Source of the DNA: an uncultured Chloroflexia bacterium
GTDB taxonomy: Bacteria; Chloroflexota; Limnocylindria; QHBO01
Assembly: GCA_963825525.1 (NCBI GenBank)
Contig: CAWGTN010000002.1
Location: 1,696,001 to 1,760,000 of the forward strand
Length of the DNA stretch: 64,000 nt
Direction of reading: 5' to 3'
In this document: positions 1 through 64,000 of the stretch, in pieces
Numbering within the stretch: position 1 is the stretch's first letter
How the letters are laid out: the number at the start of each line of letters is the position of its first letter
Program-made: the position numbers and the translations under genes
Notes under the pieces: generated by a model
Seen by the model: only the letters and a program-made list of their open reading frames with translations
Told to the model about the DNA's origin: nothing
Databases searched by the model: none

Positions 1-750
1 CACTACGTCGTGCCGCGTGCCACGGCCCAGCCGCTCGCCTCGGCCGGAACAGCGATGCTCACCTTCCTCGCATGGCTCGTCCTGGCGCCGGTGGCGACCC
101 TGGCCGTCGTGGTCGACCCCAGCATTCCGTTCTTCGTCACGAGTGCCGCGATCGTCGCCACCATCCTGCTCCTGGTGCCGGCCGCACTGGCCGTGACGAA
201 CCTCAGCCAGACCATGCGAGGCCGATGGACGCTCGTATTCGGCGCCGGAACGGCCGCGTTCGCCATCATCGCCCTTGCCTTCCTGTTCGCCGTGTCGTTG
301 CTCGAGGCGATCGGCTCGTTGCGGGCGGTCGATGCCTTCGTCGGACGCACCGACTGGTCACGAGGCCTCTTCCTGTGGGCAGCCTTCGGCACCTTCAGCT
401 TCGCGGCATTTGCCATGGCCGAGCACGCCGTCCCGCGGATCATGCGACGGGCATGGGGCGGTGGATTCCTCTCCGGCGCCCAGATGTGGCTGGCGTTCGG
501 CGGGGTGACGATCGCCGGACTGGCGCTCATGGGGGGCGGACTGGCCGAGGGATCGTTCATGGCGCAGGGGACGCCCCCCGACGAGATCGCGTCCGGGGTG
601 CTGGTGTACCGCGCCGTCGCCTTCCTCGGGTTCGGGATGGTGGCGCTCGCCGGAGTCGCCCACATCGTCAACCTGTTCCTGATGTACACGAGCGGACGGC
701 GAGCGGACTACGCGGTGCCTGAGCAGGCCGCTGCGGCGGCGGGGCACTGA
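1..750 (+). CDS. cbb3-type heme-copper oxidase subunit I (CcoN)-like membrane protein, 5'-truncated, lacking His ligands
   Basis: Frame is open from base 1 (HYVVPRA...). Helix pattern follows the CcoN C-terminal half (YY.PK...; TDWxxG...; PR.....FWL) and a cytochrome c gene follows. HH and HxH ligands are absent. Confidence 0.6.
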   Translation, partial: HYVVPRATAQPLASAGTAMLTFLAWLVLAPVATLAVVVDPSIPFFVTSAAIVATILLLVPAALAVTNLSQTMRGRWTLVFGAGTAAFAIIALAFLFAVSLLEAIGSLRAVDAFVGRTDWSRGLFLWAAFGTFSFAAFAMAEHAVPRIMRRAWGGGFLSGAQMWLAFGGVTIAGLALMGGGLAEGSFMAQGTPPDEIASGVLVYRAVAFLGFGMVALAGVAHIVNLFLMYTSGRRADYAVPEQAAAAAGH

Positions 751-754
751 GACC

Positions 755-1231
755 ATGACGATCCACACGCCGATCGAATCGCGTTCCGGTGGCATCCCGG
801 CCTGGGCGGTGGGGCTCACCGTGTTCGTCCTGCTGGTGGGAGGCGTGTACTTCGCCTCGAACCTGGCGGGCGAGAATCCGCCGTTCGCCATCCCGGGAGC
901 CAGCGCACCCGCACCGTCGGGTGGCGCCCCCGACCCGGCGGTGGGCCAGGCACTGACCGAGCAGGCCGCGCCGACCTGCGCAACCTGCCACGGCGCCGAT
1001 CTCAATGGGCAGGCCAACTTCCCCAGTCTGCTCGGCGTGAACGACGGTCCGGTCAGCGAGAACCTGCAGGAGCTGGCAGCGGCGAACCCCGATACCTGGA
1101 TCGCCCTGTGGATCGACGGGACGAGACCCGAGACCGAGGGCATCGTGCGCGGCGGAATGCCGGCCTTCGGCGAACAGTTCAGCCCCCAGCAGATCGACGC
1201 CATCGTCGCCTACCTCCAGACGCTGCCGTAG
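755..1231 (+). CDS. membrane-anchored monoheme c-type cytochrome
   Basis: N-terminal TM helix, CATCH heme motif, distal MPAF methionine, 'IDAIVAYL' C-terminal helix. Confidence 0.9.
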   Translation: MTIHTPIESRSGGIPAWAVGLTVFVLLVGGVYFASNLAGENPPFAIPGASAPAPSGGAPDPAVGQALTEQAAPTCATCHGADLNGQANFPSLLGVNDGPVSENLQELAAANPDTWIALWIDGTRPETEGIVRGGMPAFGEQFSPQQIDAIVAYLQTLP

Positions 1232-1234
1232 TCG

Positions 1235-2146
1235 GTGGTCGATCCGGCCGCGCGCGTTGAGCGCGGCGTTCCCGTTCTCATCGGCGCCGATGAGATGGCC
1301 CGCATCGACGAGGCCGCTCAGCGCCTCGGCCTGACCGAGGACGCCCTGATGGAGTCGGCTGGCGCGGCGGTTGCCGAGGTTGCCCAGGCGGAGCTCGGTC
1401 GCCTCGCGGAACGGGTGCGCGGTCCCGGCGGACCGCTGGTGAGACCGCCGCTGGTCGTCGTCCTGTGCGGGCCGGGAAACAACGGTGGTGACGGCTTCGT
1501 GGTCGCCCGCCGCCTCGCTGCCACCGGTCGCTCGGTGCTCGCCATCCTGTGCGCCGATGCCTCCAAGCTCTCCGGCCACGCGGCCGGCCACAACTGGAAC
1601 GTCCTCCAGGCCATGGCCGCGGCCGGGTCGCTCGAGCTCTTCGTGGCGCCAACGCCCGAGCTGCTGCTCCGGCTGCGTGAGCGGATTGCCGATGCCACGC
1701 TGCTCGTGGACGCGCTGCTCGGCTCCGGTGCCGCCGGTCCGCTGCGTGAGCCGATCTCGACGGCCGTCGACCTCGTCAACGCGTCGCGCAGCCACGCGCA
1801 TGCGGCCGGTCGACCGTTCGCCGTCCTGGCCGTGGACACCCCGACGCGCGTGGATCTCACCGGTGGGGCGCGCTCCACGCCGGTGGTGACAGCCGATGTC
1901 ACCGTGACCTTCCATCGGGCCAAGGCGGGCTTCGCCCTCGATCGCGACGCGCGACAGTTGGCCGGTCGCTACCTGGTCGCGCCGATCGGCATCCCGCTCG
2001 AGGCGGAGGAGGACATCATCCCGCCCGACGGCGAGTACCCGCCCGGACGCATCACCGAGGTCAACTGGCAGGAGCCGGTCGAGCGCGCCGACGCGGCCCA
2101 CCGAGCTGGCGGAGGGATCGCCGCCGGACCCGGACGCACTGACTGA
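1235..2146 (+). CDS. nnrE: NAD(P)H-hydrate epimerase (YjeF N-terminal domain)
   Basis: LMESAG, CGPGNNGGDG, VDALLGSG, AVDTPT and TVTFH motifs. Confidence 0.9.
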   Translation: MVDPAARVERGVPVLIGADEMARIDEAAQRLGLTEDALMESAGAAVAEVAQAELGRLAERVRGPGGPLVRPPLVVVLCGPGNNGGDGFVVARRLAATGRSVLAILCADASKLSGHAAGHNWNVLQAMAAAGSLELFVAPTPELLLRLRERIADATLLVDALLGSGAAGPLREPISTAVDLVNASRSHAHAAGRPFAVLAVDTPTRVDLTGGARSTPVVTADVTVTFHRAKAGFALDRDARQLAGRYLVAPIGIPLEAEEDIIPPDGEYPPGRITEVNWQEPVERADAAHRAGGGIAAGPGRTD

Positions 2147-2156
2147 GGTCAGCGGA

Positions 2157-2747
2157 TCAGCTGGCTCCGCGTCGATGCAGCGCGACGCCCGACGCGCACA
2201 GGTCACACGCATCGGCGTCGAATGACGGGATCTCGATCCGGCCCAGTGCGTGCACGGGGATCCCGACGTCGGCCGAACCGGCGGATCGGTCAGCGATGAC
2301 GGCCGCGGCCACCGGTTCTATGCCGGCGGCGCGCACCGCCTCGATCGTCTCGACCAGGGATGCACCGGTTGTCAGGATGTCGTCGACGATGACTACTCGC
2401 TCGTCCGCTGCGATGGGCCAGCCACGGCGCAGCTCACGAGCCGCATCACCCGCGGGCTCCGCAAACGCGGCGCGCACCGTCCCGCCCAATTGGCGCGCCG
2501 TCTCGAACGATAGGAGCACGCCGCCGGTCGTGGGACCGACGACAAGCGTCGGCGCGTGCGGTGCCAGCGCCTCGGCCATGCGACGGCAGAGCTCGACCCC
2601 GTAGCGCGGATGCTGCAGGACCAGGAACTTCTCGAGGTAGCGCGCGGCGTGGCGTCCGGACTTGAGGAGGAAGTGGCCCTCGAGCAATGCACCGGCATCG
2701 GCGAACAGCTCCTCGACCGACGCGGCGCGCAGGTCGGTGACGGTCAC
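2157..2747 (-). CDS. pyrE: orotate phosphoribosyltransferase
   Basis: LLEGHFLLKSGRH, PRPP motif VVIVDDILTTGAS, pyr cluster context. Confidence 0.92.
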   Translation of the reverse strand: MTVTDLRAASVEELFADAGALLEGHFLLKSGRHAARYLEKFLVLQHPRYGVELCRRMAEALAPHAPTLVVGPTTGGVLLSFETARQLGGTVRAAFAEPAGDAARELRRGWPIAADERVVIVDDILTTGASLVETIEAVRAAGIEPVAAAVIADRSAGSADVGIPVHALGRIEIPSFDADACDLCASGVALHRRGAS

Positions 2748-3571
2748 TCGTAGACGGCCGAGAAGTCCACGGCCGGATAGCGCTCCGCCAATGCCTCGGT
2801 CACCCAGTGCAGGACGTCGGCTGGGTCATAGAAGGCGGCGATCGTCTTCGCCTCGGTCACGAACAGTCCGGGCCGCCGTGCCTCTGCCCCGGCCACCACG
2901 TCCTGCGGCCGATCAGAGAGATCCAGGCTCGTCTCGAACCGGCCGTCGGCGCGGAGGATGAGCATGTCCTCCTCCTCGTCGAGCAGCGGCAGATCACCGG
3001 TGCGGCGCAGGACCTCCTCCGCGTTCGAGGTGAACTCGCGCAGCAGCTGTGCCTGGGCCGTTCCGAGCTGGGCCCGATACGCATCGGCGAGCTGCCACAG
3101 CCGCTGGGCAGCCAGTGTTTCCTGCTGCGGCGGAGGAAGCTCGGACTGCCAGTCATCGGGGGTGGCGCCTTCGACGAGCTCTTCTTCCTTCGCCAGCTCA
3201 TCGGCCGAGACGAGGTGGCCGGGGGCATCGCGCGCCGCCTCGATCAGCCACGAGAAGATGTCGGCCGGGTTGTAGAGCTCGATCAGCTCGCTGATCGTGT
3301 CGACGATCTGCTCTTCGTCGTACCACTCGCTGTCCGCCGGGTCCTGGTAGGTGAGGCGGGTCGTCCACGTCTCGTCGATGGGGTGGTAGAGCAGGTAGTC
3401 CTGCTCGTTGTCGACCAGCTTGATCGGACCGATCTCGCGCAGCCGATCCTTGTTCTGATCCAGGAATCGGCGGATCTGCTCGGTCGCCTCGTACAGGAAG
3501 TCGCGACGCTCGAGCTCGGCCTCGGCCGCGAGCTCGCGGAGGGCAACCAGGCGCGGAGAAGGCGCGCTCAC
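2744..3571 (-). CDS. acidic hypothetical protein with an internal two-fold domain duplication
   Basis: Overlaps both neighbours by 4 nt; repeated motif ELYNPADIFSWLIEA / AFYDPADVLHWVTEA. Confidence 0.7.
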   Translation of the reverse strand: MSAPSPRLVALRELAAEAELERRDFLYEATEQIRRFLDQNKDRLREIGPIKLVDNEQDYLLYHPIDETWTTRLTYQDPADSEWYDEEQIVDTISELIELYNPADIFSWLIEAARDAPGHLVSADELAKEEELVEGATPDDWQSELPPPQQETLAAQRLWQLADAYRAQLGTAQAQLLREFTSNAEEVLRRTGDLPLLDEEEDMLILRADGRFETSLDLSDRPQDVVAGAEARRPGLFVTEAKTIAAFYDPADVLHWVTEALAERYPAVDFSAVYE

Positions 3572-3894
3572 GGCTTGTACACGAAGTCCGGGCCCATCCG
3601 TTCTCGCAGGAAGATCGTGTGCTTCGAGTCGAAGACCGATTCCGCCACCCGGTGCCCGAAGCCGCGCATCGACGGATCGGCGTAGAGCTGGTCAAGCACC
3701 GCGTAGTTCGGCAGGTCCAGGATCAGGACGTTGTTCCAGGTGGATCCCTCGGTCACGTTGAACCAGCCGACGAACCGGACACCGTACTTCTCCTCGGTCT
3801 GCCGGGCTGTCCTCGGGAAGATGTGGCGCATCCCGCGCTTGAAGATCGTGTCGCGGCCCTTGCGGACGTTGAAGAAGGTGACCATCAGCGGCAT
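3568..3894 (-). CDS. hypothetical protein, possible NIPSNAP-like dimeric alpha/beta barrel
   Basis: 108 aa; 'EKYGVRFVGWF...LDLPNYA' pattern; coupled to its neighbours. Confidence 0.6.
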   Translation of the reverse strand: MPLMVTFFNVRKGRDTIFKRGMRHIFPRTARQTEEKYGVRFVGWFNVTEGSTWNNVLILDLPNYAVLDQLYADPSMRGFGHRVAESVFDSKHTIFLRERMGPDFVYKP

Positions 3895-4263
3895 TCAGTC
3901 ATCTCCTGGTTCATCGGTTGCGTCCTTGTCGGTCGTGATGATGCTCACCGGCGGCTGGGCGACCCCGGTCTGCCGCCCTCGTCCGCGTCGCCGATCGGCG
4001 AAGAAGACGCGGAGCAGGAAGACGCTCGTCATGCTGACGAAGAAGAGCAGCACGAGGTCCGCGAACAGGAGCGTGGCGAGCAGCCATACCGGCCAGTTGA
4101 ACGTGAAGAGGCCGACCGGGATGAGGAGCAGGATGGCGGCGAACAGGATCGCCTGGGTGACGAAGCATCCGAATCCAGGTCCCTCGTTCGGGTCGAGTTC
4201 CTCGTTGTAACGGATCGACAAGCCATGCCTCGTCTGTAATGAGCGGCGAGTGGCGAGCCGCAT
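3895..4263 (-). CDS. hypothetical two-TM membrane protein (start uncertain)
   Basis: Two hydrophobic segments followed by an Arg-rich stretch; abuts the next ORF. Confidence 0.6.
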   Translation of the reverse strand: MRLATRRSLQTRHGLSIRYNEELDPNEGPGFGCFVTQAILFAAILLLIPVGLFTFNWPVWLLATLLFADLVLLFFVSMTSVFLLRVFFADRRRGRGRQTGVAQPPVSIITTDKDATDEPGDD

Positions 4264-4383
4264 GGTCCCACATCCACGCTCGGGCTGCGCTCTGCGTGAG
4301 GTGCTGGCCGCTGTTCATGGCGAGTGTGCAAGAGACTTGCACACTTCCGCCCTTCGGCTGATACGTGGCAGCCAGGTGCCGAG

Positions 4384-5738
4384 TCAGCTTCGGTAGGTCA
4401 GCCGGCCATCCGCAACGGTCAGCCGCACGACGCCCGGGAGCTCCATCCCGACCAGTGGCGTGTTCGACGCGCCCGAGGCGAAGTCCTCGGCCTGGATCGT
4501 CCACCGAGCCGATGGATCGAAGACCACCAGGTCCGCCGCCTGCCCAACGGCGAGGCTTCGCCGTTCGCCGATGATCTCGGCCGGACGGATCGACAGCGCC
4601 GCGATGAGTCGGGGCAGGTCGAGCCGGCCGGCTTCCACGGCGGCCAGGCCGATGCCGAGCGCTGTCTCCAGGCCGATCATTCCCGGCGCCGCTTCCCCGA
4701 ACGGCACCAGCTTGCGCTCGACCGGATGCGGTGCATGGTCCGTTGCGATGGTGTCGATGGTTCCGTCCGCCAGCCCGGCGAGCAGGGCCAGGGCATCGTC
4801 GCGGGACGCCAGCGGCGGGTTGACGCGGCACATGGCGTCGTAGGAGCGTGCCGCATCGACCGGCCGAGGATCCTCCGGCTCCTCCCAGGCAAACCGTCGC
4901 GATCCCTCGACCCACGCGTCGGTGAGGGACAGGTGGTGAGGTGTCACGTCGCAGGTGACCGGCAGGCCGCGGCCGCGCGCCCGCCGAATCGCCTCGAGCG
5001 CAGCGGCCGTCGAAATGTGGGTGAGATGGAGGCGCCCCCCGGTCTCGTCGCACAGCGCGATGTCGCGCTCCACGACCGTCAGCTCGGCGCTCGGCGTCCA
5101 CCCCCGCAACCCGAGCCGAGATGCGGTCGGGCCGGCGCGCATCTCGGTGCCGTGGGCCAGCGACGCGTCCTCCGCATGCTCGATCAACGGCCGACCGACG
5201 CCACGCAGGTAGCTGAGCGCGGCCCGGGTGAGGCTCGACGATGGAACGGACGCCCCATCGTCAGAGAAGGCGACGGCGCCGGCGTCCGCCATCGCCTGGA
5301 GATCAGCGAGCGCCTCACCCTGCCGGCCGACGCTGATGGATCCGATGGCGCGGACCCGACACGAAGCCTCGCGAGCCTGCTCCAGCACCCAGCTGATGCG
5401 CGCCGGCTCGTCGAGCGGGGGATCGGTGTTCGGCATCGCGCACACGGTGGTGAATCCGCCGCGCGCCGCGGCGCGGGCGCCCGACGCAATCGTCTCGGGA
5501 CCCGGATCTCCGGGTTCACGCAGGTGCACGTGAAGGTCGCAGAAGCCTGGCGCCGCCACGAGCCCGTGAGCGTCGATGCGCTCGACAAGCTCCCCGGCTC
5601 GGTCGGCATCGGCAAGGTGCCCATCGAGCACGGCGAGATCGCGGACAACGTCCGTTCCGTCATTCGGATCAATGACCCGCACCCCGGTCAGGACGAAGGA
5701 GACGGGTGGGTCGGTCAGTCGGCCGAATCGGCCAGGCG

Positions 5739-5742
<4 letters not shown>
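4384..5742 (-). CDS. pyrC: dihydroorotase
   Basis: DLHVHLREPG, MPNT, HIST, VNPPL and IATDHAPH motifs. Confidence 0.95.
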
Positions 5743-7257
<1,515 letters not shown>

Positions 7258-7281
7258 TTCGACGCGAAGTATAGCCGCGCG

Positions 7282-9017
7282 TTACGGGCCGCTGGTCCCG
7301 GAGCCGCTCGCGAACACCGCCGGTCCGTACCATCCGGCGGAGGGCGGATTCAGCGGCCGGACCTCGTCGGCGACGTCGCCGGTGTTGCGCGTCACGAGCA
7401 GGAGCCGCGCCGATGGCGGATCGAGCACGCCTGCCCGAGAGCTGGCCGCCGTGATGAGCAGATGACGCCCGGTCGGGAGCGATCTTGACGTCGACCGCGC
7501 GCTCGCCTTCGGCCATGTCGGCATCGTCGATGGCATGGCGTTCGGGTCAGGCCGCGAGGATCGCTCGCGTGCCCGAAGTAGACGTTTGCCGCATCCGGGT
7601 AGACATCCTCCGCCGGTCCCTGCGATGTCCCCAGCCAATCGACATTCCATACCGCCAGCGCATCCCCATCCGCTCCCCAGGCGATGGCCGCCGATGCGAA
7701 TGCGCTGCGCCCGATGCTGAGATCGCTGAACAGCTCGCGTGAGTTGGCGAACTCGTAGCCGCCGGCGCCGTCTCCCACGTTCTCGGCCAGCCACGGCGCA
7801 CCACCCTCGCTGAAGAGCCACCCGGACCCGTCGGGCTCCATGCGCCCCGACCAGAAGATGACCAGCGCGCCGTTGGGCGAGATGAGGGGCTGGAACACGT
7901 TCTCGGCCGCGGGATATGGCCCATCCGCCGGGTCGGACGGCGCGGCGCCCGAGGGACCATCGCGGGAGATGCTCGTGAGATAGCTGCGTGGCACGTCGCC
8001 GGCGGTGCTCACCCAGAGATGTGTGCTTCCGTCGTCTTCGAGCACCCAGCTGCCGGCATAGGCGTTGCCCACGTTGGTGATCGGCTCTGCCTCCTCCGCG
8101 CCGACGTTGAAGACCCAGGCGTCCGCCTCGCCGCTGCCGGCGTCCGAAACCGTGAATGCCAGGTTGTAGGCGTCCGGCGACCATGCCATGCGCTCGAGGA
8201 ACGGGCTGCCGGCCGTCGACTCGGCAAGCACCAGCGTGTCACCCACGGCGACCGGGGAGTCGATGGCGTCGAAGCCCGGCAGCGGCGTATCGGTGATGCG
8301 GGTCGCGCGGATCTCGTTGAGGCCGCTCTGGCCCAGCTCGGTGATGTAGGCGAGCCACTGACCGTCGGGCGACAGCTCGGCGGCGATGGGCGGTCCGGCC
8401 GGGGTAGCAACTTCCGCGAACGTGTCGCCGCTGTCCCCGTCGCGCACCGTCAGTGCCTGGTTGTCGACCGGGCCGGTCAGCGCCAGAAACGCATCGGGTT
8501 CCGGCGACGACGCAATCGGCGAGGCCGACGGGACGGGCACGTTCGAGATCGTCGGGGAGGCGAGTGCGCTCCCGCTCGGTTCGGGCGTGGCGCTGATCGA
8601 CGGGTCGGCGCTGCCGGACGGGCCGATGACCTCGGTTGGGGTCGGCGTGTTGCGCCCGATATCCGGGCCGGCCGCCGAGCCGTTGATGATGACGATGGCC
8701 AGGAGGGCGCCGGCGACCGCGGCCAGGCCGCCACCGACCCCGGCGAAGATCACCGCGGGCCGCCGCCACCATGGCAATCCCGCCAGGCGTCCGGTCTCGA
8801 TTCCGGTGCGGACCCGGGCGTCGAGGTCCCGGGGCGGGGCAACGTGTCGGAGGCCGGCGATGATCCTGCGCTGATCGGTGAACGCGGCCAGGGTGGCTCG
8901 ACAGGCGGCACAGCCGGCCAGGTGCGCATCCAGTCGCTGGCGTTCCGCGTCGCTCAGGTCGTCGCTCAGCGACGCGCTGATGAGCTCCTCGAACGACTCG
9001 TGGCGGTTCATGGTCAT
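7282..9017 (-). CDS. zinc-finger anti-sigma factor with TM helix and extracytoplasmic TolB-like beta-propeller (two apparent +1 indels near 7478 and 7538)
   Basis: HLAGCAAC ZAS motif, TM helix, Pro/Ser/Thr linker, SPDG/WSPD repeats; ATGA overlap with the sigma gene; removing two single C restores one frame to 7282. Confidence 0.8.
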
Positions 9018-9619
9018 CGGACGAATCCCTCGGCCGCCAGGGCGCGGCGCATCTCGCCGCGAGCACGGCACAGGAGCGTCCGAACCGCCGCGTAGGAGAG
9101 GTCCATCACCTCGCCGATCTGGTGTGCGCTCATGTCGTCGAGGTCGCTGAGCAGCAGGCACTGACGATGGTTCGGACGAAGCTGCATGAGCGCGCGCTGC
9201 ACCCGCTCGTCGAGCGTGGCCGCCATGACCTGCGCCTCCGGCCCGGGGCCCTGATCGGCTCGATTGGCGTAGACGTCGGCGTCGTCGCCCATGGGCGAGA
9301 CCATCCGGCGCCGGCGCATGTCGTCGATGGCCGTGTTCGTGGCGATCCGATACAGCCACGAACGGGTCGCGGCCGAGTCGGTGATGGTGTCGAGCTTTCG
9401 ATAGGCCTTGATGAACGTGTCCTGGGTGATGTCGGCGGCCCGGTCGGGGTCGCCGACCATGCGGAGGACGTAGTTGTGAATCGGTGAGGAGAACTCGTCG
9501 AATATGCGTGCGAACTCGGCCTCGCGGTCACTGGTGACGCGCTGGGTCACCGTGGGAGCCTCCCACGGGAGCCGGCCGTGAATCGCCACAGACTCCACCT
9601 CGTCCTCCGCAATACCCAC
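9014..9619 (-). CDS. ECF RNA polymerase sigma-70 factor (start may be GTG 9598)
   Basis: Region 2 (DITQDTFIKAY, SWLYRIATN) and region 4 (IGEVMDLSYAAVRTLLCRAR). Confidence 0.92.
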   Translation of the reverse strand: MGIAEDEVESVAIHGRLPWEAPTVTQRVTSDREAEFARIFDEFSSPIHNYVLRMVGDPDRAADITQDTFIKAYRKLDTITDSAATRSWLYRIATNTAIDDMRRRRMVSPMGDDADVYANRADQGPGPEAQVMAATLDERVQRALMQLRPNHRQCLLLSDLDDMSAHQIGEVMDLSYAAVRTLLCRARGEMRRALAAEGFVR

Positions 9620-9660
9620 CCCTCCTCGACCGGTCCCTGACGCACGTCCATGGCCATCTG

Positions 9661-10644
9661 TTACTGATCGAGGTGCGCGCGCAGCACCTCGGCCGCGTAT
9701 TCGGGGGCGACGGGGTTGACGGCGAGTGCCGTGGCGCGCTCGAGCCCCGCGATCACCCGGAGGCGCGGATGGATCTCCCAGTGCCAGTGGAAGGTCTGAT
9801 CCAGGCGCTCGCCCGATGGGGCCGTGTGCAGAAACAGGTTGTAGGGCGGATTCCCCAGCGCATCGAGCGCGAGCAGCGTCCGCTGCAGGGTCGCGGTGGT
9901 GGCGGCGATCGCTTCGTCGTCGAGCTCGGTGAAATCGGCGGCATGGGCGCGCGGCACGACCATCATCTCAAACGCGGATCGGCTGGCCGCGGGCGCGAAG
10001 ACGACGGCATGGTGGTCGGCGAACACGAGCCGTTCGCCGCTCTCCTCCTCCGACTCGGACAGCGCGCACCAGACGCAGCGGCGCGACTTGATCATCTGTC
10101 GCGCGCCGCCGCCGATCTCCTCGGCAACCCAATGCGGCACCTGCGGGATCGCATACAGCTCCACGTTGAGGTGCGGGCTTCGAGAGCCTGCCTGCCGTCC
10201 ATGGCTCTGGACGACCTGGATGTAGAGCGGTTCGGGGCGACCATCGGCATCCGGCTCGCGTGGTGCGGCGCCGAGCGAACGCATCGCGTCCCGGGCGGCA
10301 CGCAGAAGGGCGCCGGCCAACTGGGGTGCCGCATCGGCCATGCGCTCGTGGTGGTCGCGCGGGCCGACCAGGATCTCCCATGAACCGGTGGCGCGTTCGA
10401 CCTCGCTGATGCTGAGCTGCGCGGCCCGTTCCTTCGACGAGTCGATCCGGTGGAATGCGTCCGATCGCAGCGGCACCCGACGGACCTGGTGCGGCGCCTC
10501 ATCGTCATCGGCATCGTCGCAATGTCGGCAATGGGTTCCCTCGACCGGCTGCGCTTCAACGGCGAAGGCGTCGCGGTCGAAGGCCCGGTCGGCGACGATG
10601 GCCGACCACCAGCCGGTGACCGGGTCGCGTCGCAGCTCGAACAC
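9661..10644 (-). CDS. GalT-like (galactose-1-phosphate uridylyltransferase family) protein with a degenerate catalytic motif
   Basis: ELRRDPVTGWW N-terminus, AGSRSPH, CVWC, PYN..LHTAP, HWHWEIHPRL..AGLE. Confidence 0.8.
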   Translation of the reverse strand: MFELRRDPVTGWWSAIVADRAFDRDAFAVEAQPVEGTHCRHCDDADDDEAPHQVRRVPLRSDAFHRIDSSKERAAQLSISEVERATGSWEILVGPRDHHERMADAAPQLAGALLRAARDAMRSLGAAPREPDADGRPEPLYIQVVQSHGRQAGSRSPHLNVELYAIPQVPHWVAEEIGGGARQMIKSRRCVWCALSESEEESGERLVFADHHAVVFAPAASRSAFEMMVVPRAHAADFTELDDEAIAATTATLQRTLLALDALGNPPYNLFLHTAPSGERLDQTFHWHWEIHPRLRVIAGLERATALAVNPVAPEYAAEVLRAHLDQ

Positions 10645-10674
10645 GGCCGCATCGTACTCGATGCGCCGCCATCC

Positions 10675-11703
10675 TCAGCGGAGGTGCTCGATGACCTCGA
10701 ACGGATCGGTGCTGACGATGGGTGTGGCGAAGAGCTCCATGGCGCCGATGTCGGACGATCGTGAGGCCAGGTCGCCGCGGTCCACGATCCGGACCATGGG
10801 CGGGAACGACTCCCAGCCGACGGCTCCGCCGATCGGTGCCCGCCACAGCGCGAGGTTGAAGGAACGGACCGCGAGCCGATCACGGTACGCCTCGAGGGTC
10901 TGGCCCAGGGCGTTCGCGAAGGACAGGTCCGTCTCATCCATCCCCGCGCTCCCGATGAGGATGACCTCGCGCTCCTTGCGGGGCGTGAGGCTGGCGATGA
11001 GCGTCACGCCGTCGGCGAGGTCGATCGCCAGGCCCAGGCTGCGGTGCACCGCGATGAGCTCCTCGACGAGGTCCGCCTCATGGTCCGCGACATACCGGGC
11101 TGCGTCGCGTCGAAACTGCTCGACCTGCTGGTAGTGCCGCCCCGATCCGAGCAGCGCCTGCGCGTGGCCATGGACGATCGAGCCCCCGGCGCGCCACAGG
11201 CAATTCCAGATCAGGAGGTAGTTCACCGCGCCCGGATCAGCCTCGTGCGCTCGTTCGGCCCATGTACGACCGGTGGCCAGGACGTCGCGAACCAGATCGC
11301 CGTCGAATTCGAGGGGGTCGTGGCGGTCGAACACCAGCACCGCGTGGTGTCCTTCGCCGAGGGCTGCGTTCGCGCCGCTGGTGACGTGGCGGCCGTGCAC
11401 GCGGCCGAAGGTGTCCGCCGGGGTCCCGGTCATCGGCTCGCAGAACGGATCGCCGCCGGTGTGGTCGATCGCCGCGATCATCTCCGCGGCGCCATCGCTC
11501 TCGTCGATGGGCCGGTGCGCCCGCAGCGGCGCGAAGATCGTTGACTCCAGTGTCGCCGGGTTCGTCACCTTGACGATCGCCTGGTCCCGTACCGCCGCCA
11601 CGGATCCGAAGCGAGCCGCGAGCCAGGCATGCAGCTCGGGCGGCGGATCGGTCTGGCCGCGCACGACGTGGGCCTCGACAAGGCGGGCAGCGCGTTCACG
11701 CAT
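10675..11703 (-). CDS. HIT/GalT-superfamily nucleotidyltransferase-like protein (possible CTG start at 11754)
   Basis: DPFC.P and WNCLWRAGGSIVHGHAQ (intact HxHxQ). Confidence 0.7.
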   Translation of the reverse strand: MRERAARLVEAHVVRGQTDPPPELHAWLAARFGSVAAVRDQAIVKVTNPATLESTIFAPLRAHRPIDESDGAAEMIAAIDHTGGDPFCEPMTGTPADTFGRVHGRHVTSGANAALGEGHHAVLVFDRHDPLEFDGDLVRDVLATGRTWAERAHEADPGAVNYLLIWNCLWRAGGSIVHGHAQALLGSGRHYQQVEQFRRDAARYVADHEADLVEELIAVHRSLGLAIDLADGVTLIASLTPRKEREVILIGSAGMDETDLSFANALGQTLEAYRDRLAVRSFNLALWRAPIGGAVGWESFPPMVRIVDRGDLASRSSDIGAMELFATPIVSTDPFEVIEHLR

Positions 11704-11750
11704 CGGGCCGCGCAGCGCATCCAGCCGTTCCGGCAGCTCGAGGATGCTCG

Positions 11751-12335
11751 TCAGTCGTACTCCCAGCTGCGCCGATGTTCAAGCGCCAGCCACTCGTCGC
11801 GCAGCAGGCTCATGACGTGGACATCCTCGTGAGCGCCGCGTGCGAAGTGGGCGCGGCGCAGCGTGCCCTCGTGGACGAAGCCGGCGCTGCGGTACGACCG
11901 CACGGCCCGCTCGTTGCTCGCGTACACGTGTAGCGCGATGCGCTCGAGGCGCAGCTCGCCGAAGCCGAAGTCGCAGATGGCGCGAAGTGCATCGGTCCCG
12001 TACCCCTTGTTCCACTCGCCCTTCTCGCCGATGGCGATGCCGAACTCGGCGTGGCCGCTGCGCTGGTGGACCTCGTGGAGGCCGGCGGTGCCGATCGGGC
12101 GGTCATCGGCCAGGAGGCAGATCACGAAGTGGTAATCGGTCTTGCCCTGCGCTTCGACCATGCGGTCGAACCAGCGCTCCTCCATGGCCGCGCTCAGGGG
12201 CGCGCGGTTCATGAGGTGACGCGCCACCTCGGCGTCGTTGAGCCATTCGACGAAGCGCGGGATATCGTCCTGCTCGGATGCCCGGAGATACACGTGCTTG
12301 CCCCGGATGATCCGCGCACGGTCCGAACTGCCCAT
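11751..12335 (-). CDS. GNAT acetyltransferase, RimJ/RimL family
   Basis: VYLRA, AEFGIAIGEK..WNKGYGTDA, N.RAVRSY...GFVHEG. Confidence 0.9.
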   Translation of the reverse strand: MGSSDRARIIRGKHVYLRASEQDDIPRFVEWLNDAEVARHLMNRAPLSAAMEERWFDRMVEAQGKTDYHFVICLLADDRPIGTAGLHEVHQRSGHAEFGIAIGEKGEWNKGYGTDALRAICDFGFGELRLERIALHVYASNERAVRSYRSAGFVHEGTLRRAHFARGAHEDVHVMSLLRDEWLALEHRRSWEYD

Positions 12336-12366
12336 GATCGCGAGTGTAGCGGCGGTCGCTCAGCGA

Positions 12367-13459
12367 TCAGAGCCCGACGAGCATCCAGGTCTCGTCGAGC
12401 GCCGCGTCGGAGGTGCGGCCCCCGAACAGGAACGCGCGACCGCTGACGGGGTCGATGCGCCAGCTCCGCACCTGCCCGGGCCGCCGGAGCCTCGCCGACG
12501 GGCTCGAGTCTCGCCACCGTTTCGTCATCGGCCATCAGCCAGAGATCGGCGAGATAGGTGCCGTCGACCGCCTGCCCACCGACGACGAGAGTCGCCGCGT
12601 CGAGTCTCGTCCTCGCGTACAGGTTGCGGCCCGGCGGGAGCTCGGCCTCGACCCGACGCCATGCGTCGCCTTCGAGGACCCACAGGTCGTCCAGCGCGGT
12701 GAGGCCGGTGGTCTGGCCCGCGTACAGGGCAAGGGCTCCCTCGTCCGTCCACCAGCAGCCATGAAGGCATCGCTCAACTGGCCGCCGCCCGTCTGCCGGC
12801 GTCACGTCCGACCAGGTCTCGGTCACGAAGTCGTAGGCGCGCGTGTCCGAGAACCGGGTTCCCTCCTGGGTGAAGCCGTGGCTCATCCACAACCGTCCGT
12901 CCGGCCCGACGGCGACGCACGATCCGTAGCGCGGGGTCGGCACCGCACCGCTGGCGGGCAGCTGCCGCCAGGCATCGGCCGTCGGGTCATATGCCCAGAG
13001 GTCGCTGAAGAAGGTCGTCGGTCCACCCTGACCGGCGAAGATCACGACGCCGACTCCCTCGACCCAGGCTGCTTCGTGGCCGAATCTTGGCGCGGGCGAG
13101 GCGGGCGGGCTGAGTTCGCTCCAGGTCCGATCCTCGAGATCGAAGGCCCACGTGTCGGCGAACACGGTGGTCCCGCTGCGGCCACCGAACAGGTAGGCGA
13201 TCCCGGACGAGCCCGCCACCGTCCAGGTGTGGTCCTCCCGTTGGCTCGGCCCCGCGACGTCGAGACGCTCCCATGCCAGGGTCACCGGCTCGGTGGTGGC
13301 GACGGTGGAGGCGGATGGATGGGAGGACCGGTCGCTGGGTGCGGCCGACGGTGGTGTGCTGGGCGTGGCGCCGGGATCAACCGTCGTGGGGGTCGGCGTG
13401 GCGGCGCCGCATCCGGTCACCAGCATCACCAAGGCGGCCATCATCCGGACTCGATTCAT
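12367..13459 (-). CDS. Kelch-repeat beta-propeller lipoprotein (apparent +1 indel near 12457)
   Basis: Lipobox-like VTGC, repeated R..H / LFGG / DxW blades; removing one base gives ...IDPVSGRAFLFGGR...WMLVGL*. Confidence 0.8.
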
Positions 13460-13532
13460 GGGTGACAAGCATACGCTCGGGTCGGCAGACCCCCGGATGG
13501 ATCCAATGCTGCCGCCTGCGCGTCATGTCGGC

Positions 13533-13613
13533 ATGCCAGTCGCCGAGCTTCTCTCCCTGATCGTGGCGGTGCTGCTGTGGATCGCGCTCCTCGGCACGCT
13601 CGAACAACCGTGA
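13533..13613 (+). CDS. putative 26-aa single-TM miniprotein
   Basis: MPVAELLSLIVAVLLWIALLGTLEQP fills the gap between the Kelch gene and the tRNA. Confidence 0.3.
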   Translation: MPVAELLSLIVAVLLWIALLGTLEQP

Positions 13614-13637
13614 GCCTGCTCGGCCGATGCGGAGCGA

Positions 13638-13713
<76 letters not shown>

Positions 13714-13835
13714 TCGGCCAGGGCCGCGATTCTACCCGATGGCCCCGGGCCGATCATCCGGTCAGGGCGGTGCACCACGACGCCGGGCATCTGCCCGGCG
13801 TCTGCCACGGTATCGGGATGCTCAGCGGACCACGG

Positions 13836-14054
13836 TCACGCCGCCACCCGTCGGGTGGGTCGAAGGCCGAGGATCGCGCCCGCGAGGGTGGCGACCAGTC
13901 GACGAGCCGTTGCGCGGCGGTGGGCCTGGCGGTCGACGGTCATTGAGCCATCGGCACGATCACGGACGACCTTGTGGAGCAGCGCCGCGTGGGCCTGGCG
14001 CTCCGCGTGCACGCTGTCGGCCAGCTGATGGGTCGTGAGATCGGGTGCGAACAT
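13836..14054 (-). CDS. small basic hypothetical protein
   Basis: 72 aa, preceded by a GAGGAGG RBS. Confidence 0.6.
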   Translation of the reverse strand: MFAPDLTTHQLADSVHAERQAHAALLHKVVRDRADGSMTVDRQAHRRATARRLVATLAGAILGLRPTRRVAA

Positions 14055-14309
14055 GTGATGGCCTCCTCGGATTTCGCTGGCACGTCGCCGTGCTCATCGG
14101 TACTGAACTGTCTGCGGTCATGGTCGGCCCCGGGCGGCGATCCGCGCGATCGACTGGCAGACGCCCCGGGCGTCCCCTTGCCGATGCGAACGTGGTCACC
14201 GGTGTCACACGGCACCGGTCGCCCATCCGACAACTCTTGACGGAATCCTCGACCGGAACGAGAGTGTCGGCACGACCGGATTCCAGCCCACCGCCCCGAG
14301 GGATGACCC

Positions 14310-15005
14310 GTGCCGGACCACGAACTCGCCATTGCCAGCCTCCGCCGATGCGCGCTGTTCGCCCACGTCGAAGACGATGGGCTGCGGCTTCTGGTCGGGC
14401 TCATGCGGCCGCGGCGCTTCCGCCGCAACGAGGTGGTGTTTCACCAGGGCGACGTCGGCGATGCGCTCCACATCGTGGTCGAGGGTGGCGTAAAGATCGT
14501 TCTCCCCTCGGCCGAGGGTGACGAGGCGATCATCGCCAGCCTCAAGGCGGGCGATTTCTTCGGGGAACTGGCGCTGCTGGACGGCTCGCCGAGGTCGACC
14601 ACCGCCACCGCGCTCGAGCAGACCGAGACGCTCGCGCTGCCGCGTGACCAGTTCCTTGGCCTCTTGCCGGACGATCCTCGGCTCGTGACGGCGCTCTTGC
14701 GGGCGCTCGCCGCCGAGCTCCGTCGCCTGACCGGCCACGTCGAGGAGCTTCACTTCCTGGACCTCGCGGGCCGGCTCTCCATGCGCCTCGTGCGGCTGGC
14801 GCGCGCGAGCAATCCCGATGCGGCCGACCGAGTCGAGCTCGATTGGCCGTTCACCCAGTCCGACCTGGCCGCGATGATCGGGGCGACACGACAGAGTGTG
14901 AACAAGCTCCTCAGCGGCCTGGTCGACGAGGGCCTGATCGAGATCGATCGCGACACCCTGATCATCGTGGACCTCGCGGCCCTCGAAGCACGTGGGGCGC
15001 GGTGA
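14310..15005 (+). CDS. Crp/Fnr family transcriptional regulator
   Basis: cNMP domain (FHQGD, FFGELALLDG.PRSTTA) and HTH (TQSDLAAMIGATRQSVNK). Confidence 0.95.
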   Translation: MPDHELAIASLRRCALFAHVEDDGLRLLVGLMRPRRFRRNEVVFHQGDVGDALHIVVEGGVKIVLPSAEGDEAIIASLKAGDFFGELALLDGSPRSTTATALEQTETLALPRDQFLGLLPDDPRLVTALLRALAAELRRLTGHVEELHFLDLAGRLSMRLVRLARASNPDAADRVELDWPFTQSDLAAMIGATRQSVNKLLSGLVDEGLIEIDRDTLIIVDLAALEARGAR

Positions 15006-15006
15006 A

Positions 15007-15024
15007 GTGTCCGATTTCAGACAC
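15007..15024. promoter_or_regulatory. palindromic candidate operator upstream of the repeat-peptide operon
   Basis: GTGTC-CGATTTCA-GACAC; -10-like TAGGAT at 15068-15073. Confidence 0.4.
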
Positions 15025-15223
15025 ATGGCATGTCGCATCGGCGCTTCGTCGGCTTGCGAGGCGCCGATAGGATGAGCAAAGCGCGGTACCACTGCCGCCA
15101 CCGCCACAGGAGGGTTCGGATCATGGATCTCCGCCATCGGCAGCAGCCAATGGCATCATCCGCCGGACCAGACCAGCCCGGCGGCAAGTCATTCGAACAG
15201 CGCAGTTGAGAGGGAAACCAGAC

Positions 15224-15592
15224 ATGACGGACCAGCGCGACGACAGGATCGACGACGTCGAAGGCCACGGCTTCCGCAAGGGCGCCACTGACGACAAGCC
15301 CGAAGGCAGCGACTTTCGAAGCAACTCCGACGACGATGTCGAGGGTCACGGCTTCCGCAAGGGCGCCACTGACGACGACGATGTCGAGGGCCACGGCTTC
15401 CGCAAGGGCGCCACTGACGACGACGATGTCGAGGGTCACGGCTTCCGCAAGGGCGCCACTGACGACGACGATGTCGAGGGTCACGGCTTCCGCAAGGGCG
15501 CCACTGACGACGACGATGTCGAGGGTCACGGCTTCCGCAAGGGCGCCACTGACGACGACGACACCGAAGGCCACGTGATGAACCTCAGGTAG
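15224..15592 (+). CDS. multi-cassette acidic repeat peptide (putative precursor) with D-rich VEGH-GFRKGAT units
   Basis: GAGAGGGA RBS; 122 aa; six VEGHGFRKGAT copies, one degenerate unit, terminal TEGH-VMNLR. Confidence 0.85.
   Translation: MTDQRDDRIDDVEGHGFRKGATDDKPEGSDFRSNSDDDVEGHGFRKGATDDDDVEGHGFRKGATDDDDVEGHGFRKGATDDDDVEGHGFRKGATDDDDVEGHGFRKGATDDDDTEGHVMNLR
15329..15550 (+). repeat. 45-bp coding tandem repeat, 5 copies (first is 42 bp)
   Basis: Unit GACGACGACGATGTCGAGGG(T/C)CACGGCTTCCGCAAGGGCGCCACT; variation is synonymous. Confidence 0.95.
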
Positions 15593-15605
15593 CAGGTCGC
15601 TATCT

Positions 15606-16382
15606 GTGGACCAGGAGTCCCAGGCCGCGCTCACCGCACTCGTTGCGGGGGCGCGGCGTTCTGCCGTCGGTCGCCGGTTGCAGGGCGACATCGAGACCCG
15701 GCTGCTGCAGAGCATCGTTGACGCCACCGTCCGCCTGTTCGACGCGGAGGCGGCGTCAATCGCCCTGTTCGAGCAGGACCCCGATCGCCTGGAGTTTCGC
15801 GTTGCGGCCGGTGAACAGGGGGCCGGCGCCGTTGGACTGACCGTGCCGCCAACGCAGGGCATTGCCGGATTTGTCTATTCGACCGGCCAGGCGCTGTCGC
15901 TGTCCGACGTCGCCAACGATCCGAGATTCAACCGCGACGCGGCTGAACAGACCGGATACGTGCCACGCTCGATTGCGGCCGCGCCCCTCCTGGATGAGGA
16001 AGGTGCCGTCGGTGTCCTGCAGGTCCTGGACAAGCGCGGATCGCCGACATTCTCCCTGCAGGACATGGAGCTCCTCGGCGTGTTTGCCGCGCAGGCGACG
16101 GTCGCGATCTCGGCGGCCAAGGTCCAGCGCGACACGGAGCGTCTGCTTCGCTCCACGATCGGGCGGGTCGGGCCGGACCTGGGCGACGAGGCCATCGAGC
16201 AGCTCGTCTCGTCGGCCACCATCGGCCTCGACGTCGACGATGAAGCGCCCTTCTGGCGACTGGTCGACCAGGTGGCGCGACTTCGGTCGCTGAGCGATGG
16301 CGAAGTCGCGCTGGTCACCGACATCCTGTCCGTGGTCGCCGACCACGCCGGACGCCGGCGACGCCCACAGGCTGGGCGGTGA
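15606..16382 (+). CDS. stand-alone GAF domain protein
   Basis: AASIAL, GIAGFVYSTGQ, DVANDPRF, TGYVPRSIAAAPL, VGVLQVLDK, FSLQDMELL. Confidence 0.9.
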   Translation: MDQESQAALTALVAGARRSAVGRRLQGDIETRLLQSIVDATVRLFDAEAASIALFEQDPDRLEFRVAAGEQGAGAVGLTVPPTQGIAGFVYSTGQALSLSDVANDPRFNRDAAEQTGYVPRSIAAAPLLDEEGAVGVLQVLDKRGSPTFSLQDMELLGVFAAQATVAISAAKVQRDTERLLRSTIGRVGPDLGDEAIEQLVSSATIGLDVDDEAPFWRLVDQVARLRSLSDGEVALVTDILSVVADHAGRRRRPQAGR

Positions 16383-17222
16383 CCGACCAGCTTCCGGCAT
16401 GGTCTGAACCATTCGCCGACCCGCGAGGGACCCTGCGCCGTCCGCTGCGACTGCGCGGATTGACACGGCGACTGGGCGTGGGGCGGTTCCACCGGGAAGG
16501 GCATTCGCGTCGGGATCATCGACTCGGGCCTCGAGAACGCCCATCCGAGCCTCAAGGGTCGCGTCGTGCAGAACGTCACCGTCGAGCTGGGTGAGGATGA
16601 GCCCGTTGTCGTGCCCGACGGCGAGCAGGACATGTTCGGCCACGGCACCGCCTGCGGCGGGATCATCGTCGGGCTCGCCCCGGAGGTCGAGCTCGTTTCG
16701 ATTCGTGTGCTCGGCGCCGACCTCCGTGGCAAGGGCGCCGCGTTCGCCGCCGGGCTCGAGTGGGCGATCGAACAGGGGCTGGAGGTCTGCAACCTGAGCC
16801 TCTCCTCGAAGAGCGAGTCGCTGTATCCGGTCTTTCACGATCTCGCCGATCGCGCCTACTTTCGAGGGACGGCGCTGATCAGCGCGGCGAACAACGTTCC
16901 GGCGCCGAGCTATCCGTCGTTGTTCTCGTCGGTGTTCTCGGTGGCCGCTCACGGCGAGCCCGATCCTCAACGCCTCTACTACAACCCGCAGCCGCCCGTC
17001 GAGTTCGGCGCCTGGGGCGTCGACGTTCCGATCGCGTGGAAGGACGGCGGGTCAACCGTGGCGACCGGCAACAGCTTCGCCGCGCCGCACGTGGCCGGTA
17101 TCGTGGCGCTCATCCTGTCGAAGCATCCGGGCCTGAGCCCGTTCGAAGTCAAGGCGATCCTCGCCAGTGTTGCCGACAATCCCGGTCGGCGCGCCTCGCG
17201 GCGCGCGGTCAGCCGGCCATGA
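16379..17222 (+). CDS. cytoplasmic S8 (subtilisin-like) serine peptidase (apparent +1 indel near 16469)
   Basis: After removing one base: ...TRDWAWGGSTGKGIRVGIIDSG; HGTACG; SAANN; TGNSFAAPHVAG. GTGA/ATGA coupling on both sides. Confidence 0.88.
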
Positions 17223-18844
17223 GCCTGGTCTCCACCTACGTCGAGCTGTTCCGACGCAACCACGCTCTGGCGCGTCTGCTGGCGGGAGAGTTCATCTCCG
17301 GCATCGGCGACTGGCTCTACCTGGTCGCCATCCTGGTGGTGGTCTACGCGGAGAGCAATTCGGCGGTGCTCCTCGGCATCGTGGGCGCTGCGCGCATCCT
17401 GCCGTACGTCCTCCTGTCGGTTCCGGCGGGAATCGTGGCCGACCGTTTCGACCGCCGCATGGTGCTGCTGGTGACCGACGTTGCGCGCGGAGTCCTGATG
17501 TTGGTCCTGGTTGGCGCCGTGATCGTGGATGCGCCGACGATCGCCATCGTGGGCCTTTCGATCCTGGCCGCCTGCTTCTCGACATTCTTCGGGCCGGCCA
17601 TCGCCGCGCTGCTGCCGATGCTGGTCGACGAGAGCGACCTCGGTCCGGCGAACAGTGCCTGGGCGACGCTCGACAACGTGGCCTTCATCGTGGGTCCGGC
17701 CCTGGCCGGCGTCCTGTTGGCGAGCGGCGGGCTTGAGTTCGCTTTCCTGCTGAATGCCGTGTCCTTCGGCGTCGTGGCCATCGTCCTGTGGCGGCTGCCG
17801 GTGCCGCGTCGCGCCCCGCCCAGCCAGGAACCGGGCGCCGAATCCTCCGAGGCAGAGCCAACATGGCGACACCTCGTCCGACCCATGGCCGGGCCGTTCG
17901 TTCTCGACTCGGCGACGAGCTTCGTGGGGGGCGGCGTGGGCGTCATGACCGTGGTCATCGCCGTCGACGTGCTCAGCTCCGGTGAGGCAGGCACGGGCTA
18001 CCTGAATGCTGCGACCGGCGTGGGCGGAGTGATCGCCGGGATCGCCGGTGGCGCGCTGCTGGCGCGACGGCTCGGCGTGCCACTGGCCATCGGTGGCGCG
18101 GCGGGAGCGATCGGGCTGGCCTGGCTGGCAATCGCCGGCGATCTCCTGACCGCCATGCTGGCCATCGGGGTGGCGGTGGCCGGCCTGCTGCTCCTGGACG
18201 TGGTGAACACCACGCTCATCCAGCGCATCGTTCCGGATGATCTTCGCGGTCGAGCGATGGGCGTGCTGCAGACGACGTCCGCCGTCCTGTATGCCCTCGG
18301 GTCACTGGTCATGCCGTTGCTGGCGAGCGTGATCGGCGTTCCCTACGTCCTCGTCGGCTCGCTCGTGATCGTGGTTGCCGGGGTCGTCGTTGCCCTCGTG
18401 CTGTCGCCCGCTGAGGGTGTTCCGACCCAGCTCGACCCGCGGCGCGCGCGGTTGCTCGAGCACTCGATCTTCCGAGGGCTGCCGACCGGACGGCTGGAGT
18501 CCGCCGCGCGCCAGCTCATCGAGGTCCCGATGGAGGCCGGCACCGTGATCATTCGCCAGGGCGACGTGGCGGATCGCTTCTACCTCATCGGCGACGGATC
18601 GGTGGCGGTGACGCAGGAGCCCGACGGCGGCGGAGCCCAGGAGCATCTCCGCGACCTCGGGGAGGGAGACGTATTCGGCGAGATCGGCCTCCTGCGCCGA
18701 TCACCTCGCACCGCGACCGTGACCGCCACCAGCAGCGGCACGCTCCTCGCGCTCGACGCGCCGATCTTCCGCGAGCTCGTCGGATCCGGGCCCGGTCTGA
18801 GCACGCGGCTGCTCGACCTCTACCGCGGGGCGCTCGCTCGCTGA
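17219..18844 (+). CDS. MFS transporter (DHA3/MefA-like) fused to a C-terminal cyclic-nucleotide-binding domain
   Basis: FISGIGDWLY, motif A (GIVADRFDRR), QRIVPDDLRGR; C-terminal IRQGD..DRFY, FGEIGLL...RTATV. Confidence 0.9.
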   Translation: MSLVSTYVELFRRNHALARLLAGEFISGIGDWLYLVAILVVVYAESNSAVLLGIVGAARILPYVLLSVPAGIVADRFDRRMVLLVTDVARGVLMLVLVGAVIVDAPTIAIVGLSILAACFSTFFGPAIAALLPMLVDESDLGPANSAWATLDNVAFIVGPALAGVLLASGGLEFAFLLNAVSFGVVAIVLWRLPVPRRAPPSQEPGAESSEAEPTWRHLVRPMAGPFVLDSATSFVGGGVGVMTVVIAVDVLSSGEAGTGYLNAATGVGGVIAGIAGGALLARRLGVPLAIGGAAGAIGLAWLAIAGDLLTAMLAIGVAVAGLLLLDVVNTTLIQRIVPDDLRGRAMGVLQTTSAVLYALGSLVMPLLASVIGVPYVLVGSLVIVVAGVVVALVLSPAEGVPTQLDPRRARLLEHSIFRGLPTGRLESAARQLIEVPMEAGTVIIRQGDVADRFYLIGDGSVAVTQEPDGGGAQEHLRDLGEGDVFGEIGLLRRSPRTATVTATSSGTLLALDAPIFRELVGSGPGLSTRLLDLYRGALAR

Positions 18845-18848
18845 CCGA

Positions 18849-19793
18849 TCAGCCGGGGAGATCGCCCGTCAGGAGGCGTCGGTAGGAGTCGTAGCGTGCC
18901 TCGGACACGGCCCCGGCCTCCACCGCCGCGCGCAATCCGCAGCGCGGCTCATGGAGGTGCGTGCAGTCGTTGAAGGCGCATGCCCCCAGGTGCGACCGAA
19001 ACTCGGGGAAACACGACGCCAACTCGGTCGACGGGATCTGCCACAGGCCGAGCTCGCGGATGCCGGGTGTATCGGCGACGTATCCGCCCTGCGGTCCGTC
19101 CAGAGGATGCAGCTCCGCGTGGGTGGTGGTGTGCTTGCCCTTCCCGCTCTCCGTCTCCGAGACCTCGCCCGTCACCAGCTGGAGGCCGGGCTGCAGGGCA
19201 TTGAGCAGCGTCGACTTCCCGACGCCGGACGGTCCGGTGACGATCGCCAGTTTGCCGGCGAGACGACTCCGCAGCTCTTCGAGGCCGATATCGGCCTTGG
19301 CACTGGCATACACGACGTCATAGCCGATGCGTTCGTACGGGCCGAACAGGGCGCGCGCCGCTTCCGATCCGACCAGGTCGACCTTGTTGGCCACCAGCAG
19401 CACCGGGACCTCGTTGTACTCCGCCACCACCAGGAAGCGGTCGATCAGGCGAGGGTTCGGTGGCGGCCGGTCGGTCGAGAAGACGACCGCCACGAGATCC
19501 GGATTGGCGACGATGACGTCCTCGCGCCAGGAGCCGCGGGGCCCGGGTTGGCGACGGCTGAAGCGCCCGGACCGTGGCTCGACCGCCGCGATGGCACCCG
19601 TCCCGTCAGGTAGCCGTTCGACCGAGACTCGATCGCCGATCACCGCCAGGTCGCTGGCCTGGCGTTCCTTCTTCATCCGACCGCGGAGGCGAGCTTCGAT
19701 GAGGGTTCCATCCGCTGTCTCGACGGTGTAGAAGCCGGAACGCGCCCGCAGCACGAGTCCCTCGTGCGTGGTGGGCTCATCCGAAGCTGGCAT
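18849..19793 (-). CDS. rsgA: ribosome small subunit-dependent GTPase A
   Basis: NKVDL, GPSGVGKST, GKHTTT, DTPG, C.F.DC.H..EP.C zinc site. Confidence 0.95.
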   Translation of the reverse strand: MPASDEPTTHEGLVLRARSGFYTVETADGTLIEARLRGRMKKERQASDLAVIGDRVSVERLPDGTGAIAAVEPRSGRFSRRQPGPRGSWREDVIVANPDLVAVVFSTDRPPPNPRLIDRFLVVAEYNEVPVLLVANKVDLVGSEAARALFGPYERIGYDVVYASAKADIGLEELRSRLAGKLAIVTGPSGVGKSTLLNALQPGLQLVTGEVSETESGKGKHTTTHAELHPLDGPQGGYVADTPGIRELGLWQIPSTELASCFPEFRSHLGACAFNDCTHLHEPRCGLRAAVEAGAVSEARYDSYRRLLTGDLPG

Positions 19794-19828
19794 CGGAACG
19801 AGTCTAGTGCGGCCGGTAGCATGGCGGC

Positions 19829-20875
19829 GTGGACCACGTCGTCGCCCGCTATGAGCGCATCGTGTCCGATTGGTCCGCCCGGACCGCGGATCCGATGGAT
19901 CTCGTGCGCCTCGCCGCCGACGCCGCGCGGCTGGCCGCGGATGCGAGTCCAGGCTGGTACGGCTCCCAGAGTGGCGCGCTGCGTGCCGCCGCGCTGGCCG
20001 CTGCGGGCCATCCACCGGACATCGCGGTCATCATCGATGCGGATCTGCCGCCGGTCGATCCCACTGCGCCGGCTCGCCTCGCCGATCTGCTGCCCGGTGA
20101 CGGGCCGCTCCACGAGCGCATCCATCGCCATCGCGCGACGATGTTGATCCCGCCGGACCGGCTCGCCGAAGTTGCGGCTCGGCTGCTGCGATTGTTCCAG
20201 CGCCGAGCGACCGAGGACCTTGAGCTCGGCCAGGGCGTGCCGCTGGAGATCGGTCTCGCTCGACCGCGGAACGCCGGACCGGCAGAGGTGGAGTTGCCTG
20301 CAAGTTCGCCCCGCCTGAAGCTCGACTCCGGCCGAGCCTGGACCGCCGAGGCGTTGGCGCGGTGCATCACCGGGCGGGGAGTCCCCGGCGACTACCTCTT
20401 CGCCACGCTCCGGCCCGCGAGGCCGTCGTGGCATCCCAGCCCCCAGGACACCGTGGACCATGGGCTGCGCGCCGTAGGTCGCGAGGTGCTGCTGAGCGAC
20501 CACGAGCTGGGTCACGAGTTGCAGCGCATCGGGCGAGGCATCGGCGTGCCATGGGACGCCGAGCTGATCCTCGGCGTCTGGCGCGCAACCGATGATCTTG
20601 CGCCGGCACGGGCGGCGGCATTGGCAGCGGCAGTCACCCGCCACGAGCGCCGAACTCGAGTCCCTGGGCATGGCGCCGACGGTCGGCCGCCTCCGTCGTC
20701 GAGCGGGCTTCGGACCCGCTGGAGCGGGCACGCTGGGTGGCGAGGGCGGCCGGCCCACCCCTGGTTCGTCGGTGGCTGACGGTCACCGGCCAGACCGTCG
20801 GACTCGGACGCCTGGTGCGCGAACATCTCGTCCCGTCCCAGCTGCGCGTGGAGGTCGGGAATGCCGGAGCATTGA
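19829..20875 (+). CDS. hypothetical protein (probable indels in the 3' third)
   Basis: Long ORF with a leaderless-type promoter; plausible C-terminus LVRRWL...RLVREHLVPSQL lies in another frame. Confidence 0.45.
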
Positions 20876-22041
20876 GCGGTCCGTCGACGTTCTCCTGGTC
20901 GGAGGTGGCGTCGCGTCGGTTCGATGCGCCCGCGCATTGCGGCGCAATGGCTTCGATGGTTCGATCCTGCTGGTCGGCGACGAGGAGCGGCCGCCATACA
21001 ACCGCCCTCCGCTCAGCAAGGAGCTCCTGCGCCTTGATCTGCCGGACGACCTGGTCGATGCCGAGCCCGATGCCTGGTATCGGCGCCGATCGATCGATGT
21101 GATGACCGGCACCGCCGTGCGCACCCTGGAGCCGGAAGGACGGTCGGCGGTGCTCGCGGGTGGCGACACCATCCGTTTCGGCCGATGCCTGCTGGCCACC
21201 GGGGCCGAGCCTCGCCGCCTGTCGACTCCCGGGGCCGAGGAGGCCATGCTGCTGCGAACGTTCTCGGACGCTCGCAGGTTGAGATCCGCGGCAACGTCGA
21301 TGGAGCGCGGGGCCACCGCGGCGGTCATCGGCGGTGGATTCATCGGTCTGGAGGTGGCTTCCGGTCTTGCAGAGCTCGGCCTGCGTCCCATTGTCCTGGA
21401 GCAGGCCGAGAGGCTGTGGGGAGGCCGCCTCGGACGACTTCTCGAAACCTGGGCAGTCGGACCGGCTGCGATCCGCCGGCATCGAGGTCCGGTTCGGCGC
21501 CGAGGTCACTCGCCTCGACCCCGGGTCGATCCATGTCGGCGACGAACGCATCGAGGTCGGAATGGCCGTTGCGGGCATCGGCGTGCTCCCACGCTCGGAT
21601 CTTGCCGCGAGCGCCGGATTGGAGACCGACGACGGCGTGGTGGTGGATGCCGGCGGCCGGACGAGCCACCCGGCGATCTGGGCGGCCGGTGATGTCGCGC
21701 GATACGGGCCACTTCGCGTGGAGCATTGGCACGCGGCCCGAGAGTCCGGTGAGCGTGCTGGCCTCTCGATGCTGGGCCTACCTCTGCCCGACGTTCCGCC
21801 GCCGTGGGTCTTCACCGAGGTTGTCGGGATGGCCGTGGACATCGTCGGCGACGCGGCGGAATGGGACGACGAGCAGTGGCTGATTCCCGATCGCCTGCTC
21901 GTCCACACCAAGGCGGGCAGGGTCGTGCGGATCATCTCCATCGGGTCGGAGATGCCAGCGGGCGTCCTGCGCGAGGTGGTCGCCGCGCGCGAGTCAACCG
22001 AGTCGGTCAGCGCCCGGGCGGCCAGGCTGAACCGCCAGTGA
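20861..22041 (+). CDS. FAD-dependent NAD(P)H:ferredoxin reductase-like oxidoreductase (apparent indels near 20866 and 21460)
   Basis: VLLVGGGVA, PYNRPPLSK, LLATGA, IGGGFIGLEVA, then TSHPAIWAAGDVA and RVEHW in the next frame. Confidence 0.85.
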
Positions 22042-22065
22042 CCGCGGGGTCCCGCCGCCGCGGCG

Positions 22066-23808
22066 ATGCACGTGCTAGCCTCCGGTCACCACTACCCGCA
22101 CCGGGGGGCTCCCTTGCCCCGTCGACACACCGCTCGGACGCTGCCTCTCGCGGTGCTTCTCGTCCTCATCGCGGCCATCGGGCCCGCCCCGCGCCCCGTC
22201 GCGGCAGCCACCGATCGCCTGCCCGATCTGCGGATGGCACGGCTGGCCAACTTCTACACCGAGAACTCCGGCGGGGAACGGCGCCTCAGATTCCAGACGA
22301 TCATGACGAACGAGGGAGCCGGTCCGCTCGAGGTTCGCGGTACGCGAGACAACCTGACCCAGCCGCACCTGCGCACTCGGCAGGCGATATACGACACGGC
22401 GGGCGGCGTCCGACTTCGAGACACCCGCGCCCTTGCCGAGTATGCCGTGGATGGGCACGACCATTGGCACATCCAGGGGGTCATGCTCTACCAGCTGTGG
22501 TCCGCGAATGGGGTCGTGCGGCGCGGAACCAAGGTCGGGTTCTGCTTCCTCGATAGCTATCGGTACAACCTCGCGCTGCCAGGAGCGCCGCAGTCACAGG
22601 TCTACCCGGAACACCTGTGCGGTGATCGAGGCGACCTGACGAATCGGATGGGACTGTCCGTCGGCTGGGGCGACGACTACCCGGCCAACTTTGCATACCA
22701 GTGGATCGACATCTCGACGCTGCCGCCCGGCGACTACACGGTCCAGGCCCGGGCTGACGAGCAGAACTGGTACCTCGAGTCGGATGAGACGAACAACTGC
22801 GCCTACGCGCGGCTCAGGATCACGGCGTCGAATGGACCGGTCACGGTGCTTGGCTCCGGCCTGACCTGTGCGAAACCGCCGGCGTCGACGGCCCGGGTGG
22901 AGCGCCAGTACGGGAACAATCGGTACGAGACGGCCGCCGCAGCATCCGAGGACGCATTCAGCCCCGGGGTGCCCGTCGTGTACGTGGCCAGCGGCGCGAA
23001 CTTTCCCGATGCGCTGGCGGCCGGGGCCGCGGCCGGGTTCCAGGCCGGCCCGGTGGTCCTCGTGGCCAGGAACTACCTCCCGGCCCTCGCGATCACGGAG
23101 CTCGAGCGGCTCGATCCGCAGCGGATCGTCATCGTGGGCGGGACATCCATGATCTCCGAGTACGTCGCGTCACTGATTCGGCCTTACCAGACTGGAGGCG
23201 GGCTCACGCGGCTTGCAGGCACCGATCGGTACGGGACGGCCGCCATGGTCTCCTCGGTGTTCGCGCCCGGGGTCGACACGGCGTACGTCGCCAACGGACT
23301 GAACTGGCCGGATGCGCTGGCCGCCGTTCCCCACGCGGCACGTGCGGGCGCCCCGATCCTCCTCGCACCCACCACGAGCCTCCCGACGGCGACGCGCGAC
23401 GCGCTCGTCCGGCTTCGCCCGCATCGGATCATCGTCCTCGGCGGAACCGCCTCGATTGCGGCCAACGTCCAGGGCGCGCTGGATGCCTACGACCAGGGTG
23501 GGGGAGTCCTGCGCATCGCCGGCGCCGACAGGTATGCGACTGCCGCCGCCGTATCGAAGTTCCATCTCCCGGCCGGAGCCCCGATGGCCTACGTGACCAC
23601 CGGCGAGAACTTCCCGGATGCCCTCGCCGCGGGTGCGCCGGCCGCAGTCAGGGGAGCGCCGACCATCCTTGTCCGTACCGCCGCGGTGACCGCCCCGGCC
23701 GCCACGGAGCTTGAGCGCCTCAACCCGGCGCGGATCATCATCCTCGGTGGGCCGAAGATCGTGAATCAGGCTGTATTCAATCGCATGCTCGACTACGCGG
23801 ACGGCTGA
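22066..23808 (+). CDS. secreted lysyl-oxidase-like domain protein with three cell-wall-binding repeat 2 (CWB2) domains
   Basis: Signal peptide; HDHWH Cu site, KVGFCFLD, GWGDDY...QWIDI, ESDETNN; three G.DRY.TA...FPDALA...PILL...IIVLGG repeats. Confidence 0.85.
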   Translation: MHVLASGHHYPHRGAPLPRRHTARTLPLAVLLVLIAAIGPAPRPVAAATDRLPDLRMARLANFYTENSGGERRLRFQTIMTNEGAGPLEVRGTRDNLTQPHLRTRQAIYDTAGGVRLRDTRALAEYAVDGHDHWHIQGVMLYQLWSANGVVRRGTKVGFCFLDSYRYNLALPGAPQSQVYPEHLCGDRGDLTNRMGLSVGWGDDYPANFAYQWIDISTLPPGDYTVQARADEQNWYLESDETNNCAYARLRITASNGPVTVLGSGLTCAKPPASTARVERQYGNNRYETAAAASEDAFSPGVPVVYVASGANFPDALAAGAAAGFQAGPVVLVARNYLPALAITELERLDPQRIVIVGGTSMISEYVASLIRPYQTGGGLTRLAGTDRYGTAAMVSSVFAPGVDTAYVANGLNWPDALAAVPHAARAGAPILLAPTTSLPTATRDALVRLRPHRIIVLGGTASIAANVQGALDAYDQGGGVLRIAGADRYATAAAVSKFHLPAGAPMAYVTTGENFPDALAAGAPAAVRGAPTILVRTAAVTAPAATELERLNPARIIILGGPKIVNQAVFNRMLDYADG

Positions 23809-23974
23809 CCGGCGGAGCTCGGGCCCGGCGGCCGGATACTCGATCGACAGGTGGGTGCCGCCAACACCTGGACGGAGGAGCGCCTGGTTGTCGAAGGCGT
23901 GGGCGTCGAAACGGGTTCCACCGCGCAGCTCGTGTCCGGCTGATGCGCAGGTGGCGCCGTGGCGTATCAAGGTC

Positions 23975-24526
23975 ATGGACTGGACCTTCCCCCCCGACGC
24001 CGACAGCCCGGCCGATGGCCTATCCCGCATCGCCGATCGACTGATTCTGGAAACCGGCGACGATCGGCTTTCCGGCACGCGCTTTACCTACGACGCCCGC
24101 GAGATGCTGGAGGCGACGCGCGAGATCGAGGCCACATTGGCGGCCGGCGGCCGGCTGTGGGTCGGATTCCAGCGCGCCGCGAAACTCGATCACGAGGCCG
24201 ACCGCTACGCCGCGATCACCGGAGCAGGCACGCACGTCGTGGCGTTCGGCACCGGCGAGCCAAACCTGCCGGACGGCACTCAGCTGCAGTGGATCAGCCT
24301 GGACCCGAGTGTCGAGCGACTCGAAAACCAATGGTTCCTCGTCACGACCGAGCCGGAGCGGATCGCGTTCGTTAGCTGGGAGGTCTCCGAGCCCCAGCAG
24401 TTCGGCGAGGGTGGGATCAGCGCCCCCGGCAAGGAGTTCGTCGGCTTCGTCACCGAGGACGAGCGGGTGATCGGTTCGCTGGTCGAGCACCTCGAGTCGA
24501 CGTCCGGCGCGAGCGAATCGTCATGA
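23975..24526 (+). CDS. stand-alone DICT-like sensory domain protein
   Basis: REIE...LWVGFQR...RY...V.AFG...L..QWFLV pattern. Confidence 0.65.
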   Translation: MDWTFPPDADSPADGLSRIADRLILETGDDRLSGTRFTYDAREMLEATREIEATLAAGGRLWVGFQRAAKLDHEADRYAAITGAGTHVVAFGTGEPNLPDGTQLQWISLDPSVERLENQWFLVTTEPERIAFVSWEVSEPQQFGEGGISAPGKEFVGFVTEDERVIGSLVEHLESTSGASESS

Positions 24527-25032
24527 TCACGATCCTCGTCGCGACCGATGACGGCCGAGATGCAACCGTCTCCGTCGCGCGCGACGCGGCCCTGCGATGG
24601 GCGACGGCGCACGACGCGCGCGTTGTGCTGTACGACCGCGCCGCCGAGTCTTACTTCACCGATCCCTACCCCGGCGGGACCTGGTCCGCCGACGTGGAGG
24701 GCGTCCCCACGCCGGAGCAGCTGCTGGGCGCCGATGATCTCGAGATGCTCGGGCGCCGCTACCTCGCCGACCAGGTCGCCGACGCGCGCCGCTCCGGGGT
24801 CGATGCCCACGGATGGCTTCCGCCGCGGCCGGGCGTGCGGGGCATGGCGGAGGCGATCGAGCGCTTCGACGTCTCGGTGGTCATCCTGCCCGGTTCGATG
24901 TCACAGCCTTCGCTCATCAACCGAGTTCGCCGCAACACGGCCGAACGGTTCCGCGAGGCGCTCGATGCGACCGTCATCGTGGCCGACGGGACGACGGAGA
25001 TCCCCTCGACGCTCGCCTCCGCGAGGAGCTGA
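24523..25032 (+). CDS. universal-stress-protein-like protein
   Basis: TILVATD N-terminal strand, USP-like alpha/beta pattern, ATGA overlap. Confidence 0.6.
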   Translation: MITILVATDDGRDATVSVARDAALRWATAHDARVVLYDRAAESYFTDPYPGGTWSADVEGVPTPEQLLGADDLEMLGRRYLADQVADARRSGVDAHGWLPPRPGVRGMAEAIERFDVSVVILPGSMSQPSLINRVRRNTAERFREALDATVIVADGTTEIPSTLASARS

Positions 25033-25096
25033 ACCGGCGCGAACGTCCGCCTGCCGTTCGGAGCGCGAAGCGAGGAGGGGGACGCTTTGACCACGG

Positions 25097-25158
25097 TTGA
25101 CCTTGGGCTCCGTTCGCGCGAGAATGGTCTCAGAACACCGACCAAATCAGTCGGGATT
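25097..25158 (+). promoter_or_regulatory. suf promoter and Rrf2/IscR-type operator
   Basis: TTGACC-17nt-GAGAAT, then the palindrome CCGAC-CAAATCA-GTCGG (25138-25154). Confidence 0.65.
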
Positions 25159-25198
25159 CGTGTGCAGGCGAATTCCGGCGCGAGCCCACGAGGAGCGC

Positions 25199-26608
25199 AT
25201 GGCCCTTCCGAATCCAGCCCTCAACGAGATTCCCGGCGGCTACAAGTACGGCTGGCACGATGAGGAGAAACCTCTCCAGATCTTCCAGAAGGGGCTGAAC
25301 GCCGAGATCGTCGCCAAGATCAGCGCCGTCAAGGACGAGCCGAAGTGGATGACCGATCTTCGCCTGAAGGCGTATCGGCACTTCGAGGCGCGTCCCATGC
25401 CGACGTGGGGCGGCGACCTGACCGGGATCGACTTCCAGGACATCTACTACTACGTCACGGGCACCGACAAGGCCGTCCAGAACTGGGACGACGTTCCCGA
25501 CTACATCCGTCGCACGTACGACAAGCTCGGCATCCCCGAGGCGGAGAAGAAGTACCTCGCCGGCGTCGGTGGCCAGTACGACTCCGAGGTCGTCTATCAC
25601 AACATCCGCGAGGACCTCGAGAAGCAGGGCGTCATCTTCCTGGGCACCGACCAGGCGCTGAAGGAGCACCCCGAGCTCTTCCGCGAGCACTTCGGAACGG
25701 TGATCCCGGCCAATGACAACAAGCTTGCGGCGCTCAACACCGCGGTCTGGTCGGGTGGCTCGTTCATCTACGTGCCGAAGGGCGTTCACGTGGAGCTGCC
25801 GCTCCAGGCCTACTTCCGCATCAACACCCAGAACATGGGCCAGTTCGAGCGCACGCTGATCATCGCCGACGAGGGTTCGAGCGTGCACTACGTCGAGGGC
25901 TGCACCGCCCCGACGTATTCGACCGCCAGCCTGCACAGCGCCGTGGTCGAGATCATCGTGAAGAAGGGCGCCCGCGTCCGATACACCACGATCCAGAACT
26001 GGAGCTCGAACGTCTACAACCTGGTCACCAAGCGCGCGGTGGCTCACGAGGACGCGGTCATGGAGTGGGTCGACGGCAACCTCGGCTCGAAGCTCACCAT
26101 GAAGTACCCGAGCATCTACCTCCTGGGCGAGCGTGCGCACGGCGAGGTTCTCTCGATCGCATTCGCCGGGGACGGCCAGCACCAGGACGCCGGCGGCAAG
26201 ATCATCCATGCCGCCCCGAACACGACCTCGCTGATCACCAGCAAGTCGATCAGCAAGGGAACCGGCCGCACGAGCTACCGCGGCCTGATCAAGGTCTACC
26301 CGGGGTGCGAGAAGTCGAAGTCGACCGTGCGCTGCGACGCGCTCATCCTGGACGATGACGCTCGCTCCGACACGTATCCCTACATGGAGATCGACGAGGA
26401 GGACGTGACCATCGGTCACGAGGCCACCGTCTCGAAGGTCGGCAGCGAGCAGCTCTTCTATCTGATGAGCCGTGGTCTGTCCGAGGCGGAGGCGTCGGCC
26501 ATGATCGTGAACGGGTTCATCGAGCCGATCGTCAAGGAGCTGCCGATGGAGTACGCGGTCGAGATGAACCGCCTGATCCAGCTCCAGATGGAAGGCGCGG
26601 TCGGCTGA
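25199..26608 (+). CDS. sufB: Fe-S cluster assembly protein SufB
   Basis: [43 protein letters not shown]. Confidence 0.97.
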
Positions 26609-26612
26609 ACCG

Positions 26613-27866
26613 ATGACCCTGACCCAGGCCACATCGGCCCTCGACGCCGATGCGATCGGGCGCATCAGCGACCGATCGAACGAACCCGACTGGCTGCGTT
26701 CGCATCGCGCTGGCTGGTTGCTGCGCGCGTCCGAGACTCCGGAGCCGACCGGTCAGGAAGAGGAGTGGCGCCGCACCTCGCTCGACGCGCTGCCGCGGGA
26801 TGCCGAGCTGCTGTTGGACCCGCCGCAGCTCGAGACGCACCTGCCGGTGGGTGCCGCCGAGGCAGGCGTGATCCTCACCGACCTTCGAACCGCCGTGCGT
26901 GAGCACCCCGAGCTCGTCCGGAGCCACCTCGGAATGGCCGATGGGCCGGCATCCCATGCCCACTTCTGGGCGCTGGCCCAGGCCTCGTGGACCGGTGGCG
27001 TGTTCTGCTACGTGCCCCGTGGGGTGACCGTGGATGGGACATTGATTGCTCGACAGGCGCTGCCGCGCGCCGACGTCGCGTTCCACCCGATCTCGCTGGT
27101 GATCGCCGAAGAGTCGAGCAGCGTCACGCTGCTCGAGGAAGTCGTGTCGCCGGACGGGTCCGCGGGCTGGTACGGGGGCATCGTCGAGGTCATCGCCGGC
27201 CAGGACGCGCGGGTGCGGTACGCGAATCTTCAGCAGCTCGGCGACGGCGCGTGGCGAATCGGCGCCGAGCGGGTGGTCGTCGGCCAGGACGCCGTGGTCA
27301 CGACCCTCAACGCGGAGGTCGGGTCTCGGGTGACGAAGCTCGGCCTCGACGTGCTGATGGAGGGCAAGGGCGGAACATCACGCGTCCTGGGCATCCTTGC
27401 GGCAGGCGATGAGCAGCAGATCGACATCAACACGGTCCAGGACCTTGCCGCTGACCACACGACCAGCGACCTCCTCTACCTGTCGGCGCTCTACGACCGC
27501 GCTCACGCCTCGTTCTACGGTGTGACCAATGTTCGGCACGGAACGCGCCAGACGAGCAGCTACCAGGAGTGCCGCAACCTGCTGCTGAGTCCACATGCGG
27601 GCGCGGAGCCGATCCCCGTCCTCGAGATCGAGGCCAACGACATCCTGCGCTGCGGCCACGGGGCGACCGCCGGCGCGATCGACCCGACAACCCTCTTCTA
27701 CGCTCAGGCCCGTGGCCTGGATGCCGATGAGGCAGAGCGCATGATCGTCCGCGGATTCTTCGAGCAGGTGGTGGCGCAGATCGTGGACGAGACGATTCGT
27801 GAGCGCATCCTGGCTTCGTTGGCCCGGCGCATCGGCTCCGAAGAGTCGATTGAGGCTGCATCGTGA
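26613..27866 (+). CDS. sufD: Fe-S cluster assembly protein SufD
   Basis: EEWRRT, NLLLS, P.LEI.AND..CGHGAT, FY..ARGL. Confidence 0.9.
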   Translation: MTLTQATSALDADAIGRISDRSNEPDWLRSHRAGWLLRASETPEPTGQEEEWRRTSLDALPRDAELLLDPPQLETHLPVGAAEAGVILTDLRTAVREHPELVRSHLGMADGPASHAHFWALAQASWTGGVFCYVPRGVTVDGTLIARQALPRADVAFHPISLVIAEESSSVTLLEEVVSPDGSAGWYGGIVEVIAGQDARVRYANLQQLGDGAWRIGAERVVVGQDAVVTTLNAEVGSRVTKLGLDVLMEGKGGTSRVLGILAAGDEQQIDINTVQDLAADHTTSDLLYLSALYDRAHASFYGVTNVRHGTRQTSSYQECRNLLLSPHAGAEPIPVLEIEANDILRCGHGATAGAIDPTTLFYAQARGLDADEAERMIVRGFFEQVVAQIVDETIRERILASLARRIGSEESIEAAS

Positions 27867-28198
27867 CGCCGCTCGAGCAGACCACGGCCAGCGGTTTCGT
27901 CACCGTGGCACGCACCGCGGACGTCGAGCCCGGGACGGTCCGGGTCGTCGAGATTGCGGGCCGCTCCCTGTGTATCGGCCTGACCGAGGACGGCGACTGG
28001 GGGGCCATCGACAACATCTGCACGCACGATGGCGGAACCCTCGGCGAGGGAGAGCTTGATGACTCCGGCGTGGAGTGTCCGCGTCACGGTGGCCGGTTCG
28101 ATCTGTTCACCGGACGCGTGCTCGCCCTCCCGCCCGTCCGACCGGTGGTCGCCTACGAGACCGTCGTCGAGGGCGACGAGGTCCGGGTCAGGTTCTGA
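27863..28198 (+). CDS. Rieske [2Fe-2S] ferredoxin
   Basis: CTHD ... ECPRHGGRFD motifs. Confidence 0.92.
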   Translation: MTPLEQTTASGFVTVARTADVEPGTVRVVEIAGRSLCIGLTEDGDWGAIDNICTHDGGTLGEGELDDSGVECPRHGGRFDLFTGRVLALPPVRPVVAYETVVEGDEVRVRF

Positions 28199-28202
28199 GC
28201 CG

Positions 28203-28697
28203 ATGAAGATCAGCACGCGCACCGAGTACGGCATCCGGGTCCTCGTGACGCTGGCCCGCACCGATGAGGGTGCCTGCCTGTCACTCAGCGAGATCGCCAA
28301 ACGCGAGAAGCTGCCACACGCCTACCTCGAGCAGCTCGTGGGCGACCTTCGCCGAGCCGAGCTGGTGACCGCAACGCGCGGCCAGGCCGGCGGCTATCGG
28401 CTGGCACGACCCGCCTCACAGATTTTCATGACCGACGCGGTGCGCGCGCTCGACGGCCCGCTGCTCGAGATGCCCTGTGCCGGCTCGGAAGACCTGGAGC
28501 ACTGCAACCGACCGGAGCCGTGCAGCGTGCACGAGGTGTTCCAGCGCGTCCACGAGTCGCTCTCGATCTCGCTGGGGACCACGAACCTCGCGGACGTTGC
28601 CGCCGTTGCTGGCGGTCCGCCGTACCCGCAGCAGGTACGACGTCGCCGAGCGATCCAGCGATCAGCCATTACCCCGCAGGAAGCAAGGAACGCATGA
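28203..28697 (+). CDS. Rrf2 family (IscR-like) transcriptional regulator
   Basis: MKISTRTEYG, YLEQL, RG.AGGY.LARP; C-X8-C-X5-C-X2-H. Confidence 0.92.
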   Translation: MKISTRTEYGIRVLVTLARTDEGACLSLSEIAKREKLPHAYLEQLVGDLRRAELVTATRGQAGGYRLARPASQIFMTDAVRALDGPLLEMPCAGSEDLEHCNRPEPCSVHEVFQRVHESLSISLGTTNLADVAAVAGGPPYPQQVRRRRAIQRSAITPQEARNA

Positions 28698-29536
28698 CCG
28701 ACGAACTCGTCATCTCCGGCCTCGAAGTGAGCATCGGGGAGAAGAAGATCCTCAAGGGACTCGATCTGACCGTCAAGAAGGGCGAAGTGCACGCGCTCAT
28801 GGGTCCGAACGGGTCGGGAAAGACCAGCCTGGCATTCACGCTCATGGGCCATCCCGAGTACCGCGTGACCTCCGGAACGGTCACGTGGCGCGGGAGCAAC
28901 CTCCTGGCCCTGACGCCGGACAAGCGCGCACAGCTCGGCGTCTTCCTCGCCTTCCAGTATCCGAGCGCGATTCCCGGCGTGACGGTTGCGAGCTTCCTTC
29001 GCAATATCTACAACGCCATCCATCACCCCAAGCTTCCGGACGCATCGGGTGAGACCTCCATCAAGTACACGGGCATCCCGCTGGCGAAGTTCCGCAAGCT
29101 GATGGAGGAGAAGATGGCCCTGCTCCACATGGATCCGGCCTTCGCGGCCCGATACGTGAACGAGGGCTTCTCGGGCGGCGAGAAGAAGCGGCTGGAGATG
29201 CTCCAGATGGCGATCCTCTCACCGTCCATGGCCATCCTGGACGAGACTGACTCGGGGCTCGATATCGACGCGCTCAAGAACGTGGCCGAGGGCATCAATG
29301 CGACGCTCTCGCCGGAGATGGGCGTCCTGCTCATCACCCACTACCAGCGCATGCTCAACTACGTGAAGCCGCAGTTCGTTCACGTTCTCCTCGACGGCCG
29401 CGTGGTGATGTCGGGTGGCGAGGAGCTGAGCCATCAGCTCGAGGCCAACGGGTACGACTGGGTCCGCGACCAGGTCGGCGTCCCGGATGGTGTCGGTGAC
29501 GAGGCGGCGGCCCCTGAGCCGGTCGCCCAGCACTAA
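28694..29536 (+). CDS. sufC: Fe-S cluster assembly ATPase SufC
   Basis: GPNGSGKT, FQYP..IPGV, NEGFSGGEKKR, LDETDSGLDIDAL, ITHY. Confidence 0.97.
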   Translation: MTDELVISGLEVSIGEKKILKGLDLTVKKGEVHALMGPNGSGKTSLAFTLMGHPEYRVTSGTVTWRGSNLLALTPDKRAQLGVFLAFQYPSAIPGVTVASFLRNIYNAIHHPKLPDASGETSIKYTGIPLAKFRKLMEEKMALLHMDPAFAARYVNEGFSGGEKKRLEMLQMAILSPSMAILDETDSGLDIDALKNVAEGINATLSPEMGVLLITHYQRMLNYVKPQFVHVLLDGRVVMSGGEELSHQLEANGYDWVRDQVGVPDGVGDEAAAPEPVAQH

Positions 29537-29552
29537 GCGGGCGGGACGCGAG

Positions 29553-30812
29553 ATGGCGATCGAGCAGCTTCGGGCCGATGTCTTCGACGGCGCGGCGCTA
29601 CGAGCCGATTTTCCGGTCTTCGAACGTCCGCATCGCTCCGGTCGGCCGCTGACCTTCCTCGACTCGGCGGCGTCGGCCCCCAAGCCGCAGGCGGTGATCG
29701 ACGCGGTGGCCGATGCCTACGCGCATCACTATGCCAACGTCCACCGCGGCATCTACGAGCTGAGCGAGGACGCGACGGCCCGGTTCGAGGATGCCCGGCG
29801 TGCGGTGGCGCGCTTCATCGGCGCGCCGAGTGAGCGCGAGGTCGTCTTCGTCCGCAACGCGACCGAGGCGATCAACCTCGTGGCCTACAGCTGGGGTCGG
29901 ACCAACATCGGGGCCGGTGACCTGATCCTGTCGACGGAGATGGAGCACCACGCCAACATCGTGCCGTGGCAGCAGCTTGCCGCCGAGACGGGCGCCACAC
30001 TCGAGTTCGTCGCCATCACCGACGACGGGCGGCTGGACCTCGACGACCTGCGCGCACGCCTGGCCCGAGGCCCGAAGCTGCTGGCCGTCGGGCACGTCAG
30101 CAATGCTATCGGCACCATCAATTCGATCAGCGAGATCAGCCGCCTGGCACACGATGCCGGAGCCCTCGTGATCCTCGACGCCGCCCAGAGCGTGCCGCAC
30201 ATGCCGGTCGACGTGAAGGCGCTCGGCGTCGACTTTCTTGCCCTCTCGGGCCACAAGATGCTCGGCCCGTCCGGGATCGGAGCGCTGTGGGCGCGCCGCG
30301 ACCTGCTCGAGGCCATGCCCCCCTTCCTCACCGGGGGCAGCATGATCAGCAAGGTCACGCTCACCGGAACGACGTGGGCGGAGGTGCCGCTCAAGTTCGA
30401 GGCGGGGACCCCGGCCATCGCGGAGGCCATCGGCCTGCACGCGGCAATCGACTATCTCGAACGCATCGGGATGTCCAAGGTCCGAGCTCACGAGCGCTTC
30501 CTGTTCGAGCGCGCCCGTGAAGCGCTCGAGGTGATCGATGGCGTCCGGATGCTGGGTCCCGAGTCTGCGGAGGAACATGCCGCGGTCATCAGCCTGGTGA
30601 TCGAGGGAGTTCACCCGCACGACGTGGCGACGATCTTCGACCACCACGGGGTTGCCGTCCGCGCCGGACATCACTGCGCACAGCCCGTCATGGCGCGCTA
30701 CGACCTGCCGGCCACCACCCGCGCCAGCTTCTACGTCTACAACGACGTTGACGACATCGACCGACTCGTCGAGGCAATCGCCGCAACACGCACCCTGTTC
30801 GGGGTCGCCTGA
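29553..30812 (+). CDS. sufS: cysteine desulfurase SufS
   Basis: ANVHRG, MEHHANIVPW, SGHKM, FEAGTP, RAGHHCAQP. Confidence 0.96.
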   Translation: MAIEQLRADVFDGAALRADFPVFERPHRSGRPLTFLDSAASAPKPQAVIDAVADAYAHHYANVHRGIYELSEDATARFEDARRAVARFIGAPSEREVVFVRNATEAINLVAYSWGRTNIGAGDLILSTEMEHHANIVPWQQLAAETGATLEFVAITDDGRLDLDDLRARLARGPKLLAVGHVSNAIGTINSISEISRLAHDAGALVILDAAQSVPHMPVDVKALGVDFLALSGHKMLGPSGIGALWARRDLLEAMPPFLTGGSMISKVTLTGTTWAEVPLKFEAGTPAIAEAIGLHAAIDYLERIGMSKVRAHERFLFERAREALEVIDGVRMLGPESAEEHAAVISLVIEGVHPHDVATIFDHHGVAVRAGHHCAQPVMARYDLPATTRASFYVYNDVDDIDRLVEAIAATRTLFGVA

Positions 30813-30813
30813 C

Positions 30814-31236
30814 ATGGACAACCTGTACCGCGACTTCATCCTCGAGCACTACCGCGAGCCGCACAACAAGGGGGTTCTCGATCCCCACGACCTGCACTTC
30901 GCCGATTCGAACCCGACCTGCGGGGACGAGATGTCGATGACGCTGCTCCTTGATGAATCGAAGCAGCGGGTCGCCGACGTGGCGTTCGACGGCCGGGGGT
31001 GTGCCATCAGCCTGGCATCCGCCTCGATCCTGACCGATGAGCTGCGCGGCATGACCCTGGATCAGCTCCGCGAGATGGATCCGCGCGCCGTGGTCGAGAA
31101 CCTGGGCGTCCCGATCGGCCCCGCTCGCCTCAAGTGCGCACTGCTCGGCTACAAGGTGCTCCAGGGCGCCGTCATCGGCGCCGAGGCGCGCTGGCCGGAC
31201 GAAGCCGACGTGCTGGCCGGCGGGTCGGCACCGTGA
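30814..31236 (+). CDS. sufU: SufU/IscU-family scaffold or sulfur acceptor
   Basis: ILEHYREPHN, NPTCGD, GCAIS.ASAS, RLKCALL. Confidence 0.92.
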   Translation: MDNLYRDFILEHYREPHNKGVLDPHDLHFADSNPTCGDEMSMTLLLDESKQRVADVAFDGRGCAISLASASILTDELRGMTLDQLREMDPRAVVENLGVPIGPARLKCALLGYKVLQGAVIGAEARWPDEADVLAGGSAP

Positions 31237-31276
31237 GTCGGCGCAACCATCCACCCAGCAAGGAATCAAGGCGACC

Positions 31277-32404
31277 ATGACCACCAACTTCCGTGAAGTG
31301 AGCGCGCCCGAGGCGGTCACGCTCGCCCGATCAGGCCATCGCGTCATCGACGTCCGCGAACAGACCGAGTGGGACAGTGGACACGTCGACGGCGCGACAC
31401 TGCTGCCGCTGAACGAGCTCACCCAGCGCATTGCCGATATCGAGCCCGACCGTGAGGCACCGCTCCTCCTCCATTGCGCGGTCGGCGCACGATCGGGCCG
31501 TGGTGCCGCGAAGCTGGCCGAGATGGGCTACACGAACGTCGTGAGCATGAAGGCACCGCTCGGCGCGTGGAAGGAGCACGGCGGTCCGTGGGAAGAGCCG
31601 CGGCAGCTCCTCACGCCCTCCCAGCAGCGTCGCTATGCGCGGCAGACCCTCATTCCCGAGATCGGGCAGGAGGGCCAGCGCAAGCTGCTCGATGCGAAGG
31701 TTCTGCTGATCGGTGCGGGCGCGCTCGGCTCACCCTCGGCCCTCTACCTCTCGGCATCCGGAATCGGCACCATCGGCCTGGTGGACGATGACGTGGTCGA
31801 AGAGTCGAACCTCCAGCGCCAGGTGCTGCACGGCGTCGATCGGCTCGGCATGCGGAAGGTCGACTCGGGCGAGATCACCATACGAGGGCTCAACCCCGAG
31901 ACGGTCGTCGTGAAGCACGCCGAGCGCCTGAACGCCGACAACGTCGAGAGGCTCATCGCGGACTACGACGTCATCGTGGACGGGACCGACAACTTCGACA
32001 CTCGCTATGTCCTCAACGATGCGGCGGTGAAGCTCCGCAAGCCGATCGTGCATGGCTCGATCTACCGATGGGATGGCCAGGTCACGACCTTCGTCCCGTT
32101 CGAGGGGCCGTGCTACCGATGCATGTACCCCGTCCAGCCGCCGGAGGAGCTCGCGCCGGCCTGCAGCGTTGCGGGCGTGCTCGGTGTCCTTCCCGGCGTC
32201 ATCGGCATGCTCCAGTCCAACGAGGTGTTCAAGCTGGTCCTGGGAGTGGGCGACACACTGGCCGGGCGCCTGCTGATGTTCGATGCCATGGGCACGACCT
32301 TCGACGAGGTCCGACTGTGGCGCGATCCCGCCTGCCCGGCATGCGGCGACGACTCGCCACACGCGCCAGCGCACCGTGAGCCGGCCCAGCCGGTCGCGGT
32401 CTGA
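31277..32404 (+). CDS. moeZ: rhodanese-MoeB/ThiF fusion (MoeZ-type sulfur-carrier adenylyltransferase)
   Basis: N-terminal rhodanese (DVRE..EW..GH; HCAVGARS), then GAGALGS, SNLQRQ, DGTDNF, CYRC, CPAC. Confidence 0.9.
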   Translation: MTTNFREVSAPEAVTLARSGHRVIDVREQTEWDSGHVDGATLLPLNELTQRIADIEPDREAPLLLHCAVGARSGRGAAKLAEMGYTNVVSMKAPLGAWKEHGGPWEEPRQLLTPSQQRRYARQTLIPEIGQEGQRKLLDAKVLLIGAGALGSPSALYLSASGIGTIGLVDDDVVEESNLQRQVLHGVDRLGMRKVDSGEITIRGLNPETVVVKHAERLNADNVERLIADYDVIVDGTDNFDTRYVLNDAAVKLRKPIVHGSIYRWDGQVTTFVPFEGPCYRCMYPVQPPEELAPACSVAGVLGVLPGVIGMLQSNEVFKLVLGVGDTLAGRLLMFDAMGTTFDEVRLWRDPACPACGDDSPHAPAHREPAQPVAV

Positions 32405-32414
32405 GGAGAGCCAG

Positions 32415-32690
32415 ATGAGCACGATTCGAATCCCTCCCGTCCTCCGCGAGAACACCGGCGGCAGCCGCAGCATCGAGGTCAGCGGCGGCACGGTGGCCGA
32501 GGCCCTGGCCGACCTGTTCGGCAGGCATCCTGCGCTCCGTGACCGCGTCACCGAGGACGGCGAGCTCAGCCGCTTCATCAACGTCTACGTCAACGACCGG
32601 GACGTGCGCTACCGCGATGGGCTCGGCACGGCCGTCGAAGCCGATGACACGATCATCCTGCTGCCCGCCATGGCCGGAGGGTCGCACTAG
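32415..32690 (+). CDS. cysO: MoaD/ThiS-family sulfur carrier protein (CysO-like)
   Basis: IPPVLR..TGG, RFINVYVN..DVR, LPAMAGG-SH; between moeZ and cysM. Confidence 0.85.
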   Translation: MSTIRIPPVLRENTGGSRSIEVSGGTVAEALADLFGRHPALRDRVTEDGELSRFINVYVNDRDVRYRDGLGTAVEADDTIILLPAMAGGSH

Positions 32691-32694
32691 GCCG

Positions 32695-33645
32695 ATGCCG
32701 ACCACGGTCGGGGCGGCATCTGATCTCGTCGCCGCCATCGGCAACACGCCGATGGTCGAGTTGCGACGCCTGGCGCCGCACCCCGATGTCCATCTCTTCG
32801 CCAAGCTCGAGGGCAACAACCCGACCGGCAGCGTCAAGGATCGCGTCGCGCGGGCCATGATCCGGGCGGCGATCGACGACGGATCGCTGCGCGCGGGCCA
32901 GACGATCCTCGAGCCGTCCAGTGGCAACACCGGAATCAGTCTCGCCATGATCGGTGCGCGCCTGGGATACCCGGTCCGCATCGTGATGCCCGACAACACG
33001 ACCCGGGAACGTGAGCAGCTGCTCCGGCTCTACGGCGCCGAGATCGTCTTCTCGCCGGGTGCCGAGGGGTCGAACGGTGCCATCCGCCTGGCGCAGTCGC
33101 TGGCGGAAGCCGATGCCGACCTCTTCATGCCGTACCAGTACGGCAACGCGGCCAATCCCGATACCCACGAGGCGACCACCGGGCCTGAGATCCTCGAGCA
33201 GGTCCCCGACGTCGACGTCTTCGTGGCCGGGCTGGGAACCGGCGGCACGCTGACCGGCGTCGGTCGCTTTCTCAAGCGCGCCCGTCCCCGCGTGCGGATC
33301 GTGGCCGCCGAACCGATCCCCGGTGAGGGCGTCCAGGGCCTGCGCTCACTCGAGGAGGGGTTCGTGCCTCCCGTGCTCGATGCCTCGGTGCTCGACGACA
33401 AGTATCTCGTGAGCAACCGGGACGCGGTGTCGGGCCTCCGCCGCCTCATGGCCGAGGAGGGCATCTTCGCCGGACTGTCCTCGGGCGCGGCCATCGCGGT
33501 CGCGGTGCGCGTGGCCCGCGATCTGGAACGCGGCTCCGTCGTCGTCCTGCTGGCCGACGCTGGCTGGAAGTACCTGTCAACGGACCTGTGGAGCCGGAAC
33601 CTCGACGAGCTCGAGGACCAGCTCGAGACATCGCTGCTGTGGTGA
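32695..33645 (+). CDS. cysM: PLP-dependent cysteine synthase, CysO-dependent CysM type
   Basis: NPTGSVKDR, EPSSGNTG, LGTGGTL, ADAGWKYLST; C-terminal ..LLW tail; cysO/mec context. Confidence 0.88.
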   Translation: MPTTVGAASDLVAAIGNTPMVELRRLAPHPDVHLFAKLEGNNPTGSVKDRVARAMIRAAIDDGSLRAGQTILEPSSGNTGISLAMIGARLGYPVRIVMPDNTTREREQLLRLYGAEIVFSPGAEGSNGAIRLAQSLAEADADLFMPYQYGNAANPDTHEATTGPEILEQVPDVDVFVAGLGTGGTLTGVGRFLKRARPRVRIVAAEPIPGEGVQGLRSLEEGFVPPVLDASVLDDKYLVSNRDAVSGLRRLMAEEGIFAGLSSGAAIAVAVRVARDLERGSVVVLLADAGWKYLSTDLWSRNLDELEDQLETSLLW

Positions 33646-34079
33646 CCGAGCGGCTCGGGATCCCGCGGGCGCTCGCCGACCGCATGCTCGCGCATGCCCG
33701 ATCCGAGCTCCCGAACGAGGCGTGCGGACTGCTCGGCGGCTCGACGGAGCACGGGCGCGCCACGTCATATCATCCGGCCCGCAACGCCGAGGCGAGCCCG
33801 CTCAGGTACAACGTCCACCCGGAGGACCTGGTGCGCATCGTGTTCGAGATCGAGGATTCCGGCCAGGATCTGGTTGCGATCTTCCATTCGCACACCGCAT
33901 CACCCGCAGTCCCGTCGGCGACGGACCGCCGCGCGGCCCAGTATCCCGACGCCTTCTACGTGCTGGCCACCCTCGCCGAAGCCGATGCGCCACCGGCTGC
34001 GGCGCTTCGGGCGTGGCGCATTCGCGGCGGCGCCAGCCACGAGGTTGGCCTGGACCTCATCGACGAGGTCAGCAGCTGA
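33642..34079 (+). CDS. mec: JAB/Mov34 (M67) metallopeptidase, Mec-like
   Basis: PNEACGLL and HSH....AVPSATD JAMM motif. Confidence 0.88.
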   Translation: MTERLGIPRALADRMLAHARSELPNEACGLLGGSTEHGRATSYHPARNAEASPLRYNVHPEDLVRIVFEIEDSGQDLVAIFHSHTASPAVPSATDRRAAQYPDAFYVLATLAEADAPPAAALRAWRIRGGASHEVGLDLIDEVSS

Positions 34080-34776
34080 CCACCGCCCGGTCCACCACGG
34101 AGCCGAGCTGCAGGTCCACGGTGTAGTCGATGCCGCAGTCGCCCTCCTCGTTGCCGCGGCGGTAGCTGAGCACGACCCGGCCTTCGTCCGGCGGTGGAAG
34201 CCAGCGTGCCGACGAGCGGAAGGCGTCGCTCGGCGGCGCGTCGTCAGGGTCCGCACGCAGGATGGCATCGGCGGCGTCGAGCGTTGGCTGGTCGAGGCCG
34301 CGGAGCAGCGAGCTCACGACGGTGACAGCGCCGGAGCCCGGCGTCACCTCGAGGATCCACAGGTCCTCGTCGCTCGCCCCCGCCAGTCTGCCGGACACCT
34401 CGAGCGTGCAGGTCTGCGGCCCACAGGATCCGCCAGCGACGATGGCCGTCCACGGTTCTCCGTCGAACGTCCAGATCAGATCGGCGACGGCGGAGGCGAT
34501 GGCCAGGCTCTCGAGTTGATCCGGGACGCCACCGGGCCGCCGCGACTCGCGCATCGCGTCCAGGATCTCGGTGCCATCAAACGGGCGACCAGGCGCCACG
34601 ACGATACCGGGCGAACCCGGCGTGGACTGGGTCGGCTCGGCGGTCGAGACGGTCGGCGACGGGTCGGAGGCCATCGGGCTCGCGGCACTCTGGGTCGGCG
34701 AGGGGCCGGATGGGGCGGCGGAACACGCGGCCAGCATGAGCCCCACCGTCAGGATGACGGGGACCCGTCGCGTCAT
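34069..34776 (-). CDS. hypothetical lipoprotein
   Basis: LAAC lipobox, Pro/Ser/Thr linker, four further Cys. Confidence 0.75.
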   Translation of the reverse strand: MTRRVPVILTVGLMLAACSAAPSGPSPTQSAASPMASDPSPTVSTAEPTQSTPGSPGIVVAPGRPFDGTEILDAMRESRRPGGVPDQLESLAIASAVADLIWTFDGEPWTAIVAGGSCGPQTCTLEVSGRLAGASDEDLWILEVTPGSGAVTVVSSLLRGLDQPTLDAADAILRADPDDAPPSDAFRSSARWLPPPDEGRVVLSYRRGNEEGDCGIDYTVDLQLGSVVDRAVVSC

Positions 34777-37736
34777 GGCTTCCCGAGCAGGGCGTTCAGG
34801 TCCGACACGACGCCGTTGCCGATGACCGATGTGCCGCCGATCAGCCAGGTTCGCGGCGGGAACAGTCGCTGCAGCTCCGGGCGTGCCACCGATGGCACGG
34901 TCGTCGGACCGACGAGGAGCAACGGAGATCCCGCACCGCCCGCGGCAGGCACCGCGGCCAGCGCATCGGGGAAGTTCATCCCGGTCGCGAGATAGGCGGC
35001 CGGCGGTCGGTTGAAGAACGCCTTCGAGACGGCGACCGCGGTCGCGAATCGGTCGGCTCCGGCGAGCCTGGTGACCGGTCCGGTCGTGTAGGACTGCAGG
35101 ATCTGCTTCACACCATCGGTGACGGCGCTCGTGCCACCCAGCAGGTAGATGGCCTGCGGCCTGAGCCGCAGGAGCTCGTCGCGAACCGCCTGTGGGACTG
35201 CTCCTCGCTCCGTGAGCAGCACCGGACCGCCAAGCTTCGCCGCCGCCGGTCCGGCGGTGAGTGCGTCGGGGAAGCTCGCTCCGGTCGCGACGAAGACGGC
35301 CGGAACACCCGGCCCGAAGGCGGATCGGCTCACGGCGGCCGCGGTGGAGTAGCGGTCGGATCCCGCCAACCGAGCGACGGTCCCGGTCGTGTAGGCATCG
35401 AGGGCGGCGGCCACGGACTGGCTGACCACCGAGGTGCCGCCCAGGACGACGATGCTCTGCGGCTTCAGTCGGGCCAGCTCGTCTCGCGTTGCCTGCGGAA
35501 GCGACCCGGGCTCGGTCAGAAGGATCGGTCCCTTCCGGATGGCAGCCACCGCGCCCGCGGCGAGAGCGTCAGGGAAGTTTCTGCCGGTGGCGACATAGGC
35601 GACCGCCGTTCCCGGTCCGAAGTGGTTGCGGCTCACCGCGGCCGCGGTCCCGTATCGGTCGGAGCCCGCAACCCGGATCGGCGTGCCGACGCTCCACTTG
35701 GACCACGCCAGCCCATAGCGCTCCGATGTGCCTTCGAATCGCGTCTGGCGCACCTCGATCCGTGCCGTCCCGCTGCGCGTCGCGGTGAACTCGACCCATT
35801 CGTAGTTGTTGTCGAACGTGTATGAGCCCTGCAGCGACCCGTCCGGCATGACGATGCGCAGGTCGAGGTCGGCGGCCAGCCGGTCGGTGCGGTTCGAGAT
35901 CGTCGTCCCCGTTGTCCGGCTGTTCCAGGTGAGGACGACCTTCACCTTCTGTCCGGCGATCACCGAGATGTCCTGGTTCAGCGCCTGGCCGCTGGTCAGG
36001 CTGCCCATGCGGTAGCCGCCGTACCCAGCGTCACCGTTGGTGAGGAGTCGATTCGCCCACAGCGCCGATGCCGTTCCGGTGCCCTCGTGATCGCTGTTGC
36101 GAGACCCGTCGGGCATCGGGGTCCGGTTGATCGCCGCGGCCATGATGATCGCGCGGGTCGCCTCGGGGCGAAGGGAGAGGCTGGGCAGGCGAGCGATGAT
36201 CTGCGCCGCGATGCCGGCAACGATCGGGCTCGCGATGCTGGTGCCGCTGGCTCCGAGGCCGTTGGCCGTTCGCACCGATGGTGCGGGCGCGGAGACATTC
36301 GGCTTGTTGAAGTCACCGTGCGAGTTCCATGCGGCCCCGGACGGATCGCGGTAGCTGGCGCCGTTCGATCCGGGGTAGTACCAGAGCCGATCATCGTTGC
36401 GGCCCGCCGTCCCCCGATCGTCGATCCCGCCCACCGTGAGCACGTTGTACGCGGTGCCCGGCGACAGGACGTCCCAGTGCCCGAAGGTCACCAGGTTGCC
36501 CGACGCGGCCACTGCCAGCCGCCCGTCATCCTGAACCATCGAGTCGAAGTAGCGGCGGGCCTCCTCGGAGCCGCTGGCGGTGTCCTGGCCGATGCTGGCA
36601 TTCACGATATCGGCGTCGCCGCCACCCGCGCTGGCTGCCCAGTCCGCCGCTTCAATGATCTGCCGATCCCGTGTCAGCGATGCCCCGCCGCCGCCGGTCG
36701 ACGCGCTCACGATGACTGCGCCCGGAGCGACGCCCGGATAGGTCGAGCTCCGGCCGGCGATGGCCCCGGCGACCCACGTGGGATGGTCGAACGTCCCGCT
36801 GCCGGTGTAGGCGAGCGACCCGCTGGCGCTGTGCGAGGCCACCACCCGACCGGCAAGGTCACCACTGTTGCGGACGTTGTGGTATTCGACCACGGCGACC
36901 CGGACACCCGTCCCCTGGTCCTCGCCGCCACCGGTCCAGTTGGCCTGGACCGCCGGCCCGGCGCTCGACATGGTGGTCGCCCAGCTGCGCTCGAGCCCGA
37001 TGGTGGCGACCCCGGAGGCTGCTGCGAGCTCGTCGACCCGGTCAGCCGCAATGTCGATGTAGGCGAGCGGTGCGGTGGTCGACACGTAGCCAACCGTCCC
37101 ACCGAGCTCACGCACGGTCGCGGTGAGCTGGTCAAGCGCGGCAGCGCGGGCATCCGCCCGCGCTGCCTCCAGCTCGGCCCGGATCCTGCGTGCCGTCTCG
37201 AGGTCGGGCGCCATCGGCATGTCGCCCTCCCAGACCAGCTCCGGATGGCGGTCGATGACAGACTGTGCGGCGGCGTCCGTATCAACGTCGAGCCACACCC
37301 CGACCGGGACCGGGGCGTCACTCGCGGCTGTCGAGAGCCTGCGATCAATCGCGGCCACCAGCTCATCGTCGGCCTTCAGCGTCATGGGGCTGAGCGATCC
37401 GCGAGCAGCCTTCAACTGCCGCGCGGGCAAGTCGTCGCCGGCCAGGGTCCCGGTCTGGCCATCTCGATACACGATGTGAAGCTCGCCCGTTCGCAGGTCC
37501 ACGTACTTCGCCGCCCACAGGCTGGATCCCTCCGGGCCGACAGCCGACGCTCGCTCGTACACCAGCTCGTAGTCGGTGGGGTTGCCCCCGAGCGAGTCAC
37601 TGAGATGCCGCTGGCCCTGGACCTCGAGGGGCTCCGCCGCGGCGGTGTGTCGGGGAACCGCGAATGACGTCACGAGCAGCACGCCAGCGATGATCAGCTG
37701 TCGCGCGCGCTGCTCATGGTGCTCGGTCTGACGCAT
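34773..37736 (-). CDS. secreted S8 peptidase with beta-sandwich and three CWB2 domains
   Basis: Signal peptide, prodomain, VAVVE / DHPTWVAG / AASGN / SGTSIASP, DLDL domain, three CWB2 repeats. Confidence 0.88.
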   Translation of the reverse strand: MRQTEHHEQRARQLIIAGVLLVTSFAVPRHTAAAEPLEVQGQRHLSDSLGGNPTDYELVYERASAVGPEGSSLWAAKYVDLRTGELHIVYRDGQTGTLAGDDLPARQLKAARGSLSPMTLKADDELVAAIDRRLSTAASDAPVPVGVWLDVDTDAAAQSVIDRHPELVWEGDMPMAPDLETARRIRAELEAARADARAAALDQLTATVRELGGTVGYVSTTAPLAYIDIAADRVDELAAASGVATIGLERSWATTMSSAGPAVQANWTGGGEDQGTGVRVAVVEYHNVRNSGDLAGRVVASHSASGSLAYTGSGTFDHPTWVAGAIAGRSSTYPGVAPGAVIVSASTGGGGASLTRDRQIIEAADWAASAGGGDADIVNASIGQDTASGSEEARRYFDSMVQDDGRLAVAASGNLVTFGHWDVLSPGTAYNVLTVGGIDDRGTAGRNDDRLWYYPGSNGASYRDPSGAAWNSHGDFNKPNVSAPAPSVRTANGLGASGTSIASPIVAGIAAQIIARLPSLSLRPEATRAIIMAAAINRTPMPDGSRNSDHEGTGTASALWANRLLTNGDAGYGGYRMGSLTSGQALNQDISVIAGQKVKVVLTWNSRTTGTTISNRTDRLAADLDLRIVMPDGSLQGSYTFDNNYEWVEFTATRSGTARIEVRQTRFEGTSERYGLAWSKWSVGTPIRVAGSDRYGTAAAVSRNHFGPGTAVAYVATGRNFPDALAAGAVAAIRKGPILLTEPGSLPQATRDELARLKPQSIVVLGGTSVVSQSVAAALDAYTTGTVARLAGSDRYSTAAAVSRSAFGPGVPAVFVATGASFPDALTAGPAAAKLGGPVLLTERGAVPQAVRDELLRLRPQAIYLLGGTSAVTDGVKQILQSYTTGPVTRLAGADRFATAVAVSKAFFNRPPAAYLATGMNFPDALAAVPAAGGAGSPLLLVGPTTVPSVARPELQRLFPPRTWLIGGTSVIGNGVVSDLNALLGKP

Positions 37737-37838
37737 CGGCCTCCTGCCGTATGACAGCGTATGACAGTGTGCCATGCCCGGATCAATCGTGAGGTGCGGC
37801 GGGACACCCGGCAATGGGCATTCGGTTAGGCTTCGACC

Positions 37839-38963
37839 ATGACCACTGAAGCAGGATTCGGACCTCGAACGCACCGGGCGCGGCTTTCTGCCGCCGCTGC
37901 CGCCGCGGCGGAGCGCGGTATCGACGCGTTGCTCGTCACACCCTCCCCCGACTACGCGTATCTGCTGGGCTATCGCGCTCCGGCCATGGAGCGCCTGACC
38001 TGTCTCGTCGTGCCCGCCGATGGCGACGTGTCGCTGGTGCTCCCGCGTCTCGAGGAGCCCCTGGCGCGACACGAGCTCGGCGAGCTTGCGGATGAGATTG
38101 CGCTGGTGCCGTGGGACGAGGTCGATGATCCGATTCAGCTGGTGAGGGCGCTGGTGGCCGGCGCACGACGCGTCGGGCTGCAGGACCAGATGTGGGCTCG
38201 CTTTGCGCTCCGGCTGCGCGCGGCCCTCGATCCCGTCGAGCTGGTCGAGGCCGGACCAGCGATGAGCGCCCTCCGCCGTGTGAAGACCAGCGAGGAGATC
38301 GACCGACTGCGGGCGGCGGCGGGTGCGGCAGATGCGGCGATGGCGGCCATCTCGACGGAGCCGCTCGCCGGACGCACCGAGATGGAGGTGAGCCGCCGCA
38401 TCGGTGAGCTGCTGGTCCAGGCCGGCCACGACACCGCCGACTTCGCGATCGTTGCCTCCGGCCCGAATTCGGCGAGCCCGCACCATGTTCCGGGGGCGCG
38501 GGTGATCCAGGCTGGAGACGCGCTGGTGCTCGACATCGGGGGTTTCCGCGACGGGTACGGCAGCGACACCACCCGGACCGCCTTCGTCGGCGAGCCCGAC
38601 GCCGACTTCGCCGCGCTGTTCGAGGTGCTCCGTGCCGCCCAGGCCGCCGCGTGCGATGCCGTGGCGCCAGGTGTGTCGTGCGCGGAGATCGACGCAACCG
38701 CTCGCCGCATCATCGACGACGCCGGCTACGGGGAATCGTTCATCCACCGCACCGGCCACGGCATCGGAGTGGAGACCCACGAGGAGCCCTACCTCGTGTC
38801 ATCGAACCCGGAGCCGCTGGTGGAGGGCCACGCCTTCAGCATCGAGCCCGGAATCTACCTCCGCGACCGATACGGCGCGCGCATCGAGGACATCGTGGTC
38901 TGTACGGCGACCGGTGGCGAGCGCCTCAACACCGCCTCGACGGAGCTCATCCGGGTCGACTGA
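37839..38963 (+). CDS. Xaa-Pro aminopeptidase/dipeptidase (M24 family)
   Basis: SGPN.ASPHH, DIGG...GY.SDTTRT, HRTGHGIG.ETHEEP, SIEPG, RIEDIV. Confidence 0.93.
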   Translation: MTTEAGFGPRTHRARLSAAAAAAAERGIDALLVTPSPDYAYLLGYRAPAMERLTCLVVPADGDVSLVLPRLEEPLARHELGELADEIALVPWDEVDDPIQLVRALVAGARRVGLQDQMWARFALRLRAALDPVELVEAGPAMSALRRVKTSEEIDRLRAAAGAADAAMAAISTEPLAGRTEMEVSRRIGELLVQAGHDTADFAIVASGPNSASPHHVPGARVIQAGDALVLDIGGFRDGYGSDTTRTAFVGEPDADFAALFEVLRAAQAAACDAVAPGVSCAEIDATARRIIDDAGYGESFIHRTGHGIGVETHEEPYLVSSNPEPLVEGHAFSIEPGIYLRDRYGARIEDIVVCTATGGERLNTASTELIRVD

Positions 38964-38967
38964 GCGC

Positions 38968-39621
38968 CTAGCGCTCCTCGCGATGCGAGCTCACCAGCGC
39001 AACCAGCACCTGGTCGATGGCCGCATTGGCCTCGTGGAAGGCGGACGTCACGTCGGCCACCTCGGCGGACCTGCGGCGAAGATGACCGGTGATCGCATCG
39101 AGGACCGGTGATCGGAAGAAGAGGAAGGCCTCGACCGTCTCCGCCAGCGAGAGGCCGGCGCGCGATGCCTCGCCGCCGTACAGGCCGCCCATCTTCTCCG
39201 CCTCATCCAGCAGGATCTGCCGCTCAGCCTTCTTGGCCGCGGCCACGTACTCGATGACGAGCTGGAAGGTGCGCTGGCCCCAGCGCCGAAACTCGTCCCG
39301 CTGCTCGACGGAGAGCCGGGCCTGCCACGGCTGCCCGGCGTAGCCCGTGCGCTGCATGCGCCGATGGAGCTCGCCCGCCATCGTCCGGGTGGAGTCCGGG
39401 AGCCGTTCCATGCCGTAGCGCGTCCGCCGCGGGGCGTTGATCATCGCCTCGAGGCTCGAACGCAGGAATCGGCGGTGGCCGCCCGGGGTCTGGTAGCTCT
39501 GGACCTTGCCCGTGTCCGCCCAGCGTCTCAGCGTGTCCGGCCCGACACCAACCAGTCGGGAGGCGGCGCCGAGCGGCAGCCACGGATCGTCCGGGTCGTT
39601 GGCCGGTGAGGGAACGGGCAC
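38968..39621 (-). CDS. MerR/excisionase-type HTH regulator with a helical C-terminal sensor domain
   Basis: AASRLVGVGPDTLRRWAD.G...TPGGHRRF. Confidence 0.8.
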   Translation of the reverse strand: MPVPSPANDPDDPWLPLGAASRLVGVGPDTLRRWADTGKVQSYQTPGGHRRFLRSSLEAMINAPRRTRYGMERLPDSTRTMAGELHRRMQRTGYAGQPWQARLSVEQRDEFRRWGQRTFQLVIEYVAAAKKAERQILLDEAEKMGGLYGGEASRAGLSLAETVEAFLFFRSPVLDAITGHLRRRSAEVADVTSAFHEANAAIDQVLVALVSSHREER

Positions 39622-39674
39622 GAAAACCTCTGAAATCTATGTCTCAGGTACGGTACGGTCCGTCATCCGGCGCG

Positions 39675-41114
39675 TCAATCGGGCGGATCGGACCTCAGGT
39701 CATCGGCGACCATTCCGCCGAGCTCGCCCCACAGGTGGACGAGCGAGACCATGCCATCGCGAACGTTGCGAAGGCTGATCCACTCGTTGGGCGCATGGAA
39801 GTTGCCGGTCGGATTTGCGAACCCGAGCATCAGCGTCTTGAGCCCGAGCTTGGCGTCCAGTGCGGCGACCACCGGGACCGAGCCGCCCGACCGCTGGAAC
39901 AGCGGTGCCTTGCCGAACCCGGCCTCGAGCGCGCGAACCGCGGGCGCGATGCCCGGGTGGTCGAGCGGCGTGATCGCCGGCGCGCCTCCGTGCACGACCG
40001 TCACCTCGACCGTCACGGTCGGCGGCGCCAGTGCCTCGAGGTGCGCCTTCACCATGCGTTCGATCTCTCGATAGTCCTGGTCCGGAACGAGTCGCGTCGA
40101 GATCTTGGCGGCAGCCCAGGCCGGGATGATCGTCTTGGCGCCGCTCCCCATGTAGCCGCCCCAGATGCCGTTGATATCGAAGGTGGGTCGAGCGGACAGG
40201 CGCTCGAGCAGGGAATGCCCCCGCTCACCGTCCATCGGCGCCGGGACGCCGGTCTCGTCGGCCCAGGCCCGCTCGTCGAACGGGAGCGCCGCGTAGGCCG
40301 CGTGTTCCTCGTCGGTGAGGTCACGGACCTTGTCGTAGAAGCCGGGGACGGTCATCCGGCCGTTGGCGTCGGTCAGCTCCGCCAGCATCCGGACCAGGAC
40401 GTTGGCCGGATTTTCGACGCCACCGCCGTACTGCCCGGAGTGCACGTCGTGCCTCGGGCCGTGCACCCGCACCTCCCAGTAGGCAATGCCCCGCAGGCCA
40501 TAGCCGATGGCAGGCGTCCCATGATCGTCGAACGTGTCGCCGTCACTCACCACGCACACGTCGGCCCGCAGAAGGTCGGGGTGATCGTCGATGAACTTCT
40601 CGATCGGCTCGGAGCCGACCTCCTCGTCTCCCTCGAAGAAGAAGCGAAGGTTGACCGGGACGCGACCGGCTGTTCGCATCCACGCCTCGAAGGCCTTGAG
40701 ATGCATGAAGAGCTGCCCCTTGTCGTCTCCGGCGCCCCGCGCGTACACGCGGTCGTCTTCGTGTCGCGGCTCGAACGGCGGTCGAATCCATTCGTCGAGG
40801 GGGTCGACCGGCTGGACGTCGTAGTGGCAGTAGATGAGCACGGTCGGCGCGTCGTCGCCGGCATGCATCCACTCGGCAGTCACGATCGGGTGATGGGTCG
40901 TCTCATGCAGCTCAGCACGTTCGGCGCCGATGCGGGTGAGCTCGTTCACGATCCACTCTGCCGTGCGCCTGACCTCGTCCGCGCATGCCGCATCGGCCGA
41001 GATGCTCTGGATGCTGAGGAACTCGTCCAGCACGCGCAGGTGATCGGCGTCGTGCTCGCGAAGGAAGGCGACCGCGGCACTGGTCGCTGAGGGAATGTCG
41101 GTCTGGCTCGTCAT
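39675..41114 (-). CDS. M20 family dipeptidase
   Basis: HYDVQP, ARGAGDDKGQ, EGDEEVGS, DVHSG.YGG, GGSVP, FHAPNE. Confidence 0.93.
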   Translation of the reverse strand: MTSQTDIPSATSAAVAFLREHDADHLRVLDEFLSIQSISADAACADEVRRTAEWIVNELTRIGAERAELHETTHHPIVTAEWMHAGDDAPTVLIYCHYDVQPVDPLDEWIRPPFEPRHEDDRVYARGAGDDKGQLFMHLKAFEAWMRTAGRVPVNLRFFFEGDEEVGSEPIEKFIDDHPDLLRADVCVVSDGDTFDDHGTPAIGYGLRGIAYWEVRVHGPRHDVHSGQYGGGVENPANVLVRMLAELTDANGRMTVPGFYDKVRDLTDEEHAAYAALPFDERAWADETGVPAPMDGERGHSLLERLSARPTFDINGIWGGYMGSGAKTIIPAWAAAKISTRLVPDQDYREIERMVKAHLEALAPPTVTVEVTVVHGGAPAITPLDHPGIAPAVRALEAGFGKAPLFQRSGGSVPVVAALDAKLGLKTLMLGFANPTGNFHAPNEWISLRNVRDGMVSLVHLWGELGGMVADDLRSDPPD

Positions 41115-41178
41115 GCGCCGATGATAAGCGGATGCGGGGTCTGCAACCGATGCCGGTCCCGCAACGTCCTTGGTCCTC

Positions 41179-41706
41179 ATGAGATTCGTGCTCGCCGCCC
41201 TCCTCGCGACCGGGGTGGCAATCATTCCCGCCCAGCGCGCGCTTGCCTGCAGCTGTGCCCTGGGCACGCTCGACGAGGCTGCAGCCTCGGCCGACGCCGT
41301 CTTCGCAGGAAGGGTTGCAGCTGAGGTCGCGCTCGACGTTCTTGACCCCGGTGCCGGAGGGACGATCTACACCTTTGCGGTTGAGGGCGTCGCCAAGGGC
41401 CCCGTCAGCGATCGAGTCGAGGTGCTGGCCGGTGGTGATGGCGCCATGTGCGGGATGATCTTCGACCGCGAGCAGCGCTGGCTCGTCTTTGCGGCGCTCC
41501 AGGACGGCACCTATCAGACGGGGCTGTGCTCCGGCAATCTGGTCCTTGAACCTGGCGTCGCCGCCCCGCTCGAGCTCGGTGAGCCCGAGAGCACGGGCGA
41601 TCCCGCGCAGGACCAGGTCCCGGTTCCGCTGGTGATCGTGCTCGGAGCGGTCGCGGCGATTGCCGTGGCGTCCTGGCTCGCGTTCCGACGCGACCGCGTC
41701 AGCTGA
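41179..41706 (+). CDS. secreted, C-terminally anchored TIMP/NTR-like protein
   Basis: Signal peptide ending ALA, then CSC, ADAVFAGRV, K-G, CG..F, LCSGN; C-terminal TM + RR. Confidence 0.7.
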   Translation: MRFVLAALLATGVAIIPAQRALACSCALGTLDEAAASADAVFAGRVAAEVALDVLDPGAGGTIYTFAVEGVAKGPVSDRVEVLAGGDGAMCGMIFDREQRWLVFAALQDGTYQTGLCSGNLVLEPGVAAPLELGEPESTGDPAQDQVPVPLVIVLGAVAAIAVASWLAFRRDRVS

Positions 41707-41971
41707 ACGCACCCAGCACGAAGCCAGCGAACAGCACCACGGCGATCGTCGGAATCACACTCGCTGCCCTGAGAAAAGGTGGCCAGCCCGGGTTGCCGGC
41801 AAAGGCGTAGGCGGGGATCGCCAGCGGGAACAGGATCACCGACGCGGACCATCCGATGCGGGCCCGGGTCGAGAGGTCGGGACGTTCCTGCACATCGAGC
41901 CAGAAGGCCGCAATCATCAGGAACCCGCCGACCGCAAGCACTGCGAACAGGGTCCAGGCGAACGGAAGCAT
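41699..41971 (-). CDS. small three-TM membrane protein
   Basis: Hydrophobic helices with a D....DLS...RIGW....LFP pattern (PLDc_N-like). Confidence 0.65.
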   Translation of the reverse strand: MLPFAWTLFAVLAVGGFLMIAAFWLDVQERPDLSTRARIGWSASVILFPLAIPAYAFAGNPGWPPFLRAASVIPTIAVVLFAGFVLGAFS

Positions 41972-42021
41972 GTCCGGCCGATGGTAGCCGCCGCGATGTC
42001 CCCGCGCGGACGTTCAGCCGG

Positions 42022-42642
42022 TCACCAGGACGCGAGCGCGCGGACACCACCATGGATCGGCGTCCGGGTCGCCGGGAGCCGGCCGTTCCACGAGTATTCG
42101 TCGATCTGAAGGACCCTGATGTCCGAGGCCAGCGCCTGTCGGATGTCCAACCCCATCAAGACCCCGCCCAGCTGCTGCATGAAGGCCTGATGCGATACGA
42201 GCAGGATCCGCGGCTCGTTGCGGCCCATGAGCCTCGCGGCAACCTGTTCGGCGCGCTCCCGGAGCTCGTCCAACGTCTCGCCACCCGGCGGGTTGACCGA
42301 ATGGTCGATCCCGCCGGCGCTGATGTACTCGATATTTGGCCGGTAGGCGGCAACATCTTCGGGGGCGATCCCCTGCAGCAACCCGTAGTTGCGGTCGCGC
42401 AGTTCGTCCCAAACTTCGATTCGTTCGCGCGGCAATCCGCTCAGTCGGATGGCCGTGTCCACTGCGCGGGAGAGAGGAGAGCTGAGCACCACATCGGCGC
42501 TGACTGGTCCGTATTCCGCTGCATATGCATCGAGCTGGCACCGACCGTCGTCGGAAAGGGGCTCGTCGAGGGTCCCGGAGATGACGTGCATCTTCGCGTT
42601 TCCGGTCGGTGCGTGACGCGCAAGGACGAGCGTGCGGTTCAT
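42022..42642 (-). CDS. histidine phosphatase / phosphoglycerate mutase family protein
   Basis: LARHAPT..N, SSPL.RA.DTA, PPGGET, LLVSH. Confidence 0.88.
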   Translation of the reverse strand: MNRTLVLARHAPTGNAKMHVISGTLDEPLSDDGRCQLDAYAAEYGPVSADVVLSSPLSRAVDTAIRLSGLPRERIEVWDELRDRNYGLLQGIAPEDVAAYRPNIEYISAGGIDHSVNPPGGETLDELRERAEQVAARLMGRNEPRILLVSHQAFMQQLGGVLMGLDIRQALASDIRVLQIDEYSWNGRLPATRTPIHGGVRALASW

Positions 42643-43850
42643 CGGTCAACGTCCTCGGCCCGGAGGAACTCGTTGAACTTGACGACCGCCGTGAAGTCGC
42701 GGAACGGCCCGATCTTGATTCCGTCAGCCCCCATGTCGAGCGCAAGATGCACCAGGAATGGCGATTCAGTCTCTACCGAGCGATGCGACGCAATGACCGA
42801 CAGGCCGGCATCTCGCGCGGCTGCGGCAAATGCCAGGGAGCCCGAAACCGTGCCGTTCTGGTTCGGCTTGACGATCGCCGCGTCCACCTCGGCCGCCTTT
42901 CCGGCACCAACCAGCTGGTCCAGGCTGGTTGACGTGTAGTTGTCGCCGACGATCGCGCACGACTTGGGCCGCGCAGCATGCAGACGTGCCCAGCCGGCTC
43001 GATCCTCCTCCGCCAGGGGATCCTCGAGAAGGGCGATGCCGTATGCGTCGATCAGGCCAAGCCACCATTCGACCAGGTCATCGCTCGCCATGCGTCGGTT
43101 CGTCACCGGCAGCCGATACTCCTCGCCGGTCCACCAGTCACCGGCGGAGGCATCGAAGGCGAGGCCGAAGTGACCCTCGAGGCCCTCGCGTTCCAGCACG
43201 CGCCGCATCAGTTCGAGGGCGCCCTCGTCCGGCGGATCGCCGACTCGATGCACCTCGTTCGTGCCCACCGCGACGCGAGGGTGGCGCGCCAGCTCGACCC
43301 TGACCGCGTCGAGCACGACGCGATACGCATCGGCGCTCTCCCGCAGATCCTCGCTCAGTGCGTAAATCATGATCTCGTGGAGTTCCGACATCACCGGGTT
43401 GGTGTACGCGTGCATCCCGCCGTTCAGAACGTTGAGCAGCAGGCGAGGGAATCGCCGGCGCCCGGCGGCATGCTGCGGCCGGCTCGCCAGGTAGAAGGCG
43501 ATGGAAAGGGCCAGCGTGGCCTGCGCACCCCAACTGGGAACGAGCGGCTCGAGGGCGGCGTCGAAGGATTCCTGGTCGAACGCGTTGCCCACGAGCGTCG
43601 CCCGAGCCTCTTCGACCATGTCGTCGAGTGAACGGCTGCCCACCCCCTCGAATATGCTGAGGGTCTCGCCTCGCGGTGCCGAGCCGCGACCCCTGCGCGA
43701 GCCATCGAGCCGCAGCTCGAACTCGGGCGTCCACGCCAGGTGCGAGTCGAGCACCAGCCGGCCGTCCAGCTCGCTGACGATCCACCTTCCGGACGCATCC
43801 GACGGGCCGGCGATGTCCGCGTCGGGCGATACGGTCGGCATGGTGCTCAC
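42639..43850 (-). CDS. divergent enolase-family protein
   Basis: LDSH, NVLNGGMHA, LEDPLAE.D, VGDN, KPNQ.GT, SHRS.ETE, IK.G. Confidence 0.8.
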   Translation of the reverse strand: MSTMPTVSPDADIAGPSDASGRWIVSELDGRLVLDSHLAWTPEFELRLDGSRRGRGSAPRGETLSIFEGVGSRSLDDMVEEARATLVGNAFDQESFDAALEPLVPSWGAQATLALSIAFYLASRPQHAAGRRRFPRLLLNVLNGGMHAYTNPVMSELHEIMIYALSEDLRESADAYRVVLDAVRVELARHPRVAVGTNEVHRVGDPPDEGALELMRRVLEREGLEGHFGLAFDASAGDWWTGEEYRLPVTNRRMASDDLVEWWLGLIDAYGIALLEDPLAEEDRAGWARLHAARPKSCAIVGDNYTSTSLDQLVGAGKAAEVDAAIVKPNQNGTVSGSLAFAAAARDAGLSVIASHRSVETESPFLVHLALDMGADGIKIGPFRDFTAVVKFNEFLRAEDVDR

Positions 43851-44059
43851 GCGTGCGTCCCCTTGGAGGGTTATAGGTCTGCTGTCGAGGCGGCCCGGTG
43901 CCGGCCTCCTTCTCGACACTACGATTTCGCCTGGCCCATTGGTACCCCGCCTCGTGGTGCCGTTGGGGGCCGAGTGATGGCCTCCGGTGTGGAGAGGTGC
44001 GCGCGCGTGGTGCTCCAACGCAACGGATAAGTCCTGGTACGCGAGTCCTGGCTGCCGCC

Positions 44060-44800
44060 TCAGCGGGACTCGCGCCGGCGTGCGATGTCGTCTGGCCCGT
44101 TGAGCATGTCCGTCAGGAAGCGGAGCGGCCGGTGTCGCGGCGGGGGCGGATACCTCGGTGGCAGCAGGGCGATGACCGCGGCCCGCAAGGTGGATTCGAA
44201 GTGCGCCCGGCCCTCACGTCCCCGGGTCGGCGGCTGCAGCGGGGCGCCGAAGCGGACCATCACGCGCTTCCGGAACCAGAGGTCGGTGGTGCCGACGATG
44301 GCACACGGCACGACGGGCACCCCCGACGTCATGGCGAATGCCGCGGCGCCGTCTTCGAGGGGCAGGAGGTCCGTCTCGTCGAAGCCGACTCGGCCCTCCG
44401 CGAAGATTCCCAGCACGCCATCGGCGTCGAAGACCCGTCGCACGGCCCTGACCGCGGAGGTCAGCGTGGTCCCCTCCGGGTGATACGGAATGACCCCGCC
44501 AACAAAGCGCATGACGCGGTTTTTGAAGCCTCGGCTGAAGTCGGCCTCGCGCGGGCCGAACCAGGTGATGCGAGGCTCGAGCGGCAGGGCGGCCATCACG
44601 ATGAGCGGATCGAACCCGTTGTGGTGATTGCAGACGAGCTGGTAGGGAGCTGCTGGGCGCCCATCCGCTCCCTGCGAGCGGACGTCGAAGAGTGCACGAA
44701 GGAGTGCTCGGTTCACCCACCACGCCATCCGATACCGGAGCGTCACCGCGACGCTCAGCTCGCGCGGCCCGACCTGGGCGGCACGCCGCTGGCTCGTCAC
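44060..44800 (-). CDS. 1-acyl-sn-glycerol-3-phosphate acyltransferase family
   Basis: NHHNGFD (NHx4D), IFAEG, VPVVP.AI.GT. Confidence 0.88.
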   Translation of the reverse strand: MTSQRRAAQVGPRELSVAVTLRYRMAWWVNRALLRALFDVRSQGADGRPAAPYQLVCNHHNGFDPLIVMAALPLEPRITWFGPREADFSRGFKNRVMRFVGGVIPYHPEGTTLTSAVRAVRRVFDADGVLGIFAEGRVGFDETDLLPLEDGAAAFAMTSGVPVVPCAIVGTTDLWFRKRVMVRFGAPLQPPTRGREGRAHFESTLRAAVIALLPPRYPPPPRHRPLRFLTDMLNGPDDIARRRESR

Positions 44801-46086
44801 GTTCCGAGCGCCGTGGGCGCCGGGGCATCGATCTCCTCCCGGCGTCGAGGATCCACCCGCGTCAGGGCGAGCGCCGACATCGCAACGAACGCGGCTGCCA
44901 CCGCCATGGCTGCGCGCGGGCCGACCCCGTCACCGAATGCCGCGGCGGTCAGATCCTGCACCGGACCGGCCACGATGATGAACACCGGACCGGCCATCGC
45001 CGTGCCCGCGTTCAGGATGCCCATGTAGCGGCCTGCGGTGTGCTTGGGGATCACGTCGGCCATGAGCGCCCAGTCCGCGGACAGGAAGATCCCCATGCCG
45101 ATGCCGAACGGGACCCACGAGGCGACGGCCAGACCGGGTGTCGGCGAGAGCGCGACGCCGACCAGGCCCGCGCCGGCGACTGCGGCCGCGGCCCAGATCA
45201 CGGGTCGGCGACCGAGCCGATCCGACAGCCGTCCACCCGGAATCGCTGCCACCGCGGTGGACACCCCGACGATCGCGGTGGCGAGGAATACCGTGGCGTC
45301 GGCTTCCGAATCGGGGAGGCCATGTGATCGACGGAAGTAGCCGACAGCGATGAGCGTCGCGTTGTACGCGCCAAGGAAGAGGAGTCTGACGAGCAGCAGC
45401 CACAGCACATCGCGCTGCTGGAGGATGTCGCGGCCCCACGCGGATCCGGCGATCTCGATCCACCGCCGGGTTCGAGGTGGCGCCGAGCGACCCTCGTCCA
45501 CGGTGGCCACCAGGATGACCATGGTGACCAGCTCCACCGCGCCGAGGGCCACCGTGGCCAGCGGCACGTTGGCGGTGAGGCCGCCGAGCGTCGCAATCCC
45601 CACGCCGGCGATCGTGCCGAGGGTCAGCATCAGGCCCATCAGCCCGCTCGCGATGCCCACCTGCCTGGCCGGGACGAGGTCAGGGACATACCCCTGGAAC
45701 GGTCCCTGGGCGAAGTTCGAGCTGACCTGCAGGAGGAAGTAGAAGGCGACCATGGCGACGAAGTCGTTGTTCAGCGCCAGCCCGGCAAGGAACACGAGGT
45801 CGAGCAGCGTGCCGATGACGATGTACGGCTTGCGCCGGCCCCATCGCGTGACGGTGTAATCGCTGATGACGCCGACGGTGGGCTGGATCAGGATCGGCGC
45901 CAGCGCACCGGCCAGCATGATCACCGCCAGCAGCGTCCCCTGGCTGTCGCGGCTGAGGTCGTCCAGCCGCCCCGGGATGATCGTGATGTTCAGCCCGCCC
46001 CAGATGGTCTGGATGCCGAACCAGTAGATCGACAGGGTCACCAGCTGCGACATCGGCAATCGGATGCGCTGGACGGGCTCCGTCAC
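44797..46086 (-). CDS. MFS transporter
   Basis: 12 TM; G..SD....RWGRRKP and GRLSDRLGRR. Confidence 0.9.
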   Translation of the reverse strand: MTEPVQRIRLPMSQLVTLSIYWFGIQTIWGGLNITIIPGRLDDLSRDSQGTLLAVIMLAGALAPILIQPTVGVISDYTVTRWGRRKPYIVIGTLLDLVFLAGLALNNDFVAMVAFYFLLQVSSNFAQGPFQGYVPDLVPARQVGIASGLMGLMLTLGTIAGVGIATLGGLTANVPLATVALGAVELVTMVILVATVDEGRSAPPRTRRWIEIAGSAWGRDILQQRDVLWLLLVRLLFLGAYNATLIAVGYFRRSHGLPDSEADATVFLATAIVGVSTAVAAIPGGRLSDRLGRRPVIWAAAAVAGAGLVGVALSPTPGLAVASWVPFGIGMGIFLSADWALMADVIPKHTAGRYMGILNAGTAMAGPVFIIVAGPVQDLTAAAFGDGVGPRAAMAVAAAFVAMSALALTRVDPRRREEIDAPAPTALGT

Positions 46087-46181
46087 GGTACTCGGCCACC
46101 ACTGCTGTTTAGAATGACTCTACGCGTCGCCGCCGCGACCGACGAGCTGGTGTCGCGTGCATCAGGGGAGGATCTGAAGAA

Positions 46182-46394
46182 GTGCCAGAACCATGCATCT
46201 CATGCCAGCGGGACACGAGGGTCGGAACGCCGCTGTTCAGCGCGCGCAAGCGCGGGCGAGACACAGTGACCAGCGAGGAGGGATTCCTCTGCCATGCCTG
46301 TCAACGAGGATCCGCGGGCGTTGGGGCGGAGTCGACAGCGCCGCTGAGCGGCCGCTACGTGGTCATCAATCTTCCAACATCGCCGGGGCTGTGA
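46182..46394 (+). CDS. small CxxC...CxxC zinc-finger-like protein
   Basis: AGGGGAGG RBS, GTG start, CISC...CHAC. Confidence 0.5.
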   Translation: MPEPCISCQRDTRVGTPLFSARKRGRDTVTSEEGFLCHACQRGSAGVGAESTAPLSGRYVVINLPTSPGL

Positions 46395-46405
46395 GCGCGC
46401 TCACA
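46390..46405. promoter_or_regulatory. perfect CRP-type palindrome upstream of lgt
   Basis: TGTGA-GCGCGC-TCACA; -10 TAGAAT at 46429-46434. Confidence 0.6.
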
Positions 46406-46440
46406 TGACTCAGATGGCGGTCCCAGCCTAGAATCGGCGG

Positions 46441-47340
46441 GTGATCGATCCAGTCGCCGTCGAGATCGGCCCCTTCCAGCTCCATTGGTACGGAATCATC
46501 ATCGCGTCCGCCGTCCTGATCGGTGGGATGCTCGGCACCCGCGTGGCCGGATGGCTCGGGGAGGACCCCGACGACGGCTGGGCCATGCTGCTGCCGGTCG
46601 TGATCGTGTCGGTGATCGCCGCGCGCATCTACCACGTCATCCACCTGTGGGACTTCTACCGCGAGAATCCCGCGCTCATCCCGCAGATCTGGAACGGGGG
46701 CATCGGCATTCCGGGGGCCGTCGCCGGCGGCGCGCTGGCCATCCTGGTCTACACGAGGATGAAGGGCATCCACACCGCGCGCTGGCTCGACATCTTCGCG
46801 CCGGCCCTCCTGCTGGGCCAGGTGATCGGTCGCCTGGGCAACTTCGTCAACCAGGAGCTCTACGGACCGCCGACGTCGCTGTGCGGGGTCGACTTCCCGC
46901 CGTGTCTGCCGTTCGGCATCCCGATCGACGCGGCGCACCGCGAGGGAACGCCCTGGGGAGCCGCCGCCTTCCCGGTCGAGACCACGAGCTTCGTCCCGTT
47001 GTTCGCCTACGAGATGGTGCTGAATCTCATCGGCATGCTCGTGATCCTGTATGTCATCCGCCGATTCGCCCCGCGGCTGTTCGCCGGCGACGCGGCCCTG
47101 ATGTACATCATGTGGTACGGGACGGTGCGCACCGTGCTGGAGACGTATCGGGTCGGGAACTGGACCATCCTGGGCCTGCCGACGGCGATGTGGGTCGGGA
47201 TCATCGGATTCGTCCTCGCCGGCAGCTGGCTCATCTACCGGCATCGCCGCGGCTGGGGCTCGCCGATGCTTCGCCCCGCTGCCGACTCCGACGACGACGT
47301 GCAGGTGGCCCAACCGCAGCCCGAGGCGAGCGCTGGCTGA
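46441..47340 (+). CDS. lgt: prolipoprotein diacylglyceryl transferase
   Basis: IGP..LHWYG, ARIYHV, IW.GG, GQVIGRLGNFVNQELYG. Confidence 0.93.
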   Translation: MIDPVAVEIGPFQLHWYGIIIASAVLIGGMLGTRVAGWLGEDPDDGWAMLLPVVIVSVIAARIYHVIHLWDFYRENPALIPQIWNGGIGIPGAVAGGALAILVYTRMKGIHTARWLDIFAPALLLGQVIGRLGNFVNQELYGPPTSLCGVDFPPCLPFGIPIDAAHREGTPWGAAAFPVETTSFVPLFAYEMVLNLIGMLVILYVIRRFAPRLFAGDAALMYIMWYGTVRTVLETYRVGNWTILGLPTAMWVGIIGFVLAGSWLIYRHRRGWGSPMLRPAADSDDDVQVAQPQPEASAG

Positions 47341-47365
47341 GCGCGCGGGTGGGATCCTGCCCGAT

Positions 47366-48388
47366 GTGACCGGCGCCATCGGCCGCACGCCGCTGGTTGC
47401 CCTCGACCGCCTGGCCGCCGGCCTGACGCCCCGGATCGTCGGGAAGCTCGAGCACATGAACCCGGGCGGCTCCGTGAAGGACCGCATCGCGATGCCGATG
47501 ATCGAGGCCGCCGAGGCCGCCGGGCTCCTCAAGCCGGGAGGAATCATCATCGAACCGACCAGTGGCAACACCGGCGTCGGGCTCGCCCAGGCGGCGGCGG
47601 TGAAGGGATATCGCTGCATCTTCGTGATGGCAGACAAGCAATCCGAGGAGAAGCGCGCGCTACTGCGAGCGTACGGGGCCGAGGTTGTCGTCTGTCCCTC
47701 CGACGTCGATCCAGACGACGAGCGCTCCTACTACCGAGTCTCGGATCGGCTGGCGCGGGAGACGCCGGGAGCCTGGAAGCCCGACCAATATCACAACGAC
47801 GCCAATCCGAATGCCCACTACACGACCACGGGCCCCGAGATCTGGGATGCCACGGGTGGGCGAATCACCCACCTGGTGGTCGCACTCGGGACCGGCGGCA
47901 CGATATCGGGCACGGGTCGCTATCTCAAGGAGCGGAACCCGGCCGTCGAGGTGATCGGCGCCGACCCGGCAGGGTCCGTGTACTCGGGCGACACGCCTCA
48001 TCCGTACGTGACCGAGGGCATCGGCGAGGACTTCTGGCCGACATCCTACGATCCTGGGGTATGCGACATCGTCGTGCGTGTCACTGATCGCGATTCGCTG
48101 CTGACGGCCCGGGTGGCCACCGCCCGCGAGGGGATCCTGATGGGGGAGTCCTGCGGGACCGCGCTGTGGGCGGCCCTCCAGGTGGCTCGCGACCTCGATG
48201 ACCCCGAGGCCCTGTTCGTCGTGCTGCTCCCCGATGGCGGGAGAAACTACATTGCCAAGCTCTACAACGACGACTGGCTTCGCGAACTTGGGCTGCTCGG
48301 CCCCGATGAGCTGCCTGACGACTACGACTGGCGCGCCACGCATCCCGAGCTCGTGCTGCGCGGTGCGGAGATCCCGCGGGGCGGTTGA
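47366..48388 (+). CDS. cystathionine beta-synthase / cysteine synthase family PLP enzyme (start possibly CTG 47333)
   Basis: NPGGSVKDRIA, EPTSGNTGVG, GTGGTISG, TEGIGEDFWP, PDGGRNY..K.YND.W. Confidence 0.88.
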   Translation: MTGAIGRTPLVALDRLAAGLTPRIVGKLEHMNPGGSVKDRIAMPMIEAAEAAGLLKPGGIIIEPTSGNTGVGLAQAAAVKGYRCIFVMADKQSEEKRALLRAYGAEVVVCPSDVDPDDERSYYRVSDRLARETPGAWKPDQYHNDANPNAHYTTTGPEIWDATGGRITHLVVALGTGGTISGTGRYLKERNPAVEVIGADPAGSVYSGDTPHPYVTEGIGEDFWPTSYDPGVCDIVVRVTDRDSLLTARVATAREGILMGESCGTALWAALQVARDLDDPEALFVVLLPDGGRNYIAKLYNDDWLRELGLLGPDELPDDYDWRATHPELVLRGAEIPRGG

Positions 48389-48489
48389 CGGCGGCGCGCA
48401 GGATGTCGGGCGTGGAGGCCCGCTGACGACCTCGTCCGCGGGGAGTATCGTTGGAGCTCACCACAGGACTTGGGAGCGCACGAGACTCA

Positions 48490-50034
<1,545 letters not shown>

Positions 50035-50127
50035 CGGCCGAGTCGACACCCGCCGCCGCGGCGCCGTACCGGGGGTCAAGCCCGCGAACGGTGGTCCGCG
50101 GCGTCGCATGGCAGAATGGCCCGCGTA

Positions 50128-51282
50128 ATGACTGACCGCTTCGAGACGCGCGCCGTCCACGCTGGCGCGGAGCCCGACCCGCATACCGGCGCGGTCGTGC
50201 CGGCCATCCAGATGAGCACGACGTTCAAGCAGGACGGGGTGGGTGGCCTGCGCGCCGGATTCGAGTACGGCCGAAGTGGGAATCCGACCCGGCTGGCTCT
50301 CGAGGCGACGATCGCATCTCTCGAGAGCGCGTCACACGGGCTCGCCTATGCCTCGGGCCTGGCGGCCACCCAGAACCTCCTCTATCTCCTCGAGCCGGGC
50401 GATCGGCTGCTCATGAGCGATGACGTCTACGGCGGCACCTGGCGCCTGGCCGACAAGGTCTGGCGCCGGTACGGCATCCGGACCGATACCCTGGATCTCC
50501 GGGATCTCGACGCCGTGGCTGCCGCCATGAACAGCGAGCCCGCGCCACGGATGGTGTGGATCGAGACGCCGTCGAACCCGATGCTCAAGATCATCGACAT
50601 CGGCGCCGTGAGCCGCCTCGCCGCAGCGGCCGGGGCGCTCACCGTCGTCGACAACACGTTCGCTACCCCGTACATCCAGCAACCGCTCGATCTCGGGGCG
50701 GATTTGGTGCTGCACTCCGCGACCAAGTACCTCGGCGGGCATTCGGATGTCATCGGAGGGCTTGTCGCCACGCGATCCGAGGAGCTGGCGGAGCGGCTGC
50801 GCTACCACCAGAACGCGGCCGGGGCCGTGCCCAGCCCATTCGACTGCTTCCTGGTGATGCGCGGTATTCGCACCCTTGCCGTGCGCATGGAACGCGCCTG
50901 CTCGAACGCGGCCGATCTCGCCGCCTGGCTGGTCGATCGGCCGGAGGTGGCTGCGGTGAACTACCCCGGCCTGGCCGGTCATCGGGACGCCGAGCTCGTC
51001 GGACGCCAGATGCGGCTTCCCGGCGCGATGCTCAGCTTCGAGATCCATGACGGCGAGGCCCGGGCTCGAGCGTTCGCTGCCGCGACCCGACTCTTCACCC
51101 TCGCCGAGTCACTGGGTGCGGTGGAGTCGCTCATCGAGCTTCCCGCGCCGATGACCCACGCATCGGTCGCCGACTCGCCCCTGGCCGTGCCGGCGAATCT
51201 CGTCCGGCTCAGCGTGGGGATCGAGTCGGTCGATGACCTTCGCGCCGACCTCGAGTCGGCGTTCGGCGCCTCCACGCCGTGA
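50128..51282 (+). CDS. cystathionine gamma-synthase/lyase
   Basis: EYGRSGNPTR, ETPSNP, VDNTFATP, HSATKYLGGHSD, LAESLG.VESLI. Confidence 0.93.
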   Translation: MTDRFETRAVHAGAEPDPHTGAVVPAIQMSTTFKQDGVGGLRAGFEYGRSGNPTRLALEATIASLESASHGLAYASGLAATQNLLYLLEPGDRLLMSDDVYGGTWRLADKVWRRYGIRTDTLDLRDLDAVAAAMNSEPAPRMVWIETPSNPMLKIIDIGAVSRLAAAAGALTVVDNTFATPYIQQPLDLGADLVLHSATKYLGGHSDVIGGLVATRSEELAERLRYHQNAAGAVPSPFDCFLVMRGIRTLAVRMERACSNAADLAAWLVDRPEVAAVNYPGLAGHRDAELVGRQMRLPGAMLSFEIHDGEARARAFAAATRLFTLAESLGAVESLIELPAPMTHASVADSPLAVPANLVRLSVGIESVDDLRADLESAFGASTP

Positions 51283-51809
51283 CCGACGCACCGCAGCGCC
51301 ATGACGGTCCCACCGAGCTTGTTGAAGGATCCGAGGGAGAGCTCGTCGAACGGCTGTCGGGCGGCACCGCGACGCTGCTCCTTGTCTGGCTCATCGGGGT
51401 GGGAGGGCTCTCCACGCTGCTCGGGGCGTGGGCCTACTTCTGGATCGTGACCGGCGAGCGCCTCGGTATCGACACCCTGTTCAGCGGTTTCGGCTTCTAC
51501 ACGGCGCTGGCGGGCAGCGCCGGACCTTGCGTCCTGTGGCTGACCGGACGGGCACAGGGCCACAGCCTCGGGTGGTTCATGGCGACATCAGTCAAGATCG
51601 CGCTCGTGATGGTCGCGATCGTCCTGGTGGTCATCGTGCTCGCCGTACTGGTGCTGGCCGGTGCGCTGCCGGGGGTGGCGGGTGTCGCCGCCGCCGCGGT
51701 CATGGCCCTCATGGCTGTCGCGCTGGGCCTCATCTGGGCGGTCGCCACCTGGAGCGCGGATCGATGGATCGCCCGCGCTCGGGTCTCGGAGGCCGATCAG
51801 ACCTCGTAG
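51279..51809 (+). CDS. hypothetical four-TM membrane protein
   Basis: Hydrophobic helices; GTGA overlap with the upstream gene. Confidence 0.7.
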   Translation: MTDAPQRHDGPTELVEGSEGELVERLSGGTATLLLVWLIGVGGLSTLLGAWAYFWIVTGERLGIDTLFSGFGFYTALAGSAGPCVLWLTGRAQGHSLGWFMATSVKIALVMVAIVLVVIVLAVLVLAGALPGVAGVAAAAVMALMAVALGLIWAVATWSADRWIARARVSEADQTS

Positions 51810-52564
51810 CTGCGACCCGGCTCGGCGATATCGACCTCGCCTTCGAACACGGCCTGCGCCTGCGCGCGCAAGCCTGCCGCACCATCATTGTCGACCGGCA
51901 GGTGCGTCATGACGAGTCGCTCGACCCCGCCCTTCCGGGCTGCGTCAGCGGCCTCGGCCGGAAGGAGGTGGCCGCGGGGCTCGGGCGGCTGGGCATCCTC
52001 TGACAGGGATCGAAGGGTGGCTTCGCTGAGGAGAAGGTGGGCCCCATCGGCCAGGGCGTCCAGTCCGCCACATGGGGCCGTATCGGCGGTGTACGACATG
52101 ACGCGACTGCCCTCCTCGAACCGGAACCCCCAGCACGGGATGTAGTGCTGGGTGGCGCGCGGCGCCACGGTCAGGTCACCCGCGGCGAACGGCGTCGTGC
52201 CGTCGTGCTCGCTGAGCTCGAAGGCATCCTCGAAGTGGCGCGGCCCGCCGACGCCTCGAGCCAGGTCGAGCAGCTGTTGGCCCGATCCCGGCGGCATGAT
52301 CACGCGCAGGCGCTCTTCGGGCTTCAGCCGTCGCCACGGATAGACATAGCGCAGGGTGACCAGGTCGAGCATGTGATCGGCGTGCATGTGGCTCACGATG
52401 ACCGCGTCGAGCTCATCGGGGTGGTGCCTCCGAAGGAGCTGCGCAACGATGCCGGGGCCGATGTCCACGAGCACGCGCGAGCCGCCCGACTCGACCAGGT
52501 AGCCGGCGCAGGCTTCTCCGGGGTTCGGACGCGCGGGTGACCGGCCCAGGATCGTGAGCCTCAT
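51797..52564 (-). CDS. metallo-beta-lactamase fold hydrolase (RNase Z / cyclic-nucleotide phosphodiesterase-like)
   Basis: MRLTILG, SHMHADHMLD, YTADT, LSEAT, GHL, MTHL. Confidence 0.88.
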   Translation of the reverse strand: MRLTILGRSPARPNPGEACAGYLVESGGSRVLVDIGPGIVAQLLRRHHPDELDAVIVSHMHADHMLDLVTLRYVYPWRRLKPEERLRVIMPPGSGQQLLDLARGVGGPRHFEDAFELSEHDGTTPFAAGDLTVAPRATQHYIPCWGFRFEEGSRVMSYTADTAPCGGLDALADGAHLLLSEATLRSLSEDAQPPEPRGHLLPAEAADAARKGGVERLVMTHLPVDNDGAAGLRAQAQAVFEGEVDIAEPGRSYEV

Positions 52565-52989
52565 CGGAGTGGTGGGACCGCCGCGGCGTGGGGGCGGAGA
52601 TACATGGCTGCGTGGCCATGCGCCTCGGTGACGAATCCCAAGGCTTCGAAGAACGGACGTGCCGCCGGGGTGCTCACCAGTGCCACGATACGGCGATCGG
52701 CGCATTGATCGATGGCCATTCGCGCAAGCGCCGAGCCGATTCCACGGCGCTGGTGGTCCGGCCGCACGATGATGTCCCACAGGCTGGCATGCAGCCCGCC
52801 GTCGTCCAGCACGCGCGCGATCCCAACGATCTCTCCGCTCTGGGTTCGTGCCGCGTACCAGGCCGAGCTGGCCGAGACGGCGTCCAGGCGCCATGCCTCA
52901 CGCGTCGGCCACTCGACCCACGCATAGGCGGCGTTGATCTCGTCCGTCGTCAGCTTTGCGTCCGGCTCGATCGGGTAGGCATCGATCAT
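52561..52989 (-). CDS. GNAT family N-acetyltransferase
   Basis: VGIARV, DIIVRPDHQRRGIG, FFEALGF. Confidence 0.88.
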   Translation of the reverse strand: MIDAYPIEPDAKLTTDEINAAYAWVEWPTREAWRLDAVSASSAWYAARTQSGEIVGIARVLDDGGLHASLWDIIVRPDHQRRGIGSALARMAIDQCADRRIVALVSTPAARPFFEALGFVTEAHGHAAMYLRPHAAAVPPLR

Positions 52990-54294
52990 CTACCGCTGCT
53001 CGATCGCACGGTAGTCGCGGGCGCCCGGGCCGATGTATACCTGCCGTGGGCGCCCCAGCCGAGACTCCTTCGACGTCATCATCTCGCGCCACTGGGCGAT
53101 CCAGCCGGGCAGCCGCCCGATGGCGAAGCTGTTCGTGAACATGTTGGTCGGGAATCCGATCGCGCGGTAGATCAGGCCCGAGTAGAAGTCGACGTTCGGG
53201 TAGAGCTTGCGGCTGATGAAGTACTCGTCGCGAAGCGCAACGCCCTCCAGCTCCTGGGCCACCTCGAACAGGCGATCGTCGGCGCCGGTTGCCGCCAGCA
53301 CGCGTTCCGCGGCGCGCTTGATGATCTTGGCGCGCGGGTCGAAGTTCTTGTAGACGCGATGGCCGAAGCCCGCGAGGCGGAAGGAGTCGTCCGGGTCCTT
53401 CGCCTTGTCAACCCACTTCCTGACGTTTCCGCCGTCTGCGACGATGGCCTCCAGCGTGTTGATGACCGCCTCGTTGGCGCCGCCATGCAGTGGGCCCCAG
53501 AGCGAGGAGATCCCGGCGCTGATCGACGCGTACAGGTTGGCATGCGTGCTTCCCACCAGCCGCACGGTCGAGGTCGATGCGTTCTGTTCGTGATCGGCGT
53601 GAAGGATGAGCAGGAGGTCCAACGCCTCTGCCACCGTCGGATCGACGCGATAGTCCTCGGTCGGCACGGCGAACATCATGTGCAGCAGGTTGGACGAGTA
53701 GCCCAGGTCATTGCGGGGGTAGACATAGGGCTGGCCGATCGCCTTCTTGAACGACCAGGCGGCCAGGGTGGGCAGCTTGGCGATCAGCCGGTTGATGGTG
53801 ATCTCGACCGCATCAGGATCGAAGATGTTCTGGCTGTCCGGGTAGAAGGTGCTCATGCCGACGGTCCCGGATGCGAGCACCGCCATCGGGTGCGCGTCGG
53901 CGGGGAAGGAGTCGAAGAAGTGACGCATCTCCTCCCGGATCAGGGTGTGATGGGTCACCTCCGAGACGAACGCATCCAGCTGCTTCTGTGTCGGAAGCTC
54001 GCCCCAGATGAGCAGGTAGGCGACCTCCAGGAAGCTCGAGTGCTCGGCCAGCTGCTCGATGGGGTAGCCGCGGTAGCGGAGGACCCCCTCCTCGCCGTCG
54101 AGGTAGGTGATGGCGCTGGTGCAGGACCCGGTGTTGGCGTATCCGGGGTCGAGCGTGATCATCCCGGTCTCCGCCCGCAGCGATCCGATGTCGATGGCGT
54201 CGTCACCGTCCGTGCCGCGCACGATCGGCAGGTCGAGGTCGCGCTCGCCGATGCTGAGACGTGCACCGCCGAGGGTCGCGGTCTCGGCGCTCAT
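52990..54294 (-). CDS. gltA: citrate synthase
   Basis: [54 protein letters not shown]. Confidence 0.97.
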
Positions 54295-55286
54295 GTCAGC
54301 AGCTCCTCGACCGCGGCGCGTTCCTCCATCAGCTCGGCCGTGGTCGTCTCGATGCGCGAGCGGGCAAACGGCCCGTGTTCGATGCCACCCACGATCTCGA
54401 CGACGCCGGTTGCGCTCGCCCGCAGCGGATACCCGAACACGAGGCCATCGGGGACGTCGTAGCCGTCACCGGGCGAGGTTCGGATGGCCGCGCTGAACGT
54501 CTGCCCGCTCGGCTGCGCAATGTTGCGAACCGTGTCGATCGCCGCGTTCGCGGCACTGGCCGCGCTCGACTGGCCGCGGGCCTTGATGATCGCGGCGCCC
54601 CGTTGCTGGACGTTGGTGATGAACGCTCCGCGGAGCCAATCCTCGTCGCTGATCACATCGGGGGCTGGCACTCCGGCGATGGTGGCATGCCACGCATCGG
54701 GAAATTGGGTTGCCGAATGGTTCCCCCAGATGGCCAGGTCGCGGACCTCGCGCACGGGGACGCCGGCCCGGGCCGCAAGCTGCGATCGACCACGGTTCTC
54801 GTCCAGCATCGTCATCGCGAACCAGCGGTCGGTCGGCATGCCGTGCCGTGCGGCCGCGATGGACCCGATGAGCGCGTTCGTGTTGCATGGGTTCCCGACC
54901 ACCAGGACGCGGCACCCATCTGCCGAATTGCGTGCGATCGCCTCACCCTGGCCGGTGAAGATGCCGCCGTTGATCCCAAGGAGATCCTTGCGCTCCATGC
55001 CCTCGCGACGCGGCACGGCCCCGACCAACAGCGCCCAGTCGGCGCCGGTGAACGCCTCGTTGCTGTCCGAGGTGCAGACGACCGACTCCAGGAGCGGGAA
55101 CGCGCAATCCTCCAGCTCCATGCGCACGCCATCGAGTGCCGGCAGAGCGGCATCGAGCTCCAGCAGCCGCAGGCGGACGGGTGTGCTCGCGCCGAACGCC
55201 TGCCCGGAAGCGATCCGGAAGAGGAGCGCATAGCCGATCTGGCCGGCGGCACCGGTGACGGCCACCGTGACGGGGGTGTCGGACAT
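54291..55286 (-). CDS. mdh: malate dehydrogenase
   Basis: [42 protein letters not shown]. Confidence 0.96.
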
Positions 55287-55331
55287 CGGTCTCCTGATCG
55301 TAGTGAGGTCAATTCCGAGTGTAGCGCAGGC

Positions 55332-55853
55332 TCAGGTTGCGTCCGAATCCAGGACGCCGGAGCGTCCCGCCGCCCAATCCTCGACGGCAGCCGCCATCGA
55401 GGCAAAGGCGATCCTGGGAAGCCAGGAGTCGATGGCCGAGCGTGGGACCCAGCGGTGATCGCTCGACTCGAAATCGAGACTGACCTCGGCACCGGGCTCC
55501 ATCGGTCGTGCGCGGTAGACCGCGGTCACGGCGTTCGCCGGCGGAGAGTGATAGACCCCGGCGAGCGCCACGAGCCGCACCTCCAGGCCGGACTCCTCGC
55601 GAGCCTCACGGCGTGCGGCCATCTCGAAGGATTCGCCCGGGTCAAGGTAGCCGGCAGGAAGGTCCCAACCTCCGCGGCCGGGATCGACGGCTCGTTTCAG
55701 TAACAGGATCGCCGGCTCGGTCCCCTCACGCTCGAGGAGCACCGCCGCGGCCGGGCGCGGATTCGCGTACCAGCGCCAGCTGCAGCGCTCGCAGACTAGC
55801 GGCTGCTCGGCCGTGGTCGCGCAGTGCGGACAGGCGACCACGGAACGGCTCAC
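55332..55853 (-). CDS. NUDIX hydrolase with N-terminal zinc ribbon
   Basis: CPHC...CERC, Y.NP, Nudix box G......GES...AARREAREESGL. Confidence 0.9.
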   Translation of the reverse strand: MSRSVVACPHCATTAEQPLVCERCSWRWYANPRPAAAVLLEREGTEPAILLLKRAVDPGRGGWDLPAGYLDPGESFEMAARREAREESGLEVRLVALAGVYHSPPANAVTAVYRARPMEPGAEVSLDFESSDHRWVPRSAIDSWLPRIAFASMAAAVEDWAAGRSGVLDSDAT

Positions 55854-56320
55854 GCCGGGAGGGTAGCAGCGTCCCGATTGTCCTGATCCCGTGCGTCGCT
55901 CTCGATGAACGCCTCGACCCGCAGCCGAAGATCGTCTCGCGCGTCCCTGAAGGCGGCCACGCGTGCCTCGGGGTCGGCCTTGATGGCCGATGGGTCGTCG
56001 ACACTCCAGTGGAGCTGCCGGCGGACCCCGGGGATGGTCGGACACGACTCACGGGCCTGATCGCAGACCGTGATCAGCCACGCGAATGACTCGCCGAGAA
56101 ACGCCTCCAGGGTCTTGCTGGACTGCGTCGAGATGTCAATGCCGATCTCGCGCATGACCTCGATCGCCTCGGGACGCACCCCGGTAGCCTCGGTACCCGC
56201 GCTCATAACCTCGAATCGGTCCGCGGCCCACGCTCGCAGCATGCCCTCCGCCATCTGGCTGCGAGCGCTGTTGTGGGTGCAGACGAAGATCACGCGGTCG
56301 CGTTCCGGTTCTGGCCTCAT
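55850..56320 (-). CDS. arsC: arsenate reductase, LMW-PTP family
   Basis: CTHNSARSQMAEG, SAGT, ITVCD...E.CP, HW..DDP. Confidence 0.9.
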   Translation of the reverse strand: MRPEPERDRVIFVCTHNSARSQMAEGMLRAWAADRFEVMSAGTEATGVRPEAIEVMREIGIDISTQSSKTLEAFLGESFAWLITVCDQARESCPTIPGVRRQLHWSVDDPSAIKADPEARVAAFRDARDDLRLRVEAFIESDARDQDNRDAATLPA

Positions 56321-56341
56321 CCGCAGATCGTACGTCGATCG

Positions 56342-56403
56342 TCGTCCACAAGTGGGGAAAGGCTGTGGATAACTCCCCCAATCGGCGGCAAGTTGGTGGA
56401 GAA
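56342..56403. promoter_or_regulatory. DnaA-box cluster
   Basis: Perfect TGTGGATAA at 56364-56372, plus TCGTCCACA (56342-56350) and GGTGGAGAA (56395-56403). Confidence 0.5.
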
Positions 56404-56570
56404 GGGGTATGGACGGCGCGGCGCGCGGGCACGTATGCTCAGTTCGTCCCGAAGGGGCAGCCAACGGCACCAGCGATTGCATCAACGGTCTGACGGCGGT
56501 TCCTTCGGGACATTTCGCTGTCCGGCTCCGGGCATCGACGGCTCCGTGGCATGCCGTACCATCGAGCACC

Positions 56571-58064
56571 GTGCCGACGCTCCGAGAGATCCTGAACGCC
56601 ACCCTGGCCATCGTCGGGTCGGTGGTTGTCGCGACCATGGCCGCAGTCCTCGTCGACGTGGCGGGTGCGACGCCACCCGTTCCGCCGGCTGTCGCCGCAG
56701 CCGTCGTCGCCGTCTGCTTCTGGTGGCGCGCACCGGAAGGACTCGGGGCCTTCGGCGTCTTCGTGCTGCTGGCCGCGACGATCGAGCATTGGACAGGCGT
56801 CGACTTGCTGCTGTTCGACGAGATCGCCGTGCTGATGTTTGCCGTGGTGGCGGTCGTGCGTCACGGGGCCCCGAACGGAAGAATCCGGGTGGGTGCCGCC
56901 GAGCTCGGCCTGGCGGCGCTCGCCGCGGCAGGGCTCACCTCGAGCCTCGTCGAGTCGGTTCCGGTGGTGACCATGCTGGCCGGCCTTGCGCTGCTGCTCA
57001 AGGCGGTGGCCCTGTTCTACATCGTCTCGTGGCTCCGACTTCGGTCCACCGACGTCGCGCGGGTTGGCATCGTCGTCATCGGCCTGGGGGTGCTCATCGG
57101 CTTCGCCGGCTTCGTGGAGTGGCTGAATCCGGCCGCATTCCAGACCGCCCTGAACCTGCCCCCGTTTGCGCAGACCCGTGGAGGCATCTCCGTGGTGCGC
57201 TCGATCTTCCTGCATCCCGCGCTCTACGGCTGGCTGACCGCCTTCACCGCGCTGCTGCTGTATGCGATCTTCCTGACCCGACGCTCGTGGTGGGCGCTCC
57301 CACTTGCCCTCGCCCTGAGCCTGGGGACCTTGCTCTCGGGGCGACGGACGCCGCTGGTGGGCGTCGTGCTCGGCCTCGTGGCAGGGCTGGCCTGGCAGTT
57401 CCGCAGCTCAGCGACGCGCGCCAGCCTGGTGCGGACCTGGATCCCGATCTTCGTCGCGGGGGTGGTCGCGATCGTCCTCCTCCTGCCGACGTTGAGCACC
57501 ATGGTCACCCACACGCTCAGCGAGTACCTGCCGGACCGAGCGGCGGTCTCGGAGCTCTTCTCGGACGACCCGGATCCGGCGGTCGTCGCCGTCCTCCATC
57601 CGCGGACGGCGCTCTACCTCGGCTCGGTGGCGGTCGCCATCGATCGGCTGCCGCTCGGCGCGGGATTCGGACGATACGGGAGTCACCTGAGCCGATCGGA
57701 GTACAGCCCGATCTACGCGGACTACGGGCTCGATCGGATCGCATACCTGCAGCCGGAGCGAGCGGATGCGGTCACCGACACCTATTGGCCGATGGTGCTA
57801 GGCGAGACCGGGCTCATCGGCCTGCTGGGGGCACTGACCTTCATCGGCGTCCTCACGGCTCGCCTCTGGCGGGCCACGGGTGCCTCGTCCGAGGCCCTGG
57901 TCCGCACCATCTCGCTCGGCGTGCTCATGATCTTCGCCGAGGGCCTCGTCCGGTCACTGACGGCGTCGGTCTACACCGCCCCGCCCATCGCCCACTTCAT
58001 CCTTGGCGCGGCGGGGCTCTCGATCGCCCTCCAGCGCACCGCCGAGGAGGAGAGCGCGGACTAG
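56571..58064 (+). CDS. O-antigen ligase/Wzy-like polytopic membrane protein
   Basis: About 12 TM; LSG.R, periplasmic R...Y...[18 protein letters not shown]. Confidence 0.75.
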
Positions 58065-58786
58065 AGCTCGATCTCCCGCTGCAGGCGTCGCACGACCTCG
58101 GCGGTCTCGTCGTCGGGCCCATGGCCCGGCTCGGAGGCCGGGCCGGCGAAGGTGCCGAACTGGCGGTCACCGGCGTCCCCGAGCCCCGGAACGATGTACC
58201 CGCGCTCGTTGAGGTGGGAGTCGAGTGCCGCAACGTGGATGTCGACGTCCGGATGCGCCGCGCTCAGGGTCGCAACGCCCTCGGGTGCGGCAATCAGGCT
58301 CACCTGCTTGATGCGTGCGGCACCCCACTGCTTGAGGATGTCGACGGTCGCCGCCGCCGACCCTCCGGTCGCCAGCATGGGGTCGAGGATCAGGCACACC
58401 TGGACGGTGGCCGCATCCGGGAGCTTGTTGTAGTACTCGACCGGCTTCAGCGTTCGCTCGTCACGATACAGGCCGATGTGCCACACCTCGGCCGATGGCA
58501 GAAGCTCGAGCATGGCGTCGACCATGCCGATGCCGGCACGCAGGATGGGGATCAGGCCGACCTTCGGCTCGAGCCGCGCCCCGGTCATCGGCTCCAGGGG
58601 CGTCTCGATCAGCTGGGGACGCGTCGCGAGGTCGGCCATCGCCTCGTAGCCGAGCAGCCAGGTCAGCTCGCGCACGAGCTCCCGGAACTTCTTCGGCTCG
58701 GTGGCTTTGTCACGCAGGATCGCGAGCTTGTGCGCGACCAGCGGATGCGAGCTGAGGTGGATGGAGTTCGATCCGGAATGCGACAT
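58061..58786 (-). CDS. upp: uracil phosphoribosyltransferase
   Basis: [43 protein letters not shown]. Confidence 0.96.
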
Positions 58787-58827
58787 CGGCGCGATTCTAG
58801 CCCGCGCGAGATCGTCACAATGCGCCG

Positions 58828-59946
58828 ATGCGTCCGGTGCTGGTTCCTCTGCCGATGGCATTCGGCGCCTTCGGATTCCTGTGGGGCGCCTGGCAGGCGG
58901 CGTTGCCGGACCTCGCCGCCCACTACGGCCTGAGCACCGGTCCGCTGGGACTGATGCTGACCGCGGGATTCGCGGTCGCTCTGCCCGTCATGCTGGCGAC
59001 CGGCCGAATGATCGACCGAATCGGCCACCAGGTCGGGATCGCGGTCACGGCCCTGGGGCTGGCCTTGGGCCTCGTGGTGGTCGGGACGCTCGGGCCGCTG
59101 CCGGCACTCGTTGCCGGGGTCATCCTGCTGGCCGCCGGCAGCGGCGCCTTCGACGTCGCCATCAACGGTGCCGCGCTCGCCGACGAGGGATGGAGCCGTC
59201 CGGCGCGTCTGACGCTCCTCCACGCGGCGTTCAGCGGTGGCGGCATGGTCGGGGCGCTGGGGGCCGGCGTGGCGCTCGGTGCAGGCCTCCGCTTCGAGCT
59301 CGTCTATCCAGTGCTCGCCGTCGTGCTGCTGGTGGCGGCTAGCCTCTCACTGGCGGGGGAGCGCCGGCCGGTGGAGCGCAGCGGCACGGTTCCGCGCGGT
59401 ATCGCCATGGCCATGCTCCCGCTCGCCGCTCTGGCGGGGCTGGCCTTCCTTGCCGAGGGGTCGATGGAGACGTGGTCGGCCATCTACCTGCGCGACGCCC
59501 TCGGGGCCGCAGCGTTCGTGGGCGCGCTGGGTCCCGGGGCCTTCCATGCCGCGATGCTGATGGGCCGCCTGATCGGTGCCGGGGTGGCGACCAGCCTCGG
59601 CGCGCCCACCACTCTGCTGGTGTCGGGGTCCCTGATCCTCGTTGGCATGATCGTGGCGCTGGCCGTGCCGGTGGCGGGGGTCGCGATTGGCGCAATGTTC
59701 GTGGCGGCGCTCGGCGCCGCATTCGTGGTCCCTGTGGTGGTGAGCCTGGCTGGACGTCGGGCCGGACCGTACGCCGGTCGCGCCGCCTCGTACGTGCTCT
59801 CGATCGGGTACGCCGGCTTCCTGGTCGGCCCATCCGCCGTTGGGATCATCGGCGAGCTCGCCGGCCTTCGCGCCGGCCTGGCGGTCATTCCGCTTGCCGC
59901 CGTCATCCTGGTCATCGCCTCGCGCACGCGCGTCGTTCGGTCGTGA
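58828..59946 (+). CDS. MFS transporter
   Basis: 12 TM; [22 protein letters not shown]....WS.IYL. Confidence 0.88.
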
Positions 59947-60103
59947 CCGTGGCCCTGGTACGAGTCCTGCGGGAGCCTCCGAGGCGGAACTACCTCGGGT
60001 GGCCGCATGCTGCTACGCTATCGGTTCGTGTGTGACCCATTTCGCGCATGGACCGTGTGCCCGCCCGTCGCTCGGATCCGCCACCTGAGGAGGTTAGGAG
60101 AGC

Positions 60104-60736
60104 ATGGTCTTCGGATCAAAGCGAGAAACCAAGCCGGACAGCCTGTCGCGCGAGGACGTGGTCGGGAACCTGTATCCGGACAACCTGACGAGTGAGGTCG
60201 ACGTGGCACAGTCACCCAGCGAATTCCCCCGCCGTGATGATCGCGGCAACGAGAGCGTCATCGATCCCCATGCCCGGTTCAACGGGAAGTACGTCAGCGA
60301 TCGCGACCTGCGCATCGAGGGCGAGGCGCAGGGCGAGATCGAGTGTCAGGGAACGCTGATCATCAGCCCACAGGCTCGCGTCCGCAGTGCGATCAAGGCC
60401 CACAACGTGGTCGTCAATGGCGACTACGAGGGTGACGTCGACTGCGGTGGTCGCTTCGAGATCGGCTCGACCGGTCGCGTCAAGGGCAACATCAAGACCC
60501 AGGTCCTGGTGGTCAAGGAAGGCGCTCACTGGGAGGGCGGAGTCACCATGACCCGCGAGCCCGGCGCCCGCCCGGCACCCGGCACCGCGCAGCCCGGCCA
60601 GAGCGGCGCAGCGCCCGGAGCGCAGCGCTCGGGCGGAGGCAGCATCTTCAGCAAGGGCGAGCGCGACGCGGAGAAGGCCGGAGCCGAGCAGCCGCGTGAG
60701 GGTCAGCCGGCCGGTCAGGGCGGCGGCGGCCAGTAG
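60104..60736 (+). CDS. bactofilin (polymer-forming cytoskeletal protein)
   Basis: Beta-helix repeats (F.G......LRIEG...GEI...G.LII; G.V.G.I....LVV.EGA..EG) with disordered tails; strong RBS. Confidence 0.88.
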   Translation: MVFGSKRETKPDSLSREDVVGNLYPDNLTSEVDVAQSPSEFPRRDDRGNESVIDPHARFNGKYVSDRDLRIEGEAQGEIECQGTLIISPQARVRSAIKAHNVVVNGDYEGDVDCGGRFEIGSTGRVKGNIKTQVLVVKEGAHWEGGVTMTREPGARPAPGTAQPGQSGAAPGAQRSGGGSIFSKGERDAEKAGAEQPREGQPAGQGGGGQ

Positions 60737-60757
60737 GCTCCCGGCGCCCCCTCGAGG

Positions 60758-61819
60758 GTGAGCCCGGCCCGACGCTCGGCCTCCACCGCTCCACCGGTGC
60801 TGGTGGAGGTGACCCGCGGCGATCGGGTCGAGTCCGCGCACCGCGGATCCATCGCGGTCGTGGCCCCGGACGGGACGGCGATCGCATCGGTCGGTGATCC
60901 CGACCAGTTCATCTTCCTGCGTTCGAGCGCCAAGCCTTTCCAGCTGGCGCCGTTCGTCGCCTCCGGACGCTTCGACGAGTACCGGCTGGGCGACGAGGCC
61001 CTGGCGGTGATGGCCGCCAGCCACAGTGGCGAGGACCGCCACGTGCGGCTCGTCCAGGAGATCCTTCGACGTGCCGGCCTGACGAGCGCGGTTCTCCAGA
61101 ACCAGGTCCACGCGCCATACGATCGCGAGACGGCTCGCCGGCTCATCCGAGACGGGGAGCAGCCGACGGCGCTGCGTGGCAACTGCTCCGGCAAGCACGC
61201 CGCGATGATCCTGTTCGCCAAGGCCTCGGGGTGGCCGATCGACACGTATTGGGACGCTGACCATCCCGTCCAGCGCATGGCGCTCGAGACCGTGTCGGCG
61301 CTGTCGGACGTTCCGCTGGAGCGGATCGTCAGGGCGACCGATGGCTGCGGCGTGGTCACCTTCGGCATGCCGCTGCGAGGCCTGGCCCTGGCGTTCGGCC
61401 GTCTCGCTGATCCATCCTCGGTCGCCGACCCGCCGCTGCGATCGGCCCTGCTGCGCATCCGCGACGCGATGATCGCCCACCCGGACCTCGTGGCCGGCAC
61501 CCGGGGTCGCATCGATACCGCGCTGATGCGTGTCGGGGCCGGCACGATCGTCGCCAAGGGCGGGGCCGAGGGGGTCGGCGCGGTCGGCCTGCTGGCCGGA
61601 TCCAGGGGCGGATGGTCACCTGCCGGAATGGCGCTCACGATCGAGGACGGGGGAGCCGCGCAACGGGCGGTGAACGTCGCCACCGTCGAGGCACTGCGGC
61701 AGGCCAACGCCCTCGACTCGGATCAGGTCAGCGCGTTGGACGAGTACGCGAGCCCACCGATCCGCGACCCGCGCGGTGTCCCGTCCGGGGAGATCCGGCC
61801 CTCGTTCAACCTGGTCTGA
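60758..61819 (+). CDS. Rhizobium-type L-asparaginase II family protein
   Basis: RG..VES.HRG, RSSAKPFQ, ASHSGE, NCSGKHA, DGCG, AKGGAEG. Confidence 0.9.
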   Translation: MSPARRSASTAPPVLVEVTRGDRVESAHRGSIAVVAPDGTAIASVGDPDQFIFLRSSAKPFQLAPFVASGRFDEYRLGDEALAVMAASHSGEDRHVRLVQEILRRAGLTSAVLQNQVHAPYDRETARRLIRDGEQPTALRGNCSGKHAAMILFAKASGWPIDTYWDADHPVQRMALETVSALSDVPLERIVRATDGCGVVTFGMPLRGLALAFGRLADPSSVADPPLRSALLRIRDAMIAHPDLVAGTRGRIDTALMRVGAGTIVAKGGAEGVGAVGLLAGSRGGWSPAGMALTIEDGGAAQRAVNVATVEALRQANALDSDQVSALDEYASPPIRDPRGVPSGEIRPSFNLV

Positions 61820-62969
61820 CCGGACCCGCCACCGAGTGGTGGCGCTCGGTCGAGCGTCCCTCCACCAGCACCAGGGCCAGGAGGGTGACCGCGACCACCA
61901 CCAGGGAGAGCACCGGTGCGAGTGGAGCGGTGACGAACAGGAGCGCGACCATCACCGTCAGCGCGACCGCTCGAGCCACGAGGACCCGGCGGTAGAAATA
62001 CCAGTAGGCAATGGCCGAGAACCCGACGAAGAGCACGACGCCCACGCCGAGTGCGCCGATGACCGCCCCGGACGCTGGCTCGTCGGGATGCGCGACGAAC
62101 TCCTCGACGGCAACGGCAAAGCCGACGATGCCGCAGATCAGCGGGAAGTGGGCGAGACTGAACGCGTCGCGCGCGGCGGCACCCATTCGCGCCGGGGCCA
62201 TGCCCGCGAGGCCGTGTTCCAGCGCCTGCTGCAGCCAGCCGAAGTAGCTCCACCACATGAGGCCGGCCGCAGCCAGCGCCGCCACGGCCACGCCGACCAG
62301 GGGCACCGTTCTGGTCTCGCCCGCGACGGCCGTTCCGGCCACGATGAGTGACTCGCCGATGGCGATGATCACGAACAGGCCGTGCCGCTCCGAGATGTGG
62401 GCCGGATTGAGGTCCCACTCGCGAGCCCGTCCGGCGACTGCCGCGGCGACGAGATCGGCAACGACCGCGCCTACCCAGAGCGCCGTCCGCAGGTTGGGAT
62501 CCGCGATGGCACCGGCGAGGACGAGGCCCAGACCGATCACCGAATATGCGGCCCACGTCCAGACTCCGCCGTGGTTGGATGTCGAGTCCTCGATCTCCAC
62601 CCTGATCTGGAGCGCGAGTCCCAGGACCCGGACCGTGAGATACGGGACGGCAAACCAGATCGCATCCGACCCAAAGGCACCCTCGACCGCGGTCGCCATC
62701 ACGAACGCCGCACCGGTGGCCAGGATGGTGACCAGGCGGACGCCCTGGTGGGTGGTATCGGCCGGATTCAGGGTCCAGGTGAACTGCGTCCACGCCCACC
62801 AGATGAGCCAGAACAGCAGGAGCGAGTGGAGAATGCCGCTCGCCGTCAGGTGGTGCGCGGTCAGCGCGGTGACCTGGGTGACGGCGAAGACGAAGACGAG
62901 ATCGAAGAACAGCTCGACGAACGTGACCGGCTGCGGCTCCGGGGTGTGAAACGATCGGCGTGCGGTCAC
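61806..62969 (-). CDS. low temperature requirement protein A (LtrA) family membrane protein
   Basis: VELFFDLVFVFAVTQ, IWWAW, HISERHGLFVIIAIGES, WWSYF. Confidence 0.92.
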   Translation of the reverse strand: MTARRSFHTPEPQPVTFVELFFDLVFVFAVTQVTALTAHHLTASGILHSLLLFWLIWWAWTQFTWTLNPADTTHQGVRLVTILATGAAFVMATAVEGAFGSDAIWFAVPYLTVRVLGLALQIRVEIEDSTSNHGGVWTWAAYSVIGLGLVLAGAIADPNLRTALWVGAVVADLVAAAVAGRAREWDLNPAHISERHGLFVIIAIGESLIVAGTAVAGETRTVPLVGVAVAALAAAGLMWWSYFGWLQQALEHGLAGMAPARMGAAARDAFSLAHFPLICGIVGFAVAVEEFVAHPDEPASGAVIGALGVGVVLFVGFSAIAYWYFYRRVLVARAVALTVMVALLFVTAPLAPVLSLVVVAVTLLALVLVEGRSTERHHSVAGPVRPG

Positions 62970-63701
62970 CCCAGGCTCGTCCGGACCAGCTCGGCGACTC
63001 TCGTGAAGATCGGCGCGAGCACGATCGCCGGCAGGAAGCTCGCGACACGCACCGGCTTCAGGTCCAGGAGCCGCAGCGCGATGCCCATCAGCACGAGCCC
63101 ACCCGTGGCGGTGACCGCCAGGATCGTCACCTCGTCCATGGCCCCCTGGAACAGGGTGGCGCCGGCTGCGATCCCGCCCTGCACCACGAGCACGGTCAGG
63201 GCCGAGAGATAGACGCCGGCGCCCGAGCGCAGCGGCGAACGCGATCGCCGCCACTCCGTCGAGGAGGGACTTGATCGAGAGCAGCTGGATGTCGCCGGTC
63301 AGTCCATTCTGCAGCGACCCCAGGATGGTCAACGGTCCGACGCAGAACACGATGCTCGCGGTCACGAAGCCCTCGGCGATGCGGCTGGGCCGCTCGCCGC
63401 TGGACAGGTGCTCCTGGAACCACGATCCGAGCCACTCCAGGCCATCGTGCAGCCTGACGAGCTCACCGACGATGACGCCGAGGAGCAATGCTCCGAGGAT
63501 CGCGAGATCGTCACCCGGTTGCGCGGCCGGATCGGTGAAGATCGAGAGCGCCATCGACATGGCGAACGCCAGCGTGAAGAATGCGAGCCCGGTCGTCAGG
63601 CTGCCATGCATTCGACCTGGCATGCGGGACCCGATCAGGAGCCCGATCGACGTGCCGACCAGCACGGTGGCCACGTTGAGAAGAGTGCCGGTCAGAAACA
63701 T
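62966..63701 (-). CDS. DUF554 family membrane protein (apparent +1 indel near 63221)
   Basis: GT.LN, EGFVTASIVFCVGP.TILGS, KSLLDG; continues in the next frame as Q.G...TATGG...RVASFLPA. Confidence 0.85.
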
Positions 63702-63721
63702 CCTCGGTAGGGTATGCGAGC

Positions 63722-64000
63722 ATGCAACGCAGCGCACTCCTCCTCGGTATCGTTCTCGTCGTGGTCGGGTGTCGTGCAGATTCGCCGCCGAACCCCGTCC
63801 AGGAGAGCTCGTTGCGCTACGTTGCCCTCGGTGATTCGTACACCATCGGCACCTCGGTGGCCGAGGACGAGCGCTGGCCGAACCAGCTCGTCCGCCAACT
63901 GCGGGGCCTTGAGCTCGTCGGCAACCTGGCGGTGAACGGGTACACGTCACGCGACGTGATCGAGCACGAGCTGCCGGCGCTCGCGGCAGCGGACCCCGAA
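63722..64000 (+). CDS. SGNH/GDSL hydrolase lipoprotein, 3'-truncated
   Basis: MQRSALLLGIVLVVVGC lipobox; YVALGDSYTIG; WP.QL; NLAVNGYT. Confidence 0.85.
   Translation, partial: MQRSALLLGIVLVVVGCRADSPPNPVQESSLRYVALGDSYTIGTSVAEDERWPNQLVRQLRGLELVGNLAVNGYTSRDVIEHELPALAAADPE

Follow-up and report, generated by a model that had tools for sequence, protein, structure and literature searches.

Yeast alpha-factor, the fungal KEPs and the neuropeptide polyproteins are tandem-repeat precursors that a subtilase dices into short unmodified peptides, and in the cyanobactin pathway PatE is a multi-core precursor. S8 subtilases also serve as leader peptidases: PMC10885120 assigns the site (D/E-5)(L/V-4)X2(Q-1) to ElxP and G(L/V)E(A/P)S to PatA, and ElxP, AmyP and PatA/PatG resemble the locus described here, with its predicted site, in pairing an S8 enzyme with a five-residue acidic/aliphatic site. 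NHLP leaders terminate in V-x-G-G (PMC2887384). The closest relatives of our locus are the NHLP/Os1348-type class IV lanthipeptide (LanL) and the aroma-sacti (NF045560) clusters rather than the cyanobactins, whose logic the earlier note had invoked; these clusters carry an S8 of the same subfamily, 48-55% identical to that of the genus, usually together with the same GAF partner, exporters fused to a cNMP domain, and cyclases. Leader removal is poorly known for these RiPP classes (PMC8960859), and we found no paper characterising the S8 in such clusters.

The locus lies in a 64,000-nt stretch of DNA from an uncultured Chloroflexia bacterium (the whole stretch is the window) and comprises co-oriented genes for a Crp regulator, a repeat peptide, a GAF protein, an S8 protease and an MFS transporter with a cNMP-binding domain, found at 14310-18844 on the + strand. 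The position and shared orientation claimed for these five genes in the earlier note stand, as does their spacing, with 13 nt between peptide and GAF genes and 4-nt GTGA/ATGA overlaps at the GAF/S8 and S8/MFS junctions. The features are as follows:

14217..14242, +, Crp-type box with one mismatch to TGTC-N8-GACA, directly 5' of a TTGACG -35 element
14310..15005, +, Crp/Fnr-family regulator, phosphate-binding residues retained, recognition helix R-Q, not R-E
15008..15034, +, operator TGTC-N8-GACA (15008-15023) with a third TGTC half-site (15031-15034)
15068..15073, +, -10-like hexamer TAGGAT of the peptide promoter, 44-45 nt 3' of the box, called with hexamer variants permitted after inspection
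15123..15209, +, upstream ORF of 28 codons, a decayed N-terminal extension of the peptide
15224..15592, +, acidic repeat peptide, 122 aa, with seven D[VT]EGH motifs
15606..16382, +, stand-alone GAF protein (PDE/CyaB type), extended at the C terminus
16379..17222, +, cytoplasmic subtilase (S8), ~280 aa, without signal peptide or propeptide, with an extra base at ~16467-16469
17219..18844, +, MFS transporter, 12 hydrophobic segments, Tap/EntS/H+-antiporter-like, with a fused C-terminal cNMP-binding domain

An S8 orthologue is present in 31 of 36 genomes of the same genus, the 19 loci of the genus examined at 11-15 kb all keep the five genes in the same order, and the S8 family extends to 46 of 401 Chloroflexota genomes and to many Actinomycetota. 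GAF adjoins S8 in 117 of 120 loci. Outside the genus, S8 is accompanied by a motif peptide in 67 of the 81 loci with wide flanks (50 of His type, 5 Gln, 12 Tyr/Phe), which supports the pairing of precursor and dedicated S8 protease proposed beforehand and answers the earlier note's check that such a peptide might be missing beside S8/GAF homologues; no motif peptide was found in 13 of the 81. A scan that started from the motif found S8 or GAF in 9 of the 10 loci flanked on either side by 2 kb or more. In its own genome the peptide is singular, a strict peptide filter being positive in one of 152 segments (16.8 kb each), that of the present locus. The peptide comprises four identical 15-residue units and one with a single-residue difference, and has neither Cys nor a hydrophobic segment; its motif codons vary synonymously among copies, and the ORF is truly coding. 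In most relatives the upstream segment is conserved, in frame and closes with one additional motif; it is present in 21 of 24 loci, with 917 synonymous against 159 non-synonymous pairwise codon differences. The 251 repeat units across loci comprise 247 different sequences, Cys occurs in one of the 251, and beyond the motif the units have neither length (13-38 aa) nor sequence in common. Each repeat carries one motif type, with no distinct N- and C-terminal recognition sequences around cores.

The S8 and GAF pair also occurs in clusters for class IV lanthipeptides and aroma-sacti peptides. Precursor leaders terminate in [DE]V-x-G-[YF] in 8 of 9 LanL-type clusters, including that of the cultured Ktedonosporobacter rubrisoli, and likewise in two aroma-sacti clusters. 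Given that the pair is found in RiPP clusters whose leaders end in this way, DVEGH most likely serves as the recognition site of a leader peptidase, with cleavage after His, a register shared by the published S8 leader peptidases; cleavage one residue earlier, between Gly and His, was rejected in view of the ElxP and PatA motifs (PMC10885120) and the NHLP logo (PMC2887384). Compared with those clusters, the window has no LanL, rSAM, helical leader or Cys core, and the site occurs seven times instead. No homologue of LanL or of the aroma-sacti rSAM was found in any His/Gln/Asn-type locus, in keeping with the claimed lack of a tailoring enzyme; nine other loci have LanL. The Aroma-sacti/StsA features (NF045560 leader domain and rSAM maturase) occur in L054 and L068 only and are absent here, and all 13 clustered ABC-cNMP transporters were without the searched C39 motif.

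The Crp protein keeps the phosphate-binding cassette G-E...R-S/T (G in 92/92, E in 89/92, R in 84/92, S/T in 87/92), and in place of the canonical R-E helix and TGTGA-N6-TCACA site it has an R-Q helix and TGTC-N8-GACA. The box 5' of crp has at most one mismatch in 15 of the 20 loci tested and marks a probable autoregulated crp promoter. All 24 loci of the genus carry an exact box upstream of the peptide, and in each the extra TGTC half-site follows 7 nt 3' of it. This second box lies in a 218-nt gap downstream of crp containing a separate promoter-like region, and the cassette is therefore probably organised as two transcription units; the peptide promoter was absent from the sigma-70 scan output. 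An R-Q or R-P Crp goes with the TGTC box in 48/48 loci and an R-E Crp with the canonical box in 5/5, all five being one family, and this covariation of operator and recognition helix, together with the peptide's own promoter and box, argues for the Crp control of the peptide that had been claimed. Genome-wide, TGTC-N8-GACA shows no enrichment (9 exact sites against 17.8 expected), and none of the remaining eight clearly precedes a related gene. The Crp C-helix differs from that of Rv3676 at three ligand-side positions, and the GAF protein, whose PDB matches include 1ykd (1e-16) and PDE2A/5/10, has a partial N-K-F-D-E signature (Asp for Asn in 129/129, K/R in 114/129, Asp in 104/129); hence cAMP is a candidate ligand at most. 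The genome encodes 13 class III cyclase domains. An ESM Atlas search with the C-terminal part of GAF found nothing. GAF-S8 fusion proteins exist, seen without genomic context; one of them, P0256, looks like a frame artefact.

Together these data suggest that the cassette apparently derives from a lanthipeptide-type maturation system whose modifying enzymes have been lost, and that it now produces short, strain-specific peptides under the control of cyclic nucleotides. Binding of Crp to TGTC-N8-GACA would switch on the peptide-GAF-S8-MFS unit, and the GAF protein would probably partner and gate the cytoplasmic subtilase, which would recognise D-[VT]-E-G-H as P5-P1 and cut after His. In this strain four identical unmodified 15-mers and a few variants would be released, each 15-mer with a basic N-terminal half, an acidic tail and His as last residue, and the MFS-cNMP protein would be their probable exporter, delivering a strain-specific signal or effector. 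As a whole, this reading, in which the cassette is a peptide-processing module that descends from RiPP systems and has no tailoring enzymes, has in our judgement somewhat better than an even chance of being right; among its steps, cleavage of the peptide by S8 is likely, whereas export through the MFS-cNMP protein is evenly balanced. Against it count the wide-flank loci in which no motif peptide was found, the want of a common length or sequence among the units, and the failure to find a variable receptor gene in the cassette.

The motif could instead serve regulated intracellular proteolysis, with DVEGH a protease tag, other tagged proteins the targets and the repeat peptide a Crp-induced decoy or timer that titrates the protease, its fragments having no role. 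The motif and the acidic run are the sole conserved parts of the peptide across loci, and elsewhere the motif appears in two further protein types, several of them behind the same TGTC box, one combining it with a conserved C-terminal helix and the other placing 2-3 motifs before an RRxLL-hydrophobic signal-like segment (the AF2 model of the membrane-anchored type, pLDDT 54 and pTM 0.30, is uninformative). Family members of S8 are also fused to kinase, LuxR and MerR domains. Moreover, the exporter is seemingly not obligatory for the cassette, since no MFS orthologue was found in G061, G062, G067, G070 and G080, genomes 95-98% complete that carry the rest of it and whose best MFS matches show 33-36% identity, compared with 51-58% for orthologues in sister genera. 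However, a second motif-tagged protein was looked for in the locus's own genome and not found, translation of the MFS gene is coupled here to that of S8, 39 of the 55 wide-flank loci of His/Gln type include the MFS gene, and related clusters combine precursor, S8 and exporter. We consider this explanation unlikely.

Less probable still is that the peptide works uncut as a multivalent acidic/His ligand, either an inhibitor or activator of S8-GAF or a metal-binding disordered protein. The protease scores 97 bits against PF00082, its AF2 model (pLDDT 92.8) has calcium-loop-altered subtilisin BPN' as top fold matches, and D48, H88, N172 and S232 (triad and oxyanion Asn) are invariant in 109/109 His/Tyr/Gln-type rows; its catalytic residues are intact, and activity on the peptide is predicted. 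The enzyme has no signal peptide, as had been claimed, and no propeptide either, which makes an inhibitor in trans conceivable; the net charge of -22 and the nearly constant His adjoining Asp/Glu runs also fit a ligand, and cleavage is itself a prediction. Yet in related loci Gln, Asn, Tyr or Phe takes the place of this His, and the motif with Tyr/Phe coincides exactly with the boundary between leader and core in lanthipeptide precursors. The substrate-site residue 142 appears to track the same switch, being Ser in 85 of 87 His-type loci (exceptions L081 and L090) and Gly in all 15 of Tyr/Phe type; the covariation comes down in essence to a single deep split, the root of which is weakly supported.

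The single extra base that interrupts the S8 reading frame is missing from 5/5 aligned relatives and from the main contig of 4/4 sequencing runs of near-identical strains, and frame breaks also affect genes neighbouring the cassette in the same assembly, so that it is most likely an assembly error. Decay of the module in this strain, which that base, the out-of-frame upstream segment and the failure to find GAF, Crp or the tandem motif in S8-lacking relatives such as G002, G010, G065 and G077 (a search with no positive control) might suggest, is very improbable on these grounds, the more so as G017 and G001 also lack the extension yet have an intact S8.

Several described systems were rejected. 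Cyanobactin (Pat) membership fails on a TIGR03895 score of 17.6 bits (cut-off 421) and a single S8; unlike PatA/PatG, there is one protease, no second (AYDG-type) site and no heterocyclase, and GAF and a Crp operator are present. Nothing supported macrocyclisation, and the suggestion of a protease-cyclised product thus finds no backing. Class III/IV lanthipeptides require a LanKC/LanL synthetase, of which the window has none, and a core with Cys plus Ser/Thr, also absent; a double-glycine/NHLP system is contradicted by the site, G-H and not Gly-Gly, and by an MFS exporter in place of a C39 peptidase transporter. QhpE (NF049966), a short cytoplasmic subtilase that removes the QhpC leader, is the closest NCBIfam model of similar length, but scores 110-113 bits (cut-off 165), with no qhp genes nearby. 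PADLOC returned generic cNMP-domain matches (24-33 bits) and one partial subtilase match, with no full-length cyclase and cNMP effector pair, and Pycsar/anti-phage defence was rejected. The PF21627 model (BTH_I2711-like, 71 positions) gives the peptide 33.5 bits (cut-off 27), summed over 16-residue repeats; no single stretch passes alone, a genome search, own genome included, had no match, neither a PDB match for the peptide nor a paper linking the two was found, and we treat the match as driven by repeats. An NCBIfam search with the peptide had no match, and ESM Atlas matches (0.88-0.89) fall in clusters without names and are leads only. tRNA-Gly was the sole Rfam match, and the tandem motif was found in no viral contig. 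The literature searched, with most subscription journals outside its coverage, yielded no description of the cassette, in agreement with the claim that no named system has such an architecture.

If the peptide-processing reading is right, the locus represents an undescribed peptide system, widespread in soil bacteria that are abundant and uncultured, for which substrate site, operator and ancestry are all predicted. The S8 enzyme is also a candidate leader peptidase for some class IV lanthipeptide and aroma-sacti clusters, a prediction testable in the cultured K. rubrisoli, and a propeptide-free, sequence-specific subtilase whose activity a small ligand may switch would have value as a tool. 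More tentatively, and in our view rather doubtfully, the cassette could be a bacterial prohormone-convertase-like system evolved from double-glycine lanthipeptide maturation, in which a cNMP-gated GAF-subtilase cuts a portable D-V-E-G-H tag and dices genome-specific repeat precursors into identity peptides that are secreted; in relatives it would also free helix effectors and masked signal peptides from tagged N-terminal blocks. The likeness to the eukaryotic convertase systems is one of analogy only, the enzyme here being cytoplasmic, with no signal peptide, a His and not a dibasic site, and an MFS transporter. Were it true, it would mean a peptide-signalling layer common to abundant soil Chloroflexota and Actinomycetota.

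The five cassette genes (Crp, peptide, GAF, S8 protease and MFS-cNMP transporter), the 13-nt spacing and the two overlaps of 4 nt described in the earlier note were all borne out in the window DNA, and the named homologs nearest to the S8 protease belong to Candidatus Limnocylindria (Chloroflexota). The S8 gene has one surplus base near 16467-16469 that is absent from all five aligned relatives and from the main contig in four of four runs (four studies), and two genes neighboring the cassette are likewise frame-broken compared with relatives. Our reading is that the surplus base is an assembly error.

Window 19829-20853 and 20874-21891: additional frame breaks compared with relatives, which fits scattered assembly indels

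For protein work on S8 we substituted the intact ortholog of G017, a related genome (catalytic part 91% identical to the window S8). The window peptide is coding, since its motif codons vary synonymously among the repeats; cut in silico after every His, it yields four identical 15-mers, one near-identical 15-mer, one 27-mer and two end pieces. There is no GC shift around the cassette. A tRNA-Gly(CCC) (13638-13713, minus strand) lies upstream and adjoins the cassette in some relatives too. Unrelated to the cassette are a large S8 protease bearing CWB2 repeats for cell-wall binding (34776-38780, minus strand) and a lysyl-oxidase-like CWB2 protein (22066-23808, plus strand).

Of 36 same-genus genomes, 31 have an S8 ortholog, with at least 83% identity or, in G022, as split pieces. 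The order Crp-peptide-GAF-S8-MFS is kept across the 19 loci of the genus retrieved as 11-15 kb stretches, with the crp-GAF spacing obtained for all. The S8 family occurs in 46 of 401 Chloroflexota genomes, and a collection scan gave 560 relatives, the best 80 of which are mostly from Actinomycetota and Chloroflexota; these 80 and 40 of the 49 listed Chloroflexota places make up a set of 120 loci, in 117 of which a GAF gene adjoins S8. A strict peptide filter was positive in 42 of the 81 loci with at least 5 kb on either side, against a null of 1/152, that one being the cassette locus itself. The earlier note's expectation of a DVEGH-type peptide beside S8/GAF homologs stood, on looser filters and inspection (Tyr, Gln and Asn labels and eight His labels assigned by hand), in 50 of the 81 loci with His as last motif residue, 5 with Gln and 12 with Tyr or Phe, and failed in 13 with no such peptide; one further locus has a partial S8. 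In the reverse direction, a DNA-level pattern of two motifs in tandem matched at least 121 metagenome stretches; some cassette gene was present in 61 of the 80 examined and S8 or GAF in 44, or in 9 of the 10 stretches with 2 kb on both sides. One clade (L095, L096, L099, L100, L112, L115, L117, L127) has an M3 oligopeptidase gene beside S8, a candidate trimming enzyme.

A TGTC-N8-GACA box lies directly 3' of the crp stop codon in 24 of 24 genus loci, in all of which a third half-site follows 7 nt past the box and a -10-like hexamer (variants picked after inspection) 44-45 nt past it. In loci beyond the genus, 41 of 72 peptide ORFs have the exact box in front of them, compared with 24 of 1500 windows drawn at random from those loci. 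In its recognition helix the cassette Crp carries R-Q in place of the R-E of M. tuberculosis Rv3676, and the box follows the helix: R-Q or R-P loci have the TGTC box (≤1 mismatch) in 48/48 and the canonical site in 0/48, whereas R-E loci have the canonical site in 5/5 and the TGTC box in 0/5 (Crp-less loci, TGTC box in 5/13; R-V loci, 1/2). Because the five R-E loci form one family, this covariation counts as one switch, which agrees with the known contact of that recognition-helix position. It argues, at the level of sequence, that the peptide gene is the regulated output of the cassette Crp, in keeping with the control by Crp proposed earlier. In a Gaiellaceae-type clade (L134, L138, L141, L143, L149-L151, L156) the peptide, S8 and GAF genes are present, and in most loci MFS-cNMP as well; Crp is absent, the box is missing from most loci, and an ECF sigma gene is nearby in several.

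Window 13836-14054, minus strand: a small ORF running divergently from crp and kept in several loci of the genus

This ORF, which may share the crp promoter box, is rich in His in its N-terminal part, which is followed by a signal-like R-R-L-hydrophobic segment; the window copy departs from its relatives at its end. As regards ligands, the cassette Crp retains its phosphate-binding residues and is unlike Rv3676 at three C-helix positions, and the GAF domain is similar to those of PDE and CyaB, with the signature retained in part. The source genome encodes 13 class III cyclase domains, and a cyclase-AAA-TPR gene is present in 24 of the 120 loci.

The structure model of S8 is confident (pLDDT 92.8), and its best sequence and fold matches are engineered subtilisin BPN' variants with the calcium loop missing or altered. 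Calcium-loop-deleted subtilisins fold without a propeptide; by analogy, such a deletion would explain the absent prodomain. S8 has no hydrophobic N terminus, and its fusions among representatives are to GAF (GAF-S8, five proteins), kinase, LuxR, MerR and ABC. The column best separating His from Tyr/Phe loci is substrate-site residue 142 (Ser in 85/87 versus Gly in 15/15), aligned with the Gly of the subtilisin S-L-G strand (Gly127, in the S1 wall). L081 and L090 are His-type yet have Gly. In a quick tree of 138 of 140 loci (two partial S8 omitted) every Tyr/Phe row lies to the same side of the midpoint split, which has weak support; the Ser/Gly change is one event, its direction not given by the tree.

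Real RiPP clusters also contain this S8 subfamily, usually together with its GAF. A class III/IV lanthionine synthetase is encoded at nine S8 loci, eight of which have a small ORF whose NHLP/Os1348-like leader (matches below cut-off) is followed by [DE]-V-x-G-Y and a Cys-bearing core; inspection showed no precursor in the ninth, L080. The synthetase of cultured Ktedonosporobacter rubrisoli exceeds the LanL (class IV) cut-off (676 versus 650 bits). Its class IV lanthipeptide cluster (L086:4714-8798) comprises precursor, LanL, S8 and a cyclase-AAA-TPR gene, without an adjacent GAF, and offers a cultured test case. Aroma-sacti precursors (NF045560, 61 bits versus 30) bearing D-V-Q-[GA]-Y occur at two loci, alongside radical SAM genes. 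The C39 motif searched for is absent from all 13 clustered ABC-cNMP transporters. At L058:8858-9151, L059, L061:7815-8120 and L083:11830-12300, precursor-like ORFs that lack annotation combine a helical leader, D-V-Q-G-[YF] and a core rich in aromatic residues, with no tailoring enzyme recognized at these loci; near-canonical CRP sites lie upstream in L061 and L068. Intermediate precursors have a helical leader, then many E-V-A-A-H repeats (L099, L102, L109). Because the Tyr-type clusters have the fuller anatomy, we infer a probable RiPP ancestry for the cassette. At the end of NHLP leaders, position 10 is Val/Leu and positions 12-13 are Gly-Gly (PMC2887384), so G-Y and G-H align with G-G. ElxP recognizes (D/E-5)(L/V-4)X2(Q-1), and the S8 protease PatA cleaves its substrate after G(L/V)E(A/P)S (PMC10885120); by analogy the cassette cut would be placed after His, the likeness being one of register, with cleavage after the last site residue.

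The 251 locus-unit pairs from 97 loci reduce to 247 distinct repeat units (median 16 residues, 5th-95th percentile 13-38), with Lys or Arg in 244 of the 251, a dibasic pair in 99 and Cys in 1, and just two genomes have a dominant core in common. This diversity fits identity signals and, equally, unconstrained spacers. The start of the precursor is conserved at the protein level in 21 of the 24 tested loci. G017, G001 and G060 lack this segment and the window copy is decayed, so processing would not need it. (G034, an unpublished genome, is one row in the counts 31/36, 24/24 and 21/24 and in the repeat-unit set; its removal alters no conclusion.) The exporter is the weakest step of the proposed scheme: 39 of 55 His/Gln loci with wide flanks have an MFS-cNMP gene, and the query used found no ortholog in five 95-98% complete genomes carrying the rest of the cassette, four of which have a full-length MFS paralog at 32-36%.

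DVEGH might instead be a general protease tag, given that relatives have two additional types of motif-tagged protein.

L214:827-1396, L177:4860-5942, L045:7121-7771, L049:7225-7959 and others: membrane-anchored or secreted protein with 2-3 DVEGH before an RRxLL-hydrophobic segment, often behind a TGTC box
L046:1248-1445, L163:1970-2194, L200:497-700, L240:1956-2177: small proteins whose last DVEGH precedes a charged helix that is conserved; some are fused to a repeat peptide

In the first type cleavage at DVEGH could unmask a signal peptide; fold prediction of it was uninformative. However, neither type was found in the source genome.

The cassette is real, conserved and undescribed, and it belongs to none of the known classes tested. 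The earlier note knew of no named system with this architecture, and the literature searched gave no description of one, although precursor tables in supplements might list such peptides; a term search of PMC13212565 came up empty. The best explanation, which we favor slightly, is that the cassette operates in the manner of a RiPP leader-peptidase system whose precursor is multi-core.

What the first reader, a model, noticed from the sequence alone, without database searches (positions are those of the whole stretch)
15224..15592. Precursor-like peptide: conserved acidic (V/T)EGH motif followed by interchangeable short cores
Seen: MTDQRDDRI-[DDVEGH-GFRKGAT]-[DDKPEGS-DFRSNS]-5x[D3-4VEGH-GFRKGAT]-[DDDDTEGH-VMNLR]. 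The acidic xEGH motif is kept even in the last unit, where the following segment differs. That is the pattern of a recognition site plus variable core rather than a neutral VNTR. Nucleotide differences among the GFRKGAT units are synonymous (GGT/GGC, GAA/GAG), implying selection on the protein. The five near-identical 45-bp units allow copy-number (dose) changes. Inference: cleavage after His yields six GFRKGAT-containing peptides and one VMNLR. Alternative: an Asp/His-rich metal-binding or multivalent adaptor protein.
Basis: partly seen in the sequence, partly recalled or inferred. Interest (0 to 1): 0.85.

Follow-up and report, generated by a model that had tools for sequence, protein, structure and literature searches.

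The report
EGH-repeat polyprotein in cNMP-protease operon
A small disordered protein built of repeated acidic "EGH" units with variable basic tails lies in an operon with a protease, an exporter and cyclic-nucleotide sensors; the gene set recurs in two bacterial phyla and may be an undescribed, signal-controlled peptide-releasing system.

Summary
ORF 15224..15592 (+) encodes a 122-aa protein of tandem units [acidic run-(V/T)EGH-short basic segment], including five near-identical 45-bp repeats.

It belongs to a large unnamed family: 837 clusters at 50% identity. The motif D-D-(V/T)-E-G-H is near-invariant, while the segments between motifs differ completely between species of one genus.

The gene is first in a tight operon: repeat protein, GAF protein, prodomain-less subtilase, MFS transporter with a cNMP-binding domain. 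A Crp-type regulator and a conserved TGTC-N8-GACA palindrome lie upstream. Repeat gene, GAF and S8 occur together in 64 of 99 loci from Chloroflexota and Actinomycetota, in 18 different gene orders. A zinc-ribbon/class III cyclase/STAND/TPR gene often joins them.

Best reading (about 0.4): a cNMP-controlled polyprotein cut by the subtilase at (V/T)EGH to release short peptides for export. Cleavage is inferred, not shown. An intact multivalent disordered regulator is a serious rival.

- The six GFRKGAT copies have no nucleotide differences at all.
- "MTDQ" is not a leader but a re-start inside a decayed longer N-terminus.
- The window's S8 gene carries one extra base.

The parts
14310..15005 (+). 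Crp/Fnr-family regulator (cNMP-binding domain plus Crp-type HTH)
   Evidence: Pfam cNMP_binding 92.7 bits and HTH_Crp_2 62.1 bits. A full-length homologue lies in 53 of 80 pattern-scan loci.
15008..15034 (.). Palindrome TGTC-N8-GACA (15008..15023) plus a third TGTC half-site (15031..15034), directly after the Crp stop codon; candidate operator
   Evidence: All three tetramers are invariant in the alignment of 14 same-genus intergenic regions, while the bases between them vary. The palindrome occurs once in the window against 0.94 expected by chance, so its weight comes from conservation only.
15068..15073 (+). TAGGAT, candidate -10 element
   Evidence: Largely conserved block in the 14-locus intergenic alignment: three invariant columns, TACGAT in two rows and CAGGAT in one. 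The consensus promoter scan did not report it. Inference.
15124..15209 (+). Decayed relic of the ancestral N-terminal segment, in another frame and ending in TGA
   Evidence: Aligns base for base with the 5' part of the longer orthologs (MDxYRRRPPMEGFSRPGxLGGEA..DDxVEGH-IMTDQ). The first VEGH codons are disrupted, and the remaining GAG GGA now serves as the ribosome-binding box.
15224..15592 (+). Repeat polyprotein P0001, 122 aa: units of acidic run-(V/T)EGH-basic segment
   Evidence: 30 relatives by word-seeded search and 837 representative clusters by profile search. AlphaFold2 mean pLDDT 48.3, pTM 0.09, no secondary structure.
15328..15561 (+). Core tandem array, 45-bp unit x 5.2
   Evidence: Tandem Repeats Finder: 98% matches, score 461.
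15606..16382 (+). GAF domain protein with a C-terminal four-helix region
   Evidence: Pfam GAF 70.6 bits. Model mean pLDDT 82.9. Among the best Foldseek matches are cyclic-nucleotide-binding GAF domains (PDE2A, PDE10A, CyaB2, Lcd1 with cAMP); the top hit is a GAF-containing HD-GYP phosphodiesterase. The stop codon overlaps the S8 start (GTGA).
16379..17222 (+). Subtilase (S8) without signal peptide or prodomain; the window copy has one extra base at 16467..16469 that splits the frame
   Evidence: Pfam Peptidase_S8 97.3 bits. D, H, oxyanion N and S are invariant in 33 orthologs. Orthologs read through in one frame. Contigs of 4 runs from 4 studies all lack one base there. Nearest solved relatives are true subtilisins. 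A 6-residue deletion follows the oxyanion Asn.
17219..18844 (+). MFS transporter (MFS_1/MFS_3) with a C-terminal cNMP-binding domain
   Evidence: Pfam MFS_1 128 bits, MFS_3 100.5 bits, cNMP_binding 69.4 bits. The ATG overlaps the S8 stop (ATGA).

Best explanation
P0001 is a translated, intrinsically disordered polyprotein. Each unit has an acidic run, an invariant (V/T)-E-G-H and a short basic segment whose sequence is free to vary.

It is the first gene of an operon that also encodes a GAF/helical sensor protein, a cytoplasmic prodomain-less subtilase, and an MFS exporter with a cNMP-binding domain. A Crp-type cNMP regulator and a conserved palindromic operator lie directly upstream.

Proposed mechanism (inferred):
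1. A cyclic nucleotide is made, in many relatives by a neighbouring zinc-ribbon/class III cyclase/STAND/TPR sensor.
2. It turns on transcription through the Crp paralog.
3. It releases or activates the subtilase through the GAF protein, and opens the exporter.
4. The subtilase binds (V/T)-E-G-H as P4-P1 and cuts the extended chain at every unit.
5. Several copies of a short, species-specific basic peptide are released, with or without the acidic part, and the MFS protein exports them as a signal or a toxin.

Shown: the anatomy, the family, the motif conservation, the gene linkage, the intact catalytic residues, the predicted disorder. Inferred: cleavage, cleavage site, export, role of cNMP, function of the peptides.
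For: Motif versus spacer:
- The acidic D-D-(V/T)-E-G-H is near-invariant in 406 unique contexts from 107 proteins; positions after His are nearly free.
- 339 of 341 distinct spacers still keep at least one Arg or Lys, and Cys is almost absent.
- pN/pS is 0.00 and 0.16 for the motif, against 0.53 and 1.16 for the spacers.

Unit register:
- Proteins end a median of 5 residues after the last EGH.
- In 22 of 97 proteins the C-terminal tail equals the start of an internal spacer, which then continues with a 1-3 residue linker and the next acidic run.

Gene linkage:
- Both GAF and S8 homologues sit in the 8-kb locus in 39 of 47 Chloroflexota-labelled and 22 of 33 Actinomycetota-labelled pattern hits.
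- 64 of 99 loci hold the three genes, in 18 orders and orientations.
- In the window the spacings are 13 nt, a GTGA overlap and an ATGA overlap.

Subtilase:
- The triad and oxyanion Asn are invariant in 33 orthologs.
- No signal peptide or prodomain: the alignment to mature subtilisin covers residues 19-248.
- The loop after the oxyanion Asn is shortened by 6 residues. From recalled subtilisin numbering this loop helps form the S1 pocket, which would fit a special rather than a general specificity.

Substrate-like state: P0001 is predicted to have no fold.

cNMP theme:
- Crp, GAF and cNMP-binding MFS.
- Among the best fold matches of the GAF domain are cNMP-binding GAFs.
- A cyclase-STAND-TPR gene lies in 17 of 113 loci.
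- Natural fusions of this S8 to cyclase-STAND-TPR, GAF, Crp and MFS parts exist.
- A conserved operator-like palindrome lies in front of the gene.
Against: - No result shows cleavage, export or even expression.
- The spacers evolve about as fast as neutral sequence would (pN/pS 0.5-1.2), which is also what unconstrained linkers of an intact protein show.
- The S8-GAF pair is more widespread than the repeat gene. Of 19 more distant Chloroflexota loci fetched at +-7 kb, only 6 show an EGH ORF and 2 show a variant repeat ORF.
- 5 genomes with the S8-GAF pair have no two-motif pattern anywhere, so the protease does not need this protein.
- 11 of 33 actinobacterial repeat-gene loci have no S8 or GAF within the 8 kb held.
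- No modifying enzyme is conserved, so this is not a classical RiPP cluster.
- In the window the S8 frame is broken by one base, although four independent contigs lack that base.
Confidence: 0.4

Rival explanations
1. The protein stays intact and acts as a multivalent disordered regulator. Each acidic (V/T)EGH is a short linear motif that binds the GAF protein or occupies the subtilase as a pseudosubstrate or inhibitor. The array would then scaffold or titrate the protease until a cyclic nucleotide changes the GAF protein.
For: - Predicted disorder.
- The motif is conserved while the spacers are conserved only in charge, as expected for linkers between binding motifs.
- The S8-GAF pair exists without the repeat gene, as expected if the repeat protein is an accessory regulator.
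- Fold matches of the GAF domain include PDE6, whose entries show a small inhibitory gamma subunit in the complex (titles). That the gamma subunit is disordered and contacts the GAF domain is recalled, not tested.
Against: - The consistent co-occurrence with an MFS exporter is not explained (32 of 47 and 12 of 33 loci).
- The array end falls at one defined boundary.
- Wholesale replacement of spacer sequence and length, from 0 to 63 residues, is tolerated.
Confidence: 0.28
2. The same gene set is a conflict or defence module. A STAND-cyclase sensor raises a cyclic nucleotide on attack, and the subtilase then cleaves the polyprotein into toxic or alarm peptides.
For: - Cyclase-STAND-TPR neighbours and fusions to the S8 domain.
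- A published theme of actinobacterial peptide-processing modules coupled to AP-ATPase/TPR proteins and Crp-like regulators (PMC7159879, section 24 read).
- Rapidly diversifying peptide parts.
Against: - PADLOC gives only generic domain hits.
- Within the genus the cassette sits in one fixed, syntenic chromosomal place between housekeeping genes, not in a variable island.
- It was found in 21 of 24 genus members searched.
Confidence: 0.12
3. The protein is an Asp/His metal-binding or metal-buffering protein, or its peptides are. The neighbours would be only loosely related.
For: - Every unit holds an Asp run and a His.
- Some relatives have His-rich spacers, for example in L167, L194 and L196.
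Against: - Most members have only one His per unit and almost no Cys.
- None of the conserved neighbours belongs to a metal-handling family.
- The strict V/T-E-G order is not what loose metal sites need.
Confidence: 0.07
4. The ORF is a neutral minisatellite in non-coding or decaying DNA and makes no functional product.
For: - The N-terminal part has decayed in this lineage.
- The adjacent S8 frame is broken in the window.
- No RNA data were available.
Against: - The frame is open in 107 relatives from two phyla.
- Gene-like GC by codon position.
- Zero non-synonymous changes in motif codons against an ortholog whose protein is about 80% identical.
- The broken S8 base is absent from four independent contigs.
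Confidence: 0.03

Closest known systems
Cyanobactin precursors (PatE type) with the subtilases PatA/PatG
   Same: One precursor carries several cassettes. Short conserved recognition sequences flank hypervariable cores, and an S8 protease is encoded beside it. The recalled PatA site G(L/V)E(A/P)S has the same layout as (V/T)-E-(G/A)-H: aliphatic P4, Glu P3, small P2.
   Different: - No leader is needed here.
- No heterocyclase, oxidase or prenyltransferase.
- The cores have almost no Cys.
- The S8 is a minimal true-subtilisin-like domain, and its score for the PatA/PatG model is 17.6 bits against a cut-off of 421.
- cNMP sensors and an MFS exporter are part of the set.
Actinobacterial peptide-processing systems linked to AP-ATPase/TPR proteins and Crp-like regulators (Kaur, Burroughs, Iyer, Aravind 2020, PMC7159879; section 24 read)
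   Same: A small, rapidly diverging precursor sits beside a dedicated peptidase. STAND NTPase with TPRs and a Crp-like cNMP regulator are nearby. The product is proposed to be a peptide signal or toxin.
   Different: That system uses a zincin metallopeptidase, a single C-terminal peptide (FxSxx, RxD or acidic types) and often a radical-SAM/SPASM enzyme. Here there is a subtilase, a GAF protein, a tandem polyprotein and an MFS exporter. The paper's source-data files could not be opened, so I cannot exclude that this gene set is listed there.
Polyprotein pheromone and peptide precursors cut by kexin-type S8 proteases (yeast alpha-factor, fungal ustiloxin-type repeat precursors); recalled
   Same: Tandem copies of one short peptide are separated by conserved processing sites and released by a subtilase-family enzyme. 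Copy number sets the dose.
   Different: Those are eukaryotic and processed in the secretory pathway at dibasic sites, and there the repeated peptide is the conserved part. Here the conserved part is acidic-EGH and the variable part is basic.
Bacillus Phr signalling peptides released by subtilisin, Epr and Vpr; recalled
   Same: Very short unmodified signalling peptides are cut from the C-terminal part of a small precursor by S8 proteases.
   Different: Phr precursors are Sec-exported and cut outside the cell, mostly carry one peptide per precursor, and are paired with Rap receptors. None of these features is present here.
QhpE and mycosin (best-scoring named S8 models)
   Same: Compact subtilases that process one dedicated protein substrate. 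QhpE is likewise small and cytoplasmic.
   Different: Scores are below both curated cut-offs: QhpE 113.2 against 165, mycosin 117.4 against 278.75. No QhpC/QhpD genes or ESX genes are nearby.

Membership tests
Peptidase S8 (subtilases) | Pfam PF00082 above threshold, and the Asp-His-Ser triad with the oxyanion Asn | tested here: met
   97.3 bits against a cut-off of 21.8. D20, H60, N144 and S204 are invariant in 33 orthologs. The window copy needs one base removed at 16467..16469 to read in one frame.
Cyanobactin maturation system (PatA/PatG with PatE) | Protease matches the PatA/PatG family model TIGR03895 | tested here: not met
   17.6 bits, E 0.0012, against a cut-off of 421.05.
Cyanobactin maturation system (PatA/PatG with PatE) | Several cores flanked by conserved recognition sequences in one precursor | tested here: met
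   Seven motifs in P0001. The motif is invariant and the spacers free across 107 proteins.
Cyanobactin maturation system (PatA/PatG with PatE) | Leader peptide and a heterocyclase or other modifying enzyme in the cluster | tested here: not met
   The N-terminus is a secondary start without a leader. The only recurrent neighbour families are cNMP-binding (Crp, MFS), GAF/S8, the repeat protein and cyclase-STAND.
RiPP clusters in general | A post-translational modification enzyme encoded with the precursor | tested here: not met
   None among the operon genes or the recurrent neighbours.
QhpE leader peptidase (NF049966) | Score above the curated cut-off | tested here: not met
   113.2 bits against 165.
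Mycosin (TIGR03921) | Score above the curated cut-off | tested here: not met
   117.4 bits against 278.75.
Pfam PF21627 (BTH_I2711-like) | Family model matched by the protein and by its relatives | tested here: inconclusive
   P0001 scores 33.5 bits (cut-off 27), but no single stretch passes on its own and only profile positions 22-37 of 71 are matched. Only 2 of 16 relatives match at E <= 0.01. A genome search with the model found nothing, not even the window's own gene.
GAF domain proteins that bind cyclic nucleotides | GAF fold | tested here: met
   PF01590 70.6 bits. The model's GAF part has pLDDT mostly above 90. Foldseek E 1e-14 to 1e-11 against cNMP-binding GAF domains.
GAF domain proteins that bind cyclic nucleotides | Actual binding of cAMP or cGMP | not testable with these tools
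   The stretch LDKx5Fx3DME resembles the recalled NKFDE signature of cNMP-binding GAFs. This is a lead only.
Crp/Fnr regulators | cNMP_binding domain plus Crp-type HTH | tested here: met
   92.7 and 62.1 bits.
Zincin-based actinobacterial peptide-processing systems (PMC7159879) | Zincin metallopeptidase beside the small precursor | tested here: not met
   The peptidase that travels with the repeat gene is an S8. No further recurrent family appeared in the clustering of neighbour ORFs.
Pycsar and other catalogued defence systems | Specific match to PADLOC system models | tested here: not met
   Only domain-level hits: the cNMP-binding part to PycTIR at 28-33 bits, and the cyclase to PycC at 62 bits.

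The most novel reading that the evidence does not exclude
This is a cyclic-nucleotide-gated peptide factory. A STAND-cyclase sensor, a Crp paralog, a GAF-controlled cytoplasmic subtilase and a cNMP-gated MFS exporter together turn one disordered polyprotein into many copies of a short, species-specific peptide pheromone. That would give soil Chloroflexota and Actinomycetota a so far unknown cell-cell signalling language whose words change by repeat turnover.
Probability: 0.18. Interest if true: 0.88.

Novelty: new variant of a known kind. Interest (0 to 1): 0.72.

Why it matters
- **An unnamed but large family.** The repeat family has at least 837 clusters at 50% identity. It has no name, no convincing Pfam model and no solved relative. 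I found no mention of its motif in 8.4 million papers and preprints.
- **A testable gene set.** It is tied to a compact set of genes combining three cyclic-nucleotide sensor domains with a protease and an exporter, in two phyla that dominate soils and include cultured Geodermatophilus and Nocardioides strains.
- **If the polyprotein is processed.** This would be a bacterial counterpart of eukaryotic pheromone polyproteins and a leaderless, modification-free cousin of cyanobactins. The motif (V/T)EGH would be a ready-made protease tag, and the cores would be naturally interchangeable.
- **If it is not processed.** It would be a clear case of a multivalent short-linear-motif protein controlling a bacterial subtilase.
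- Either outcome can be tested with a simple in-vitro cleavage assay.

Tried and rejected
- **Complex prediction** of the subtilase (33-row alignment) with residues 63-122 of P0001: verdict "no answer", score 0.01 against a mark of 0.32, controls not run. This is no evidence either way.
- **Expression:** no RNA holder was listed among 24 runs, so nothing can be said about expression.
- **Unit number from reads:** the contigs of four runs break inside the array (about 15286..15532), so copy number in populations could not be read.
- **The search for related loci** with alignment A1 could not build a pattern. I used a three-motif DNA pattern instead.
- **PF21627 genome search** found nothing in the window's own genome or in the controls.
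- **PDB sequence searches** with P0001 and profile A1 found nothing. The two GFP-sensor rows at E 0.5 are chance.
- **Protein Atlas:** the nearest clusters are unnamed hypothetical proteins, scores 0.88-0.89, below the 0.9 line.
- **PADLOC:** generic hits only.
- **Further substrates:** a six-frame scan of the whole genome for [DE][VT]EGH gave 7 hits in P0001 and 12 scattered single hits that look like chance.
- **Pfam** found nothing on the larger DVEGH-bearing membrane proteins or on three other subfamily members.
- **Literature:** motif strings, BTH_I2711 and two domain-combination searches gave nothing on this gene set. Only the thematic parallel in PMC7159879 came up (passages and section 24 read). 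Its supplementary data could not be opened.
- **Considered and dropped:**
  - RTX-like calcium beta-roll: no fold is predicted.
  - Macrocyclisation by a PatG-like enzyme: no PatG match.
  - A neutral VNTR: see the rival explanations.
Full report
**1. The observation**

The window at 15224..15592 (+) reads MTDQRDDRI, then eight units that each end in an acidic run plus (V/T)EGH (one copy is degenerate, DDKPEGS), then VMNLR and a stop. Tandem Repeats Finder gives a 45-bp unit, 5.2 copies, 98% matches, score 461 at 15328..15561, inside a looser 135-bp period over 15250..15571.

The ORF has the codon-position GC profile of its neighbours: 0.84/0.74/0.40, against 0.82-0.87/0.74-0.77/0.43-0.49. A GAGGG box lies 9 nt before the ATG.

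One detail does not. The six GFRKGAT copies are identical at every nucleotide. The only differences between units lie in the motif codons: three kinds of synonymous change, plus GTC->ACC giving V->T. The within-gene comparison therefore shows recent duplication and says nothing about selection on the cores.

**2. A large unnamed family**

- A word-seeded search found 30 small proteins (76-180 aa), all built of the same units.
- A profile search over 1.84 billion cluster representatives found 837 at E <= 0.001 and 79 at E <= 1e-10; the 150 best listed are 65-381 aa long.
- From fetched loci and these hits I compiled 107 non-identical members with 2-10 motifs and a median length of 106 aa.

In 406 unique motif contexts:

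| Position relative to His | Residue |
|---|---|
| -4 | D in 92% |
| -5 | D in 75% |
| -6 | D or E in 75% |
| -3 | V 60%, T 37% |
| +1 onwards | under 1.3 bits at every position |

E, G and H were fixed by my search expression. They are also invariant or nearly so in the independent alignments A1 and A4.

The spacers, with the trailing acidic run stripped, have a median length of 8 residues (range 0-63). There are 319 different strings among 341. Yet 339 of 341 keep at least one Arg or Lys, and Cys occurs twice in all.

Between orthologs, motif codons give pN/pS 0.00 and 0.16, and spacer codons 0.53 and 1.16. Repeats are not independent, so these figures are rough.

But spacer rates near neutrality fit free linkers as well as diversifying cores.

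**3. Unit register and ends**

Proteins stop a median of 5 residues after the last EGH. 105 of 107 tails hold Arg or Lys, and 60 end in one.

In 22 of 97 proteins the tail is identical to the beginning of an internal spacer, and in 7 more it differs by one residue. The internal spacer then continues with a 1-3 residue linker and the next acidic run. The natural unit is therefore acidic run-(V/T)EGH-basic segment, and arrays end at a fixed boundary.

The window's last unit (VMNLR) is shared with orthologs whose internal cores differ. That is what edge units of a homogenising array look like. It need not mean a deliberately different core.

AlphaFold2 with an 18-row alignment predicts no structure at all for P0001: mean pLDDT 48.3, pTM 0.09.

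**4. The N-terminus is secondary**

Fourteen same-genus intergenic regions align. Most orthologs start about 100 nt further upstream and encode a conserved head (MDxYRRRPPMEGFSRPGxLGGEA), a first VEGH, and then IMTDQ.

In the window the same DNA is present at 15124..15209 but has decayed. It lies in another frame and ends in TGA, and the first VEGH codons are disrupted. Translation must restart at the Met of the old IMTDQ. The old Glu-Gly codons now form the ribosome-binding box.

So MTDQRDDRI is not a leader. Three genomes searched, plus one MAG protein, share this short form.

**5. The operon and its regulator**

| Gene | Window position | Evidence |
|---|---|---|
| Crp/Fnr regulator | 14310..15005 | cNMP_binding + HTH |
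| Repeat protein | 15224..15592 | see above |
| GAF protein | 15606..16382 | starts 13 nt after the repeat gene |
| Subtilase (S8) | GTG at 16379 | overlaps the GAF stop (GTGA) |
| MFS_1/MFS_3 transporter with C-terminal cNMP-binding domain | ATG at 17219 | overlaps the S8 stop (ATGA) |

Sources.

Directly after the Crp stop lie a TGTC-N8-GACA palindrome (15008..15023) and a third TGTC (15031..15034). Their tetramers are invariant in all 14 aligned loci while the bases between them vary. A largely conserved TAGGAT follows at 15068..15073. In the window alone the palindrome is no more than chance (1 found, 0.94 expected). Its weight comes from conservation.

**6. The subtilase**

In the window the S8 frame has no start before the Asp motif. 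Orthologs read (M/V)TxxLPAWSEPF...GLTRDWAWGG...IIDSG in one frame, and the window has one extra base at 16467..16469. Contigs from four runs of four studies, about 97% identical to the window, all lack one base there. The break is therefore an assembly error or private to this strain. A second gene, the FAD-dependent reductase at 20592..22041, is split in the same way.

Across 33 orthologs the catalytic Asp, His and Ser and the oxyanion Asn are invariant. The nearest solved relatives are true subtilisins (E 6.7e-42), aligned over mature residues 19-248. There is no prodomain and no signal peptide.

Right after the oxyanion Asn the family lacks six residues of a loop that, from recalled subtilisin numbering, helps form the S1 pocket. 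All named S8 models score below their cut-offs: mycosin 117 against 279, QhpE 113 against 165, PatA/PatG 18 against 421.

**7. Linkage beyond the genus**

Within the genus the cassette is syntenic in all 14 loci fetched (my expression flags the repeat ORF in 12 of them), but so are its flanks. That alone proves little. The genus tally of 21 of 24 includes the unpublished genome G006.

They came from Chloroflexota (Limnocylindria and others) and from Actinomycetota: Geodermatophilus, Nocardioides, Frankiaceae, Sporichthyaceae, Acidimicrobiia, Thermoleophilaceae.

| Label | Loci | GAF and S8 both in the 8-kb locus |
|---|---|---|
| Chloroflexota | 47 | 39 (5 of the 8 others sit on stretches shorter than 8 kb) |
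| Actinomycetota | 33 | 22 (at 47-56% S8 identity); 11 have neither |

Sources.

Counting these and 19 further loci, 64 of 99 hold the repeat gene, GAF and S8, in 18 different orders and orientations. That is strong evidence for a functional unit.

The reverse does not hold.
- The S8 query found orthologs in 34 of 301 Chloroflexota genomes (the tally includes the unpublished G180).
- GAF is next to S8 in 28 of 30 loci; the other 2 are cut by contig ends.
- Of 19 distant loci fetched at +-7 kb, only 6 show an EGH ORF. Two show variant repeat ORFs at the same place: DDVSGH units in L199, and FHP(S/T)PTG units with a single TEGQ in L190. Eleven show none, and two of those lie on short contigs.
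- Five genomes that have the pair lack any two-motif pattern genome-wide.

The S8-GAF pair is thus the older, wider module, and the EGH polyprotein is one of its clients.

**8. A cyclic-nucleotide theme**

- Clustering the neighbour ORFs gave one further recurrent family: a zinc-ribbon/class III cyclase/STAND (AAA_16 or NB-ARC)/TPR protein, present in 17 of 113 loci. It is not in the window. The window's genome has a 54%-identical copy on another contig.
- Long proteins containing this S8 include an in-frame cyclase-STAND-TPR-S8 fusion (P0051), S8 fused to a kinase-like domain, and GAF-S8, Crp-S8 and S8-MFS forms. At least two GAF-S8 cases are frameshift artefacts, and one (P0035) reads cleanly.
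- The GAF protein models as a GAF domain plus four helices (pLDDT 82.9). Among its best fold matches are cNMP-binding GAF domains; the top hit is a GAF-containing HD-GYP phosphodiesterase.

**9. Reading**

The anatomy fits a polyprotein substrate:
- an unfolded chain;
- an invariant tetrapeptide with an aliphatic residue four places before a fixed His, the spacing at which subtilases read P4 and P1 (established knowledge of the family);
- a dedicated, cytoplasmic, prodomain-less subtilase with an altered loop next to the oxyanion Asn;
- an exporter translationally coupled to the protease.

I therefore rank cNMP-controlled cleavage at (V/T)EGH followed by export first, at about 0.4. Every step after the anatomy is inferred.

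The main rival, at about 0.28, is an intact multivalent motif protein that binds or blocks the GAF-subtilase pair. A defence reading of the same biochemistry, metal binding and a neutral minisatellite follow.

**10. Comparison and novelty**

The logic resembles cyanobactin precursors, fungal and yeast polyprotein pheromones, and Bacillus Phr peptides (all three recalled). It also resembles the zincin-based actinobacterial peptide-processing systems linked to AP-ATPase/TPR and Crp-like genes (PMC7159879, section 24 read). Membership in each was tested and not met.

Neither the motif nor this gene combination turned up in the literature searches. Supplementary tables of PMC7159879 could not be opened. 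I file it as a new variant of a known kind.

Noticed in passing
window 16467..16469: The S8 gene has one extra base relative to all orthologs and to contigs of four independent runs, splitting it into ORF 16379.. and frame 16464..17222. Probably an indel error of the assembly.
   Followed up: yes
window 20592..22041: An FAD-dependent pyridine-nucleotide-disulphide-oxidoreductase-like gene is also split between two frames near 21.4 kb. This is a second apparent frameshift in the window.
   Followed up: partly
window 15124..15209: Relic of the ancestral N-terminal segment of the repeat protein. The present ribosome-binding box is made of the Glu-Gly codons of the destroyed first motif.
   Followed up: yes
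L155:2-1318, L157:602-1363, L159:555-1445: In three related genera a larger protein with a predicted membrane helix, encoded on the other side of the S8 gene, also carries DVEGH motifs, followed by strand-like segments (..DDVEGHAISLRFPS..). It has no Pfam match and may be a second kind of client of the protease.
   Followed up: partly
L199:7639-7887 (-) and L190:5838-6206 (+): At the same position between Crp and GAF, one genome has DDVSGH units instead of DVEGH. Another has FHP(S/T)PTG repeats with a single EDTEGQG. These natural motif variants are useful for covariation with the protease.
   Followed up: no
P0005, P0011, P0020 (alignment A4); L045: A subtype ends not in a short tail but in a conserved basic tail of about 38 residues after the last EGH (..GNPLLNQQLARAREQ..). 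If cutting is after His, this would be released as a longer peptide.
   Followed up: no
window 15551, run X10 (table 7): Two soil-metagenome contigs join a different core (reads EGH-TTRRGIA) to the same last unit. This shows core replacement between close strains in nature.
   Followed up: no
L023:3022-6525 (-), L181:1143-4706 (-), L041:2982-6566 (+) and 14 other loci; G000:C3:184802-187762: A zinc-ribbon/class III cyclase/STAND/TPR protein recurs beside the module. In the window's own genome it lies on another contig.
   Followed up: partly
window 13638..13713 (-): tRNA-Gly (CCC) lies between the kelch-repeat gene and the Crp gene.
   Followed up: no
window 15606..16382, residues about 141-155: The GAF domain carries LDKx5Fx3DME, reminiscent of the NKFDE signature of cNMP-binding GAF domains (recalled, not tested).
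   Followed up: no
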